From a virus (Duplodnaviria > Heunggongvirae > Uroviricota > Caudoviricetes): a stretch of 64,000 nucleotides of DNA. Position numbers and translations under genes: made by a program. The notes beneath the pieces are model-generated. The model had not been told where the DNA came from, searched no databases, and was given only the letters and a program-made list of their open reading frames with translations. Shown piece by piece: positions 1 through 64,000 of this stretch (positions are counted from its first letter, which is position 1; each line of letters begins with the position of its first letter). Location: IMG/VR virus record IMGVR_UViG_3300028601_000019, positions 4,130 to 68,129 of that record. One strand, 5' to 3'.

Positions 1-507
1 AATTCGCCCCTGAAGTAATCAAAGGGGGATGTATGAATTTCACGCAAGTGACTTTATAGAGTTCAATGACTTATGTTTGGTCCTATCCCATCTTAAGCCG
101 CCTCTATAATTGCTCAATGGATGTTGACCTAATAGCTATCCATTGAAGTGGTTAAACCGACTGTACTAGTTTCCTGTAACAATATCAATTTTTTCTAGTG
201 TTCTAGGGATTATATTTATTAATGGGGAAGGGAAGACCGTTTTGTAGATTGGGAGCAAGCAATTGCCCAAAAAGTTTAGATCAAACTAGACCATACCTAA
301 ACTTGGCTTAATCAACCAAACAGAACGTAGGGAAAACGTAAGATACCTCGCCGAAATGCATACTGCAATTTTTATTGTGGGATGTGGTTGGCAGGAAATT
401 GAGATGTTTCTTCTAGAATTTTAATAAGTCTAGGATAGATGTCTCAATTTCCTGCCGACTGCATTGAAAAATTAATTTTTATATTTTTAATTTTTTCTTT
501 GAGTGAA
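1..507. other. Noncoding region of about 500 bp with elevated GC and hairpins. A 15-17 bp inverted repeat (GGCAGGAAATTGAGAT / ATCTCAATTTCCTGCC) at about 400-468 encloses a TCTAGA-containing loop.
   Basis: No ORF is open in any of the three plus frames, even allowing TGA as sense. The inverted repeat was read directly from the sequence. Confidence 0.5.
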
Positions 508-939
508 TTAGATTTGAATAGCAATATTATCAATGTAGATTTTGTTTTCTGATTTCATTTGAATTGAAAACATTTGGAAACCTGATGGTGCTTCAATTTC
601 TTCAATCTGTTTAATTTTCTTTCTTTGAAAAAGAACATGACTTAGATTTAGACTTTTAGCTTTTACCAATGATTTATCAATAAGCATAAATTTTACATTA
701 TGGGAAACCTGAATATAATTTCCATCTTCAAGGGTTACTTTGATTAGAGATTTTTGATTGGCCTCTTCGATTAAAATGACTGGAGAAAAACCATTTACTG
801 TTAAAATTTCAAGAAATCTTTTGTTGATTTTTTTGTTGTCAAGTGCGCTTTTTAAAACATCAACCCTAATTGTGCTTAGTTTGTTTTTTCCCGTCTTAAC
901 AGTTACACTTGAACCTCTGTGAACATAACAATTTTCCAT
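508..939 (-). CDS. Hypothetical protein, 143 aa.
   Basis: ORF with an AAGGA ribosome-binding site 8 nt upstream of the ATG. A TAA lies in frame upstream. No in-frame TGA. Confidence 0.55.
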   Translation of the reverse strand: MENCYVHRGSSVTVKTGKNKLSTIRVDVLKSALDNKKINKRFLEILTVNGFSPVILIEEANQKSLIKVTLEDGNYIQVSHNVKFMLIDKSLVKAKSLNLSHVLFQRKKIKQIEEIEAPSGFQMFSIQMKSENKIYIDNIAIQI

Positions 940-1058
940 GATTATAATTCCTTTTCGTTTTGAATTATAATTATTTATTTAGATTCATTTTCTAATGAAG
1001 AACATTGATGTTTTAATGAATTTTTCATTGATTTCCTCTCAATTATAAATTTGTTTTC

Positions 1059-1066
1059 TATAAATA
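1059..1066 (+). promoter_or_regulatory. T4-type late promoter motif TATAAATA. It sits in an 8-nt insertion that is present in IS copy 1 and absent from copy 2, upstream of tnpB.
   Basis: Exact TATAAATA. Copy 2 reads TTCTATATATAATATT at the same place. Confidence 0.4.
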
Positions 1067-1098
1067 GATATATAATATTAAAACTAGGTTGTAAACAA

Positions 1099-2280
1099 AT
1101 GATTAGATCATCCAAACATATTTTGAAGTATCAGACTGGTTCCAAGACGAAAGTCTTGAACCAGCTTTTTGACGACTTCAGAACTGACTTGTCTTGGTAT
1201 ATAGATCTGATCATTGCTGGGCAATTGCCTCTAACCAAGTTCATGTCATCCAAGGACTTGCCTTCGGGGATCATTACTCATTCTGCTTGGAAACAAATTC
1301 TGTATAAAACAGCATCTGAAATTGTTCGTTCTCAATACAAACAAGCCTCTAATCAAAGATTCAAGCATTACAAGAAATTGTTCCACAAGTGCAGTAGTGC
1401 AAACAAACATTGTTTTTTTACTGACAAACGATTTAGTGAACTGAATCTCAAGCCAATTCATCAATCTAGGTTCTTTAGTAAGCCAGACTTAAAGAACTTT
1501 TCAATCACACTAGATTCTAGATTGATTGACTTTCAATATGGCTTGCATTTCGATGAATTTGTAAGAATTAAAACCCCATTGTTCCATGAGCACAAGAAAC
1601 GTGCCATTACAATCAATATTCCAATCAAACATCACAAACATAGTCGTAAATTCGAGTCATGGGAACGAAAGAACTCAGTTCGATTGACATTAAAGAACGG
1701 AGTCATGAATCTTGAATTGATCTATGAGAAAGATGCACCTAAACTAAAGACAGATGGTTCTGTTCTTGGAATCGATCAGGGCTACAAGAAACTAATGTCA
1801 TGCTCCGATGGAACATTTCTTGGTTCTGAGATGGAATCAATCTACAAGTTCATTTCCAACAAAAAACAAGGCTCTAAGGCTTTCAAGAGAGCATTGATTC
1901 ATAGGACCAATGAAACGAACAGAATTTGTAATTCTCTAGATCTTTCTGATGTCAAAGAACTTGTTGTCGAGGACCTCAAGAACTTGAAACATAAATCAAA
2001 ACTGTCAACAAATTTTATGAACAAGATGCAACGCTGGGTTTATCCAGCAGTACTGGGCAAATTGGAATCCTTGGCTGAAATGAACGGTGTTCATTTCACG
2101 AAGGTGAATCCTGCTTATACTTCGCAGACATGTTCTAATTGCGGATGTGTAGATCCTGAGTCTCGCCAAGGCGAAGACTTCATGTGTCTGCATTGTGGCT
2201 ATGAGATTGATGCAGACTGAAATGCATCAATCAACATTGCCCGTTTGGGAATTTATAGTTCCCAAAGTCCAAAAAGCTAA
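1099..2280 (+). CDS. tnpB: TnpB (IS605 OrfB family RuvC-like RNA-guided nuclease), about 393 aa.
   Basis: RuvC-I motif GIDQG; RuvC-II motif VVEDLKNL; zinc finger CSNCGC...CLHCG; RuvC-III motif DAD-TGA-NASINI. The ORF continues 20 codons past the TGA to a TAA. Confidence 0.85.
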
Positions 2281-2318
2281 TTTCATTGTTTTTCATTGAA
2301 ATTGGCAACTATGATCTC

Positions 2319-4310
2319 TTATCAAGTAGATTCTTCAAGATAGTGATCATCATTAATATCTGAAAGAATACCTCATACATCCTCTTCTTCTTTGTTTTTA
2401 AAAAGGTCAACCTCATCCTTAAAAAGTTCTGTATCAATAAGATAGCACATCCAATATAGACCTGAAACAAGGTCATCTCCACCATCTGTACTTGAAGTAA
2501 ACTTTCCATTCTTTTCAATAAAAGTAGAAATTTGTTTTGCTGTTTCCCTATCTTTAATTATTAGAGAACCGTCTTCAATAAGTTTTTTCATTGTGATAAC
2601 AGCTTTGGTTTTAGATGCTGATGTGGCTCTAATTCCGATTTCATTCTCTTTATTTCCAGAATTGTAAAGATTTGGATTTTCAAAAATTCACCAAAGATTT
2701 TGAGTAACAGTAGATCCCTCAGCATTGTTCTCTGCTCCAATAATAGCATCATTATAATAAATTGAAAGCCTGTTAATGATGGAAGAAAGTTCATAGGTAT
2801 CTGTGACATTGGATTGGAAAGTTGCAGCATTAACTAACTTAACTGGTTTGAATGAGTCTATTCTATAGATTTGAATAGTAGCATCATGAGCACCTGATCC
2901 TTTTGATGGATCAACACCAATAAGAAACTTTTCTCCTTGCTTTGGTTTATGATACACTCGTAATCTATCATTTAGATCTGTTTCTTGAGGATCTTCAATT
3001 GTTGTGTTAATAAATTCAATCCCAGCAGTTGAAACTAGAGTATTAGATGACCCGAGGAACTCAACTTCAAATTCCTGTTTGAATTTTGCAAGGTTGCCCA
3101 TATTCTTAATCTGTTTATCTCTTCAGGTCTTTGTTCTTCCAGGAATCATATCCCAAGTAACTTTCATATGTTTGTATTCATTTCTTTTTGCTTCAGCACC
3201 GGAATATATTTCATGAAATAGATTAAACACACCATTTGGGGTTGAAATGATAATAATTTTAGCCTCATCAGAAGATGAAATTGCTGGATATACTGAAGTA
3301 TAAAATTCTCTTGCTATACCGTCGGAGACGAATCCAAGTTCGTCGAGTAGAAGAAGTGCTACTGAACGCCCCCGAAAGGTATCTTCAGTTGTGCCGGCAG
3401 TTTCAATTTTTGACCCATTTTCAAATTCTATTGATTGTTTATTATATTCAACAACACCCGGTTTAAGATAGAAAGGAAGCTCTTCATACATAATTTTAAT
3501 ACGTCTAAGAAGGTCTTTTGCAGAACTTGCCTTATTAGATGCTATTCCAATAAATTTATCAGAGTGAAATATAGCATATCATAAAGCAAAAGCCCCTACT
3601 GTTGTTGAGTTATGACTCTTTACACCATTTGTATAATAACATTCTCCATCAACATCTAAACAATCATACATATTAGATGATGTATCTAATTTTTCAACAT
3701 TAGAAATTTCTATATCACCATTTTCGGTTTCTATAAAATCCCCAATAGTTAGATCCTTAGCATAAATTTCCTTGTCATCAGAAAATAGTATATGATTATC
3801 AGCACACACAAATTCAATGCCATTATTCAATGATACTTTATATTCATTATATTCAACAGTTTTACCAACACCAGAAAAATCTTTTCATCCATCTGGAGTT
3901 CAAATTTCATAATCTTCACAATTTCTTTTCTCTATAAATTTATCATTTATAACAAAAGAAGATGTTGTTAGTTTGTCAAAGAATTCCCCAATGGTTAATT
4001 CTTCTTCTATTCCTGTTTTCTTGTTTCTTATCTTTATTTTTGTATCCCAAGAAACGCACTTGCCCGATTGTCTACAGAATAAAAAAGTTAAGTATCTATG
4101 ATCTTTACACATTTTAATCATCTTTTTCTGGAAAGGATACAACAAATCTCCAAGCTTTTTTCTTCCACCATCAATTGTTACGATTGTAACAAAGTTTAAA
4201 AAATATAAAACATCTTCAGAACACTTTACAAGATCTGAAATCATTTCTGGTGTGTATTCATCTTCCATTCCTGGATTTTTTACAAATTTATCGTCATATC
4301 TAATTGACAT
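2319..4310 (-). CDS. gp17: Terminase large subunit (T4 gp17-like) containing a mini-intein. The precursor is about 663 aa and is read through 6 in-frame TGA codons.
   Basis: Five standard-code ORFs lie in one frame, separated only by TGA. T4 gp17 motifs are present: LFCRQSGK (Walker A), VEYNKQSIEFENGSKI and KIIIISTPNGVFNLFHEIY. The TGA aligns with an aromatic position in gp17. Confidence 0.85.
3609..4058 (-). other. Hint-domain mini-intein of 150 aa inserted in the terminase P-loop. It runs from Cys1 (CVSWDTKI...) to ...VKSHN and is followed by the +1 Ser of the extein (STTVGAFAL).
   Basis: The extein junctions QSGK|C and HN|STTV reconstitute QSGK-STTV, which matches T4 QLGKTTVV. Intein blocks A (CVSWDT), B (ADNH) and F/G (DCLDVDGECYYTNGVKSHN) are present. 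There is no endonuclease domain. Confidence 0.75.
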
Positions 4311-4356
4311 TTTCCTAACCTTATATATATTTTAATCTATTTATGATCAATAATCT

Positions 4357-4364
4357 TATAAATA
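4357..4364 (+). promoter_or_regulatory. T4-type late promoter TATAAATA upstream of the gp24-like gene. A divergent near-match, CATAAATA, lies on the minus strand at about 4333-4343 upstream of the terminase gene.
   Basis: Exact motif about 45 nt upstream of the ATG, followed by a GGAGGAATTTAAAC ribosome-binding site. Confidence 0.55.
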
Positions 4365-4409
4365 GTTTAAATTAGCACTGATATTCAATTCTTTTGGAGG
4401 AATTTAAAC

Positions 4410-5579
4410 ATGTCTGAATTTGATATTTTATTTACAGAACAGGAGAAGAAATCTAAGACTTTTTATCAAATTTCTACTCTATTGGAAAACACTTATAAGG
4501 TAATCAAGAATAACAACCCCAATTTTACTATTGAGGAAGCTGTTTCCTATGCTACAGGGAGTTTGGGGGATATTTCAGATTTCTCAACTAACGGAATTTA
4601 TCATAAAATTTCCATGGGGCTGTCAAAGAAAACTTGGGATAGACTTATTGCAAGAGAAATTGTTGGTGTTCAACCAATGAATGGTCCTGTTGGCTTATAT
4701 TATGCATTAAGATTTTATGCCAATTCTACTTATGGTGGACAAGCAAATCAAGAGCTTGGATTTAACAAGGTAGATACAACTTACACAGGATCATTAACAC
4801 CATCAGCAAGTGAAGCATTGGGATCAGGTATTTCTGGGTATCCCGGACTTGGAATTGGAACCGGGGAAAACATTAAAGAGATTAACATTAAACTTGAAAA
4901 GAAACAAGCTGAAGCACAAACAAGAAAACTAAATGCAAGATTTTCTGAAGAGCTTTTTCAAGATGTTTTCACAATGCACGATGTTAATCTAAGAGATCAG
5001 GTTTATACTGGAATTGCTCGTGAAGTCCAAACAGAAATTGACCTTGAAGTCATTGAAAAGATTAATAGTGTAGCAACAGCAAAAACATTAAATTTTGCTA
5101 CTGTTGCTGGTGATAACAAATCTGATAAGTATAATTCATTTGTTGCATATGTATTAAATCTTGCTAATGTAATTGGTAAGACTTCTAATCATGGTAATGG
5201 TAATTTTGTAATTGCAAGTTCAAATATTTCCGGTGTAATTGAATCTACTCCTCAATTTTCTGTATCAATGATTACAGACAAACAATATGAATGGGATGAT
5301 AGAGTTTGTTTCGCCGGAACAATTAATGGAATGAAGCTTTTTAGAAATATTTTTTGGGATACTGATAAGTACATTGTAGGATATAAGGGTGAAACAGAAC
5401 TTGATGCTGGGATTTTTTATCTTCCATATATTTTTATGCATCTACAAGCCATTCAAGAAAATTCTTTCCAGAATTCTATTGGTGTAATGAGTAGATATGC
5501 AATTGGTGAAAATATTTTTGGTGCTGAGAAATATTATCAGAAAGTTGAAGTAAGCAATATGGATGTTTTATATTCATAG
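4410..5579 (+). CDS. gp24: Major capsid protein paralog (T4 gp24-like vertex protein or second MCP), 389 aa.
   Basis: Shares the T4 gp23/gp24 motifs VGVQPMNGPVG..ALRF and KKQAEAQTRKLNARFS..LFQD with the 11055 gene. No in-frame TGA. Confidence 0.7.
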   Translation: MSEFDILFTEQEKKSKTFYQISTLLENTYKVIKNNNPNFTIEEAVSYATGSLGDISDFSTNGIYHKISMGLSKKTWDRLIAREIVGVQPMNGPVGLYYALRFYANSTYGGQANQELGFNKVDTTYTGSLTPSASEALGSGISGYPGLGIGTGENIKEINIKLEKKQAEAQTRKLNARFSEELFQDVFTMHDVNLRDQVYTGIAREVQTEIDLEVIEKINSVATAKTLNFATVAGDNKSDKYNSFVAYVLNLANVIGKTSNHGNGNFVIASSNISGVIESTPQFSVSMITDKQYEWDDRVCFAGTINGMKLFRNIFWDTDKYIVGYKGETELDAGIFYLPYIFMHLQAIQENSFQNSIGVMSRYAIGENIFGAEKYYQKVEVSNMDVLYS

Positions 5580-5626
5580 TGAAATATTCAGAACGAGGAA
5601 AGATAAATCCCTTTGATGCTTATATG

Positions 5627-5806
5627 GCAGGGTGTTCTATTTGAATCACACCACAAGTAATTCTAATTTTAGAAAAACTATGTGAAAAATATAAAGATGA
5701 ATTAGAAGGAATTGATTTAGATGGGTTTCTTGACTTTAAAGATCAGATAGATCATGAAGCAGTTATAAAAAGAAAAAAGTATATGTAAATTAAAAAGGGA
5801 GCTATA
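5627..5806 (+). CDS. Small hypothetical protein, 59 aa, with one in-frame TGA.
   Basis: ORF read with TGA as Trp. Weak support. Confidence 0.25.
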
Positions 5807-5826
5807 ATAGCTCCCTTTTCTTATTC
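5793..5826. terminator. Bidirectional rho-independent terminator: GGGAGCTAT-aat-ATAGCTCCC, with an A-run on one side and a T-run on the other.
   Basis: Perfect 9-bp stem lying between convergent genes. Confidence 0.75.
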
Positions 5827-6102
5827 AAAAATCTTTGAAATTTTCCTTGGTTTAACTTGTGTCTCTGTTAGTTTTACTTCAATCTTTGGTTCTTTAGATT
5901 CTAAATCTGCATTTGATATTTCGCTATCTGTCAATAAAGACAAATGAGTATTCATGATTGATAATTGACCCACAATCTTTTTCAATAAAATTTCATTAGA
6001 AGTATCATAAACTTTTAATTCATCTTGTTCTACTCCTGTTACTTTTAAATGGGCAGATGCACCATCTGCATTTTTAATTGAATTTGATGAATATAGGATC
6101 AT
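5821..6102 (-). CDS. Hypothetical protein, 93 aa.
   Basis: ORF with an AAGGAAGACAT ribosome-binding site before the ATG. No TGA. Confidence 0.5.
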   Translation of the reverse strand: MILYSSNSIKNADGASAHLKVTGVEQDELKVYDTSNEILLKKIVGQLSIMNTHLSLLTDSEISNADLESKEPKIEVKLTETQVKPRKISKIFE

Positions 6103-6116
6103 ATGTCTTCCTTTCT

Positions 6117-6124
6117 TATAAATA
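6117..6124 (+). promoter_or_regulatory. Late promoter TATAAATA.
   Basis: Exact motif 39 nt upstream of the 6163 gene, followed by a GGAGGG ribosome-binding site. Confidence 0.5.
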
Positions 6125-6162
6125 GTTTATAATGATTATTTATAAGAAAGTTGGAGGGATCT

Positions 6163-6537
6163 ATGCCTTTACCAGAGCCTAAATCAAATGAAAAAGAAAA
6201 AGATTTTGTTTGTAGATGTATTTCAATACTTTCTGAAGAAAGGGATGAAATGGGGAATCTTCGTTGGCCTCAACAGAATCAAAGAATTGCTGTTTGCTAT
6301 TCTCAATGAGAAAAAAAGAATGAATCAGTTATCATAGATAGAATAAATAAATTTTTAGATGAATCTACAGTGGCTGGAGATGTTGCATCTTATGAGAAGC
6401 CAATTGCAATGGGTAAAAATTCTTATATCCAAAAAAGAGATAAGAAATGATCTTACATTGTTGACGAAAAAGAAGTTGATTCAGATGAAGATGTTGAAGA
6501 ACTTAAAAAAAGAATTAAGAAGGTGGAAAAATAAATG
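6163..6537 (+). CDS. Hypothetical protein of about 124 aa, with 2 in-frame TGA.
   Basis: Read through TGA. Late promoter and ribosome-binding site present. Lies immediately upstream of the portal gene. Confidence 0.45.
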
Positions 6538-8085
6538 GGATTTTTAACAGGATTAAAAGATTTTTTCTTTTCCAACGATGTTAATGAGGAATTGAAACAA
6601 TTTAAAAACATAGGTCAAGAAACAAAAAGAAAGGATTCAGAATTTGGTGAAGGATTTGAAAATCCCCTGATGGCGGCAGCAGGGTTGATTTCCCAGCAAT
6701 TTTATGACAAGTATCTATATCAAAAGCTTGATACTAAAATCAAAAAGATTGAAGAGTATCGAAGAATTGCTGGCAATTCTGAAATTTCTGATGTTATTGA
6801 GGATGCTGTTATTGAATCTACAATGCCAAATGATCAAGATGAAATTTTTAAATTGATATTTAGAGATGAAAAACTTGAGAAAAATAAAAATGCTGTAAAA
6901 AACATTGAAAATGAATTCAATGAACTTATCTACAACAGACTTAGATTGAATACAAAAATTCAAAATTATATGGAAGATTATTTCATTGATGGCGAACTTT
7001 ATTTTGAAAATGTTATTGATACTAACAACGCCAAGAAAGGTATTTTATATTGAAAGAAACTTCCAACAGAAACCATGGATTTTATTTACAATTATGAGAA
7101 AGGAATGACAGATGCATATATCCAGTATCTTAAAGGCGGATTAACCAACACCCTAATTAGATCTATTGAAGATGCTAGAAACTGTAAAGATATTATAGTA
7201 TTTGATAAATCTCAAATTGCATATGTGAATTATGGTAAGTTTTCTCCAGTAGATAGAACAAAGGTATTTGGCTATCTTGAAAAAGCAAGAAAGCCCTTTA
7301 ATCAGCTTAATATGCTTGAAACATCGGTGATCATTTATAGATTAGTAAGAGCTCCTGAAAGATTTGTTTTTAATATTGATGTTGGCAATATGCCCAGAGA
7401 TAAAGCTATGCAATTTGTTGAAAAAATGAAACAAAAACTTTCAACAAAAGAGTCTTTTGATCCTGAAACCGGTCTTTTAAAGAAAGCAGTTAATGTAATG
7501 TCGATTTCTGAAAACTTTTTCTTGCCGACTTCATCGTCCGGACGAGCAAGTTCTGTTAGTACTGTTGGCGGCAATCCTTCTGGTTTTGCTGAATTAGATG
7601 ACATCTACTATTTTCAAAAGAAACTATATAAAGCTTTAAAATACCCCATTACCAGAGTTCAAAATGCTAAAGATGGCCATTCTGGAGACAGTTTATTTGG
7701 TGGATCTTCCAATTTTGGTGAAATCCCTAGAGATGAAGTAAAATGATCTGTTTTTCTTGAAAATCAACAAGATAAGTTTTGTAGAATGCTGCTTAAAACT
7801 TTTCTTATTCATCTTGAGTTTAAAGGATTTTTAAAACAATATGGATTAGATGAATATTCTTTAGCTATTTCTATGAATTGTCCTAATTCATATAGAGATC
7901 AAATTGAACAGAAAGGAAGAGAAACAAAATTCAATAACTATAATATGCTTGTATCTAATGCCGAATTTTCAAAAACATATTTAATGAAAAGATTTCTTGA
8001 TATGGATGATGATGAGATAAAGCTTAATGCCGAAGGCCACAAACTTGACAAAGAATTATTTGGGGCCGGAGAGGAGGACGTTTAA
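6535..8085 (+). CDS. gp20: Portal protein (T4 gp20-like), 516 aa, with 2 in-frame TGA.
   Basis: Three same-frame ORFs are joined by TGA. The size matches gp20, and it lies upstream of the protease, scaffold and MCP genes as in T4. Confidence 0.7.
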
Positions 8086-8402
8086 TGAAATTTAAAATCA
8101 AACCCATTTTTGTCGCTATTGGAGCAGTCATTGTTGCTATTGCTACGTTTTTTCTACAAAGGCTTTTTTCAACAGACCCAAGAGGGAATGTCAATAAACC
8201 TTCTGATTCTATCTTAGATGATGTTTCTGAAGATAGCTATGTTCATCCAGATATCTCAAAAGAAGAGGAGGCAGCAGACTATCAAACGCAAAATATTGAA
8301 ACAGTCATTAAGGATGGAGCGGAGAAAGTTGAAGCTGCAAAGAAAGATACAAACATTAAGTCAACACAAGAAAAAATAGATTCAAATTGGGATGATCTTT
8401 AA
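8085..8402 (+). CDS. Small protein with an N-terminal transmembrane helix (IFVAIGAVIVAIATFFL) and an acidic C-terminus, 105 aa.
   Basis: The ATG overlaps the portal TAA. Hydrophobic helix followed by charged residues. Confidence 0.55.
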   Translation: MKFKIKPIFVAIGAVIVAIATFFLQRLFSTDPRGNVNKPSDSILDDVSEDSYVHPDISKEEEAADYQTQNIETVIKDGAEKVEAAKKDTNIKSTQEKIDSNWDDL

Positions 8403-8403
8403 A

Positions 8404-8913
8404 ATGAAAAAATATGTTTTGTACCTTTTTTTAGTACTATTGTGTGTTGGTTGTGCCCCAAAGCAATTTGAACCATTTCAACCACCAGAAATAAAGTTTG
8501 AAAAAACACAAGAGTATAAACTTGATCTATCTTCTATAAAAAAACCAGAAAAGATAAATCCAATCTTTGTTGATGGAAATTTTAAAGAGGTTTCAATAGA
8601 TGAAGCAAAATTCGTTCTTCTAACCCCAAGCGAATATGCTAAAGTTGGAGCAGTAGTTCAAATGGCAGTAACGTACAAACAAATTGCTATAGAGGAAGAA
8701 ACTTTAATAAATTTACATATAAATACTATTAATGCACTTAAAGAATATCTTGAACTTGAAAGGCAAAAGTCTCTTCAGTATAGAGAACTTTGAGTCAATG
8801 CTGAAAACAACTATAGATATGAGAAATGGGAACATCAAAAATCTTCTTTCTTTTATCAAACAGGATTATATGCTATAAGTTTTGGATCATTGATTGCATT
8901 GTTTGTATTATAA
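8404..8913 (+). CDS. Putative lipoprotein (signal peptide MKKYVLYLFLVLLCVGC) with a C-terminal transmembrane segment after TGA read-through. About 170 aa.
   Basis: Lipobox L-L-C-V-G-C. After TGA at 8791 the frame continues to GLYAISFGSLIALFVL and a TAA. Confidence 0.5.
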
Positions 8914-8943
8914 AATTGTTTTTAATAAATAATTATAGGAGTA

Positions 8944-9119
8944 TGTTAATGGATAAGGAAAATTTTAAAAAAGCATTTACATCATTTGCTGAAGATGATT
9001 TTGAAACATCAAGAGAGATTCTTTCTAAAGAACTTGATTCAACGATTAATGATTATTTTAAGAAAGAACTTGAATTGGAAAATGATGTTCTAAAAATAGA
9101 AAAACAACCGGAGGAGTAA
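8944..9119 (+). CDS. Small acidic protein of 58 aa. A possible prohead core or assembly protein given its position.
   Basis: ATAGGAG ribosome-binding site with an ATG. Sits in the gp20-gp21 gap, as gp67/gp68 do in T4. Confidence 0.4.
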
Positions 9120-9122
9120 CCC

Positions 9123-9710
9123 GTGAAGTTAATTACGGAGACAACATATAACATTTCAACCAAGAAGGATGATAAGTCTCTCTTTATTGAAGGTATTTTT
9201 TCAACAGCAGAAGAAAGAAATAGAAATGGAAGAATTTATTCTAAAAAAATTCTTGAAAGAGAAGTTGATAAACTTAGAGAAAACATTTCTAATAAATCTT
9301 CATTGGGTGAATTAGAACATCCAGCTTCTAATACAATTACACTTGAACGAGCAGCTATTCTTATTGAAGATCTTGTTTGAGAAGGTAATCATGTAATGGG
9401 TAAAGCAAAGGTTCTTTCGACTCCATGCGGGCAGATTGTAAAAAGTCTGATTGAAGATGGTGCTCGTATTGGTATTAGTTCAAGAGGTCTTGGAACAGTA
9501 AATGAAAAGACAAATTATGTTAATGAAGATTTTAATTTAATTTGTTGGGACATCGTTTCTACTCCAAGCAACAGAGGAAGTTGGGTTAATGGTGTGTTAG
9601 AAAGTATGGATTTTGATTCTTCAAATCAAGAAAAATTGATTGAACAAGCTAAGAAAGAACATCAAAAGAAGATCTTTCAAGTAATTGATCAGATTTCAAA
9701 AAATTTATAA
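9123..9710 (+). CDS. gp21: Prohead core protease (T4 gp21-like), 196 aa, with 1 in-frame TGA.
   Basis: GTG start after a GGAGG ribosome-binding site. GELEHP and GISSRGLG motifs. Same position as in T4. Confidence 0.7.
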
Positions 9711-9719
9711 GAGAGAACT

Positions 9720-9956
9720 ATGAAACTAATTGAAAAGATTGATGAATATTTAAATGAAGAAAATGTTGCTAGAAATCCCAAAACCGATTCGGTTGTAGAA
9801 AAGGGAAAAGATTGAACACTTATGAAGTCCGACCCCTATGGTCCAAATGGCAAATATACTGACTTTTATATTGTTTTTAAATCTGGGGGTTCTAAACCGA
9901 CATTTGAAACTCTAAAAGATGCTAAGAAATACCTAAAAGATCAGGATTACAAATAA
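9720..9956 (+). CDS. Hypothetical protein of 78 aa, with 1 in-frame TGA.
   Basis: Ribosome-binding site plus ATG. Frame verified codon by codon. Confidence 0.4.
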
Positions 9957-9978
9957 GTCAAAATTTATAATTTATTTT

Positions 9979-9986
9979 TATAAATA
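9979..9986 (+). promoter_or_regulatory. Late promoter TATAAATA followed by the conserved 5' UTR ATAAGGAACAATTCTTTAGGAGGAATTTA.
   Basis: The cassette repeats at 11009. Confidence 0.55.
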
Positions 9987-10025
9987 GTTTTATAAGGAAC
10001 AATTCTTTAGGAGGAATTTATTATA

Positions 10026-10991
10026 ATGGATATTAAAGAAATTGCAAAACTACTTGGCATCGAAGCTCTTGATGAGTCAGTAGCCAATGAAGTAGAAACC
10101 AAGCTATCTACTTTAGTTGAAAATAAAGTACAAGAAAAAGTAGAAGCTGCTGCCACTAAGAAAGCTGAAGTTCTAGCTAAGACAATGGTAGAGGAAGCTC
10201 TTGTTGAGGAAAAAGAAACTCTCAAAGAAGAGCTGGTTAAGGAATATGAAGAGAAGTTTGAAACTTACAAAGATACTCTTGCTGAAAAGTTTTCCATCTT
10301 TGTAGATGACATTCTTGCTGAAAAACTTCAGATTCCAGAGAACATCAAGGAATTTGCTCGTAAAGGTGAACTTTATGCAGATCTAATTGAACAGTTCAAA
10401 GTTCGTCTTGGAATTGATGAAGGTCTAGTTAATGATGAAGCTAAATCTCTTCTTGGCGAAGCTAAAGACGAAATTCTAAAACTTCGTGATGAAAAGAATG
10501 CTCTAACTGAAAAGTTTTTAAATGGTAAGTCTCTTCTTCATGAAGCCTCCATTACTCTTTATCTTTATGAAAAGTGTGATGGTCTAACTGAAGCTCAGAA
10601 AGAAAAAGTCTTTGCTATTCTTGAGGGTGTAACTGATAAAGAAACTATTGACAAGAAGTTCGATATTATTGTTGATACACTCGATGAAGAAGTTCTTACA
10701 GAAAAGGCTATCTCAGTTAAAGTAGTAGATCCCAAAAAGGCAGTCTCTGAACTAAAAAAGATTGGTGTATCTGCTAAAGTCGTATCTGAGTCTGAGGTTT
10801 CTTTCGATGTAAAAGATAAAAAGTCTGCAGTAGAATGGTTACTTAAAGATGGTGGTTGGGACAAGAAAGAGCTTAAGAAGTCTTATCCTGATTTAGTAGA
10901 GTCTGAAGGTGATGGAGTTGCTACTCCACAAATTACAGAAGAAGTTAAAGAAGATACATCTTTCGTTTCTAAATACCTCAACTATATCTAA
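10026..10991 (+). CDS. gp22: Prohead scaffold protein (T4 gp22-like), 321 aa, acidic with coiled-coil character.
   Basis: Rich in KE and lies between the protease and the MCP. No TGA. Confidence 0.65.
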   Translation: MDIKEIAKLLGIEALDESVANEVETKLSTLVENKVQEKVEAAATKKAEVLAKTMVEEALVEEKETLKEELVKEYEEKFETYKDTLAEKFSIFVDDILAEKLQIPENIKEFARKGELYADLIEQFKVRLGIDEGLVNDEAKSLLGEAKDEILKLRDEKNALTEKFLNGKSLLHEASITLYLYEKCDGLTEAQKEKVFAILEGVTDKETIDKKFDIIVDTLDEEVLTEKAISVKVVDPKKAVSELKKIGVSAKVVSESEVSFDVKDKKSAVEWLLKDGGWDKKELKKSYPDLVESEGDGVATPQITEEVKEDTSFVSKYLNYI

Positions 10992-11008
10992 AACAAAAAA
11001 GAAAAAAT

Positions 11009-11016
11009 ATAAATAG
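11009..11016 (+). promoter_or_regulatory. Late promoter TATAAATA plus the same conserved UTR, upstream of the MCP gene.
   Basis: Exact motif. The downstream 30 nt are identical to the cassette at 9988-10017. Confidence 0.55.
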
Positions 11017-11054
11017 ATTTATAAGGAACAATTCTTTAGGAGGAATTTAATAAA

Positions 11055-12296
11055 ATGTCTAAAATTAATGTTAAACAGCTAGTGGAAAAATGGAATCCAC
11101 TTATCAATGAGGAAGCAGTAGTTTCCAAAATTGGCAAGATTAAAGATAATAAGATCGAAGCTATGACTGCTATTATGTTGGAAAATGAATTCAACTATCT
11201 AAAAGAGCAGAATATGATTAGTGAAGCATCTTATACAGATGGTTCTTTTGGTACCAACTATGCAACTTCTGGTGAATTCCATAAGATTGCTATTCCCATG
11301 GTTCGCAGAACTTTCCCTAACCTCATTGCTCATGAAACTGTTGGTGTACAGCCAATGACCACTCCTGTTGGTCTAGCTTTCGCCCTACGTTTCAAAGCTG
11401 GTCAAACTTATAATAGTGGTTCCAACACTGAGCTTGGTTATAACACAGTAGATAAAGCTTATACTGGATCTATGATTACTTCTGCTGGTGAAGCTCTAGG
11501 TTCAAGTGTATCTCCCCCAGTTGGTTTAGGTATTGGTTCTGGCGATCAGATCAAGGAAGTCAATTTAACAATTGAAAAATCCCAGATCGAAGCTAAGACC
11601 CGTAAGTTACGTAGCCGTTGGTCCCTAGAGGTTGCTCAGGATCTAAATGCTATGCATGGTCTTGACATTGAATCTGAAATGCTTGATATTCTTTCTTATG
11701 AAATTCAGGCTGAAATTGACCGAGAAATCGTAGATGCTGTTAAAGCTGCTGCTAATAACAACTCTTACTCTTACGTTGCTGGTAAACAAGGTACACTTTC
11801 TTGGGCTTCCAGTGCTAATTTTGATGGTCGTTGGGAACATGAAAAATATCGTAACCTTTATAACTACACAGTTCGTATGTCTAACCGTATTGCTATCACA
11901 ACTCGTAGAGGTGCTGGTAACTTTATCGTAGCTAATCCTACTGTATGTGCTGCTCTTGAAGGAACTTCTAGTTTTACTATCGCTCCTGTAAATGGTAATG
12001 TAAACACTGGTAACACCTCTGTAGAAATTATCGGTACACTTGACGGACGTATGAAAGTTATCCGTGATACCTTTGCTACTGTTGATGAACTCACAGTTGG
12101 GTATAAGGGTGCTTCTGCAACCGGTATGGATGCTGGTATTATCTATTGTCCTTATGTACAGCTAATGCTAAGTCGCGCTACATTCGAAAATAGCTTTAAC
12201 CCAAGTGTTGGTTTGTTAAGCAGGTATGGGCTTCATAGTAATATCTTTGGTAGCGAAAATTACTACATGCGTGCAGTTATTGAAAATATGCCTTAG
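11055..12296 (+). CDS. gp23: Major capsid protein (T4 gp23-like), 413 aa.
   Basis: PMVRRTFPNLIAHETVGVQPMTTPVGLAFALRF matches T4 gp23 MVRRAIPNLIAFDICGVQPMNSPTGQVFALR. IEKSQIEAKTRKLRSRWSLEVAQDL matches IDKQVIEAKSRQLKAAYSIELAQDL. No TGA. Confidence 0.9.
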   Translation: MSKINVKQLVEKWNPLINEEAVVSKIGKIKDNKIEAMTAIMLENEFNYLKEQNMISEASYTDGSFGTNYATSGEFHKIAIPMVRRTFPNLIAHETVGVQPMTTPVGLAFALRFKAGQTYNSGSNTELGYNTVDKAYTGSMITSAGEALGSSVSPPVGLGIGSGDQIKEVNLTIEKSQIEAKTRKLRSRWSLEVAQDLNAMHGLDIESEMLDILSYEIQAEIDREIVDAVKAAANNNSYSYVAGKQGTLSWASSANFDGRWEHEKYRNLYNYTVRMSNRIAITTRRGAGNFIVANPTVCAALEGTSSFTIAPVNGNVNTGNTSVEIIGTLDGRMKVIRDTFATVDELTVGYKGASATGMDAGIIYCPYVQLMLSRATFENSFNPSVGLLSRYGLHSNIFGSENYYMRAVIENMP

Positions 12297-12320
12297 GCTA
12301 TTGATTTTATTAACAATTAG

Positions 12321-12345
12321 AAAGGGACTTCGGTCCCTTTCTTTG
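12321..12345 (+). terminator. Rho-independent terminator AAAGGGAC-TTCG-GTCCCTTT followed by a T-run, after the MCP gene.
   Basis: Perfect 8-bp stem with a UUCG loop. Confidence 0.8.
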
Positions 12346-12375
12346 TTTACATTGCTTAATTTTTCATAAAAAATA

Positions 12376-12425
12376 GTTTACAAACTTTCAAAACTTTTAT
12401 ATTCTAATCTTAACAAAGCAACAGT
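12376..12425 (+). promoter_or_regulatory. Early-type promoter: GTTTAC (-35), 16 nt, TATATT (-10), followed by the conserved leader TCTAATCTTAACAAAGCAACA. A second GTTTAC lies at 12345.
   Basis: Matches the T4 early-promoter -35 GTTTAC. The same architecture is found at 23873, 24653, 24954 and 27895. Confidence 0.5.
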
Positions 12426-12576
12426 GGAGATTAGAATGAATCTTAGCACCTAAAACATTATGAATAAGTTCTCTAAAATGTTTGATATTGCTGGTAGTAT
12501 GGGGGTTGCCACAATATTTAATGTGTCTTCATAATCGAGTCCTTGTAAAGCTTTCTAAGTAAGGAGAAAAATAATT

Positions 12577-12837
12577 ATGTATTTTAACTATGATTTTAAA
12601 ACTACAGATGAGTTTTTAACTGAATCTAATTTAGAATCTTTTCTTAGAGATTTTGTAAGAGATACAGAAATTGTGAGAGATAAGAAAGTTCCTGACTCTC
12701 CCATTCTAAATAGACCAGACTTTAGAATTGAAGAATTAAAGCTTATTTTGGAATTTAATGGGAAATTTCACTATACAATTGCTAAAACTATTATGTCTGA
12801 TACACTCAAAAAGAGTATCTATACCAGTATGGAATAG
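12577..12837 (+). CDS. Hypothetical early protein, 86 aa.
   Basis: AAGGAG ribosome-binding site and a true TAG stop. Confidence 0.5.
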   Translation: MYFNYDFKTTDEFLTESNLESFLRDFVRDTEIVRDKKVPDSPILNRPDFRIEELKLILEFNGKFHYTIAKTIMSDTLKKSIYTSME

Positions 12838-12863
12838 AATCATTTCTATTCCATATTGGATTC

Positions 12864-13252
12864 AAATGAAAGCCGAAGTTATTCATCACATTTTTGATCA
12901 GTATGAACAATTTGATAAGAGCAAATTTATTTTTAGAGATTTTAATAATTATAATCATGGATTTAATTCGGAAAAGTGTCCACTTCCATGTGACTATTGT
13001 GAACTTGGAATACAAATATATAAGGAAGACTATTCTTATTGGGATTCTATTATTGATAAACTTTACAAGTATGTTGATTGTTCTTTACTAGATAGAATCT
13101 TATATGAAGATAGTTTCTATAAAGTAGCAAGCAAATCAGTTTTACCATATTTTAAAGAATTTTATGATAATAATGGTTATGGATTTGGGTATGAGTTTAA
13201 AAAGGAGAATTTTCCCATAATAGGTTGTGAGTTAGATTTATTTTGGGAATAA
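12864..13252 (+). CDS. Hypothetical protein of about 129 aa.
   Basis: ORF. The start is uncertain, because the standard-code ORF begins at 12758. Confidence 0.35.
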
Positions 13253-13306
13253 GAAAGGGGGCCGAAGTCCCTATCAAATTATGATAATTATTGCAATACA
13301 TTTACT

Positions 13307-14278
13307 CTATATTCATATTCATAGTTTATAATCAAAGCCTGCATTTTTAACACTTTGCTCTTTTAATAAGTTCTTTTGAAGTTCTTTATTATATGTAAAT
13401 GTTGATTTTACTTCAACAATAAGATTATCTTTAGGTATATAGAAATCTGGAAAATATCTATGTTTTTTCATATCAATGCCTATATATCAAAAAGGAGGAA
13501 TTTCTCTCTTTTTATAAACAATTTCATTTTCGTTATATATTTTTAAAAGTTCATCAAAAACTTCCGGTTCATATCCCTGAAGATTGATAATTTTACCAGA
13601 TGGTAGTACATATTCATGTCATGATTTTTTATAGCCGCCCTGTGTTCTTTCAAAAACAATAGAACTTTGTGATGGATGATCTACGCCATAATTATTTTGT
13701 CACGTTTCTTTACAAGCATTTTTATAAATATCTGTTTTTGAAAACCAATCTACACCATATTTCTCTAAACAGGTTTCTCTATTTTTATCAAATCGCTCTT
13801 TTCTTTCAATTGGGGTTTCATTTCTATATCTTTCTTTAATGCTTTCAATATGAGTCTCGGTTTGAGTATAGTGTGGTACACCATATTTCTCTAAACAGGT
13901 TTTTTCGCTTTTATCTAATAATTCTTTAGATTGCATAGATCAAGGAACCCCATATTTTTCAACCATTGAATTATTAAATTTTTTTATAACTTCAGGATTT
14001 TTCATAGAACATTTTTGCGAGCAATGTCTTTTATACCCTTCCCTAAGATTAACATATTTAACTTTTTTCTGGTTACATATACAGCACAACATAATGTCAA
14101 AATTATCATTGATAATATGTCAACATCTTTGTGATAATGATGCGGTTTCAGGAAGAAATGATGTGAGTTCAAAAATTTGTATTTTTCTGTCAGGAAATCT
14201 AAAAAGTTTTCTGGGACTTATTTTTCCTAGAGAATCTAGCAAATTCTCTTTAATTCATATTTTTAGTTGATCGTTCAT
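13307..14278 (-). CDS. Homing-endonuclease-like protein of 323 aa, with about 6 in-frame TGA. It has an N-terminal zinc ribbon (CCICN...HCSQKC), tandem KYGV-containing repeats and a C-terminal PD-(D/E)xK nuclease motif (YFPDFYIP...IVEVKS).
   Basis: Translated by hand through TGA. The frame length is divisible by 3. Repeats are VEKYGVPW, CLEKYGVPH, CLEKYGVDW and NNYGVDHPSQS. Confidence 0.5.
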
Positions 14279-14410
14279 GATGTTCTACTCCTTTAGAATT
14301 TGAAAATGTTAATAGAGGTTAGAAATTGAAGGAGCAATTTCAACAATGGCCGTTGCTGTCCCTCTATTAAATTTAAAGATAAGATATTTTATTTACATTG
14401 TAAACAAAAA

Positions 14411-16342
14411 TTAAACTGCTCCAATTAATTCGTCAAAATCTGCGCCTGTTTTTGTAGCAATGAAGTTAAGTCTCAAGAATTCGGCACTTCTAGCTGGTTG
14501 CAGTCATATGTTGCCGTGCAATTCGTTGCGATCAATACGTTCTGGAGTATTAGTTGTCTCGTCAATTTGTACTTTGAATGCATAAATACCTCTGCGACCC
14601 TGTACATCGCGTAAGAAGGGCTCGATCATAGATCTTAATAAAAATCACGTAACTTCATCCGACATCTCGAAAAGAAAATATTTTGCACTTTTAGCAATAG
14701 ATTTTTCTAATACGAGGAATAATCTACGAACGTTAATTCTATTAAAAGCACTTTGTTTATCAAGCAATGTCTTTTGGCCTCATACTACTTTACCCTGACC
14801 ACTAAAAGAAACAATAGGATTAATACCAGCAACATATAATGCATCTCTATTTCCTTCAGTAGGATTAAAAGCAAGTCTACGTACACCAGTAATAACTGCT
14901 CTATTTAAACCTGCAGGGGCCCACCAAGCATCAGCTACATCATCAGTATGAGCATATAACCCAGCCATGTGTCCAGAAGCAGGTATCCAACGATATTTCT
15001 TATTCCAAGTATCAAATACTTCAAGCCAGTTTCCATAGATAGCAGCATAAGAAGTATTGGGATTAAAAGTAGAACCTGCCTGGCCCTTTCTTCATTTTAC
15101 CATATCTAAAGTTTCGGAACCTTTATTATTTAGAACATGACTTCTAAGAACATCAAGAATAGCAAAAGAATCACTTCTAATAACTTGACAAAGTTCAATT
15201 AAATGATCTTTTACTGTGACACCCTTATCAGATTCGATAAAGAGATTAACATCAATTTCTTCAGCATTGGCATATAAATTATATGCATCAATACATGCTG
15301 CATCTTCACCAGCTTGAACAGAAACGTCAGCATGTCTTCCAAAAAGACCATTTTTGCCACCAGAAAGCGCTGTTATTCTGGTCATAATTACAGCAATATT
15401 TTCTGCTTCGACTTCAGATGTTGTTTTAAATATTGGGTTTAAAGCAACATTAATATACTTAGATTGTTCATTGATTACGGTTTCTACAAAGTTAGAGACA
15501 CCAGAATCGTCAATTGAAGTTTCATCAGAAGAAACAATAAAGACTTCTTTATCTTCCCACATTGTAGAGCCTTGATCTTTAGCTTGAACCATTACAACAA
15601 ACTGTTTTTCGTCTGTCATCGGAGTATCAAGATCACGAATTACTGCAAAAGGAAGATTATCTTGGTAACCCACAGTTCCAAAATCTGGATTTGCTTCATA
15701 GTCGTTCCACATTGTTGTTACAGCTGCAGTAGCCGCAAGAGTTAATGTTACTCCAGAAGGAATATCAAAGGTTTCTGTCTGAGTGTCAAAATATTTAACA
15801 GCATCATAGGTTGCTTTATTATAAACAAGAACTCTAGAATTGTTGCCGAATTCGCCACGATATTTTGCCATAATCCAAAGCGGATCATCTTCACCCATTA
15901 GAGTATCTACCATTTCAGGGAACATTTTAAGATCAGTTGTTCCTAAAGAAACATAACTATATGGGTCATCATCTTCTGTGCCCGCAACAGTTCCTGTAAC
16001 TTCAAAAGTAAAATTAACCATTGCTTCTTGAACTGAATTTGTTCCAGTAAGAATTTTTGTGCCAGCAAAAGTGGCATCCTGCGGCATTACTCTTGTACAA
16101 TAAAGAGCATTACCATATTTTAGATATCCAACAGAAGTTAAAATATCAGTAAAAGATGCATCAGTTGGCTTACCAAAAGTGCTAATTAGTTCATCTGTAT
16201 TTGTTACTAAATACTGTTCGTATTCAGGCCCTTTGTATGTTTTTCGCAAAACGTTAACTGCAATAGATGTTGCTACTGCTGGAATCGTAGTGCTTAGATC
16301 GACTTCCCGGGGATATACACCTGGGGATAGGGAAAAGCTCAC
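14411..16342 (-). CDS. gp18: Tail sheath protein (T4 gp18-like), 643 aa, GTG start, TGA codons in the C-terminal third.
   Basis: The N-terminus MSFSLSPGVYPREVDLS is a sheath signature. The C-terminus ...RNELHGNIWLQPARSAEFLRLNFIATKTGADFDELIGAV resembles the gp18 C-terminus. Confidence 0.8.
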
Positions 16343-16393
16343 GTTTAAATTCCTCCATAAATTAAAATCTAAGAATCATTAGATTGTTATATC

Positions 16394-16401
16394 TATTTAT
16401 A
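16394..16401 (-). promoter_or_regulatory. Minus-strand late promoter TATAAATA upstream of the sheath gene. The ribosome-binding site is GGAGGAATTTAAAC.
   Basis: The reverse complement gives an exact TATAAATA. Confidence 0.5.
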
Positions 16402-16525
16402 ATTTTTGATGAGGATTTATGTTATGATCCAAATAAATAGTTTTATAAATTCAAAGGAGGTATATTTGTTTTTGTTGTTTTCATCAGAAAAAATATTTTT
16501 ACAAAACCTAAGGGGAAACTGCTTG

Positions 16526-17740
16526 AAGAAAAAATACATTCTTGATACTAATGTTTTAATTGAGGACCACCTATCCATTGAAACTCTTAGAAATGGAGTA
16601 GAAAATGAAATATATATTCCCAAAACAGTAATAGATGAATTAGATGGTCTGAAAAAGAATGCTTCGAAAAGACCTCAAGTTCTAAGAGTACTTGGTGAAC
16701 TTGAGAAACATAAAGATTATATTCAGATTTTAGATACTCTAAATTATGAAGATAAGCCCGATAATAAAATTTTAAAAGAAATTTTAACACTTCAAGATAA
16801 TGAAAAATATATATTCGTTACTAATGATAGATTATTTAGATTAAAAGCAGAGAAAGAAGGTCTCAATGTAGAAGAATATAAAGCATCTAATCCATTCCTA
16901 GTAGATTCTGAAAAGTATACTGGATTTGTCGAACTATATACTAAAGATGGCAAAAACGAAGATTTTAGCAAATGACCAAACTCATTTTATTTTTCAGAAA
17001 CAAAGAAATTGATGTATTATTCTGGAAAAGATAAAAAGGTTACTGAAGTTCCTGAAGTAATGGAAGCCTGGAAAATTAAAGCATGAGATGTTTATCAAAG
17101 AGCATTAATGCAATTATTGCTTGATGATAGTGTTTTAGTTACTTCTGTGATGGGAAATGCTGGTTGTGGAAAGAGTCTAGTAGCATTAGCGTGTGCTCTT
17201 CATTTGGTTCTACAGGAAAAGAAACATAAGAAAATTTATATTACTACTTCAAATGTTGAAGCTACTGAGGAACTTGGATTTAGACCTGGTGATGTTGATG
17301 AAAAGTTCGGACCATTAATTAGACACATGAAAGAGTTAGTTTTAAAGCTACATGAGATTAGACCAGCGAATAAATTGTTTATTGATCCATCAGTTCAAGT
17401 CAACAATCTTGAATTTAATCCAAGAGTTATTGAACTAATCCCTCTAAACTTTCTGCGGGGGTCCACACTCTCCGATTGTGTGGTAATTCTCGACGAAGCA
17501 CAAAATCTTTCAAAAACAGAGATTAGAACATTAACAAGTAGATGTGGTGAGAATGTTAAGTTTATTGCTACTGGTGATTTGAACCAAATTGACAATCATC
17601 ACCTATCTAAAGAGAATAATGGATTAAATTGGTTGGTAAAATGTTTTCAGGGTGATAAAAGATATGGACATTTAAAGATGAGTGGGAAAAGAGCACGCGG
17701 GCCAATTTGTGAAATGACTAATGAAAGATTCAGCTCTTAA
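16526..17740 (+). CDS. phoH: PIN-domain / PhoH-like ATPase fusion (PhoH2/YlaK-type), about 404 aa, with 2 in-frame TGA.
   Basis: N-terminal PIN (ILDTNVLIED...IPKTVIDELDGL). A C-terminal PhoH P-loop NTPase (GNAGCGKSLVALA) follows in the same frame, joined by two TGA codons. Confidence 0.65.
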
Positions 17741-17742
17741 TT

Positions 17743-17750
17743 TATAAATA
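17743..17750 (+). promoter_or_regulatory. Late promoter TATAAATA.
   Basis: Exact motif 33 nt upstream of the 17784 ATG. Confidence 0.45.
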
Positions 17751-17783
17751 GAATATAAGAACGATTTTTAACGGAGTTATTAA

Positions 17784-18167
17784 ATGAAAACACTATTAGA
17801 ACGAATTGATCTTATCCTAACAGAGGAAAAAGATAAACAAAAGTTAAAAGATATATATAATTATTATAAGGAAATTAGAGGAACTCACTGAAATAGATTA
17901 GAATTTTTAAGTTCTGATACCCTAAAATTTAAAGTATTTGATGGTAACACACTTGTTATTGATAATAAAGCCGGTAAAAAAATATTACAGGATTTAAAAA
18001 TTATATTTGAAGATCTTGGATATAAAAATGAAGGAACAAAAAAAGCGTCAACTGGTGAGATTAATGTTTTTACAAAGAGTGATATTAAAATGAATATTCA
18101 AATTGTAAAAAGAAAAGATAAAGATGCTGGTGGCTTTATTGATATAAGTATCAACCATTTAAAATAA
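17784..18167 (+). CDS. Hypothetical protein of 127 aa, 1 in-frame TGA. The N-terminus MKTLLERI is shared with the next gene.
   Basis: The first 27 nt are identical to the start of the 18181 gene. Confidence 0.45.
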
Positions 18168-18180
18168 AAGAGGGCACTAA

Positions 18181-18420
18181 ATGAAAACACTATTAGAACG
18201 AATTGAAATGTTTACTGAGGAAAAAGATTCCGAATATCAGAAATTCTTTAAGGCAAAACTTAAAGAATTCGGTGTTAAAGAACCTGATGAATTAAGTAAA
18301 GAAGACAAGAAAAAGTTTTATTCCGAAGTTGAAAAAGAATGAGATAAAGAAGAAGATCATGAAGATGACAAAGACAAAGATGAAGATGACAAAGATGAAG
18401 ATGATGAAGAGGATGATTAA
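18181..18420 (+). CDS. Hypothetical highly acidic protein of 79 aa (Asp/Glu-rich tail), 1 in-frame TGA.
   Basis: Paralogous N-terminus MKTLLERI. Confidence 0.45.
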
Positions 18421-18422
18421 TT

Positions 18423-18854
18423 ATGCTATTCGAAGAATATATGGATGAAGAAGAGTATTTAGAAACTCTTAATGAGCTACTTTTTAATTTTATTGATTCA
18501 TTAGATTTGGAAACTTTGTCTGAAGAACAAGCTGAACTTCTTGATGAACTATTGGAATTTGCTACTGAAATTGACTATGAAGAAGATGATGTAGATGGTG
18601 ATGAATCTGAAGATGAAGAAGAACTAGAAGAAGCTCTAAGAAAAAGAGTTGTTCGTAAAGGTAAAATAGTTCGTAAACTTATTTGTAAACCGGGGTTTAA
18701 ATCTCTGGCAGGTAAATGTGTGAAGATGGCTGCATCTGAACGTAGAATTAGAAAGAAAATGGCAAAAAGAGGTGCTAAGAAACGTAGATCAAAGAAATCT
18801 GCAATGCTTAGACACAGAGCTAGATCTATGAAAATAGCCAAAAGAATTGCCTAG
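18423..18854 (+). CDS. Hypothetical protein of 143 aa with an acidic N-terminal half and a strongly basic C-terminal half (RKRVVRKGKIVRK...KKRRSKKS).
   Basis: ORF without TGA. Confidence 0.5.
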   Translation: MLFEEYMDEEEYLETLNELLFNFIDSLDLETLSEEQAELLDELLEFATEIDYEEDDVDGDESEDEEELEEALRKRVVRKGKIVRKLICKPGFKSLAGKCVKMAASERRIRKKMAKRGAKKRRSKKSAMLRHRARSMKIAKRIA

Positions 18855-18863
18855 GAGATAGAA

Positions 18864-19106
18864 ATGAAAATTGTTGAAAAAATTACAAAATACCTGGAAG
18901 AAGGTTCTACTGAAAATTGTCTTGCTACTCTTAAAGCTAACATTGAGTTTTATGAAAAGATGGAAGACAAGGATGATAAAGCTAAAGAAGTTCTTGACAC
19001 TATGAAAGGAATTTTAGACTACTATGAGAAAGAAGGTTCTTTCTCACCGGGCCAAGCTAAAGCTGTTTTTAATACTAGTACTGGCATTAAAAAGATGACA
19101 TCTTAA
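18864..19106 (+). CDS. Hypothetical protein, 80 aa.
   Basis: GGAG ribosome-binding site. Confidence 0.45.
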   Translation: MKIVEKITKYLEEGSTENCLATLKANIEFYEKMEDKDDKAKEVLDTMKGILDYYEKEGSFSPGQAKAVFNTSTGIKKMTS

Positions 19107-19131
19107 GAGATTAGTTTAGTACCTAAAGTTA

Positions 19132-19162
19132 AAAGGATCTATCGAAAGGTAGATCCTTTTTT
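19132..19162 (+). terminator. Rho-independent terminator AAAGGATCTA-tcgaaagg-TAGATCCTTT followed by a T-run.
   Basis: Perfect 10-bp stem. Confidence 0.7.
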
Positions 19163-19164
19163 GT

Positions 19165-19172
19165 TATAAATA
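19165..19172 (+). promoter_or_regulatory. Late promoter TATAAATA.
   Basis: Exact motif upstream of the 19178 gene. Confidence 0.45.
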
Positions 19173-19177
19173 GTTAT

Positions 19178-19645
19178 ATGAGTTATATGCATAATCAATA
19201 TGATCCGAAACGGCATAATTTATATAAACCAATGAATCCAGAAAAATATACTGGAGATGTTAATAAAATAGTATCTAGATCTTCTTACGAATGACAATTT
19301 TATAGATGATTAGATTCTAATAATAATGTATTAAAGTGGTGTACTGAGCCAATAGGACTACCTTATATAGATTATACAGGGAAGCAAAGACACTACTATC
19401 CTGATGTTGTTTTTCAATGTATGACTCCAACCGGAGAAACTAAAACCTATATGATAGAAATAAAACCATTAAAGGAAACTATACCCCCGGTTCCAAATAA
19501 AAGAAAAAGAACTAAAACTGTTCTTTATGAACAAAAAACCTGGGAAACAAATTGTAGAAAATGAAAAGCAGCAAAAACATTTTGTAAATTAAAGGGCTGA
19601 GAATTTAAACTAATTACAGAAAAAGAATTAGGTATGGGAAGATAA
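19178..19645 (+). CDS. PD-(D/E)xK nuclease-family protein of 155 aa, with 5 in-frame TGA.
   Basis: Frame verified codon by codon. The motif is YYPDVVFQ...TYMIEIKP. Confidence 0.45.
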
Positions 19646-19649
19646 TACA

Positions 19650-20117
19650 ATGGCAATTAAAGTATCTTTAACACATAAGCATGGTAATATAACAATGAAG
19701 TCTGGGGAATTTTATACATTTAAATATACTGGGTTTGCACATGATCCCTCCCCGCATATATTATTTTTAAATAAACTACAGGGAATTCATCCAACATCTG
19801 GACGAGAATGACGTTTTATACAAGGGATCAACCTTAACTATATACCCCGACAAGACAGAAGAAAATTTGTAGATGATTGAATAAAAAATTATTCTAAATC
19901 TAAAAACCTAGAATTTACATGACAACTAGTTAAACGCAAATATCCATATATTGCTTTTGGAATTAGAAGATATTTTTGAAGCCCCCCATATTATATGTCT
20001 AAAATGGAACATCTTAATACCATAGAAAAGATTGAAAAGACAATTGTCGGCAATTGAGCTAAGGATTTCAGTAAAAAACTTAGAATGAAAATTGCACAAA
20101 TTTTTAAAAAAATGTAA
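19650..20117 (+). CDS. Hypothetical protein of 155 aa, with 5 in-frame TGA.
   Basis: Read through TGA with the frame checked at both ends. Confidence 0.4.
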
Positions 20118-20132
20118 AGAGGAAGATTGTTA

Positions 20133-21188
20133 ATGTATTGGTTTAAATGTTTCTTTATAACTCTAATAATTGTATTTGATTTTTTAGTATTTACTAGCCC
20201 AGTATCAACATCGGATTTAGATAAAAGAGATTTACTTCCAATTTTAAAAATTGCTATTGTAAACTCTTATGATATAGATCATGTTTGTGGAAGCCCCCAA
20301 ACACAAGGAATTATACATGGATTATCTAAATTAGATTCTAAGTATCAGCTTGATATACAAGTTTGATATATGAAAACAGATATAACATTTACTACACAGG
20401 ATAAGATAGAATATATTTCGAAGAAAGTTATAGAGGACATTAAAGCCTTTAATCCTGACCATATATTTACAGTAGATGATACTGCTTTTAAAAATGTTGG
20501 AATTCCCTTTTCTAAAACTCATAATGTATTTTTTTCTGGAATCAACAAACCATTTAATGAATATCTTGTGTCTGAAGATATGGATGGTTTAAAATTTTCA
20601 GGAATTGAAGAACAATTGGATATGGAAAAATTTTTTAAAATTATTTCCAAAATTGAATTTTATCCCAGTCGATTCTGAATATTAGCAGATTCTAATACCA
20701 CATCATTTTATCTTGCTCAAAATTATAAAAACGAAATAAAAAAACATAGTTCATTCTCAAGTGAAATTATAACTGTTTCCAGGACATCTGATCTTCGTAA
20801 GATACTTTCAAACTTACAACAGGAAAAGAAGGGTGTTATAATATATGCTTTTCAAACATTACTGGATGATGATTATAATGTTATAAAAACTAAAAAATCC
20901 CTATTATCCGACCTTTTAAAATACAACAAAAAACATCTAGAATTATGTGAAAATTGTTATTACTCCAAAAGTGGCATCTCATTAACACTGTCTCCAGATT
21001 TTTATAAAATGGGTATAGATGTTGCTAATATGTTTGTAGATTTTATAGAAAGTAAATCGTTTAAAACAGATATATTTAGGTCTTCAAATTTGTTTTCAAT
21101 AAATATTAAAAGATTGGAAGATCTTGAATTTAAATGGGTCTACAATAAAATTATTGAAGAGGTAGATGGCTCTTATGCAATATATTAA
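20133..21188 (+). CDS. Membrane-anchored protein of about 351 aa with a periplasmic-binding-protein-like region (KIAIVNSYDIDHVCGSPQTQGIIHGL), 2 in-frame TGA.
   Basis: N-terminal transmembrane segment FFITLIIVFDFLVF. Resembles COG2984-type substrate-binding proteins. Weak assignment. Confidence 0.35.
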
Positions 21189-21480
21189 AGGTAGACTTGG
21201 AAATTTATTTCATAAATTTATTTCAAATCTACATTACATAATGATCTGTATTGTTGGAATTCTTTTTATAGCAAATTTGATGTTTTATAATACAGAAGAA
21301 ATAAATTATTCAGATATAGTGTTAGATAAAACATTTGAAAATGTTGACGAAGTATATATTAATAATGAATTTGGCAAATCTTTGATATTAAAAGTTCCTC
21401 ATAGATCTAGAATCATAGTGCAAAAAAAGGAACTTGCAAATTCAAATACATTTTTAATCCGTGTAGACGTATTAAAATAG
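21166..21480 (+). CDS. Small membrane protein, 104 aa.
   Basis: GAGGTAG ribosome-binding site. One transmembrane helix. Confidence 0.4.
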   Translation: MALMQYIKGRLGNLFHKFISNLHYIMICIVGILFIANLMFYNTEEINYSDIVLDKTFENVDEVYINNEFGKSLILKVPHRSRIIVQKKELANSNTFLIRVDVLK

Positions 21481-21516
21481 GAGGTGATGTATTCAAACCC
21501 ACTAAGGAGTTAGGTT

Positions 21517-21933
21517 ATGATAGAATTTTTTTTAACTTTACCATTTAGCATAGAAATCTGAAAAACAATATCATTGTTATCATTAGCAGCAATAATATTT
21601 CTCGTTAGAATATATAATAAGTATTTTGTACTGGAAGAAATATTAGAAGTTCATGTTAAAAGGATCAGTGAAAATATAGATAAAATTAATGAACGACATG
21701 AAGAATTTCTAATAACAGTAGATAAGTTCATTGGTGTAATTACAACGACAGATGAAATAAGCATAAAGCAAAAAGAGCAAATAGATCTTTTAAATAAGAT
21801 AGTAGACGGGTTTAGAGTAAAGGGTGTTTGTGAATCGAAAGAAGTTATCAAGAATGAAGATAGTGACACATTAACTTTAAAGAAACTTTTAGATTTAATT
21901 TGTGAGGATTATGAATTACACAGAAAAGATTAA
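21517..21933 (+). CDS. Small membrane protein of about 138 aa, with 1 in-frame TGA.
   Basis: AAGGAG ribosome-binding site. Transmembrane helix plus a coiled-coil region. Confidence 0.4.
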
Positions 21934-22002
21934 ACAAACCATTGTTTACAATTTAGTTCCCCTGTTTTAAATTTAACCAAATTTGAAATGGGGGAACTTT
22001 TT

Positions 22003-22500
22003 ATGAACACACAACTACTGGAGCCCGAAAAAACAAAAATAAATTACTATGTAAAAAATAAAGATCTTCTTATTGAGATTGAAAAGCTTCAGGAAACTAA
22101 TGTTTTTTCTGATACATTGGGAAGATATATTATTAGAATTGTTAATGGCCTTTCACATAGACCAAACTTTAGTGGATATACATACATTGAAGATATGAAA
22201 TCTGAAGCACATGTAGCCATTATTAAAGGGCTTAGAAATTTTAATCTTGAAAAATCTAGTAATCCATTTGCATATATTACTCAAATAGCATGAAATGCTT
22301 TTATAGCATTCATAGGAAGAGAAAAGAAAAAATCCAAAACAAAGAAAAGATTATTTGATTTAAAAGATCTTATTCAAGAAGAAGATTCTATGTGTGCAAT
22401 TAACTATTCATATTATTGTGAAATAGAAGTATTTGAAAATGTTGACGAAGTTCCAGATGTTAAAATGGAAGATTTAGAAATTTGTGAGGAAAATGAATAA
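22003..22500 (+). CDS. gp55: Late-transcription sigma factor (T4 gp55-like), about 165 aa, with 1 in-frame TGA.
   Basis: RPNFSGYT matches T4 RFNFSGYT. NPFAYITQIA-TGA-NAFIAFIGREKK matches [21 protein letters not shown]. It lies adjacent to a gp47 homolog, as in T4. Confidence 0.8.
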
Positions 22501-23484
22501 ATGAAACATGCTGTTTTTACTGATCTTCATGTTGGGTTAAATATTAATCAAGAAGTATGGGAAAAACTCCCTATTAAAGCTGTAGAATTTCTAACAACAG
22601 AAGCAAGAAGAAGAAATCTTAAATCTATTATTTTTGCTGGTGATTTTTATCATGATAAAAAAGAACTATCAATCAAAGCCATTGATTCAGCAAGAATAAT
22701 CTGCGAAATGTTAGATGAATTTCAAACATATATTATTTGTGGAAATCATGATGCGTATTTTAGAAATACAAACGAACTAAATTCCCTTCAAACAATAGAT
22801 AAGTTTAAAAACATTCATATTATTAATTCACCAACAATTATATATGATAAAATTGGTCTTTGCCCCTGGTCAACAGACTATAGAGAATTAAAATGCCCTA
22901 TTCTAATTGGTCATTTTGATATTAAAGATTTTAAAATGAATGATAATACAACATCTTTTAAAGGTGAAGAAATTTCAAGCTTTAAAGATTTTGAAATTGT
23001 TATTTCTGGTCATTATCATACATATTCCAAAAAAGGAAATATAGTATATATTGGAAATATGTATGGTCATAATTTTAATGATGTTAATGCAAGTAGAGGA
23101 TTTCATATTTTCGATGATGAAACTTTGGAATTAGAATTTGTAGAATTCAAAGATGCTCCTAAATTTATTCATGTTTTCGATATGGATCTTAATGAAGAAC
23201 AAATTAAAGGAAACATTATAAAAATCTATTTTACAAAAGAATATTCTGAAATGGATATCCTTGATTTTCTTACTCGAGTTAATTCGCTAAATCCTTTACA
23301 GGTTGATGTCAACTATTCCAGAATTGAAATGGAAGATGTTAAAATGGATATTCCTGAAGAGATTTTTTCAACATTAGATGAGAAACAATTGTTTCTTACT
23401 TACTTGGATAAAATTTCTATTCCTGATCATCTTAAACTTCCAATGTGTAAAAAGATTTTAGAAGATTTATTTAAAAATCAATAG
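22501..23484 (+). CDS. gp47: Mre11/SbcD-like recombination nuclease (T4 gp47-like), 327 aa.
   Basis: Metallophosphoesterase motifs DLHVG, GDFYH, GNHD and GHYH. T4 gene order 55-47. Confidence 0.8.
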   Translation: MKHAVFTDLHVGLNINQEVWEKLPIKAVEFLTTEARRRNLKSIIFAGDFYHDKKELSIKAIDSARIICEMLDEFQTYIICGNHDAYFRNTNELNSLQTIDKFKNIHIINSPTIIYDKIGLCPWSTDYRELKCPILIGHFDIKDFKMNDNTTSFKGEEISSFKDFEIVISGHYHTYSKKGNIVYIGNMYGHNFNDVNASRGFHIFDDETLELEFVEFKDAPKFIHVFDMDLNEEQIKGNIIKIYFTKEYSEMDILDFLTRVNSLNPLQVDVNYSRIEMEDVKMDIPEEIFSTLDEKQLFLTYLDKISIPDHLKLPMCKKILEDLFKNQ

Positions 23485-23486
23485 AA

Positions 23487-23525
23487 TAAAAAAGGTAACT
23501 AGAGCAATTTAGTTACCTTTTTAGT
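23487..23525 (+). terminator. Rho-independent terminator AAGGTAACTA-gagcaat-TTAGTTACCTT followed by a T-run.
   Basis: 10-bp stem. Confidence 0.7.
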
Positions 23526-23534
23526 TTCTGTTCA

Positions 23535-23860
23535 TTGTTTACCCAATCAATAATACCCATTAATCTATACCCTCCGTACTAAGTTATATTATAACTAACC
23601 TATCCGGATATCATTGTAAACAAACAAACTAGGAAAATTTTCGGCAATTTGATATCATGTCCGGAAAACTCAAGATTCTTGATGATTCTAGGAAACCTAA
23701 TTATATCAATAACTTAGAAATCCTCCAAATTCTTAGTTTTCCTAATCAAATTAAGTACTTAGAAGAAATCCTCAAAAAACTAGTGAAAATCGTGTATAAT
23801 TATATTGATTTTTTGCAGGATTCAGGAATCCTAATTATTGTAATAATTTAGGATTCTGAA
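23535..23860 (+). repeat. Copy 1 of a 330-bp dispersed repeat. It contains the palindromes AGTTATATTATAACT, AGGATTCAGGAATCCT and AATTATTGTAATAATT, and a small ORF (23657..23851).
   Basis: About 85-90% identical to 48598..48925. The first palindrome differs between copies but is perfect in both, a compensatory change. Confidence 0.7.
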
Positions 23861-23872
23861 AAAAGTAGTGTA

Positions 23873-23923
23873 CATTCTTTCAAAATCTGGTTATTCTGAA
23901 AACATCTTAACAAACAAAACCAA
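23873..23923 (+). promoter_or_regulatory. Early-type promoter AAAAAGTAGTGTACATT ... GGTTATTCTGAAAACATCTTAACAAAC.
   Basis: The 17-mer is shared with 27885. The leader resembles the others. Confidence 0.4.
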
Positions 23924-24304
23924 ATGGAGATTAAGATGTTTGCTATTATTAATGAAAAGAACGAAAGGTTGTCTAATGGTTACACACTTAAATTTGTAGA
24001 TGCTTCTAAACGCTGTTGTCTATGGAAGAATGAGACTCCTGCTAGGAATCTTTTGAATAAACTTACTGATGATGGTGTGGTTGGATTACGAGTTGAAGAT
24101 ATTGGGGATGAACTTCCTAAGGTTGAAAAGAAAGAACGAAAGCTAAAAGAAGAAACTCAATCTCAAGAAGAAGTTGAATTTGATGAAACTTCATTTTTTG
24201 AGCAAGGAATTAATGAAAAATGTTTGAGATGTGAGGGCGACTGTAAACAGTCAGCTCTTGTAAAAATTATTCGTTGCCCTAGTTTCAAAAAGATTAAAAA
24301 ATAA
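23924..24304 (+). CDS. Hypothetical protein of 126 aa with a C-terminal CxxC..C region.
   Basis: ORF with a ribosome-binding site. Confidence 0.5.
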   Translation: MEIKMFAIINEKNERLSNGYTLKFVDASKRCCLWKNETPARNLLNKLTDDGVVGLRVEDIGDELPKVEKKERKLKEETQSQEEVEFDETSFFEQGINEKCLRCEGDCKQSALVKIIRCPSFKKIKK

Positions 24305-24369
24305 TGTATGTACATTCTCTCAATAGTTTGATACTTCTATTTTTAACACAATCATTTAAGGAGATTTTA

Positions 24370-24645
24370 ATGAATTCATTATTTGAAAGAATAGAGCCCA
24401 TGGATGGAGAAGAAATTGCCAAAGAACTTGGAACAACCCGCCAGTATATTTGTAACACACTCAAATCTGCCCTCCGCAAAGTATACAAATCTCTTAAACA
24501 GAAAAATCCTGACATGACCCCCTTTGAAATTGTAAATGCTATTAGAGAATTTTTTGGAATTGAAGACACAGATGAAGTCCGCATATTTTTTCAATCTTTT
24601 CCCCCAGATGTTAGAGAAGAAGTAGAATCTTCAATGAAAATGTAA
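24370..24645 (+). CDS. Standalone sigma-70 region-4-like helix-turn-helix protein, 91 aa.
   Basis: MDGEEIAKELGTTRQYICNTLKSALRKV matches the sigma70_r4 pattern (L..eIA..lG.t...V.q....Al.kL). AAGGAG ribosome-binding site. Confidence 0.5.
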   Translation: MNSLFERIEPMDGEEIAKELGTTRQYICNTLKSALRKVYKSLKQKNPDMTPFEIVNAIREFFGIEDTDEVRIFFQSFPPDVREEVESSMKM

Positions 24646-24652
24646 TTTTTTA

Positions 24653-24700
24653 TTTACAAACATTAAAAAGTTTTATATTCTGATCTTAACAAAACAACAT
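24653..24700 (+). promoter_or_regulatory. Early-type promoter TTTACA (-35) ... TATATT (-10) plus the leader CTGATCTTAACAAAACAACA.
   Basis: Nearly identical to 24954-24995 and 12376-12425. Confidence 0.5.
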
Positions 24701-24717
24701 TAACAAAGGAAACGATC

Positions 24718-24948
24718 ATGGAAATCAAGAAGGGCGACATCATTAGAAGTTATGACTTTCATTTCAATACTGATTGTTATAATGTTGGCATCGTAACAGA
24801 TGTTGATGATAAATGGATTTATTTCACCTCTGGTAAGAAGGTTTGGATGGGAGAAGAGATTGAAGATTTCGATCCTTATATGAGAACCGCCCCAATTGGA
24901 TTCATGATGCTTGACGAAGAATTTGAAAGAATTTTAATTTTAGCTTAA
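24718..24948 (+). CDS. Hypothetical early protein, 76 aa.
   Basis: ORF after an early promoter. Confidence 0.5.
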   Translation: MEIKKGDIIRSYDFHFNTDCYNVGIVTDVDDKWIYFTSGKKVWMGEEIEDFDPYMRTAPIGFMMLDEEFERILILA

Positions 24949-25024
24949 TTTTTGTTTACAAACATTAAAAAGTTTTATATTTCTCTAATTAATATAAACA
25001 ACTTAATCAAATGGAGATTATCTC

Positions 25025-25846
25025 ATGGCTACCCCAGTAACTTCTATGAATCCTTTCTTTAATGTTGAACGTTCTCCCGTTTACACAAAGTTCAACGGCA
25101 AGGAAATTCGCCTCTCTAAGGATGTTCTTGTAAATGTTGAAACTGGAAACCCTGTAGGTATTGTTGGCAGGGACTACAAGGTAGTTACAAATGCCGAAGT
25201 TAATGAAATTTTTGGTGAAGCTTTTTCCAAATATAAGATTAAGCAAACTATGGATTTCATGAAGAAGGGTGGTGAAACTTGGGTACGCAGGATTGTTTTT
25301 GAAGATGATTCTCTTACCTTTGATGTTGGAAACGGCGACTCTCAACATGTAATGTTGGAAATTTTCAATGGATTCAATCTTACAACTCGCTACGGGTATG
25401 AAATTTCACTTTTCCGTTCTATTTGTTCAAATGGAATGGTTTTCGGAAGAAAAAATCTCTTTGGTTTGAACTTCACCCACATGAAGAATAATCTTGAAGT
25501 TATTCAAAACACCTTTGAACTTGGTACAAAGGAAATTGGTGAAACAATTATTCCTACCTGGCAAAAGTGGACCAAGATTCCTCACACAATGAAAGATATG
25601 GAAACATTTATTGATTCTCGAGATTATGTCAACAATGACAAGATGAAGGAACGAATTCTTGTCAAGTATGAGGAAATTATGAATCGTGAAAAGCATGATG
25701 AAACTCGATTCGGTGCGTTTAATACGCTTACTTACATGATGACTCATGAAACAAGTTCTCGTCGTGAAGATACATCAAACATTTTTGGCAATGCTTACAG
25801 GAAGTATGAGCGGCTTGCCCAAGATATGTACGAACTTCCCATGTAA
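25025..25846 (+). CDS. DUF932/TIGR03299-like phage-plasmid protein, 273 aa.
   Basis: NPVGIVGRDYKVVTNAEVNEIF and RSICSNGMVFG resemble conserved DUF932 motifs. Confidence 0.4.
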   Translation: MATPVTSMNPFFNVERSPVYTKFNGKEIRLSKDVLVNVETGNPVGIVGRDYKVVTNAEVNEIFGEAFSKYKIKQTMDFMKKGGETWVRRIVFEDDSLTFDVGNGDSQHVMLEIFNGFNLTTRYGYEISLFRSICSNGMVFGRKNLFGLNFTHMKNNLEVIQNTFELGTKEIGETIIPTWQKWTKIPHTMKDMETFIDSRDYVNNDKMKERILVKYEEIMNREKHDETRFGAFNTLTYMMTHETSSRREDTSNIFGNAYRKYERLAQDMYELPM

Positions 25847-25857
25847 ATAAAAATTTT

Positions 25858-25923
25858 GGGAGAGATGAACCTCTTTGAGGTCATAGCAAGCCTTGAACTT
25901 GCCTCAATTAAATTGACTCTCCC
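25858..25923 (+). repeat. 66-nt structured intergenic repeat, copy 1. It has an outer stem GGGAGAG/CTCTCCC and two internal hairpins.
   Basis: Identical to 29593..29658. It lies directly after a stop codon. Confidence 0.7.
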
Positions 25924-25942
25924 TAATTTTAAGGAGCTAATT

Positions 25943-26413
25943 ATGTATGGAACTACAGATGACCTTATAGGATATTATTTTCAATATAAAGGCATATATG
26001 TGGGTTGGGATGATAATAGTGGAATGGATATGTTTATTCATCATAAAATTAAAGCTGGAAATTTTTCAACAATTTTCAATATTGTACCAGATGATTTTGA
26101 ATTTCCAACGGGCGATGATTTAAAACAAATCTATAAAAACTGTAAAACAGTCAAAGGATTTAGAGAGTTTATTGGGTATCAAAATAAATATTGGACTTCA
26201 GATGTATATTCTGATAATATAATGTATGCTTTTAATTTTAATAGGGGGCAATTTTCTAGGGAATATAAATCTTCAGATGGTTGTTATGGAATTTATATTA
26301 GAAAGATTTACAGAAATGATGATTTAGGCAATGATGCCCACATGAAAAGTCGTGGGTTCTATTCCCATAGACTACGATGGAAGAAGGATCTACAAGAATA
26401 TGATTACAACTAA
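25943..26413 (+). CDS. Hypothetical protein of about 156 aa.
   Basis: AAGGAG ribosome-binding site. The standard-code ORF start at 25856 lies inside the repeat and was not used. Confidence 0.45.
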   Translation: MYGTTDDLIGYYFQYKGIYVGWDDNSGMDMFIHHKIKAGNFSTIFNIVPDDFEFPTGDDLKQIYKNCKTVKGFREFIGYQNKYWTSDVYSDNIMYAFNFNRGQFSREYKSSDGCYGIYIRKIYRNDDLGNDAHMKSRGFYSHRLRWKKDLQEYDYN

Positions 26414-26585
26414 AGAAGAATATCATAAAGCTCTTAGACGGCTTGATGAACTTTGTACAAAAGAAAATCTTTCAGTTAAAGAAACAATTGAACTTGACAA
26501 AGAACTAGTCATAGATATTCAACTTTATGAAGATTTTCTTTTTCGTGAGTATTTGGACGAAAACTTTTTAACTTATAAAAATTAG
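26400..26585 (+). CDS. Small hypothetical protein of 61 aa.
   Basis: Overlapping ATG. Weak. Confidence 0.3.
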   Translation: MITTKEEYHKALRRLDELCTKENLSVKETIELDKELVIDIQLYEDFLFREYLDENFLTYKN

Positions 26586-26597
26586 GAGGATTAGAAA

Positions 26598-26957
26598 ATG
26601 ATGATTCAGTATGTTAGACGTGGCAAGAGTAGGATTCCTTTTGGAACTATGACCGCGCAAAAGCTTACAAATGCGAAGGGAATTGAATATCTTTCTTTGG
26701 GCTGGTCTATTTGTAATAAGAAGGATACATTTTTTAAAAGTATTGGAAAGGTTGAATCTATGGATAGGGCTACACATCATGATTTTTTCATGATGGATAA
26801 TGAAACTACAAGAATGGATATTCCTTCATCTTTTGCAAAGAAGTTCGAGCGATTTGCACAAAGGGCATCAGCATATTTTCAAACTAAGCAGTTTCAGAAT
26901 GAATATTTTGTAACTACAACCGAAATTACAACAAAGGAAGAAAGATTGGATGTTTAG
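26598..26957 (+). CDS. Hypothetical protein, 119 aa.
   Basis: AGGAGG ribosome-binding site. Confidence 0.5.
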   Translation: MMIQYVRRGKSRIPFGTMTAQKLTNAKGIEYLSLGWSICNKKDTFFKSIGKVESMDRATHHDFFMMDNETTRMDIPSSFAKKFERFAQRASAYFQTKQFQNEYFVTTTEITTKEERLDV

Positions 26958-27087
26958 ACCAGATAAGGAAGATGGATTATTCACCTTAAATTCTGTCTTC
27001 CTTCTTATTAAGGATAATAATTATATATTAGTTACTTTTAAAGATTGCTCAGATGAAGCAAAGGGGGTTGAAATATGAAACATTGAA

Positions 27088-27324
27088 TTGCTTAAACAAT
27101 TGCCAACTGAATTTGCAATGGTTCCAAACATTCCTTGTAAAAAGGAGAATGATGCAGTTAGAGCCAAAGATGTATATAAGCTAAGAATGTTCTTTGAAAA
27201 ATTAGGTTTTGATTTCTTCTTTTGGCATGAAACGATGGAAGAAGAAAAAAACTTTGAAAATATTGAAAAATTCTATTTACAAAGAATCAAGCCTAGTATA
27301 GAAAAAGAATTAAGAAGACAATAA
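27088..27324 (+). CDS. Hypothetical protein of about 78 aa. Start uncertain.
   Basis: ORF. Confidence 0.3.
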   Translation: MLKQLPTEFAMVPNIPCKKENDAVRAKDVYKLRMFFEKLGFDFFFWHETMEEEKNFENIEKFYLQRIKPSIEKELRRQ

Positions 27325-27331
27325 TTTAACT

Positions 27332-27405
27332 GGCCCAGTAACTCAACTGGATAGAGTACGAACCTCCTAAGTTCGAAGTTGCAAGATCGTACCTTGCCGG
27401 GGTCA
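27332..27405 (+). tRNA. tRNA-Arg (anticodon CCU), 74 nt, with one A-G mismatch in the acceptor stem.
   Basis: Hand-folded cloverleaf: acceptor GGCCCAG, D-arm ACTC/GAGT, anticodon arm CGAAC-CTCCTAA-GTTCG, T-arm GCAAG-ATCGTAC-CTTGC. Confidence 0.6.
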
Positions 27406-27411
27406 CAAAAT

Positions 27412-27484
27412 GCTCCTGTAGTTCAATTAGCAGAATCCCCGGCTCATAACCGGACAGTTGTAGGTGCAAATCCTGCCGGGAGCA
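27412..27484 (+). tRNA. tRNA with a CAU anticodon (elongator Met, or Ile if modified to lysidine), 73 nt.
   Basis: Hand-folded cloverleaf: acceptor GCTCCTG/CGGGAGC, anticodon loop CTCATAA, T-arm GTAGG-TGCAAAT-CCTGC. The 1:72 pair is G-C, so it is not an initiator. Confidence 0.65.
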
Positions 27485-27508
27485 CAAACTTTTAAAAGGA
27501 GATTTGAA

Positions 27509-27739
27509 ATGATTAGAGAAAAATCAGAAAGAAGCAATAAACCAATTATTATTGATCTTACAGGGCCAGAAGGAAATGCGTATGCTCTTATGGCTTATGC
27601 CAAATCATTTGCAAAACATCTTAGCTACTCTGTTTCCGATATAGAACTAATGATATCTGATATGATGAGTTCAGATTATGAACATCTTCTTGAGGTTTTT
27701 GATTCCCATTTTGGTGATTATGTAATCTTGGAGCGATAA
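27509..27739 (+). CDS. Hypothetical protein, 76 aa.
   Basis: AAAGGAG ribosome-binding site. Confidence 0.5.
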   Translation: MIREKSERSNKPIIIDLTGPEGNAYALMAYAKSFAKHLSYSVSDIELMISDMMSSDYEHLLEVFDSHFGDYVILER

Positions 27740-27895
27740 ATGAAAAATATGATTGTGGTTGCTGATTTTTTCATGGATCAAGATGAAGTTTCTATTGTTG
27801 ATTTTATCTTAAAACATCAAAATGTTATTAAATCCATTTACTTTAATGGCGAATTTTATAGCGTAGAAAAAACTTTGGAAAATTTTAAAAAGTAG
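27740..27895 (+). CDS. Hypothetical protein, 51 aa.
   Basis: The ATG abuts the previous TAA. Confidence 0.35.
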   Translation: MKNMIVVADFFMDQDEVSIVDFILKHQNVIKSIYFNGEFYSVEKTLENFKK

Positions 27896-27945
27896 TGTAC
27901 ATTTGTTTTGACTTTTGTTATTCTGATCTTAACAAAACAACAATT
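27885..27945 (+). promoter_or_regulatory. Early-type promoter AAAAAGTAGTGTACATT..TTTGAC..GTTATTCTGATCTTAACAAAACAACAA.
   Basis: Shared 17-mer and conserved leader. Confidence 0.45.
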
Positions 27946-28018
27946 TAACCAAGGGAAAATAAAATGATCACTTTCTTCAAGAACTACGAAAATATTGATG
28001 AAAATGGGGGTATGAATA

Positions 28019-28483
28019 GTGAAGATTAGACATTGTTTCGTCTCAAATTCAAGTAGTTCAAGTTTTATCATTGGGTTAGCCAAGACAGATGACAACTCAG
28101 GAACAAAATTTGATTCTTCAAATTTGGTTTGGTCGGAATGGAACGAAAGTTATTTTCTGGAAGTAGAGGGTGGAAGATATTCCGGTGAAATTTATGTTCG
28201 TAAAAATGATGATGGGAGTTATAAACTTGAAATTGAATCTTTTATGGGATCATCAGTAACTTGTAATATTAAAGATGGAGAATACTTCCTTCATGTTGAT
28301 GGTGCTGGTCCAGGAGAGGATTCTTTCTTTTCTGTATATGATGATGATGGAAACTGGGTTGACATTGATTATGATATGATTGAACTTGACGATTTTGATA
28401 AAAAAGATGTTGAAAAGTTTTATAAGATTCGTGATCTTGGTGGGGATGCTACCTATGGAACAAAAGTTATTTTCTGGGAGTAG
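28019..28483 (+). CDS. Hypothetical protein of 154 aa with the N-terminus MKIRHCFVSNSSSSSFI. It is terminated by the junction of a tandem duplication.
   Basis: GTG start. Shares the MKIR.(C/F)FVSNSSSSSFI N-terminus with the 28794 gene. Confidence 0.45.
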   Translation: MKIRHCFVSNSSSSSFIIGLAKTDDNSGTKFDSSNLVWSEWNESYFLEVEGGRYSGEIYVRKNDDGSYKLEIESFMGSSVTCNIKDGEYFLHVDGAGPGEDSFFSVYDDDGNWVDIDYDMIELDDFDKKDVEKFYKIRDLGGDATYGTKVIFWE

Positions 28484-28780
28484 AGGGTGGAAGATATTCC
28501 GGTGAAATTTATGTTCGTAAAAATGATGATGGGAGTTATAAACTTGAAATTGAATCTTTTATGGGATCATCAGTAACTTGTAATATTAAAGATGGAGAAT
28601 ACTTCCTTCATGTTGATGGTGCTGGTCCAGGAGAGGATTCTTTCTTTTCTGTATATGATGATGATGGAAACTGGGTTGACATTGATTATGATATGATTGA
28701 ACTTGACGATTTTGATAAAAAAGATGTTGAAAAGTTTTATAAGATTCGTGATCTTGGTGGGGATGCTACCTATGGAGCAG
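28140..28780 (+). repeat. Tandem direct duplication of about 318 bp x 2. The second copy is out of frame.
   Basis: 28157-28470 is repeated at 28473-28790. The junction reads TTATTTTCTGG(G/A)AGTAGAGGGTGG. Confidence 0.8.
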
Positions 28781-28794
28781 GGAGGAATGGTTAA
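28561..28794 (+). pseudogene. Duplicated 3' fragment of the 28019 gene.
   Basis: The amino-acid sequence is identical to the C-terminus of the 28019 protein. Confidence 0.5.
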
Positions 28795-29116
28795 TGAAAA
28801 TTAGGAAATTTTTTGTAAGCAATAGTTCAAGCAGTAGCTTCATTGTCCTTACACAGGGAATTTCTGAAATTCAAAAAGAACTTCTTTTAAACATTGAAGA
28901 TGAGTGGTTTAAACAAGATCCTTGGAGAATTACTGAAGAAGAATTTTGGATTGAAGGGTATACATCCATGGATAACTTTGATATGAATGAATATATGGAA
29001 AAGATTGGTATTGATGTTAAAAAATATGTAAAATGGTGGTATGTTTACTTATGTTGGATCAATACTTGATGATGGAAATTTTGTTTATTCGATTGTCATT
29101 CGCATGTATTTACATT
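28794..29116 (+). CDS. Paralog of the 28019 gene (MKIRKFFVSNSSSSSFI). Its 3' end overlaps the 29041 ORF in another frame.
   Basis: N-terminal paralogy. Ends with a W-W-W run via TGA codons. Confidence 0.4.
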
Positions 29117-29262
29117 CCTTGGATAATGGGTTTATTGATGCTATTATTACATGGAATGATGGTGAGCGTGTAAATGTGACGGATGAAAAGGTTGATTATA
29201 ACATGCTCATGAATAAGCCGAACCTCTTTGCCACTACATATCTTGTTGAGGAAGCCCATTAA
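29041..29262 (+). CDS. Hypothetical protein of 73 aa in the +1 frame relative to the 28794 gene.
   Basis: Clean ORF without TGA. Confidence 0.35.
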   Translation: MFTYVGSILDDGNFVYSIVIRMYLHSLDNGFIDAIITWNDGERVNVTDEKVDYNMLMNKPNLFATTYLVEEAH

Positions 29263-29287
29263 TAATTTAACTTAGAGGAAAATTAAA

Positions 29288-29584
29288 ATGTGTGAAAATT
29301 CTACGATTATTGTTTATGATCCTTATGGAAATGCAAATTTGACCAATGACGGCAATTTGCATGAAAAGGCAAAGGAACTTCTTACTGACTTTAGGGTACA
29401 TGAGATTTATAGGTCCATTACCATTACTGTATGTCAGAAGTCTCTTGCAGGAACCCTTGTTTCCATGTGCAAAAGCAATTATCCCAATTATGGGTGGGTA
29501 AAGGTTTTTGACCCCTATAATGCTCTAACCAATTCCAAGTATCTGAAACATTACGTTCAGAATTCAAGTCCCGAAATCGACTAA
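29288..29584 (+). CDS. Hypothetical protein, 98 aa.
   Basis: GAGGAAAATTAAA ribosome-binding site. Confidence 0.5.
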   Translation: MCENSTIIVYDPYGNANLTNDGNLHEKAKELLTDFRVHEIYRSITITVCQKSLAGTLVSMCKSNYPNYGWVKVFDPYNALTNSKYLKHYVQNSSPEID

Positions 29585-29592
29585 TCTTTTTT

Positions 29593-29658
29593 GGGAGAGA
29601 TGAACCTCTTTGAGGTCATAGCAAGCCTTGAACTTGCCTCAATTAAATTGACTCTCCC
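29593..29658 (+). repeat. 66-nt structured intergenic repeat, copy 2.
   Basis: Identical to 25858..25923. Confidence 0.7.
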
Positions 29659-29683
29659 CTTCTTTATTTAAAAGGACTTATAT

Positions 29684-30226
29684 ATGGAAAAATATTTTAA
29701 AAATTTGGTTGAAGATTTAGAATGTTTACTTGATGATTATGTTGTTTACCCATATAAAAGAATTAGAGATAAGTATTACGATGTTAAATATGGAATCAAG
29801 AACCTAATTCGATGGTTCCCAGTTATTTGGGGTGATCGTGATTGGGATTTTGCATATATGTTTGCTCTTCTCGAAAAGAAGTTTGAACACTATGAAAAAG
29901 AGTGGAGTTCTGATGCATGTTTTGTTGTAGGATCTGAAAAACAAGTAAAGAGATTCAAGATTTGCAAAGAACTTTGTAGACGATTAAAAGATGATTGGTA
30001 TTATCATGAAAATACTTTTATGTTCCATGATAAGAAATGGGGGGATTTAGAATTTACAGATAGCCCTAGATGTATTACACGAACAAATATAAAATCTAAG
30101 GAAGATGATGATCTTGAAGCAACAGAATCCCTTAGATTATTTAAGATTGAAAATGCAAGAAAAGATGCGGATGTTGAACTTCTTCAAATGTATATTAGAA
30201 AATATTGGAAGACATGGTGGTGGTAA
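29684..30226 (+). CDS. Hypothetical protein, 180 aa.
   Basis: ORF with a ribosome-binding site. Confidence 0.5.
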   Translation: MEKYFKNLVEDLECLLDDYVVYPYKRIRDKYYDVKYGIKNLIRWFPVIWGDRDWDFAYMFALLEKKFEHYEKEWSSDACFVVGSEKQVKRFKICKELCRRLKDDWYYHENTFMFHDKKWGDLEFTDSPRCITRTNIKSKEDDDLEATESLRLFKIENARKDADVELLQMYIRKYWKTWWW

Positions 30227-30227
30227 T

Positions 30228-30525
30228 GGATAGAACATCTGACTCCACAAAGATTGAAAAGATTATTATAATCCACACACCGCTTGGAAGATGCTACTAT
30301 AATGTTGGTGGAATGAGAACTGATACAACAGCATGTATAATGTGTGAAAGTAATATTCCTTTTGAATCTGAATGTATAACGATTAAAATAGACGATTCAT
30401 TTGAAACAGAAGAAATAAATGAATGTGTGAAGTTTCATAAAGATGATTTACTTGATGAACAAGAAAGATTTTTGAAAGAAAAAGAGAAACGAAACTTTAG
30501 AAGAATGTGTAAAGGAAGGAGATAA
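30228..30525 (+). CDS. Hypothetical Cys-rich protein of about 99 aa.
   Basis: ORF. Start chosen at MDRTSDS. Confidence 0.4.
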
Positions 30526-30526
30526 A

Positions 30527-30961
30527 ATGACTATTCAAAATGACCTAATGAAAGAACTGGCTAATACTGCCAAAGAAGGCGTGACTATCCGTAGGAACAA
30601 CATCAAGTTTCTTGTTGGGCAGTTTCAAAGAGTGGCTAAAAACAAGGAAAAGATTGTTGAAGATTCTGAAGCTATCAAGATCATGAAGAATCTTTACTCA
30701 TCAATGAAGGAAATTACTCTTCCAAGTTTGAAAAAAGATGGTTATGAGTATTTTGAAGCCATTGATTTTATTGTCCTTTGTGAGGAACTTCTTCCAAAAA
30801 TGGCTACAGAATCAGAAGTTATTGAATTTCTTACATCTATTGACTTCAAAAGTCTGAAGTCTCCAATGCAAGCTATTGGAATTACAGTAAAACACTTTAA
30901 TGGAAATGTGAAACCTGAACTTGTAAGAAATTGTTTACCTTTTCTTGGGATCTATGTATAG
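30527..30961 (+). CDS. Hypothetical protein, 144 aa.
   Basis: ORF. Confidence 0.5.
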   Translation: MTIQNDLMKELANTAKEGVTIRRNNIKFLVGQFQRVAKNKEKIVEDSEAIKIMKNLYSSMKEITLPSLKKDGYEYFEAIDFIVLCEELLPKMATESEVIEFLTSIDFKSLKSPMQAIGITVKHFNGNVKPELVRNCLPFLGIYV

Positions 30962-30979
30962 TTGCTTTAGGAGGGATAA

Positions 30980-31345
30980 ATGGTTATTGATAATGTTGAT
31001 GAACTAAACGACCAGATTAGTAAATTTTTAAAATTTGAAAAGGATCTTAAAGATTATTTGATTGGTTATTTTAAAAACAAATCAATTTCTCTTGAAGATA
31101 GATGGGCTACCTTTGAAAGAATTGGGAACATTTTTCCAATCCATCCATGGTACATATCACTTAAAGAGCTTGATAATAATGATTTAGAATGGTATGCTGA
31201 TTTTGGATATGATAGATATAGAACAGTTGAATTTCTTGAAGTTGTTCAAACAATTGAAGAAAATGATTATATGGACGTAGATTTAAATAGATTAAAAGAA
31301 GAAATTCTTGAAAGTGGATATTTCGGGTTCACTCACGATTGGTAA
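30980..31345 (+). CDS. Hypothetical protein, 121 aa.
   Basis: GGAGGG ribosome-binding site. Confidence 0.5.
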   Translation: MVIDNVDELNDQISKFLKFEKDLKDYLIGYFKNKSISLEDRWATFERIGNIFPIHPWYISLKELDNNDLEWYADFGYDRYRTVEFLEVVQTIEENDYMDVDLNRLKEEILESGYFGFTHDW

Positions 31346-31584
31346 AAATTAACGGAGGAAAAATGTTAAAATTATATTGTTGGGTTGTTCTTGTGTTTTT
31401 TATTTTGGTAGGAAACTTTGGGTTTGTGTTACCCTATCTTGTATCTGCTGCTCATACTGAGCTTGTTCTTTTGGGTTGTGTTATTGGGTTGATTATTCCT
31501 ATTGCGTTAGTGTTTATTGTTAAATATAAAATTATCCCAATTGTTAAAGAAATGATTGGAAAAGCTACCAAAGGAGAAATGTAG
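31339..31584 (+). CDS. Small protein with two transmembrane helices, 81 aa. A possible NfeD-like partner of the SPFH gene.
   Basis: Two hydrophobic helices. Lies immediately upstream of the SPFH gene. Confidence 0.45.
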   Translation: MVKINGGKMLKLYCWVVLVFFILVGNFGFVLPYLVSAAHTELVLLGCVIGLIIPIALVFIVKYKIIPIVKEMIGKATKGEM

Positions 31585-31585
31585 A

Positions 31586-32449
31586 ATGAAAAAGATTATG
31601 TTGCTTGTGGGTCTAATGTTGATGATGTTTATGTGTACCGGATGCCTTGAGCGTGTTCCTTCTGGCCATGTTGGTGTAAAGGTTTTCCTACTTGGCGGTG
31701 ATAAAGGCGTAGATAGTCAAGAACTTGGGGTTGGTCGTTATTGGATTGGATGGAATGAGGAATTACATATTTTCCCAACATTTACTCAAAACTATGTTTG
31801 GACTGCCGATGTAACAGAGGGTTCTGAAACAGATGAATCAATTACATTCCAAACAATGGAAGGACTATCAGTAAATGCTGATATTGGTATTGCATATCAT
31901 ATTGATCCTACTAAGGTATCAGTAATTTTTCAGAAGTATCGTAAGGGTGTGCAAGAAATTACTGATATTTACCTACGAAACATTGTAAGAGATGCCTTTG
32001 CAACTGTCGCATCTAATCGCCCTGTAGAGTTTGTTTATGGTGAAGGAAAATCTGAACTTAGAACAGAAGTTGAAAATATTGTAAAGGCTAAAGTTGAACC
32101 AATTGGTATTATCATTGAACAGATTTCTTTTGTAGGCAATTTAAGACTTCCAGAAACTGTTATTAGTGCCATTAATGCTAAGATTGAGGCAACACAAACG
32201 GCACAGAGAGCAGAAAATCAACTTCGTGAAGCAGAGGCAGAAGCACGAAAGAAGATTGCAGAAGCTCAAGGCCAAGCCGAATCCATTAAGTTGGTCGCAA
32301 TTTCACAAGCCGAAGCTAACAAGATTCTTAGTGCATCTATTACATCTAACCTAGTAGAATATAAGCGTATTGAAAAGTGGAACGGGATCATGCCAACATA
32401 TATGGCAGGGAACATGCCAACACCAATGTTAAATATGAAGTCTGAGTAA
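31586..32449 (+). CDS. SPFH/Band-7 (prohibitin/HflK-like) family lipoprotein, 287 aa.
   Basis: Signal peptide with a lipobox (MKKIMLLVGLMLMMFMCTGC). SPFH core GHVGVKVFLLGG... A C-terminal EA-repeat coiled coil (REAEAEARKKIAEAQGQAE). Confidence 0.65.
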   Translation: MKKIMLLVGLMLMMFMCTGCLERVPSGHVGVKVFLLGGDKGVDSQELGVGRYWIGWNEELHIFPTFTQNYVWTADVTEGSETDESITFQTMEGLSVNADIGIAYHIDPTKVSVIFQKYRKGVQEITDIYLRNIVRDAFATVASNRPVEFVYGEGKSELRTEVENIVKAKVEPIGIIIEQISFVGNLRLPETVISAINAKIEATQTAQRAENQLREAEAEARKKIAEAQGQAESIKLVAISQAEANKILSASITSNLVEYKRIEKWNGIMPTYMAGNMPTPMLNMKSE

Positions 32450-32466
32450 AATAACTGTTTACAAGT

Positions 32467-32505
32467 ATGAAAGGGTTTGATAGGGTTTTCTTATCAAACC
32501 CTTTC
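32467..32505 (+). terminator. Hairpin GAAAGGGTTTGATA-gggttttct-TATCAAACCCTTTC, with a 14-bp stem.
   Basis: Perfect inverted repeat after the SPFH gene. The following T-run is weak. Confidence 0.55.
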
Positions 32506-32522
32506 ACATTTAGGAGATTAGA

Positions 32523-32591
32523 AATGGCAACAATTCACAATAATGGATGGGATTTTGTTAAAGAAGGAGAAACATACCAATATTATATTTA
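32523..32591 (+). CDS. Short ORF of 22 aa (MATIHNNGWDFVKEGETYQYYI) that ends at the IS left boundary. It may be the remnant of an interrupted gene.
   Basis: GGAG ribosome-binding site. The stop TAG is the first IS nucleotides. Confidence 0.25.
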
Positions 32592-33926
32592 GATTCATTT
32601 TCTAATGAAGAATATTGATGTTTTAATGAATTTTTCATTAATTTCCTCCTGAAATTATAAAATTAGTCAAAAACAAAATTTGTTTTCTATATATAATATT
32701 AAAATTAGGATTTCCAATGATTAGATCATCCAAGCACATTTTGAAGTATCAGACTGGTTCAAAGACGAGAGTCTTGAACCAGCTGTTTGACGACTTCAGA
32801 ACAGATTTGTCTTGGTACATAGATCTAATCATTTCGGGGCAATTGCCACTGACCAAGTTCATGTCATCCAAGGACTTGCCTTCAGGGATCATTACTCACT
32901 CCCAATGGAAACAAATTCTATACAAGACAGCATCTGAAATTGTTCGTTCTCAATACAAACAAGCCTCAAATCGACGATTCAAGCATTACAAGAAATTGTT
33001 CCATAGGTGCATTAGTGCAAATAAGCATTGTTCTTTCACTGATAAGAGATTTAGTGAACTGAACCTCAAACCAATTCATCAATCTAGGTTCTTTAGTAAA
33101 CCAGATCTAAAGAATTTCTCAATAACACTAGATTTAAGATTGATTGATTTTCAATATGGACTTCATTTCGATGAATTTGTTAGAATCAAGACTCCATTGT
33201 TTCATGAACACAAGAAACGAGCTATTACAATCAATGTCCCAATCAAGCATCACAAGCATAGTCGTAAGTTTGAGTCTTGGAAACGCAAGAACTCAGTTAG
33301 ATTGACACTAAAGAACAATGTCATGAATCTTGAATTGATCTATGAGAAAGAAGCTCCAAAACTAAAGACCAATGGTTCTGTTCTTGGAATTGATCAAGGC
33401 TATAAGAAATTATTGTCTTGTTCCGATGGAACATTTCTTGGTTCCGAAATGGAATCAATCTACAAATTCATTTCAAACAAAAAGCAAGGTTCCAAATCCT
33501 TCAAGAGAGCATTGATTCATAGGACCAATGAAACGAATCGAATTTGTAATTCTCTAAATCTTTCTAATGTCAAAGAGCTTGTTGTCGAGGACCTCAAGAA
33601 CCTAAAACATAAAACTAAACTAAGTACTAATTTTATGAACAAGATGCAACGCTGGGTTTACCCAGCAGTACTGGGCAAATTGGAATCCTTGGCTGAAATG
33701 AACGATGTTCATTTCACGAAGGTGAATCCTGCTTATACTTCGCAGACATGTTCACAATGCGGATGTGTAGATCCTGGGTCTCGCCAAGGCGAAGGCTTCA
33801 GGTGTTTGCACTGTGGACATGAGATTGATGCAGATTGAAATGCATCAATCAATATTGCCCGTTTGGGAATTTATAGTTCCCAAAGTCCAAAAAGCTAATT
33901 TCATTGTTCTTCATTGAAATTAGTAA
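32588..33926 (+). mobile_element. IS605/IS1341-family TnpB-only element, copy 2.
   Basis: More than 90% identical to 978..2312 across the left end, tnpB and the right end. Confidence 0.75.
32717..33898 (+). CDS. tnpB: TnpB, copy 2, about 393 aa. The terminal TGA is read as Trp.
   Basis: Same motifs as copy 1: CSQCGC...CLHCGHEIDAD-TGA-NASINIARLG. Confidence 0.85.
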
Positions 33927-34149
33927 CTATCTATAGTAACAAAAAAACGTAGTTGTGGGAAACCTTCATATGAATCAATGTGTTTTGCTCTACAAAACAT
34001 GGCCCAAGTTATGAAGGAAAACAACATTACAGAAGTTTTTATGCCTAGAATTGGTTGTGGTTTAGACCGACTATCTTGGCCAGCAGTAAGGGAACAACTC
34101 AAATATGTGTTTGGCGATAGTGAGGTAACTTTCAATGTCTACTATCTCT
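33927..34149 (+). pseudogene. Macro-domain C-terminal fragment. The N-terminal half is missing and the frame opens exactly at the IS right end.
   Basis: YESMCFALQNMAQVMKENNITEVFMPRIGCGLDRLSW...EVTFNVYY resembles the macro C-terminal strands (SIAFPAISTG type). There is no VNAAN/GGGV region upstream. Confidence 0.4.
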
Positions 34150-34632
34150 AATATATTTGAAAATAGTTTGATTGAAAGTTTTAAAGGAGATTATGTATTT
34201 TTAAGTAATTTTTATTTTACATATGTTCTTTATGATGGCATTGTTTGAAAAACAGCTGAGCATGCATATCAGGCCTCTAAAACTCTTGATCCAAAAGAAA
34301 AGAAATGGATATTAGATTGTCCTACTCCACACCTTACCAAAGATTTGGGCCAAAGACTATCATTAAGGGAAGATTGGAATAAAGTAAAGATTCAAATTAT
34401 GAGAGATATTATATTTCAAAAGTTTGAAGCTAATAAAAACATTAAAGATAAACTTATTGCAACACATCCATTTATACTAATTGAGGGAAATGTATGGCAT
34501 GACAACTTTTGAGGGATGTGTAAATGTATAAAATGTGAAAATTTAAAAGTAAAGCATAATCACCTAGGAATTATTCTTATGGAATTGCGATCTTTATATA
34601 TAAACAATTCAGTGTTTTTTAAGGAGAATTAA
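34135..34632 (+). CDS. NADAR (YbiA/DUF1768) domain protein, 165 aa, with 2 in-frame TGA.
   Basis: GDYVFLSNFY and TAEHAYQASK motifs. Confidence 0.6.
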
Positions 34633-34953
34633 ATGAAGGTTATTACATTGTGTGGATCTACAAAATTTCGCAAGGAATTTGAAGATGTAATGAGAGAAGA
34701 AACACTAAAAGGAAATCTTGTATTTAGTGTTGGATTGTTTGGACATTCTGAGGGAATGAATATGTCAAGTCCATTAAAGAAAATGCTTGATAAACTTCAT
34801 TTCCGTAAGATTGATATGTCTGATGAAATTTTTGTTATTAATCCAAATGGTTATATTGGTCTTTCTACTTGTGATGAAATCTATTATGCTTTATCTCAAG
34901 GGAAAACTGTAAGATTTTTAGAGGGTGATATGGAGAAACATGAATGTCTATAA
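34633..34953 (+). CDS. Nucleoside 2-deoxyribosyltransferase/DNPH1 (Rcl)-like protein, 106 aa.
   Basis: ITLCGSTKF ... DEIFVINPNGYIGLSTCDEIYYALSQGKTV resembles the Rcl/NDT Rossmann-like pattern. Confidence 0.4.
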   Translation: MKVITLCGSTKFRKEFEDVMREETLKGNLVFSVGLFGHSEGMNMSSPLKKMLDKLHFRKIDMSDEIFVINPNGYIGLSTCDEIYYALSQGKTVRFLEGDMEKHECL

Positions 34954-36971
34954 TTCACTTAGAAGAACTTAAGCTTAAGAATTTTCTATCTTATGGATCT
35001 ACTTTATCTACTTTCAAGATTAATTCAGGGTTGACTTTAATCTCGGGTCAGAACAAAGATACATCAAGATCAAATGGCGCAGGTAAGTCTGGACTCAATG
35101 AAAGTATTGTGTGGTCTTTATTTGGAAAAACAATCAAAGATATTTCAAAAGATCAGATTCTTAACTGGAAAAATAAAAAGAAATGTTATGTTGAAATTTC
35201 TTTTACTATTGATGAAATTAAGTATCGTGTCGAACGAGGGATTAAACCAAATATTTTAAAGATCTTTAAGGATGATGTTGAAATAGAACAAATGGCATCT
35301 GTTGTTGATTTTCAAAAATATCTAGAAGATGAAATTTTAAAAATTGATTATAAAACTTTTGTTTCTTTATTTTATTATAATCCAAATAACTTTGTTTCGA
35401 TTTTTGATATTCCTAAAGCTCAAAAAAGAAAGTTTTTGGAAAACATCTTTAATCTTGAAGCATATTCTGATATTAAGAATAAGATAAATAAAAAAGTCTC
35501 AAGCATAGATAACACTGTTCTTGAAAATAAAACAGCAATGTCAAAAAATGAAGAACGAATTTCATCATTAGAATCAAATATCTCAAAATACAATAATGAT
35601 ATTATTTCTATTGATATTTCAACAAATACACTAAATAGGTTAAACAAAGAACTATTAGAAATTCCTGATGATGCACCATCAAATGATGATATTTCTAACT
35701 TAGAAGAAAATATTGCAAATGTTAGAAATCTTGTAGAAAAAATCAACATCTCTCTATCTGAAAACAGGTCAGAGATTAAATCTAATCCATACACAAATGA
35801 TGCTGAAGATAAGCTAAAAGAGTGTGAGACAAAATTAGGTGGAATAACCCAAGATAAAGACCTTGAAAATTTGCTTTATCAAGAATCACTTGAATTTAAA
35901 ATTAAGAAGGATTCATTAAATAATGACCTTCGTAAAGTGTCCCAGAAGGGCGAATATGAGGACCTTGATAACTGTCCTATTTGTGGTTCGAAAATGGATA
36001 ATGAATCGCTTAGGAAGCATAAAGCGCAAGAAAAAGAGCGCATTCAAAAGGAGCTATCTGAGCTTACTTCCAAAGAAAAAGATATTATCGAAAAATATAA
36101 TAATATCAAACAACAGAATTTGGATTTCACATATTACAGTTCAGAAATTGAAAGGTTATCGAACGCTGTTGAAATAAACAAAAAATTTACTGAGCTAATG
36201 AAGTCTAAAGAGAAACTTACTAATACATATGATACATATAAAAGTTCTTTGGATGCAAAAGAACTTCAATTAAAGGAAATGAGGGAACTTGTATCAAAAT
36301 CTAATAAAGAACCTTTACTTGCTCTGATTAAAGCAGAATCTGAAAAAATTGAAGAAAGAAAAATTCAGATTCAGAAGCTTGAAGAATATAAAGGAAATGC
36401 TATTGCTGAAGTTACTCTTTTAAAGAGTGAAAATGTTGAACTCAATAAAAAGAACACTAACATTAGTCTTCTAAAAGATTACTACAGCTTCCTGAAGAGG
36501 CTCTGTGGTGACGATCAAATTAAGCAATATGCCATTAGTAGTCTAGTACCTATCATTAACCAGAGAGCTAACCATTACCTTTCGGAAGCGGCTGTAGGCT
36601 TCTATATTAAGTTAGATGGATGGCTTGATTGTGAAATTAAGGGTGCAGGAATTTCAAATGCTACTGCAAATAGTTTATCTGGTGGTGAGAAAAAATCTTT
36701 AGAACTTGCACTTCAATTTGCTCTGTATGATATTTCAAAACTTAAATGTAAAAATTTACCAAATATTCTTATTCTTGATGAAATTCTTGATTCATCAGTA
36801 GATGTAAAGGGAATTGAAAATCTCATGAATATTGTAAAAGTAAAACAAACTGAAGATGATCTTGCTTGTTTAATTATTTCACATAGAAAAGAAGTTAGTT
36901 CGTTTACATTTGATAATAGAATGACTATAGTAAAATCAAATGGCTATAGTTCAATTAAAGAGGAGAATTAA
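34944..36971 (+). CDS. gp46: Rad50/SbcC-like recombination ATPase (T4 gp46-like), 675 aa.
   Basis: Walker A motif GQNKDTSRSNGAGKSGL. Long coiled-coil region. ABC signature LSGGEKKS. D-loop ILILDEILD. No TGA. Confidence 0.8.
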   Translation: MSIIHLEELKLKNFLSYGSTLSTFKINSGLTLISGQNKDTSRSNGAGKSGLNESIVWSLFGKTIKDISKDQILNWKNKKKCYVEISFTIDEIKYRVERGIKPNILKIFKDDVEIEQMASVVDFQKYLEDEILKIDYKTFVSLFYYNPNNFVSIFDIPKAQKRKFLENIFNLEAYSDIKNKINKKVSSIDNTVLENKTAMSKNEERISSLESNISKYNNDIISIDISTNTLNRLNKELLEIPDDAPSNDDISNLEENIANVRNLVEKINISLSENRSEIKSNPYTNDAEDKLKECETKLGGITQDKDLENLLYQESLEFKIKKDSLNNDLRKVSQKGEYEDLDNCPICGSKMDNESLRKHKAQEKERIQKELSELTSKEKDIIEKYNNIKQQNLDFTYYSSEIERLSNAVEINKKFTELMKSKEKLTNTYDTYKSSLDAKELQLKEMRELVSKSNKEPLLALIKAESEKIEERKIQIQKLEEYKGNAIAEVTLLKSENVELNKKNTNISLLKDYYSFLKRLCGDDQIKQYAISSLVPIINQRANHYLSEAAVGFYIKLDGWLDCEIKGAGISNATANSLSGGEKKSLELALQFALYDISKLKCKNLPNILILDEILDSSVDVKGIENLMNIVKVKQTEDDLACLIISHRKEVSSFTFDNRMTIVKSNGYSSIKEEN

Positions 36972-37406
36972 ATGGTAGCAACAGATTTAGAGCTTTTGGA
37001 AGATCTTTGGGAAGAGGTAAATAATTCAGAAATCATTCCTTTTGGAAATGATGCTTTTCTTAATAAAGAATCTTTAACTATGTTTTTATTAAATGATCTT
37101 GTGATGATCACTGTAGATAGTGGACAATATTTTGTAAGTTTTAGTTGTGAAGTTGATGAAGCTTTTATTATTGCTGATGTTGTATTTTTTCTTTTTGAAA
37201 AGACGGGCGTAAAGCCAACTGTAATTGATAATTTTTATATTCAGTTTGTTGAAGAAAAATCAGAACCAAATTTCTTAATGGGTGATGAAGCTAGAGTTGT
37301 TTGTCTAAAAGATAAATGTTTCGAAACATTTAGAGAACTTCTTCAGACAAAGAATATGGGCGACTTTCTTGAAGATTTGGATGTGGAGGAGATGGTAAAA
37401 TGTTAG
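36972..37406 (+). CDS. Hypothetical acidic protein, 144 aa.
   Basis: ORF abutting gp46. Confidence 0.5.
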   Translation: MVATDLELLEDLWEEVNNSEIIPFGNDAFLNKESLTMFLLNDLVMITVDSGQYFVSFSCEVDEAFIIADVVFFLFEKTGVKPTVIDNFYIQFVEEKSEPNFLMGDEARVVCLKDKCFETFRELLQTKNMGDFLEDLDVEEMVKC

Positions 37407-37648
37407 AATTTAAATATATTATTACTAAAAAGAATGTTAGTGCATTTAAAGGAAAATCTGTATATGGCAAACATCATGAAGTTGGCGATAAAGCTGTATT
37501 TCTAATGATTCAAACTGAAGAAAATAAAAATGCAACTAAGTTTGAAGTTGTTCAACTTTTTGAAGTGGAAAAAGAAATGTTTTTGAATGAATATGAATTT
37601 GTAGAAAAGAAAGATGTTTTTTGTGTTTTTAAAAAGAAGGAGATGTAA
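37400..37648 (+). CDS. Hypothetical protein, 82 aa.
   Basis: ORF. Confidence 0.45.
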   Translation: MLEFKYIITKKNVSAFKGKSVYGKHHEVGDKAVFLMIQTEENKNATKFEVVQLFEVEKEMFLNEYEFVEKKDVFCVFKKKEM

Positions 37649-38701
37649 ATGAGTTTATTAGATCTAAAAAAGAAGATTGAGAAAGCATCAAAGGGTATTC
37701 ATGTTTCGATTCTTTCAGAATCAGATATTGCACATGTTAGTGAGTGAATTCCTACTCCAAGTTATGATCTAAACCGAGTTTTAACAGGAAATCTTTTTAA
37801 AGGTCTTCCTGAAAAAAGTTTAACTTACCTCGTGGGGGTCGAGGCCTCGTTCAAATCATCCTTTTCATGTCTTTGCGCTGCAAATGCTCAAAAACAAGGA
37901 TACACTCCTATTGTTATAGATTCTGAGGGTGCATGAACGGGTGATTTCGTAAAGCGATGGGGACTTGACCCCGATAATATGCTTTACATTTATGAGCCTT
38001 TTGTAGATAATGTATGTGCTACTATTGCTCAGCTTATTGATTCTGATGATGAAAAGTTTATCATTATTTTGGATTCACTTGGTGGATTGGAAAATGAAAA
38101 GCTTCTTACAGATGCAACTTCCGGTGATGTAAAAGCAGATCAAGGTGGTTTACAAAAAAGAATTAAGCGTTTATTGAAATTAATGCTTAATTTAATCAAA
38201 AAGAAAAAATCTATTGGTATTTATACTGGGCATATGTATGGTAATCCGGGGGCGTCATATGGGCCAACTGAAAGTATAGGGGGAGGTAAATTTGCCGCCC
38301 TGGCCCCGGACACAATAATTCAGTTAAAAAAATCAAAAAATATAGATAAAGATAAAAATGTAATTGGAAATTTGGTAACTGCAACAACATTAAAAAATAG
38401 ATTTTATCCAGCATTTAATCAATGTATTATTGATATTAATTATACTGACGGAATTCAGAGAAAGGCAGGAATGGTGGAACTTGCAATCAAGGCTGGGTAT
38501 ATTGACAAGGCCGGGGCTGGGTGGATGACAAATACTATTACAAACGAAAAGGTTCAGGGCGAATTAAAAGCTGAAGCATGGATCAATGATGATATGCTTA
38601 ATAAACTTAATGAGTTTCTTGAAGATACTGGTTATAGCACAATCAATGAAGAACTTAAAGAGGAACTTGTTGATGCTGAGACTGGTGAAGTAAAATTATA
38701 G
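37649..38701 (+). CDS. uvsX: RecA-like recombinase UvsX, 350 aa, with 2 in-frame TGA.
   Basis: IPTPSYDLNRVLTGNLFKGLPEKSLTYLVGVEASFKSSF matches T4 UvsX IPMMNIALSGEITGGMQSGLLILAGPSKSFKSNF. IILDSLGGLENEK matches VFIDSLGNLASKK. One TGA aligns with Phe in T4. Confidence 0.8.
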
Positions 38702-38710
38702 GAGATATAT

Positions 38711-39082
38711 ATGAATACTACTGTTATGACTAATGAAAGATTAATAGATTTGGCTGCCAAAACTGCTCATAATGTAAACACTGCTTTTTGTGAGGTATAT
38801 GAGCATCCTCATTGTGGAAATTGAGATGAAGCACCAGATTGGCAAAAGGAATCTTGTATCGCTGGAGTTAAATTTCATTTAGAATCTCCAAATGCCACGC
38901 CAGAAGATTCCCATAAGAGTTGAATGGAACATAAAGAAAAATATGGTTGGGTGTATGGAGAGGTTAAAGATGCTGAAAAGAAAACACATCCATGTATGGT
39001 TCCATATGAAAAACTTCCCATTGAACAACGAGTAAAAGACTACCTATTCAAAGCTGTAATAGATAGTATTTTTAAAGGGTAA
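38711..39082 (+). CDS. RyR-domain protein, 123 aa, with 2 in-frame TGA.
   Basis: The motif E.SHKSW...GWVYGEVKDAEKKTHPCMVPYEKLP fits the RyR-domain consensus (H..W..GW.YG...hP.lvpY.eL). Confidence 0.4.
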
Positions 39083-39088
39083 AATAAT

Positions 39089-39271
39089 ATGCTAAAATGA
39101 ATCAACGAAATAACAGCAGACTCACTAAAACACTGGAACACGCAGGTTGAAACAGTAGACGGGTGGAAATTGGCTCGGCCTATAGGAAGAGGTGGGTTTC
39201 TTCGTAGACTATCTAAAGCATGGAAAGTATTCAAAGGCGCAGCTGATGTACTGATCTGGCACAAGCAATAA
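39089..39271 (+). CDS. Small hypothetical protein, 60 aa, with 1 in-frame TGA.
   Basis: Frame verified. Confidence 0.35.
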
Positions 39272-39304
39272 CCAATACGAATAACATTTTATAAAAAAGT
39301 ATTA

Positions 39305-39337
39305 TATATGTCTCCTTACGTAATATAAGGAGACATA
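39305..39337. terminator. Bidirectional terminator hairpin ATATATGTCTCCTTA-cgtaa-TAAGGAGACATATAT between convergent genes.
   Basis: Perfect 15-bp stem. Confidence 0.7.
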
Positions 39338-39838
39338 TATGTATCATTATAATTTAAATTTAATTTTTAATTTTTTTAGAAGTCTTTTGCTTCCAAAATG
39401 AATAGGTGATGGAATTTCATCAAAAGATTTAATTCATTTAAAATCGGAGTGTTCTCAATTTAGTCTAGGTTCAAAAATTTCATCTACTGTTATTATAAAT
39501 GTTGTAAAAACAAAACTACCATCTTCAAAAATATCGAATGGTTTTTCTGAAATTTTAAAGGGGCCATTATATCGCAGTTCTTCTTTAAATTCTCTTTTGG
39601 CTGTTATTTTTGGTCATTTATCATAATCATCGACTTTTCCTGAAACAACAATGCTTCAAGTTCCTGCTTCTTTGACTGTTTTTCATCCGTCTATTGTATC
39701 TTTTTGTCTTTGAAGAACTAAAAATGCTTTTTCTTTCTTAGCGTATATAATAGCACCCGCAGCTTCTTTTCCAAAATAAGATCTTTCAGATTCACCACTT
39801 TTCAGATCCATTCTCAAAAATTTAATAAATTGTGTCAT
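39338..39838 (-). CDS. NUDIX hydrolase, 166 aa, with 6 in-frame TGA.
   Basis: Nudix-box-like SGKVDDYDK-TGA-PKITAKREFKEEL. Length divisible by 3. Confidence 0.45.
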
Positions 39839-39841
39839 AAT

Positions 39842-39866
39842 AAAGGGGAGAGTTTACTCTCCCCGC
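39842..39866 (-). terminator. GC-rich hairpin GGGGAGAG-ttta-CTCTCCCC with a T-run on the minus strand.
   Basis: Lies downstream of the large minus-strand gene. Confidence 0.65.
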
Positions 39867-39870
39867 TCCT

Positions 39871-42800
39871 TTATCCTTTACATTCATCTAATAGCATTAG
39901 AAATTGTGAATATAAACCTTCGGGGTCATCTGTCATAAATGCATCAGTAAATGGTACTCGAATAACACCATCTAAATCTCTTTCTGTATGAAAGACCACC
40001 CCAATTCCAAACTGATTAGAATCTACATACATTTTTTTAGATTTTTTAATAATCTTAGATTCAAAGTCTTGCCAAGGCATCATTTCCTTATGAGTTGGTA
40101 CTAATCCTTGATGAAAAACAAATGTAATAACATTTTTTGATTTAATCATTTCTTGCTCCTGTAGAAAATCTGCAAATGATTTAAAATACTTATTTTCTTT
40201 AATAGCATGGGGATACTGCTTTTTAAGTTTATTCACATATGATTTTGTTGTGAACTTTACTTTGTGTGCTTTAACAATATTAATCTGCGCTTGTGGTCAG
40301 CAAAGTGCTCATTCAGGAGATCTAATAGAATCGGTTCCAGTTCCTGCAACATGATAATGAAGACCTTTTGCTCCAAGATTTACCTCACATTCATATATAG
40401 TCCCAATAGTTCCTTCTTTACGACTAAATCCTTCATCACCAAGATATTGAGCAACTTTCTCAATAACATTAGAAACATAAATACCGCCAACAGTACTAAT
40501 AGTTGCTCTGTGATATAAATCTGAAGGATAGTTTACTATAGCTCTAGTATTTGCTGCACCAGAATCTATAGGAAAATATCCATTTTCCAAATATTCTACA
40601 TAATCATTAGTCTTTTCTATAGCATCACCATCTGCCTTTGCTTTTACTAATGTCATATTGTGGATGTCTAGCATTCTACCAACAGTTGAAGAGTCGTTGG
40701 CCGGAATAACAGTAAATCCAAATCTTAAAATAAAGTTAGAAGCAGTTAATCCCGAAGCATGAAATGCTGGTATGAGATTATCATTTCCAAATCTGGTTTT
40801 AAACTCTTCAAACTGAGGATACTTCATATTAACATTAAATGATTCAAGAAATTCAACTGCTGATGAACCATGCATTCCATTATAATATTTTGAATATTCA
40901 ACTGTCTTCTCATTGAGTTGATCTTGACTTTCTTCAATTTTATCGATTTTAATATCTGGAATTAATGCATCACTCTTTAAAACATCACTTACTCTCTCAA
41001 AATAAGAGGCCCAGGATTCTCGAGGTTTCTTTCTTAACATTGCACCTTTAAATTCAAAGTTATTATAGGTTAATAAGGTTTTAATTCTATTTGGTGTCAA
41101 TTGTGTAAATGGTTTTAGTGGGTTATTCGAAACATAAATATCATTTAAAAGAGGATAAATTAGTAGTTGCTCTTTAAGAGTATTTACTAAGCTATTTTTA
41201 ATTTTATCTGGAAATGCATCTAATAACTTATCAAGATTTTGTATTTTATCTTTGCTAGAAAGCATATCTAACATGATAAATTCAAGACTATTGGTTTTGT
41301 TAAGAAGTCTTTTACCTGATGAAATCTTATCCCAAATTCCACTTACATCCGGATCTGAAAAATATTCTACAAGAGCATCAACTCCATGATCATCATAAAG
41401 CTTTCCAATATAGAATGAGTTCTTATCAAGATACTGAGAGATAACATCTGTTGCTTCTTTAGATGTATAATAATTTGGGTCTCCAAGTCTTATTAAAAGA
41501 AATGAATTCATATAGGATCTTGTAAGAAAATCTTTAAGAGTATCTTTATCAGAAATAAAGTCCAAAAGAAATGAATCTTTTAACTTTTCGGAATCATAAG
41601 AACCAAAATCATCTAATACACTAAAAAGTCGAGCTTTATTATTTTTAGTAGATGTTTGAAAAAGTTCTTTTGCTTCATCCTTAGTTATTATACTTAGGTT
41701 TGCCATATAATTAAGATCTAAAACTATGCTTTTAATTTTACCGCCAGCCAAAAGCTTGTTTTTTAAATGAGTTAAAATTTTATCTTTAAATGCAAGTAAT
41801 GTTGGCTTATTAAGTTTATATGATATAGCCACAGAAAAATAATTATACTCAGTGTCTGAATTCAATTGATCAATTCTTTCATCAATAGCCTTAAAAACTT
41901 TTGCATTTTTGGAAAGATCATAATCTGTATCACGAAATAATTCAATAAATGACCTAAAATTAGAGTGACCAAGATTCTCACTATCTAAATTAACAAATAA
42001 CTCTGTATTATTAAGAATAAAATCAAGAGAAACATTAAAACTTCTAATTAAACTAAAAGGAATATATTCACCAATCAATTTAATTATAAGTTTTATTAAA
42101 TAATAATATTCTGTAGAACCAACAGGCACATTTTTAAATAATGTGTTTACAACTGTTTCATCACTTAATGAATAAACACTCAATGAATTTTGTTGTGTGT
42201 TAGAAGAAATATGATTTAAAAGCTTATTAAAATCATCTCATTTGCCTTTTGTAGCAAAATAAGTTAAACATCTAAATGCCAAAAATTGTTCATACTTTGA
42301 AGCGCCATAATATGGAAATCATTTAAAATTTGAAGGTGTATCGAATACTAAATCTTCAATTAGATATGAGTTATCTAATCTATATTCTCCATATAGATAA
42401 AAAGCTAAAATAATATATTTTGACATATATCTATGATCACTTTTAACTTCATTTAAAAAATCATCATATTTAAGTCCATACTTTTCCATAAATTGTTTAA
42501 TATCTAACCCAGTATCTTGTAAATAAGATTTGTAAAAATTATCTCATTTTGATTCTCCGTCAATAATGTCGGAATTTAACATAGCAAATGTTAGGCCAGA
42601 AGCAACTTTATCTGCAAATGTTAATCGTGAATCTGCTCATTTATATGCATCACATGATTTATTTGTTAACGTTATAAATCTTTTAGCAAGATCTTTTGCT
42701 GGAGTATTATCCTTTCCAATAAATGCAATTAAATCTTCTTCTGGAAGATATTCAATTTGAGCATTTTTAATATAAGAAAAAATAGGAAACTTAGTATCAC

Positions 42801-44085
42801 TATAAATGAAAAATAAAAACTTATCAGTATCAAGACTATGAGAAGCTATAATAGATTTCAGTATTTCAGTACTATCATTCTTAAAATCTCTATCAAAAAC
42901 AAATCTTATATTACTTAATGTTTTATCTAAAAAGTCTTGTGGAACACCAGCTCTAGCTAAACTTCCTATAGTATCTCCAATGAAAGTTTCAATATCATTA
43001 ACAAAAAGATACATAGAATACAAATCACTCATACTATCCATTTTAGAATATAAAAATAATCTACCAAAAGATCGTCTATAATCATCAGCCAAAATAAAAT
43101 CTTTAAAGAAGGTGGGTACTTTAGAAATATCACCAAGAATAGGTGTAAATAAGGTTTCTATATTTGGAAATTCTTGTTTAATAGTGGCAGGTATTGGGTG
43201 AAAAAAGAAAGCTGCAAGATCTTCATATGAAAATGTATACGCAATATGACTTGCAGGAATTCCAAATTTAGCGCAACTTTGAATTACTTCCTTAATAGAA
43301 GAATTATTGCCGTACATATACATTAATATAGCATATTTTGCATGATAAGATGCTCTATCAGAACCAATAAAAGCAACAATGTCATTCCATGTTACCTGTT
43401 TTGTAACTGTAGGAGAAGCAGTAATAACAGAAGTTTTGACAGGGATTGGATCGGGTTTTGGTGCTCCAGTTAATGCAGACTTAACAGGAGACACTGTCTG
43501 AGTTTGTGTGTTAGGATCTATTACATTAGTTGTTGGTGAGCTCTGGGTGCCATCAGTAACACCAGCAAGCCTCTTATACATAACTCTAAATTCATGAGCT
43601 CTTTTATTTTGTAGGGCCAAATTATAAAGCTCTGGAAGCATATCAGCAAGTGTCTTATTACCCTTTACGAAATCCTTAATTAATGCTGAAATTTGTGGGT
43701 ATGGATATACAGAACTAACTTTGATTTTTTTAATAATTTCAGTTCTAACAAGATTCTCATCAAGACCGCCTAATGTTCCGGTTTTAATCTTGGCAAGCAT
43801 TTTGGTAATCTTTGTCATTGTCATATCAGGAATAACCTTCTTGTCATCAATGATCTTAAGAATTACCATTAAATCTGTGTCAGAATCAGTTATCTTTTCA
43901 AGTCTAACTGATGATTGTTTAAAATATTGAATAAGTTTGATATCATCTTTATATTTTGCATAAAGGCCCAAAAATCCTAGAAAATTGATTCAGAATTCAT
44001 TAGTAATTTTCTTTTCCTTAGTAAGAAATTTATCTTTTCCTTCTTGATCTTTTCATATATGGTTCTCAATTAAAAGTTCTCTCAT
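39871..44085 (-). CDS. Very large protein of 1404 aa, read through about 8 in-frame TGA. Its C-terminal third carries an ADP-ribosyltransferase-like R/STS/ExE pattern (FILRFGF ... ATISTVGG ... IYECEV). A candidate Alt-like injected effector.
   Basis: Three standard-code ORFs (39871-40236, 40309-42183, 42637-43971) share one frame. Hand translation of the gaps shows only TGA between them. ATG at 44085 with a GAAGGAGA ribosome-binding site. Confidence 0.5.
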
Positions 44086-44268
44086 TTAAAGAATGTCTCC
44101 TTCAGTGTAATAAAACTATTTATTACTTTCTTGTGCTTTCTTAAACTTAGTAACTATCAAACCTTCACCATCATCTACAAATTTATTGTTATTTTTCTTA
44201 TCCTTTTCTTTCTTCTCTTTTTCTTCTTGAAGATAGTGATTTAATTTTTCATTTATATCGCTCATCAT

Positions 44269-44826
44269 TTAATCCCCTATCAGTTCCACATGTAATTTGT
44301 TTCCTACTTTTTTAAGGATTCTAAATTTAGATTCTTTGTTAAGAAGAATCTCCTCTTCTGCTGCAAAACCACTTAATTCTTTTACAGACATTGCTTTAGA
44401 TCCTTTTGGAACGTGTATTTGTAGTATTGTGGAATCTCTTGACCTTCCAAATCCTATTGCTCGTGTTTCATCAGAAGATGTAGAAACAAACCCCTTATCT
44501 TCAATAACATCATCAAAATCAACTTTAGCAGCAATATGAGCTTTTCCTTTTTTATGAGCGGCCTTTATTTTTTCCTTATATGAATTATAATAGTCTTTAG
44601 TTACTTCTTTCAAATGATGTTTATTTTTGTCAGATTCTTGGACCCCTTCGCTTTTCTTTTCAGTAGACGGCTTATCTATATTGTCAAAATGCTTTTGAAC
44701 ATCATCTAGATGTTTACCAATTAGATCATCATCAAGCCCCTTTAAAATATGTCCATTTTTATCTATTTGAACATGCCGGCCATTAATTGTTATTCATTTT
44801 TCGTTTATATAGGAATAGAAATTCAT
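44269..44826 (-). CDS. ADP-ribosyltransferase (R-S-E class, C3/iota/Alt-like), 185 aa, with 1 in-frame TGA.
   Basis: STS motif GFVSTSSDE. ARTT/ExE motif GFAAEEEILL (compare EQEVLL in C3 and iota toxin). Candidate catalytic Arg in NGRHV. The ATG overlaps the stop of the upstream gene (TAATG). Confidence 0.55.
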
Positions 44827-45116
44827 TACATATCCTCTATTTCATCTTTCCCTTCCTCTTCGGTGGGAACATCTTCTTTATCCAACATTTCAAGTAAACC
44901 TTTAAATTCACCAATATGAACCTTTTCTTCTCTTGCTACATCAAGAAGAACTTCTTTTACTTTCTTGTTCTTTACTTTTCTAGACATCAACTGATACAAG
45001 ACAATTGCATCTTGCTCCGCAACAATAGCCATTCTTAAAATTTCATCATCTGTTTTATCATTGAGATTCATTTCGTTAGATAACATCTCATTAAGTATGA
45101 ATTCTTTAAATTTCAT
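44826..45116 (-). CDS. Ferritin-like/rubrerythrin-family small protein, 96 aa, with an acidic C-terminal tail.
   Basis: The pattern AEQDAIVLY...VAREEKVHIGEFKGLL suggests a ferritin-like ExxH four-helix-bundle half. Translationally coupled to the ART gene. Confidence 0.35.
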   Translation of the reverse strand: MKFKEFILNEMLSNEMNLNDKTDDEILRMAIVAEQDAIVLYQLMSRKVKNKKVKEVLLDVAREEKVHIGEFKGLLEMLDKEDVPTEEEGKDEIEDM

Positions 45117-46535
45117 TTAGGGTTCTTTTAACTCCTTCTCAACTACTTCAAATTTTTCTTTGTCATAGATTCTTAATCTGATATCTCCATATTTAGGAAA
45201 CCATTTATTACTGTGGTCTACCAAATCATATACAATAGCCATATCTTTACTTATATGTTTTCTTAAAACTCTACCAATGCTTTGGCAAATTCTAATAGAA
45301 CTTTTATAGGGAGCAGCAAAAATTAAGTGACCCAAATTTGGAATGTTTATGCCAGTCGAAAATGTGGCATAGGTCGCTAAAACTATAAATTTTTTATCTG
45401 GATTTTGGATAATCTTCTGTCTCCAAATTTCTCTATCCGCAGTGGCCATTGCACCAGAAATAAAAACAATTTTATTATCATCACACAATTCTTGTGAAAT
45501 GAGATGTTGTTTTAAAAATTCACCTTCAGTTTCAACTTTACCAACAAGCAACAACGTGGTTTTCTTTACATCTCTTAAAATGTTTGTAATAATATTTAAT
45601 CTGAAGGGATTTCTGAAAATCTCATCTTTTGCTTCGAAATAATCTTTGCTAAATTTATCATTATATTCAATATGATACATTAAAATTTTGCTATTTGCAA
45701 TGTATCCAAGATCCTGAAGTTCTGATGCTGACACTTCTACTACAATTGGACCCAAATAACTTTTAACATTAAGTACTTCCAATCTAGCATCTGGCATTGT
45801 ACCAGTACAGCCAATTCTATACTCAGCAGAAGAAATCTTTAAAATATCTCTAATAGCGGTTGCTCGTGCCCCATGTACTTCATCTATAATTACGCAGTTA
45901 AATCTCTCAACATTTGTTTTGCAATGTTGTAGACTTTGCCAAGTAGAAATAACTATCTTCTTATCCCACTCTTTAAATTTGGAATATACTCTACCAAGAT
46001 CTTCTTTAAAGAATCCATAATCAAGAATGTCTTTATAAAACTGTTCTACGAGAGAAGTTGTAGGTACAATAATAATAGCATTAGAAATTTTTTTGCAATG
46101 AAGAAGATTCTTAATTATGCCAGCAATGATATAACTCTTGCCTGCACTAGTAGCTGCTCGTAAAATACATTTTTTATATTTAATGGCTTTTCTAATACAA
46201 TTATCTTGATATGGTCTATAATCTCATGGTTCACATTTTTCTAATTCTAGATTATCAAAGTATGAATCTTGTCTTAGAAAATCTTTAACGCAATCTTCGA
46301 TCACCAATTCTGTTTTTGGAAAGTTCTTTTTGTAGAAAGCAAGAAACTCAGTTAATAGACCATACGGAAGAGTCTTCTCATAGATACTAAAAAGATAAAT
46401 TTTACCATCCCAATGACCAACTTTAAATTTTGGATTAAAAGCATATCCCGGGGCATATTCAGCAAAATAATCTTTTAAGGAAAGAAGAATCTCCCTATCT
46501 TCACAGTCTACATAAAAGTGTAGAGCATCTCACAT
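45117..46535 (-). CDS. uvsW: UvsW-like SF2 helicase, about 473 aa, with about 3 in-frame TGA.
   Basis: The N-terminus ALHFYVDCEDREILLSLKDYF...AFNPKFKVGHWDGKIYLF matches T4 UvsW VHFHDFSHVRIDCEE...RFNPRFRYGNWDGRIRLL. Motif I ATSAGKS, motif II DEVH, motif VI QSIGRVLR. Confidence 0.8.
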
Positions 46536-46549
46536 TCTTAGTTTTATCA

Positions 46550-46963
46550 CTACATCCTCTTGTTAGCATCAATGAACCCTTTCATGGACCAATATTGTCT
46601 ATCTAGTCCTTTTACACATAGTTCAAAAAATGCTATTCTTATTTTTTGTTTTCTTAAAATTTCGTTCATTTTTAAATATTTAGGGTCTTTAGGTATGTAA
46701 TATTTCTCAATTTCCTTATTTGTTAGCTCTTCTTCAGTATGAAATCGATATTTATGATAAAGTTCACCAACAAGCTTTTCTTGTAGTTCTTCAAGCTCTT
46801 CATATCTGTTCTTTTCCTTGATGAGTTGATCTTGAAATTTCATACTTTGATATGGGTTATCTTGCAGCTTCTGGCAAATGTTAAGTTCATCAAAAGCTAC
46901 AAGATCATATATAGGATATTCTTTTAATAGGTCATCTACAATTTTATCTTTATCTACAACCAC
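46550..46963 (-). CDS. Hypothetical protein, 137 aa.
   Basis: ORF without TGA. Confidence 0.5.
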   Translation of the reverse strand: MVVDKDKIVDDLLKEYPIYDLVAFDELNICQKLQDNPYQSMKFQDQLIKEKNRYEELEELQEKLVGELYHKYRFHTEEELTNKEIEKYYIPKDPKYLKMNEILRKQKIRIAFFELCVKGLDRQYWSMKGFIDANKRM

Positions 46964-46970
46964 AAATTTA

Positions 46971-47519
46971 TCTCCCTTTCTACTTTAAGTTAGGATATGT
47001 ATCAAAAAATCCTTCTGCTTTTAGATCATCATAATCACCAACAATTGACATATCAAATGGGGTCTTACCATCAATAAGTTCTTTATCCATTCTTTTAATA
47101 ATGATATCTCTAATTTGTTCAGCTTTTCTATCTATATCTTTTAGTGCAAATCCTGCTGTTCAATCAAGAACATTCATAAAAAAGCCATCAACATAAATTT
47201 CTTTGCCCATACCGCTTGTTTCAAATTCATATTCTTTTGGTCTTTTTTGATTAAAACTTCAAGCATTAAGAATCTGATCTTCTTTAAGATCTTTTAGAGC
47301 AGATCCCTTATCTCCCTTCTTTAAATTAATAACCCCTTCTGGGAATATATGTTTGAAATTTTTAATAAAGAGATAAATATAATCTAAGGATCATTTGTTT
47401 CTAAGTTCAAAATTTTTCTTATGAAAGACTTTAAACTCTTGTTTTGTCATTTCTGAATATGGTTTATGACTTACTACTGCTTCGGACATAATGTCTTTTA
47501 ATTTTGTATATAATTCCAT
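46971..47519 (-). CDS. Hypothetical protein, 182 aa, with 4 in-frame TGA.
   Basis: Hand translation. Length divisible by 3. Confidence 0.4.
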
Positions 47520-47532
47520 TATAATAAACTCC

Positions 47533-48507
47533 TTAAGATAGTAAATAATGTTCTATTTTTCCTTCAATACTATTTTCAAAAAGTTTCAATTTTCTTGGAA
47601 GAATGGTTATTGAAACATCTCTCTCCTTTGTAACTCTCTCTAATGATGAGTCACTAAATGAACATTCAATAGGAACAACGTACATAGACGACGTTGGAGT
47701 TAACAAAACTACTGATGTTGAAATATAAGGAGAAGGATTTTCTCTAATTGGACAGAATTTAGTATCTCTCTTCAAATTTTTTGATGTGAGATTTTTAAGT
47801 AATGTTAAAACTTCCAATGGATGATTTGGATTTTCATCTTCAATTGCTTTGATTACCGTATCTCTTCTCATTATAGAAGACTTATACCCCTCGCCATCTT
47901 CTTTAGTATATCCAGCATCTTTTAAAAGAATCCCATGATTAGTTCTTACAACTAGTACATCATCTTTAATTTCTTTGACTTTAACATCATAATCTTCTGG
48001 TGTAATATGTTTCAACAAAATAGCTTTAACATCATCCTCATTTTCAATTGAGTCGATTTCTAAATCTTTAAGAATAGCTTCTTTGGTTTTATTATTAAGA
48101 AATATCTCCAAACAAAAAAGCTTCTCACCATCAGAAACAAGAGTATTACCCTCAAATCTTTCTTCAACTAATGTATCTACAACATCTTGAAGTTTATCCA
48201 TTTTAAGAACTTGTCTTAGAATAACTCCATTTCTACTAGTTTTTCGATTTTTAATAGATAGCCTTTTTTGCCCATCCTTCTTATCTTCATGATTTTGAAG
48301 AGCAACAGAAACAAGCATGATTCCTTTTGAATTGATTCCCTCAGTTCAATCATTATATTCATCGATTAAAAAGGCTGAAGTTGTCTTATCATGAGAATAA
48401 TACTTGATAGAATATTTTGGTTTATAAGCTCTGTCCCTGATCTTATATAAAAATCATTGTTCCTTGCTATTTTTGTTTTTAATCTTCATGCCAACGGCAA
48501 CACACAT
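47533..48507 (-). CDS. Hypothetical protein, 324 aa, with 2 in-frame TGA. The N-terminus is MCVAVG, a possible Ntn-hydrolase-like N-terminal Cys.
   Basis: ORF extended through TGA to the ATG at 48507. Confidence 0.4.
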
Positions 48508-48597
48508 AGAGTTAAAATCTCCATAAAATTAATTTTGTTTTAATTATTTATAAGAAATTAAAGATGTCAATGCCGATTCATTCACCATAGCATTTGT

Positions 48598-48925
48598 TTA
48601 CCCAATCAATATTACATATTAATCTATGCCCTCCGTACTAAGTTAATATATTAACTAACCTATTTCTCCAGGGTTGTAAACAAAGAAAATTCAAAAACAT
48701 TCAAAATTCTCACCTTCTAAATTAATAAGTCCAGAAAACTCAAGATTCTTGATGATTTTAGGAAGCCTAATTATATCAATAACTTAGAAATCCTCCAAAT
48801 TCTTAGTTTTCCTAATAAATCTAAATACTTAGAAGAAATTATCCGGAAAATCATAGAAATGGTGTATAATTATATTGATTTTTTGCAGGATTCAGGAATC
48901 CTAATTATTGTAATAATTTAGGAAT
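48598..48925 (+). repeat. Copy 2 of the 330-bp dispersed repeat (see 23535). It lies between divergent gene clusters.
   Basis: Same palindromes, with compensatory substitutions (AGTTAATATATTAACT). Confidence 0.7.
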
Positions 48926-48966
48926 CCTAAAAGAATTTTTGTTTTTTATGGATGATTATATTTTTT

Positions 48967-48974
48967 CTATAAAT
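48967..48974 (+). promoter_or_regulatory. Late promoter TATAAATA.
   Basis: Exact motif about 35 nt upstream of the 49010 ATG. Confidence 0.45.
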
Positions 48975-49009
48975 AATTAAAACACATTATTATGTTTAGA
49001 GGAAATATT

Positions 49010-49813
49010 ATGACAAGAGCGGAATTACGAGCTAGATTAAAAAGGGATCTTGGTTATCCTTATAACAAAGTAGAAGTGACTGATGATCATTTAAATGATG
49101 CTATTGACGATGCATTAGAAAAATGAGAGGAATGAGCAGTTGGCAATGCTATTAAAGAATATTATTTTACTATTCCATTATCTGCTGGTCAAAGTGAGTA
49201 TGTTCTTCCCGTTTATGTTACAGACGTTCTGGGCTTCAAATCAGACACTTGGAGTACCGGCATTAATACTCTATTTACCATCGAGAATTTCTTATACACA
49301 CAAGGATATATTGATCCTCAGCAATTTATGGGTTCTGGTGGGTTAATTGGATATCAATTGGCTATGGATTATATCGAGACATTAGAACGATACATGCCCG
49401 AACAATATACATTTAAATATGCTAGACATAAAAAAATTCTTCAATTAAGTCCTACACCCGTCTTGAAGGATATAAGAACAATCAATGGCACAGCGTGAGA
49501 TTTTGCTGGATATCTTTTGGTTAGATGTATGGCGTATGATGGCTCCTTTGTTACTGGTTGAACATATGAAGATTTTGAAGATCAGTCCTTAAGTGAAGGC
49601 TGAGTTAAAAAATATTCGCTAGCAAAGTTAAAAACAACGGTTGGTCAAATTAGAAGAAAGTTTTCTGGGTATGGTTCATTAGGAAATACTGGAATTACGT
49701 TAGACGGTCCCGAACTTATTTCTGAAGGCAAAGAAGAGATGGAAAAATTAATTGAAGAATTAGATACAAATTATGCCTATGAAGGTTATGGAATCTTTAT
49801 GGGTAGCATGTAA
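49010..49813 (+). CDS. Putative virion structural protein, 267 aa, with 5 in-frame TGA.
   Basis: Late promoter. Frame verified at both ends. Starts a structural gene block. Confidence 0.4.
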
Positions 49814-49828
49814 AAGGAGAATATGTTA

Positions 49829-50157
49829 ATGGAACTAAAATATGGATGGATTTGCCCATTATGTGGAAAGGCTTTAAGCCCAGATACTAAAGCTTGCCTT
49901 TGTTACAAGGAAAAGAAAAAAGAAGATGTTGAAAAAAAGGATTCAAAGCCAGAGGAAAATGTTAAAATTTCTCCATGAGATTTGTCAAAAATTAATGATC
50001 CATTTCCAATTTATAAATGAGTAAAGCCTTATAATCCCTATGAAGATCAACCAATGTTTAGATTTTACACTTCTGGCTCAAGTGATCCATGTGAAGGATG
50101 CCAAAATAAAGGAAATGGTTTTTGTCATTGTACACTAGGGATTAAAACAACCTATTA
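49829..50157 (+). CDS. Cys-rich small protein of about 109 aa with a zinc-ribbon-like region. Boundaries approximate.
   Basis: CPLCGK...CLCY and CEGC...CHC motifs. The end frame was not reconciled. Confidence 0.3.
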
Positions 50158-50167
50158 AGGATTTAAA

Positions 50168-50518
50168 ATGGAAAAAATTGAATTACCAACACATATATCA
50201 GGTGATTGATGGAATGGTATGGGTCCAATAACTGTAAAAGTTAATGGCGATCCATTGAATATAACAGGGACTGAAATAAAAATGCAAATCCGTAGAAGTC
50301 GAAAACCTAATGAGGTTGTTCTTGCTGAATGAACTACAACTGATGGGACAATTGAAATTATTAATGGTGTAAATGGTGTATTTAATATCGTGGGAAGAGA
50401 GCTTTCTCTTCCTGGTGGTAATCTTTTTTCTGATGTTCAAGTTACTACATTAGATGGAAGATCATTTACTATTATTCCAGAAATAGTTTGAAATGTTATA
50501 AATGATATAACAAGGTAA
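50168..50518 (+). CDS. Hypothetical, likely structural, protein of 116 aa, with 4 in-frame TGA.
   Basis: Frame verified. Confidence 0.4.
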
Positions 50519-50524
50519 TTTACT

Positions 50525-50785
50525 ATGGGAAACATATTTGAGGTAAATGTAGAAGGTATTGTAGATAATAAATATGATATTGATATTGGATTAACAACAA
50601 ATGATATTAGTATTGATATTATTAAAGAAGAGAAAAATTATGAAATTTCAATTGAAACAATTACATCCACTTCTCTTGTTAGTCCAAATACTGGAAATAG
50701 ATTAATAAGAACTATTGAGGGTGGATTATATGTACCAGAAATAGATATTGATTTAGTTTCTATATATGAAGAGGCTAAACTTTAG
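50525..50785 (+). CDS. Hypothetical protein, 86 aa.
   Basis: ORF. Confidence 0.4.
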   Translation: MGNIFEVNVEGIVDNKYDIDIGLTTNDISIDIIKEEKNYEISIETITSTSLVSPNTGNRLIRTIEGGLYVPEIDIDLVSIYEEAKL

Positions 50786-51000
50786 GAGTTAATATGACAA
50801 GTGAAGAAACATTAATAAATTTCGCACGAGCGGTTGGTTTAGACATAAAATCAATTAAGAATTCCATGGGATCTTTAAGTGACTTTGAAATTGTTAATCC
50901 ACTAGAAAGTGATTTAATACAATACAAAAGTGGTAAATGAAAAAATATTAGAAAAGAAGTAATATCAGATGGTGGAAACTTTTAAGGGGGATTAATATAA

Positions 51001-52587
51001 ATGGCGAACACAATTAGAATTAAAAGACGAGATAGTGGTGGGGCAATAGGTGCTCCTTCTACTTTAGAAAATGCTGAATTAGCTTTTAATGAAGCTGATG
51101 ACGTTCTTTATTATGGTAAAGGAACTGGCGGGGCTGGTGGTTCTGCTACAACAATTGAGGCTATTGGTGGCCAAGGGGCGTTTGTAAGTAAAAACAATGT
51201 AAATCAAGACATCGCTGGAACAAAAAATTTCACAGGCACAGTAACTGCCCCAACACAATTAACAAGTGATAGTTCAACAAAAGTTGCAACTACAGCCTTT
51301 GTTAAGGGATTGGGTTATACTGCTTCTCCTACAACAGTTTCTGGTACTTTTACAAAGGTAACAGTTAATGCAAGTGGTTATGTTACATTGGGTGATAATC
51401 TTAGTGCTACTGATATTCCTACATTAACTGCTTCAAAGATTTCTGATTTTGATACTCAAGTAAGAACATCAAGATTAGATCAAATGGCTTCTCCAACTGC
51501 TTCGGTTTCATTAAATTCTCAAAAAATTACAAACTTAGCTACACCAACTGCTGATACAGATGCCGCTAATAAAGTATATGTAGATAATCTTATTCAAGGA
51601 ATCAGTGCAAAGGACTCTGTAAAAGTTGCTACCACGGCAAACATTACATTATCCGGAACTCAAACCATTGATGATATAGCTGTCATTGCTGGGGATAGAG
51701 TATTAGTTAAAAGTCAAACAACCTCTTCTCAAAATGGTGTTTATGTTGTTGCTGCGGGTGCGTGGTCCAGAACTTTAGATTGCAATATTTGAAACGAACT
51801 AATATCTGCCTTTGTATTTGTTGAGCAAGGAACACAATATTCAGATTCTGGTTGGTTATGTACTGTTGATGCTGGTGGAACATTAGGTACAACTTCAGTT
51901 ACATGAACCCAATTTTCTGGGGCAGGCTCTGTTGAAGCTGGAACTGGCCTTTCAAAAGATGGCAATACATTAAATGTTGGTGCTGGAACTGGTATTGCTG
52001 TTGCTGCTGATTCTGTAGGATTGACTGGGCAAGCTCTTGCTCTTCATAATTTAGCAACAAATGGAATGGTTACACGTACTGCAAGTGGTACATTCTCTGC
52101 CAGAACAATTTCAACATCTGGAAACGGTGTTTCTGTTTCAAATGGTGACGGTGTTTCTGGGAATCCTACTATTTCTTTAACTGCCGCATTATCTTCTGTA
52201 GGAGCATTAACCCCTGTAGCTGATAGAATTGCTTATTACACAAATGAGACAACTGCCGCCCTATCAACATTAACATCTTTTGGTAGGTCTTTAATTGATG
52301 ATGCTGATGCTGCCACTGCACAAACCACTTTAGGTTTAGTAATTGGAACAAACGTACAAGCCTATAATGCAAAACTCACCACAATTGCGGGTTTGTCATC
52401 TACTGATGGTAACTTTATAGTTGGTAATGGGTCTACATGGGTAGTAGAATCTGGCTCAACTGCAAGAACCTCATTAGGTCTTGGAACAATAGCTACTCAA
52501 GCGTCTACTGCTGTTTCAATTACTGGTGGGTCAATCACAAACTTAACAACCTTTGATGGTATAACTATTGATGGTGGAACATTCTAA
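51001..52587 (+). CDS. Tail fiber protein, 528 aa, rich in Gly, Thr, Ser and Ala, with fiber-repeat motifs. 2 in-frame TGA.
   Basis: Two same-frame ORFs joined by TGA. Repetitive (T/S)xT...G segments. The N-terminus MANTI is shared with the next gene. Confidence 0.65.
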
Positions 52588-52658
52588 ATAAATACTGGGC
52601 TATCTTTATAGCCCTTTAAAATCCTGCTTCTTTAAGCAAACACATAAGGAAAGTCACT

Positions 52659-53021
52659 ATGGCAAATACGATTATTCATAAAAAATCTTCTGTAAGTGGA
52701 AAAGCCCCACTTACAACAGATCTTGCACTAGGCGAGATTGCAGTTAATACATATGATGGAAAAATTTATTTAAAGAAAAACAATGGGACTGAATCTATTG
52801 TTGAGTTTGCTCCGGGTGTAAAAGTTTATAACCATACCCAAGCAAGTGCAAATACAACTTGAACCATTACACACAATTTAAATACTAGATTGGTTGACGT
52901 TATTGTTTCTGATGGGTCATATGTTAAAATTGTTCCTGATGAAATAACCTTTACATCTGTAAACCAAGTAACCCTAACATTTTTTGAAACTGTTTCTGGA
53001 TATGCTAAGATAATAGGATAA
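52659..53021 (+). CDS. Fiber-associated small protein, 120 aa, N-terminus MANTIIHKK. 1 in-frame TGA.
   Basis: Frame verified. The MANTI(R/I) N-terminus parallels the fiber gene. Confidence 0.4.
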
Positions 53022-53029
53022 ATAGATTT

Positions 53030-53698
53030 ATGACTTTAGATATAAACTTTAAACCACAATGAGAACTTTTAGATTTTGAACAACCTGAACAAGAATATGA
53101 ATTATTTGATTCTATTGCTTCAGAATTTAATGACATTGCTGGATTTCCAATAGAGTATTATGTTCTTGATGCTGTTAATGGAAATATTGATCTTTTATAC
53201 GGCGAAGATCCAAATATGAATTGAAATGGCCCGTTTAGAACAAAAATAGTTTATGAGCCAACAAATGAATCTGAAGTTTTAAACTCTTTTGGTTTTTCTT
53301 CTGATGACGTTATTACAGCAATGATGATGACAAAATCGGTTTTTTCAAGAGATGTTTCATATGACTATGTTCCTAAAGTTGGCGATGTAATTAAAACCCT
53401 TTGAAACAACAAGATGTATGAACTCACAGATGTTGGTGCAGAATCTAAAATTTTTAATGGAAAGAAAATGGTTTGAGATTTTATTTGTAGACCATTTAGA
53501 CATAGTGCTCAAAGCTCTTCAGCAGATGAGATTATTTTCAATACACCAACTAATATTGATTTCCCTGATATCAACTTTGAATATGATACTAAGCCTCTTT
53601 CTGCATTTGGTGACAATGAGTATATTGAAGAAGAATCAGATAAAATTGATAGTAATAGTGTAGATTCTACTTTTTATGGATATGATACTTTAGATTAG
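53030..53698 (+). CDS. Putative neck or baseplate structural protein, 222 aa, with 4 in-frame TGA.
   Basis: Frame verified. Position within the tail module. Confidence 0.35.
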
Positions 53699-53705
53699 GA
53701 TAAAA

Positions 53706-54413
53706 CATGGATACATTTTTTCATTACCATACGTTAAGAAAGACAACAATTCAATTTCTTAACATTTTTAACAATATTAAAATTGCAAAATATAATACTG
53801 ATGGATCTATAAGGGAATTTGTAAAGGTTCCTTTAAAATATGCCCCAAAGGAAAAGTTTTATTATTGATTATTTCAAAGAAAACACGAAGTAAAGCTGCC
53901 AATGATGAGTGCATATATAGTTAGCATTATGCCAGCTATTAATGAAAGAGGAACTAACAAACATATGAAAGTTCTGTCTTGTGATAGAACCAAATATCAT
54001 AAAACATTGGTTCCCTATACTATTGAATATGAGCTTTCTATTTCTGCATTGTTTCATAACGAAATAGATCAGATTTTTGAACAGATCATTCCTTACTTTA
54101 CTCCTTATGTAATGACAAGAGTAACTTTACCAGAAATTGATAATCACTTTGATTGTAAAGTTATTTTAGAATCTATCTCTCCAGATATGGAAACAGATAT
54201 CCCAGAAGATGATTATAGAAATATAAATTGAAAGTTGAATTTTACTGTTCATACATTTGCTTTACAACCAATTACAGATGGAAAATATATTGAAGAAATC
54301 TTTCTTGAAATGAAAAATAATGATTTAGTTTATGAAACTATGCATGTTTCTGGATATATGAATGACGATAATCAAATCATATCTTCATACGAATTAATAC
54401 CAGGAGATGAATA
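53706..54413 (+). CDS. Putative tail or baseplate structural protein, 235 aa, with 2 in-frame TGA.
   Basis: Frame verified. Confidence 0.35.
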
Positions 54414-54917
54414 ATGGGATGTACATCATTTAATATTGCATCTGGAAATAATTTTCAACTACATTTTCCAGTATTGCCGTTTTCTACTACATTGCAAGAC
54501 AGTAAAGATCTAACTTTGAATATTCATAATGTTGTTATTCCAAGTATGTCTTTTGATAGTACACCAATTAGTTGGCAAGGATGAGATACTAAGCGCGTAG
54601 ATAGTAATTTGATTTTTACTGACTTCACCTTTGATTTTATGTTAGATGAAGAATTTAAAAACTGAGGAATTTTGTTTGATTGAATGACTCACATCAACAA
54701 TAATAAGGATGTAATAAGCAAACACCCTCGGAGCTATACAACAGATGCTTACATAAATGTAATGAATAATTTTGGAAAAACAATTTTAAAATTAAATCTA
54801 ATTAACAGTTTTCCTATGGATTTAGGATCAGTTACTTTATCTTATAGAGATGGAGAAACATATATTGAATGTAGTGCAACAATTTCTTATGATAGAATGG
54901 AAAGAACTACCTCATAA
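54414..54917 (+). CDS. Putative tail structural protein, 167 aa, with 3 in-frame TGA.
   Basis: Same frame as ORF 54684..54917. Confidence 0.35.
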
Positions 54918-55346
54918 GTTTTAAAATATCTTCTCTTGAACTAACAACAATATTATTTTGAGTATAGGTGTTATTATCTCCGGATGGTAACACCTTTTCA
55001 TCTTTATTTTTCTTTAATTCAAATTCTAATTTTTTCAAATCCAAAAATTCTTGCTTTTGATTAGTGGTTTCTAATGATACATCATTAGATATCATTGAAT
55101 TAGCAGCACTAGTTATACAATCAATTAATTTAGCAGCAATCTCAACTAATTTAACTGTGGCTCCAGTCGTGCCAACACTTCATTCATCTTCAATTTTATC
55201 AAGAAGTCTCTGCGCCCTTGCGATATTTCCTTGAAGAATTTCATTAGGATTGTTTACATCCTCATCCAACTGGTTTTTAATATTCTTAAGTTCTTGTTTT
55301 GCTACTTCAATATCGAAACAATCTGAGAGGGTTTTATCCAACATAA
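54907..55346 (-). CDS. Hypothetical protein of about 146 aa, with 1 in-frame TGA. A minus-strand TATAAATA lies upstream at 55367..55374.
   Basis: The reverse complement shows a GGAG ribosome-binding site and an ATG. Confidence 0.4.
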
Positions 55347-55966
55347 TAAACTCCTAATTTTTTAACTATTTATATAAGGAGGTATGTGTGAAGAAATTAT
55401 TTCGCGAAGAATATGAAACATATAATGATGAGGCCATTAAAATTTCTAAAGAAATAGGAGTTGAGATCAGAAAAATGATTGATCATTATTGTAATGATTG
55501 CGGGTACTACGTAAATGAGATTCAACATATTTTATTTGACGAGGAATATTGAAATCAAAAAGGAGAAAAGAAAGAATGATTTGGCATAGTATTAGGGATT
55601 TTTTACCTGGACGAAATGTAAGACAAATACTACTATATTTTGCATCATCTCAAAACTTAGTTCTGATAAATTTAGATGAAGATCCTACCAATACTTCTAA
55701 TATAGTTCGGGAGTACATTTTTAAACGAAAATATCATGTAGAAGATAAACCTGATAATTATATTGATTGGCCCACTCATTGGATGGAAGTCAAATTTCCG
55801 GTAATTTAATTTATGAAAAGATACAAAATTAAAGTGTTTAAATATGGGGATGCTAGTTTTGATTATATAATCATACGAGCATTTGGATTTGATTCTCTTT
55901 GTTTACAAGCTGAAGATTTTTGTAGGAAGTCAACAACATATAAAGAATGGATTTTTGTTGGAGAAG

Positions 55967-56686
55967 ATGATGAGATTTAAACCATATTCAGTATCTAAGA
56001 TCGAATGCTTCTTAGATTGTCCCAAAAAATTTGAATGAAGATATATTACTAAACCAGATGTTAAACAAACAGTCAAACACTTTGAAAAAGGAAAGCTTTG
56101 ACATTCACTAATTGAACACTCAATCAAAAGAACAACTAAAAATTTTGTTAAACCAAAGTTCTATGAATTATCTCAAGAAGAATATTTACATGAACTTTCT
56201 AATATAGTAAAGTTTGTTAAAGGAAGGTTTTTCTTACCATATCTTCAAGATGTAATGAGATTTAAACAACTTTTGGAACAGCGATTTTCTATTACTGATG
56301 ATGGAGAAGTTTCCTTTAATAATGATCTAAACCCTCTTTTCAAAGGATTCATTGACTTAGTTCAGTTTGATGATTTCGATGTTGAGATTATAGATTGGAA
56401 GACTGGTGGAAAGAGTGTTGAGAATATTCAAAGATATCCCAAGTCAACTTTTCAATTAGATGTGTATGCTTATGTTGCTCATAAGATCTTTAACCCTAAG
56501 TCTATTATTGGTAAGTATGTCTATGTTGAACACGAATACGAACATGTTTTAAAAAATTTTAATCATATGGAAACCTGGAGAGAAATATTATGGAATATTA
56601 ACACTATAGAGAATTGTAAAGATTTTGAAAGAAAAGAAAGTACACTTTGCGACTGGTGTGAGTTTAGAGGAATCTGTTTAGAATAA
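55967..56686 (+). CDS. Cas4/RecB-like PD-(D/E)xK exonuclease with an Fe-S cluster (DUF83), 239 aa, 2 in-frame TGA.
   Basis: N-terminus YSVSKIECFLDCPKKFE-W-RYI. Motifs GFIDLV and DWKTG. C-terminal cysteines CDWCEFRGIC. Confidence 0.55.
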
Positions 56687-56698
56687 AAGGAGAAAATT

Positions 56699-57340
56699 AT
56701 GTTTAAGAAAGCTATGTTTTTGCTAATGTTTGTTATCTTTATGGCGGTTGGTTGTGATCAAGTTATTAACACAAAGATTGAGCTTGATACACTTGAATCA
56801 TTTAATCCAGAAAGTGGAATGATTTTTGTTCCTGGACGGCTTGCTTTCGAAGTGCCATCTGAAAAGGAGTTCAATAAGACTCGTCACTTTCTTGAAGTAA
56901 CTTTAAATGATTATTTTATGAATGTTAGAAATGTTAAACATGTTAAAGAGAATTTTGATGATATAGTGCTTGTAGATGTTGATATTCCACTAACCTTTAA
57001 AAGAGTAGATGATATGCCAACACCATTTTATTTCACTTATAACGATAAGACTCTATATATAAATCTTTCCGGGGTTGCATTAACTAGACTTAATGATGAT
57101 CTTAAGAAGGCTCTTAACCAGGGAATAAATAGACTTGTAGACATTAGGGTTAACGCTTATGTTGTTAATACAACTCACTACCCAGTTACTCTTACCACTC
57201 CATCTCTGTTTATTGATAATACATCAGTAAACGACAACACAACTATTGAACTTGATTCTGGAGAATCAACAACTATTACATGTTCTAACGTAATGGTAGA
57301 TTTATCATCTAAGCAATCTGTAAAGATTTTCTCATTCTAA
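56699..57340 (+). CDS. Lipoprotein, 213 aa. The signal peptide has the lipobox MAVGC.
   Basis: MFKKAMFLLMFVIFMAVGC. Confidence 0.55.
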   Translation: MFKKAMFLLMFVIFMAVGCDQVINTKIELDTLESFNPESGMIFVPGRLAFEVPSEKEFNKTRHFLEVTLNDYFMNVRNVKHVKENFDDIVLVDVDIPLTFKRVDDMPTPFYFTYNDKTLYINLSGVALTRLNDDLKKALNQGINRLVDIRVNAYVVNTTHYPVTLTTPSLFIDNTSVNDNTTIELDSGESTTITCSNVMVDLSSKQSVKIFSF

Positions 57341-57346
57341 ATAGGG

Positions 57347-57373
57347 AGGGATTAAGTTCCCTCTTCTATTTTA
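57347..57373 (+). terminator. Hairpin GAGGGA-ttaagt-TCCCTC followed by a T-run.
   Basis: 6-bp stem after the lipoprotein gene. Confidence 0.5.
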
Positions 57374-57394
57374 AAAAAGTTTAAAGGAGGTTGA

Positions 57395-58642
57395 ATGTAT
57401 AGTACTGAAGAAATTTATAAAGTATATTTTGAATTGAATAAAAACAAATCCGCTACAGCAAAAGAACTTGGAATCGATTGAGGAACTGTTCATAGACATG
57501 TAGAAAAGTTTGAAAATGGTCAAGAACAGTTTTCCTATGGAAATATGAATGATAATTCAGCTGATGAATCTGATGTCTTTGAAGGTGAAATTGATGGTGA
57601 ATCTTTTACAGATGAAGATCTCTTTAAGAAATTCAATCTAAGTCCAGATCAATGAGCTATAAGTTCTATTGTTCACAACGAATGAGAAACTCCGATCAAG
57701 AATGATCTTGGAGAAGTTACACCACATACTAACAAACAATCTAAAGTTATTTTCAAAAAAATTATTAAGGATATAACATTAGATATCATTAAAGAACAAT
57801 ATAATCTTCTTTCTAAAAAGTATGTACCAATTATAAGAAGTGAAACAAAACAAAAGAAACCTTGTATGTATGAAATCGCCATTGCCGATCATCATTTTGC
57901 AAAACTTGCTTGGGATATGGAAACTGGTGAATCTTACGATATTAAGATTGCTAAGAGTTATTACATTAATGCGGTCCGGGACCTTCTAGCAAGGGCTTCT
58001 CATCTCAATATCAATAAGATTCTCATGCCTATTGGAAATGATTTGTTTAACTTTGATGGAATCAGAAATGAAACCACTGCCGGTACTCCACAAGATTCTG
58101 ATTCAAGATGGACAAAGGTTTTTAGAGTAGTATCAGAAACCCTAGTTGAAGTTATTGATATCTGTAGAGAAGTTGCTGATGTAGATGTTATTGTTGTTCC
58201 AGGAAATCATGATAGAGCATCATGTTTTTATCTTGGGGAATTTCTCTCAGCGTGGTATAGATTAGATAAGAATGTTAATGTTAATAATGATCCAACACTA
58301 AGAAAGTACTATGCTTATGGTAAAACTTTAATTGGGTTAAGTCATGGGAATGAAGAGAAACATGCTAATCTTCCATTACTAATGGCACGCGAAGCTAAAG
58401 AGGCTTGGGGACAATGTGAGTTTTATGAATATCAGATTGGACACTGGCATAGGAAGAAAATGACAGAGTATGTTTCTGGGGATACCTATAATGGGGTTCA
58501 AGTAAGAGTTTTACCCTCTTTAACTGGGACAGATGCTTGACATTATTCCAAAGGATTTGTAAAGGGCATCAAATCTGCTGTTGGTATTGTATATGATAAA
58601 AATGAAGGCTGTATTGCTGAATTTATAACAAAGGTGAAATAA
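57395..58642 (+). CDS. Helix-turn-helix plus calcineurin-like metallophosphoesterase protein, 415 aa, with 4 in-frame TGA.
   Basis: N-terminal helix-turn-helix (KSATAKELGID-W-GTVHRHV). C-terminal DHHF, GNDLF, GNHD and GHWH motifs. Frame verified. Confidence 0.45.
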
Positions 58643-58828
58643 ATGAATGAGAAACATTATTGTTGCGTTTGTGCAAGACAAATAACTAACAACAAAAATA
58701 ATAATGATTATGAATGTCAGGGTCCTGTAAAATATATGGGGCCAACATTGGGTTTTATTTGTGCAGAATGTTCTAAAGATTTAGATGAAGATGGTTTATT
58801 CCCCGAAGAAAGAAATGGTTTACTATAA
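58643..58828 (+). CDS. Zinc-ribbon small protein, 61 aa.
   Basis: CCVCAR...CQG...CAEC. Confidence 0.4.
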   Translation: MNEKHYCCVCARQITNNKNNNDYECQGPVKYMGPTLGFICAECSKDLDEDGLFPEERNGLL

Positions 58829-58831
58829 ATA
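58824..58831 (+). promoter_or_regulatory. Late promoter TATAAATA upstream of the tail tube gene.
   Basis: Exact motif plus an AAGGAG ribosome-binding site. Confidence 0.5.
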
Positions 58832-58867
58832 GTTATATGAAACTTATTTCAAGGAGATTTAATTAAA

Positions 58868-59383
58868 ATGGCTATTAACGGATTCGATATCGATGCTTTC
58901 AGAAGCAATTACGCTGATTTAGCTCGCCAATATACTTTCGTTATTCATTTGAATAACCCATTTGGCACTTTAGGAACAGAAGCAACAAAATTTTTGGTTA
59001 ATGCTTCAAGTATGCCTGGATCTACTATTGATCCAATTGAAGCACATTGGCAAGGCAATATTATGCCACTTGCTGCTACACATACTTTTGAAGATTGGAC
59101 AGTAACTTTTAAATGTGATAGCAAAGCTCAAATTAGAAAGGATTTGCTTAAATGGCATGAAACTATTCATAATCCACGTACCAATGTTCATGCTGCCCCA
59201 AGTGTTTATATGGTTGATCAAGAAATTTGGCAGCTTAATACAGAGGGCAACCCAATTCATAAAATGAAATTAATTGGTGCTTGGCCTACTGTAGTTGGTG
59301 AATTAACTTTGGATTATAGTGCCAAAGATATCTGTACTTTCGACGTTACAATAAAGTACATTAGACACGAGACAATCGGTTAA
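58868..59383 (+). CDS. gp19: Tail tube protein (T4 gp19-like), 171 aa.
   Basis: TFEDWTVTF matches T4 TFDDWTVTV. LIGAWPTVVGELTLDY matches IKGLWPTNVGELQLDW. Confidence 0.8.
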   Translation: MAINGFDIDAFRSNYADLARQYTFVIHLNNPFGTLGTEATKFLVNASSMPGSTIDPIEAHWQGNIMPLAATHTFEDWTVTFKCDSKAQIRKDLLKWHETIHNPRTNVHAAPSVYMVDQEIWQLNTEGNPIHKMKLIGAWPTVVGELTLDYSAKDICTFDVTIKYIRHETIG

Positions 59384-59400
59384 TTAAGGAGATTTTGTGT

Positions 59401-60135
59401 ATGGCTTTTAATTTTCAGCAGCACTTAAATGTGTATGAAAAAATTGTGGAACTCCCTTCTAATGGGGAACAAGTAAAGATTAAACCTATTACTACAAACC
59501 AAATGAAAAAGCTTTTGGTTTATGAAAATGAAAGTGATCCTATTTTTGGAGAAGTAATTCTTGATGAAATTCTAGGATTTTCCGTAATTGATAAAGATGT
59601 TAAAGAATTGCTTCTTCAAGATAGATATTATCTTTTTATTGAAGTAAGAAAATTAACTAAAGGTTCGAAACATTCTTACAATCATACATGTGAAAAGTGT
59701 AACTCCCCTATTATTAGTACTATTGACTTAAATAAATTAAAGGTTCAAAAACCTAAAAAAAATCTAGTTAAAGAAGTAGAGATTTTAAATGGGACTTTAA
59801 TTTTGACTCTTGATTTTCCTACTAGAGCAAAACAGGAAGAAGGATATTCTCATATTGATTCAAAACTTTCTGTATCTGAAAAGCAAGTAGAAATGATTAT
59901 TGCTAATTTAGCACAATCTATTGTATCTATTAAGTCTCCTTCTGGTGTAGATGAAAATATTCCAGTTAAAGACAAAATGGATTTTGTTGGAAATCTTCCG
60001 GGTACTGATTATGATACTTTAAAAGATTGGTTTGATAAAAATGATTTTGGTATTGATTTAACAATCAAAACAAAGTGCCCATATTGTTCTACAGTAAATG
60101 AGCATTCTTTACCCATGAACAATTTTTTTCAATAA
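59401..60135 (+). CDS. Hypothetical tail-associated protein of 244 aa. A possible chaperone given its position.
   Basis: ORF between the tube and tape-measure genes. Confidence 0.35.
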   Translation: MAFNFQQHLNVYEKIVELPSNGEQVKIKPITTNQMKKLLVYENESDPIFGEVILDEILGFSVIDKDVKELLLQDRYYLFIEVRKLTKGSKHSYNHTCEKCNSPIISTIDLNKLKVQKPKKNLVKEVEILNGTLILTLDFPTRAKQEEGYSHIDSKLSVSEKQVEMIIANLAQSIVSIKSPSGVDENIPVKDKMDFVGNLPGTDYDTLKDWFDKNDFGIDLTIKTKCPYCSTVNEHSLPMNNFFQ

Positions 60136-60357
60136 TTAAACTGTTTACAATGGATTGTTCATTAAATTCTATTATAGAAGAGCAATATCAATTGTCAAAA
60201 AATGTTAATATAAGCATTGTGGAATCTGGTGAGCTTATTGATTTTGAAAGACTGGCATATATCTCTTTATTAGTTAGAGACAAAAGAAAAGAAAATGAAA
60301 TATTAAAAGCTAATAAATAGATATAACTCACTTGGACATCGATCCAAAGGATTCATA

Positions 60358-60400
60358 AAGAGTCTAAAGAGTGTTTAAAACATTTTTTAGACTCTTTTTA
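60358..60400 (+). terminator. Hairpin AAGAGTCTAAA...TTTAGACTCTT followed by a T-run.
   Basis: 11-bp stem. Confidence 0.55.
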
Positions 60401-60414
60401 TTTGGAGAAAATAT

Positions 60415-61974
60415 ATGGCTGAAAAAGATACTTTAAGAGATAATGTAAGGAAGGATGTTAAACAGACTACAACACTTCCTTTTAGTTTTAAAAATTTTGT
60501 TACTGGTATAGGGCTTGCTATTTCAAGATCTGGTGCACGGACATGAGATAAATTAGCTGATATGCCAGATGAAATAAAAAATGGATTTTCAAAAGTTTCT
60601 AGTACTATTCAATCTAGTACTACTGAAATTATGGGGTCCGCTTTAAATTCAATGATTGGAGATATTAAGTCTTTAGCATCGGGAATAAAAGATATTACTA
60701 CAGGAACTTTTAAAAAACTTTTTTCATTCTTTGGTGGTGATAATGAAGAGCTCAGTGAAGAAAAGAAACAAACAAAAACTCTTGGCAATATTTTTAAGAT
60801 TTTTAAGAAATGAAGCATTAGAGATATGTTTAAACCTAAAGAAAAGAATAAAGATGATGGAGGTTTTTTTGCCCCATTAGCTATTATAGGTCTTGCACTT
60901 GGAGCTATCACTGGTGGAATAGCTGCTGGTATTGGTGGTGTCATTGAATATTTTCTTATTCCTTTTAAAGTGGTTTTAAATAGTTTAAGAGGTGTTACTA
61001 CTCTTTTAAAGGAATCTTCAATTGGAAAACTTTTTATTGATTTTTTTGGAAAAGTAAGAGCATTTTTTAGTGGGTGAATTGATAACGCTTTAGTTTCTAT
61101 TAATAGTTTTTTTGGAAAGTTTAAAATTTTTGCTGGATTTTTTAAAGGGTTTAGTATTGGATTTATGAAACTATTTTCAAAAATTCCTGTTATCGGATGA
61201 TTTATTACTGGCGTAATGGCAATTATTGATTTTTTTACTGGGTTTTTCGGAACGGAAGGAAGCTTCTTTGAAAAAATAAAGGCCGGCTTAATAAACATGA
61301 CCACTGGATTTTTTTCCCCAATTTTTGAATTTATAGGATGAATTGGAGATTGAATTTTAAATCTATTTGGAATAAATTCTGATATAGGAACAACCTTAAA
61401 TACTTGATTTTCTAATCTTTTAAATTTCTTTTTTAATTTTCCTATAGTTGAAAAACTTAAGAATGCTTGAGAAGGAATACAAAATGCTGCAAATGCACTT
61501 GTTGAATCATTAAAAAATTGACTAATATCATTAATTCCCTCTTTCGATTCTATTAAAGAAATGCTTCCATCTTTTGACTCTATTAAAAAATCTATAATTG
61601 GGACAAGAGATACTATCAAAGATGAGGCTAAAAATGCTTGAAATTCGGCAGGCGAATATATTGGATCTTTTTTTGAAAAGGACAATTTATCACCAGCTCA
61701 GACTATTAGTGATCTTGATTCATCTACTAAAGCAAAAGAAGTATCCAATAATAAAGAAATGGCAAAAGCATTATATAAAATGACAGAACAACAAATTAAA
61801 GAATCTAAAAAACGTGATGAAGAAAAGAAAGAAACAGTTAATCAGCAAGTTAATGTTTCTTCAGTTCAAAATTCAAGAGGATCTTCCGGAGGCACATTTA
61901 TTGAGGCTCCGGATGAAATTGAAAACTTTGGAATTGTATTTATGAATAAAACAACACTAGGAGGAACGTTCTAA
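60415..61974 (+). CDS. gp29: Tail tape-measure-like protein of about 519 aa, Gly-rich with hydrophobic segments and about 9 in-frame TGA.
   Basis: ORFs 60562, 60826 and 61759 share a frame. Position after the tube gene and before a gp48-like gene, matching the T4 order 29-48. Confidence 0.55.
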
Positions 61975-62795
61975 TGGATTATGATTTAGTTCCAGTTCCT
62001 TTTTCAAACTTAGTTAAAATTAAGTTTGTATCTAAAAAACTTAGTTCTCAAAGGGCATATGCTAGAGGAGCAAATCAACTTAATGTTGATGAATCTGATA
62101 GAAACACATGAACTTTTATTGCTCCAGAAGAACTTCAGGAAAACGTTTCTCATACTTGGGATACTTATGAAAGCTTAGCAAGTCGCCTTTCATCTAAAGT
62201 TGGTGAAATTCACACAGCATTAACAGATTTACAGGGGTTTAAAAGTGCTGTTGGTGGAGCATATACAGGATTAAAGCCCAATGAAGGTCAGAGTTTTGCC
62301 TCAACAGAAACAATTAAAAATGTTGTGTCTTCTGCAGTTAGAGAATCTGCTAAAGTAGATATACCATCATACAGAGTAGATACTGCTATGGTTTATAAGG
62401 ATTCTTCAAGACTCGAATACTCTCTGACAATGACACTTGCAGATATGAATGGTGATCCATATAATTCTATAGTTAAACCTGTTAGAGAACTTGAAAAACT
62501 TTCTTGCCCTGAAATGGCTGATGACACTATTCTTATTAATTTTCCTTATATATTTCAAGTATATACAGTTGGATCTGAAATTATAAATGTAAAAAATGCG
62601 GCAATTATTAATGTTGCTCCATTATGAAAGGGGCCAATTGTTAACAATTATTATAGTATGTGTGAACTTACTATAATTTTTAGAGATATAGAACCCCTAT
62701 ATAGAACTACTTTTAGTAAAGGTGGAATTATAAGAACTTCGAAATCACAACCACAAGCAAGAACAGATTTAACAAATGGATTTAGTGGGAGATAA
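61974..62795 (+). CDS. gp48: Baseplate-tube junction protein (T4 gp48/gp54-like), 273 aa, with 2 in-frame TGA.
   Basis: Follows the tape-measure gene as in T4. Frame verified. Confidence 0.4.
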
Positions 62796-62797
62796 AT

Positions 62798-63169
62798 ATG
62801 GACCTTTCTAAATATAATGAATATACTAAACAGAATCTATCTAATTCTACACAGCTTAAGCTGTTTACTATTTTAGATGATGTTACTAATAATACATATT
62901 ATTTAAATATTTTTAGATCATATATAATAAACATGTCGTCATTGAATGATACATCATTCTATGAATTATATGAAGTTGATAATAATGATTGATTTGATAA
63001 TATAAGTTATAAATTTTATAATACCCCACAACTATGGTGGGTTATTTGTATGGTTAACAATATAATTAATCCTTTTGAAGAACTTCAACCTGGCCAAATT
63101 CTTAGAATTCTTAAAAATTCTTATATATATAACATATTAAAAGAAGTTAGAAATATAGGAAATGCATAA
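62798..63169 (+). CDS. Small baseplate-associated protein, 123 aa, with 1 in-frame TGA.
   Basis: Frame verified. Confidence 0.35.
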
Positions 63170-64000
63170 TGTATACACAGGAAGATGTAAGAACTTTTGC
63201 TATTGTTATTAATACTGCTAGAGGATTGGTAACATTAGACTCATCAGATATAATTCAATTTTATTTTATTGAAGATATATTTTCTATGTCCATGGTTGGA
63301 AAACTTATAATGAAGGATAACAGAGGACTTGTTGAATTTGCACCATTAACAGGAAATGAAACTCTTTCTATTTCCTATGGTGAGGAAGAAACTATAGACA
63401 AGGAATTTAGAATTTATAGCATTTCAAAAATTGATAAACTTGAAAATGTAGATCCAACTGGCAAGAATGTTATTGAGCTTTTCTTTACTGATCAGATGTT
63501 TTTCCCTGTTAATTTCCTTCAATTTTCAAAATCTTGAGGACCAATGAGAATTTCTGATATTGTTAAAGATATTGGAGAAAAAATGCTAGGAATTCGGGTT
63601 TGAGATAAATTTGAAAAGTCCAATGAATTTATAGAGGGATTTTATTCTCCGTATTGGAACCTAAGCACGTGTATTAAGTGGTTAATGAAACGAGCATCTG
63701 GTGTCACCTCTGATAAAACCGGATATTGCTTTTATAATAACTCATATGGATCTAATCTCATTACTCTAAACACACTTTTAGAGCAAACAGAGCTAATGAA
63801 AATTAGCTCAGAAGATGATGGGGTTTACACTTTTGAGGATCCCAATCTTTTTCTTTATAATAAAATTTTAAATTGAAGTATGATGGGAATAGATAATTCA
63901 TCATTAAGATTTATTGCTGGCGGCACAAGATTTGGTTTTAATAATGCAAAAAAGAAATTTATTAAAAAGGAATATCTATATAAGGATATTTTAAAAAATC
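63169..64000 (+). CDS. Baseplate protein, truncated by the window end, with at least 4 in-frame TGA.
   Basis: Continuous frame to the window edge. Confidence 0.35.

Follow-up and report, generated by a model that had tools for sequence, protein, structure and literature searches.

The DNA analysed here (hereafter the window) is a 64,000-nucleotide stretch from a phage that is T4-like by its PHROG and Pfam matches (UvsX, UvsW, a gp13-like adaptor and a tail fibre); a 164,754-bp contig carries an identical neighbouring gene, which indicates a genome of at least 165 kb. Within a minus-strand block in which every gene abuts or overlaps its neighbour, a putative ADP-ribosyltransferase (ART) gene lies between an upstream ferritin-like gene and a small downstream ORF. 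The features of this locus are as follows.

44826..45116, minus strand: 96-aa gene resembling encapsulated ferritin (EncFtn-like; half-ferritin, di-iron), identified by Pfam and PDB matches; its stop overlaps the ART start
44833-44837, minus strand: Shine-Dalgarno sequence GAGGA, read from the sequence, 6 nt 5' of the ART ATG and inside the 3' end of the upstream gene
44269..44826, minus strand: putative ART-remnant ORF, a 186-codon frame (185 codons plus TAA) that is readable only with TGA as Trp; it encodes an N-terminal module and a charged linker, followed by one helix and then the C-terminal half of an ART domain
44794-44796, minus strand: in-frame TGA, codon 11, read as Trp (TGG in the related loci L001 and L002, TGA in L003)
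44707..44796, minus strand: N-terminal module, residues 11-40 (W-I-T-I-N-G-R-H-V...G-x-I-x-x-G-L...I-G-K), which holds R17
44509..44514, minus strand: codons 105-106 (GAT GAT), the deletion junction, located by aligning DNA and protein to L001, L003 and the proteins P0001-P0003
44272..44511, minus strand: the part of the ART domain that survives, its C-terminal half (residues 106-185), with STS strand, PN-loop region, ARTT loop (ExE) and last strands
44476-44484, minus strand: S-T-S motif (S115-T116-S117) within GFVSTSSDE, its first Ser invariant in a family alignment of 49 sequences
44350-44358, minus strand: E-E-E, the ARTT-loop ExE (E157-E159), within EEEILL; among the 49 sequences the second Glu never varies, and conservation of the first is at least 90%
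44116..44268, minus strand: charged 50-aa ORF whose ATG directly follows the ART TAA, present or absent together with the ART gene in related phages

The preliminary description of this locus had proposed a compact R-S-E ART of 185 aa, with a textbook STS motif, an ARTT loop some 40 aa farther on and a catalytic Arg upstream, translationally coupled through a TAATG start/stop overlap to a ferritin-like gene. The STS motif and the ARTT loop are both there, 42 residues apart, and the Glu residues of the ExE are conserved in relatives. The overlap is also plain in the sequence, the ATG of the ART gene (44826-44824) sharing bases with the TAA of the 96-aa ORF.

Whether a 185-aa protein exists at all depends on the meaning of codon 11. 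The standard-code ORF listing holds only a 114-aa ORF that starts at TTG 44613, and the JGI gene call (source record 3300044603, the 70,487-bp contig Ga0485107_001083; P0004) is the same 114-aa form. These two, together with the fact that a search of the 64-kb window with ARAGORN found neither a suppressor tRNA nor a tRNA-Trp(UCA), but only tRNA-Arg(CCT) and tRNA-Met(CAT), speak for TGA as a stop and for a true product of 114 aa. Against this, the stretch 5' of the TTG is conserved as protein, and 20 diverse family members all have Trp at the position of codon 11. TGA and TGG are, moreover, exchanged for one another across the region: between 33 and 49 kb, TGA codons of the window correspond in the orthologs to TGA 36 times and to TGG 17 times, and never to a GGN (Gly) codon. 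In addition, code 4 makes whole three genes that TGA breaks up under the standard code, namely those for a UvsW-like helicase (472 aa), a NUDIX protein and a 1404-aa protein. Indeed, many neighbouring same-frame open stretches in the window are parted by TGA alone, and treating TGA as a sense codon yields 85 ORFs that cover 89% of the window. Because TGA aligns with TGA or TGG and never with a Gly codon, it corresponds to Trp (code 4); the lack of GGN counterparts rules out Gly (code 25), and conservation that spans the TGA, both in the orthologs and in the wider family, leads us to reject the 114-aa product. On the strength of these comparisons we conclude that the phage reads TGA as Trp, and that the standard code has next to no chance of being the right one here. 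The decoding itself might be done by a suppressor tRNA encoded outside the window or by a host that uses code 4. The 185-aa protein of the preliminary description therefore stands if TGA is read as Trp, as the evidence supports, even though in the standard code its frame is broken at codon 11. The ART ORF exists only under the reassigned code and was overlooked by public annotation. Code 4 is rare in phages, being used in about 0.1% of phage genomes (PMC11210395), and its use by a T4-like phage with a genome of 165 kb or more may merit separate follow-up.

The protein read in code 4 matches the Pfam family PF03496 (ADPrib_exo_Tox) with E=4.8e-15 and 55.9 bits (cutoff 23.4), and, judged by this match, the window gene is a homolog by descent of the VIP2/C3/Alt-type R-S-E ARTs. 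It is, however, an incomplete one. The match spans only residues 99-172, that is, profile positions 104-175 of 196, whereas P0001, an intact ortholog, covers profile positions 16-175. Close relatives of the window ART in the protein database number just three (P0001-P0003; 268-272 aa, 76-81% identical), apart from the 114-aa JGI call, and these three sit in fully syntenic contigs. The shared gene order is the UvsW helicase, a 96-aa rubrerythrin-like protein, the ART, a 48-aa ORF, a protein of 1404 or 1419 aa and the NUDIX protein, followed by an RyR-domain protein, UvsX and an SbcC-like protein; L003 has an extra 173-aa gene ahead of the 1404/1419-aa protein, and a NADAR gene lies farther along in L001, the sole locus that reaches that far. 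The 1404-aa protein belongs to PHROG 18612, of unknown function, and the idea that its C-terminus might be PARP-like (H-Y-E) received no backing from Pfam or from a PDB sequence search.

Alignment with these orthologs shows that exactly 252 nt (84 codons) are missing, in frame, from the window copy between ...GTTGATTTTGAT and GATGTTATTGAAGAT..., with GAT microhomology at both edges of the deletion. The missing segment encodes 'YRAINGLLRG' and 'MVLYRGF', which correspond to the Y-x-x-I-N-x-x-L-R helix and to the strand that bears the catalytic Arg, V-Y-R-G; P0001-P0003 all have V-Y-R-G, and conservation of this motif among 49 relatives is at least 90%. In the 49-sequence alignment, the positions with complete or at least 90% conservation (P0001 numbering) are Y124, N133, L136, R137, R179, G180 and G192 in the deleted part and F200, S202, P227, K228, G229, E244 and E246 in the retained part, so that 7 of the 15 most conserved positions of the family (the initiator Met included in the 15) fall within the deleted segment. 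The possibility that the short form is ancestral and that the relatives carry an insertion is ruled out, since the segment is core ART (profile positions 16-104) and contains residues whose conservation across the 49 relatives is complete or at least 90%. Similarly, the shortest family members that we inspected, at 150 aa (P0138 and P0143), keep both the helix and the YRG blocks, so that the short form in the window is derived and does not represent an alternative architecture. Among the best 150 of 3,854 family matches, inspected over the matched region and, for short members, in full, we saw no other half-ART. A search of the 64-kb window in six frames by tblastn and HMM likewise found neither a moved copy of the missing half nor a second ART of the same family. 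A scan of IMG/VR with the ART profile gave no locus that could be confirmed, probably because its patterns were taken from the N-terminus and because TGA interrupts confirmation by tblastn.

Structure models give a corresponding picture. The AlphaFold2 (AF2) model of P0001 (pLDDT 89) superposes on VIP2, C3bot, Vis, Certhrax and iota Ia, with a best Foldseek E of about 1e-11 and with 190-220 aligned columns and TM 0.6-0.72 against single-domain ARTs. The model of the window protein (the 174 aa that follow the TGA; pLDDT 87.5, pTM 0.54; best Foldseek E 3e-5) matches C3, VIP2 and iota toxin over 85-100 columns at TM 0.31-0.37, roughly half the length. The alpha-lobe helices (H117-166 in P0001) and strand beta-1 (175-181) are gone from the window protein. 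By this measure about half of an ART fold is left in the window protein. We take the high pLDDT of the retained strands to reflect covariation within the family; it is silent on the stability of a sheet that has lost its central strand.

The remaining candidate for a catalytic Arg lies in the N-terminal module. R17 is the only Arg ahead of the STS motif in the window protein, about 98 residues before it. In 18 of 148 relatives the module (W-I-T-I-N-G-R-H-V-x-I-x3-G-x-I-x2-G) stands at the very start of the protein; its W, T, G, G and G are invariant, and AF2 folds it into a small three-stranded sheet. We found no Pfam match for it, and its likeness to clostridial cell-wall-binding/TcdA repeats in a comparison with the PDB is insignificant (E=0.03).

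These observations bear directly on the idea that the gene encodes a complete, compact and active R-S-E toxin with its catalytic Arg upstream of the STS motif. The presence and correct spacing of STS and ExE, and a Pfam match above the gathering threshold, are what would be expected of such an enzyme. Nevertheless, the upstream Arg on which the preliminary description relied can only be R17, in a separate module, and the family Arg of V-Y-R-G has been deleted along with the NAD-binding helix; only half of the fold aligns, and even the 150-aa relatives P0138 and P0143 retain the R block. We therefore consider an active compact ART very unlikely. What survives of the proposal is membership in an R-S-E family with the S-T-S and ExE elements in place; what does not is the triad, because the catalytic Arg, the NAD-binding helix and strand beta-1 are deleted. 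The proper label for the gene is a truncated or degenerate member of PF03496, not an R-S-E enzyme, and we infer that its 185-aa product would be unable to bind or activate NAD+ and would be enzymatically dead. The locus is a cautionary case in which spotting STS and ExE motifs named an enzyme that lacks one third of its catalytic triad.

The deletion is a genuine feature of a circulating phage. Three further assemblies (ENA ERZ27247324, Logan SRR25572339 and Logan SRR8449815) carry an identical 185-codon gene, called as 185 aa there, so that four independent assemblies share the deleted allele at 100% identity; stretches of up to 12.3 kb around the ART gene are shared at 100% identity. The occurrence of the same allele in four independent assemblies rules out an assembly artefact.

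Related phages also differ in whether they have the gene. At the IMG/VR loci L005-L007 the ferritin-like gene is 94% identical, and both the ART gene and the small ORF are absent; the stop of the ferritin-like gene is followed by a 36-nt spacer and then by the start of the large protein. Identities of the helicase and of the large protein give the tree (L003,(window,(L001,L005))), which implies an ancestral module, formed by the ART and the small ORF, that suffered loss or damage on at least two occasions: it was lost whole in one lineage (L005-L007) and damaged in another (the window). A conserved motif, KFVDxGxGLxxTK, marks the small ORF, whose product has 50 aa in the window and 48 aa in the orthologous loci.

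Taken together, these findings suggest that the window ART is the dead remnant of a dispensable accessory gene, produced by an in-frame deletion, rather than a compact toxin paired with the ferritin-like gene, a reading to which we assign a probability of roughly three in four. The ancestor would have been an accessory ART of about 270 aa, of the VIP2/C3/Alt-like R-S-E clan, in which a charged linker joined a small N-terminal beta module to a complete ART domain. If it worked like T4 Alt/Mod and VIP2-type enzymes, it would have used NAD+ for the mono-ADP-ribosylation of arginines in host proteins. ExE, as opposed to QxE, suggests Arg-directed transfer, and the ancestral protein was probably an Arg-directed mono-ADP-ribosyltransferase of the Alt/VIP2 type. 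The loss of 252 nt between two GAT triplets would then have removed the alpha-helical lobe and strand beta-1 with the catalytic Arg, leaving the N-terminal module together with STS and ExE on half a fold. In this scheme the ART and the small downstream ORF would form a module that these phages can do without and are in the process of losing, and the upstream EncFtn-like gene would have a separate function and merely share the operon.

Several properties of the gene count against calling it a remnant and could instead point to a truncated protein that is still useful as a non-catalytic pseudoenzyme (through a role of the N-terminal module, for example, or as a target-binding decoy or a virion component) and that is kept by selection. 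The deletion is in frame, with start, Shine-Dalgarno sequence and stop intact; the Shine-Dalgarno sequence is a good one and the ORF is otherwise undamaged. Conservation of the N-terminal module is complete, the pLDDT of the retained strands is high, and the allele was found in four datasets. There is also no sign of relaxed constraint in the retained half, with dN 0.028 and dS 0.645 (dN/dS ~0.04), values that apply to the whole window branch, the four identical copies giving no post-deletion signal. The low ratio fits a recent deletion and continued constraint equally well. Indeed, a recent deletion predicts all of the points that favour a pseudoenzyme, the AF2 confidence is open to the explanation from covariation given above, a sister lineage does without the whole gene, and the best 150 of the 3,854 family matches, as inspected above, showed no other half-ART. 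We accordingly regard selection for a pseudoenzyme as unlikely, though deserving of some weight. The in-frame nature of the deletion may simply keep ribosomes flowing, through translational coupling, into the downstream genes, beginning with the 50-aa ORF.

The other partner in the proposed pair is, as the preliminary description had recognized, a ferritin-like protein. The 96-aa protein matches PF02915 (Rubrerythrin) with E=1.1e-10 and, in the PDB, the P. furiosus EncFtn structure 5n5e with E=9.5e-17; it also matches the encapsulin-fused 2e0z and M. xanthus EncB/EncC. Residues E34, Y41, E63, E64 and H67 are invariant and supply the Glu, Tyr and ExxH di-iron ligands that are conserved in these proteins, and the protein has the two-helix unit of a half-ferritin with its di-iron ligands. 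The acidic tail noted previously is present (DKEDVPTEEEGKDEIEDM). The window gene differs from the known EncFtn systems in that it is phage-encoded and has neither an adjacent encapsulin shell gene nor a recognisable targeting peptide, the acidic tail having been read by eye. The EncFtn-like gene is kept across about 19 sequence clusters (75-100% identical), which include the syntenic phage contigs that we examined, and we found no relatives of it in 50,697 deposited phage genomes. More distant relatives (L012-L014) lie in phage-like contigs and in an archaeal contig, the latter next to VIT1 and NifU, and none of these is beside an ART gene.

The preliminary description had suggested that the ART and this protein form a toxin/immunity or effector/chaperone pair. 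The TAATG overlap and the adjacency of the two genes in L001-L003 and in the identical contigs are compatible with a dedicated pair of this kind. However, since genes abut or overlap throughout the minus-strand block, the overlap is not specific to these two genes and is ordinary operon packing. The EncFtn-like gene persists at 94% identity without an ART in L005-L007, its relatives in L012-L014 likewise have no ART neighbour, and its conserved di-iron ligands are typical of an autonomous ferroxidase. Furthermore, it is the downstream ORF of 48-50 aa, and not the upstream gene, whose presence tracks that of the ART. The suggestion of a dedicated pair did not survive these comparisons, and we judge it highly improbable. 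A scan of the region for promoters and terminators found promoter-like sites to be no commoner than in shuffled sequence, and a sole terminator-like hairpin at 39845-39864, 3' of the large gene.

A different account would place the emphasis on the ferritin-like gene itself. According to this view, the T4-like, TGA-recoded phage carries a bona fide EncFtn-like di-iron protein that might be loaded into its HK97-fold head, much as encapsulin cargo is, or might manage iron or oxidative stress during infection, and selection could be keeping the half-ART as a non-catalytic protein, so that it would not be mere debris. We hold this account as a whole to be unlikely. A phage-borne EncFtn-like gene may in any case merit separate follow-up.

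[quoted passage not shown] The window locus resembles that of T4 Alt/ModA/ModB in its T4-like phage context and in the presence of NUDIX and NADAR genes nearby, and PHROGs 802 (E=2.4e-10) and 26651, both Alt-like, are among the matches of the intact ortholog. The window copy gives no match to an Alt-like PHROG at E<=0.01, because the matching part is deleted. The ART of this locus is also much smaller than Alt, which has 682 aa. The likeness to VIP2, iota Ia, CDTa, C2-I, SpvB and C3 (PF03496) consists of the STS strand and the ARTT ExE, 'EDKGFVSTS...GFAAEEEILLNK' in the window protein aligning with 'EDKGYMSTS...GFASEKEILLDK' in VIP2, and extends to the full fold in the intact orthologs. The window copy, by contrast, is without the Arg strand and the alpha-lobe; it is also phage-encoded, has no binary-toxin translocation partner and carries the extra N-terminal beta module. 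Thus, the earlier placement of this ART nearer to C3 and iota toxins than to T4 Alt holds as far as membership in the C3/VIP2/iota family (PF03496) is concerned, but not as a contrast with Alt, given the Alt-like PHROGs that turned up for the intact ortholog.

Among annotated phage proteins, those closest to the intact ortholog are the 'VIP2-like ADP-ribosyltransferase toxin' proteins of Gordonia phages (ScarletRaider gp25, for example), which align with it across the ART domain. These differ in being only 27-30% identical and in belonging to another type of phage with another host, using the standard code and having no EncFtn-like neighbour reported under the match. Nothing at this locus is a new kind of system: Alt/VIP2-type phage ARTs are well known, and the window copy is a decaying, damaged member of that known family. 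Closely related phages nonetheless have the module intact, with its ART half-deleted, or not at all, a natural series in which the part played by such ARTs in infection could be examined.

We compared window positions 44086-44825 with the corresponding loci of three sister phages (L005, L006 and L007) and found that both the half-deleted ADP-ribosyltransferase (ART) gene remnant and an adjacent 50-aa open reading frame (ORF) are wholly missing from all three, in which only a 36-nt spacer separates the encapsulated-ferritin-like (EncFtn-like) gene from the gene for a large protein. The ART gene and the 50-aa ORF are a two-gene module that is polymorphic for presence or absence. The relevant features are as follows:

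44116-44268, minus strand: strongly charged 50-aa ORF, beginning immediately past the ART stop codon
44826-45116, minus strand: phage-encoded gene for an encapsulated-ferritin-like protein (PDB 5n5e, E=9.5e-17)
39871-44085, minus strand: gene for a 1404-aa protein, with 8 TGA codons; sole match PHROG 18612 (annotated as unknown function)
L005 4283-4321, also L006 and L007 (IMG/VR UViG_3300042267_000149 and others): locus without the ART module

The 50-aa ORF contains a conserved motif, KFVDxGxGLxxTK, and a family search with the ORF gave zero matches. Because it comes and goes jointly with ART and starts directly after the ART stop, its product may be a partner of ART, as a regulator or inhibitor. 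The EncFtn-like protein, in which the di-iron ligands are invariant, is kept in approximately 19 related sequence clusters at 75-100% identity. Among 50,697 deposited phage genomes it had zero matches; more distant relatives came from archaea and from other large phage-like contigs.

The ART neighborhood is a cluster of NAD/ADP-ribose-related genes that resembles those published for myoviruses (PMC9503650). The 1404-aa protein is diverging fast, being 50% and 38% identical to its counterparts in L001 and L003, respectively (two syntenic contigs with an intact ART gene). A PARP-like H-Y-E was suspected near its C terminus (FHASG...GGIYVSN...YECEV), and sequence searches of Pfam and PDB were empty. 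Two genes close to ART make up this cluster with it:

34135-34632, plus strand: gene for a 165-aa protein matching PHROG 1017 (annotated as unknown function)
39347-39838, minus strand: NUDIX hydrolase gene

In L001, a NADAR-domain gene occupies the place of the 165-aa gene.

Many ART proteins, both small and large, share a module that is always N-terminal:

44707-44796, minus strand: W-I-T-I-x-G-x-H-V-x-I-x3-G-x-I-x2-G-[LM]-G-G-K-F-x-G-K, residues 12-45 of the intact ortholog P0001

The likeness of this module to clostridial cell-wall-binding/TcdA repeats is weak and non-significant (E=0.03). Outside this phage group, the closest relatives among the matches listed (P0005-P0029) are giant proteins of 1000-7000 aa (for example, P0005, 3397 aa; P0008, 4350 aa; and P0083, 7004 aa), and the 148 matches listed, from the best 150 of 3,854, carry a total of 328 ART-domain matches, a pattern like that of polyvalent proteins (Iyer et al. 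2017).

The phage genome also harbors a transposase-like ORF:

32717-33898, plus strand: 393-aa ORF matching transposase PHROGs (phrog_506, E=1.5e-28)

Judged from its zinc-finger C terminus, this ORF looks TnpB/IS605-like. In addition, the window contains a dispersed direct repeat, detected as a secondary blastn match: ~330 bp of intergenic sequence at ~48594-48923, upstream of gene 47533-48507, are 83% identical to 23535-23853.

Throughout the window (1-64000) TGA is a Trp codon; ORFs called with code 4 contain 126 TGA and 143 TGG codons, with the TGA load varying from zero to 10 per gene. Examples of such usage, in addition to the 1404-aa gene, are:

2319-4310, minus strand
6535-8085, plus strand
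45117-46535, minus strand
60415-61974, plus strand

Many window genes are split in the public JGI annotation, which was made with the standard code. No suppressor tRNA was found within the 64-kb window, which has only two tRNAs:

27332-27406: tRNA Arg-CCT
27412-27485: tRNA Met-CAT

In another phage-like contig, L012, the gene that follows the EncFtn-like one (6257-6652) encodes 131 aa and includes an RF-1 (peptide-chain-release-factor) domain, which could be relevant to how phages of this kind deal with stop codons.
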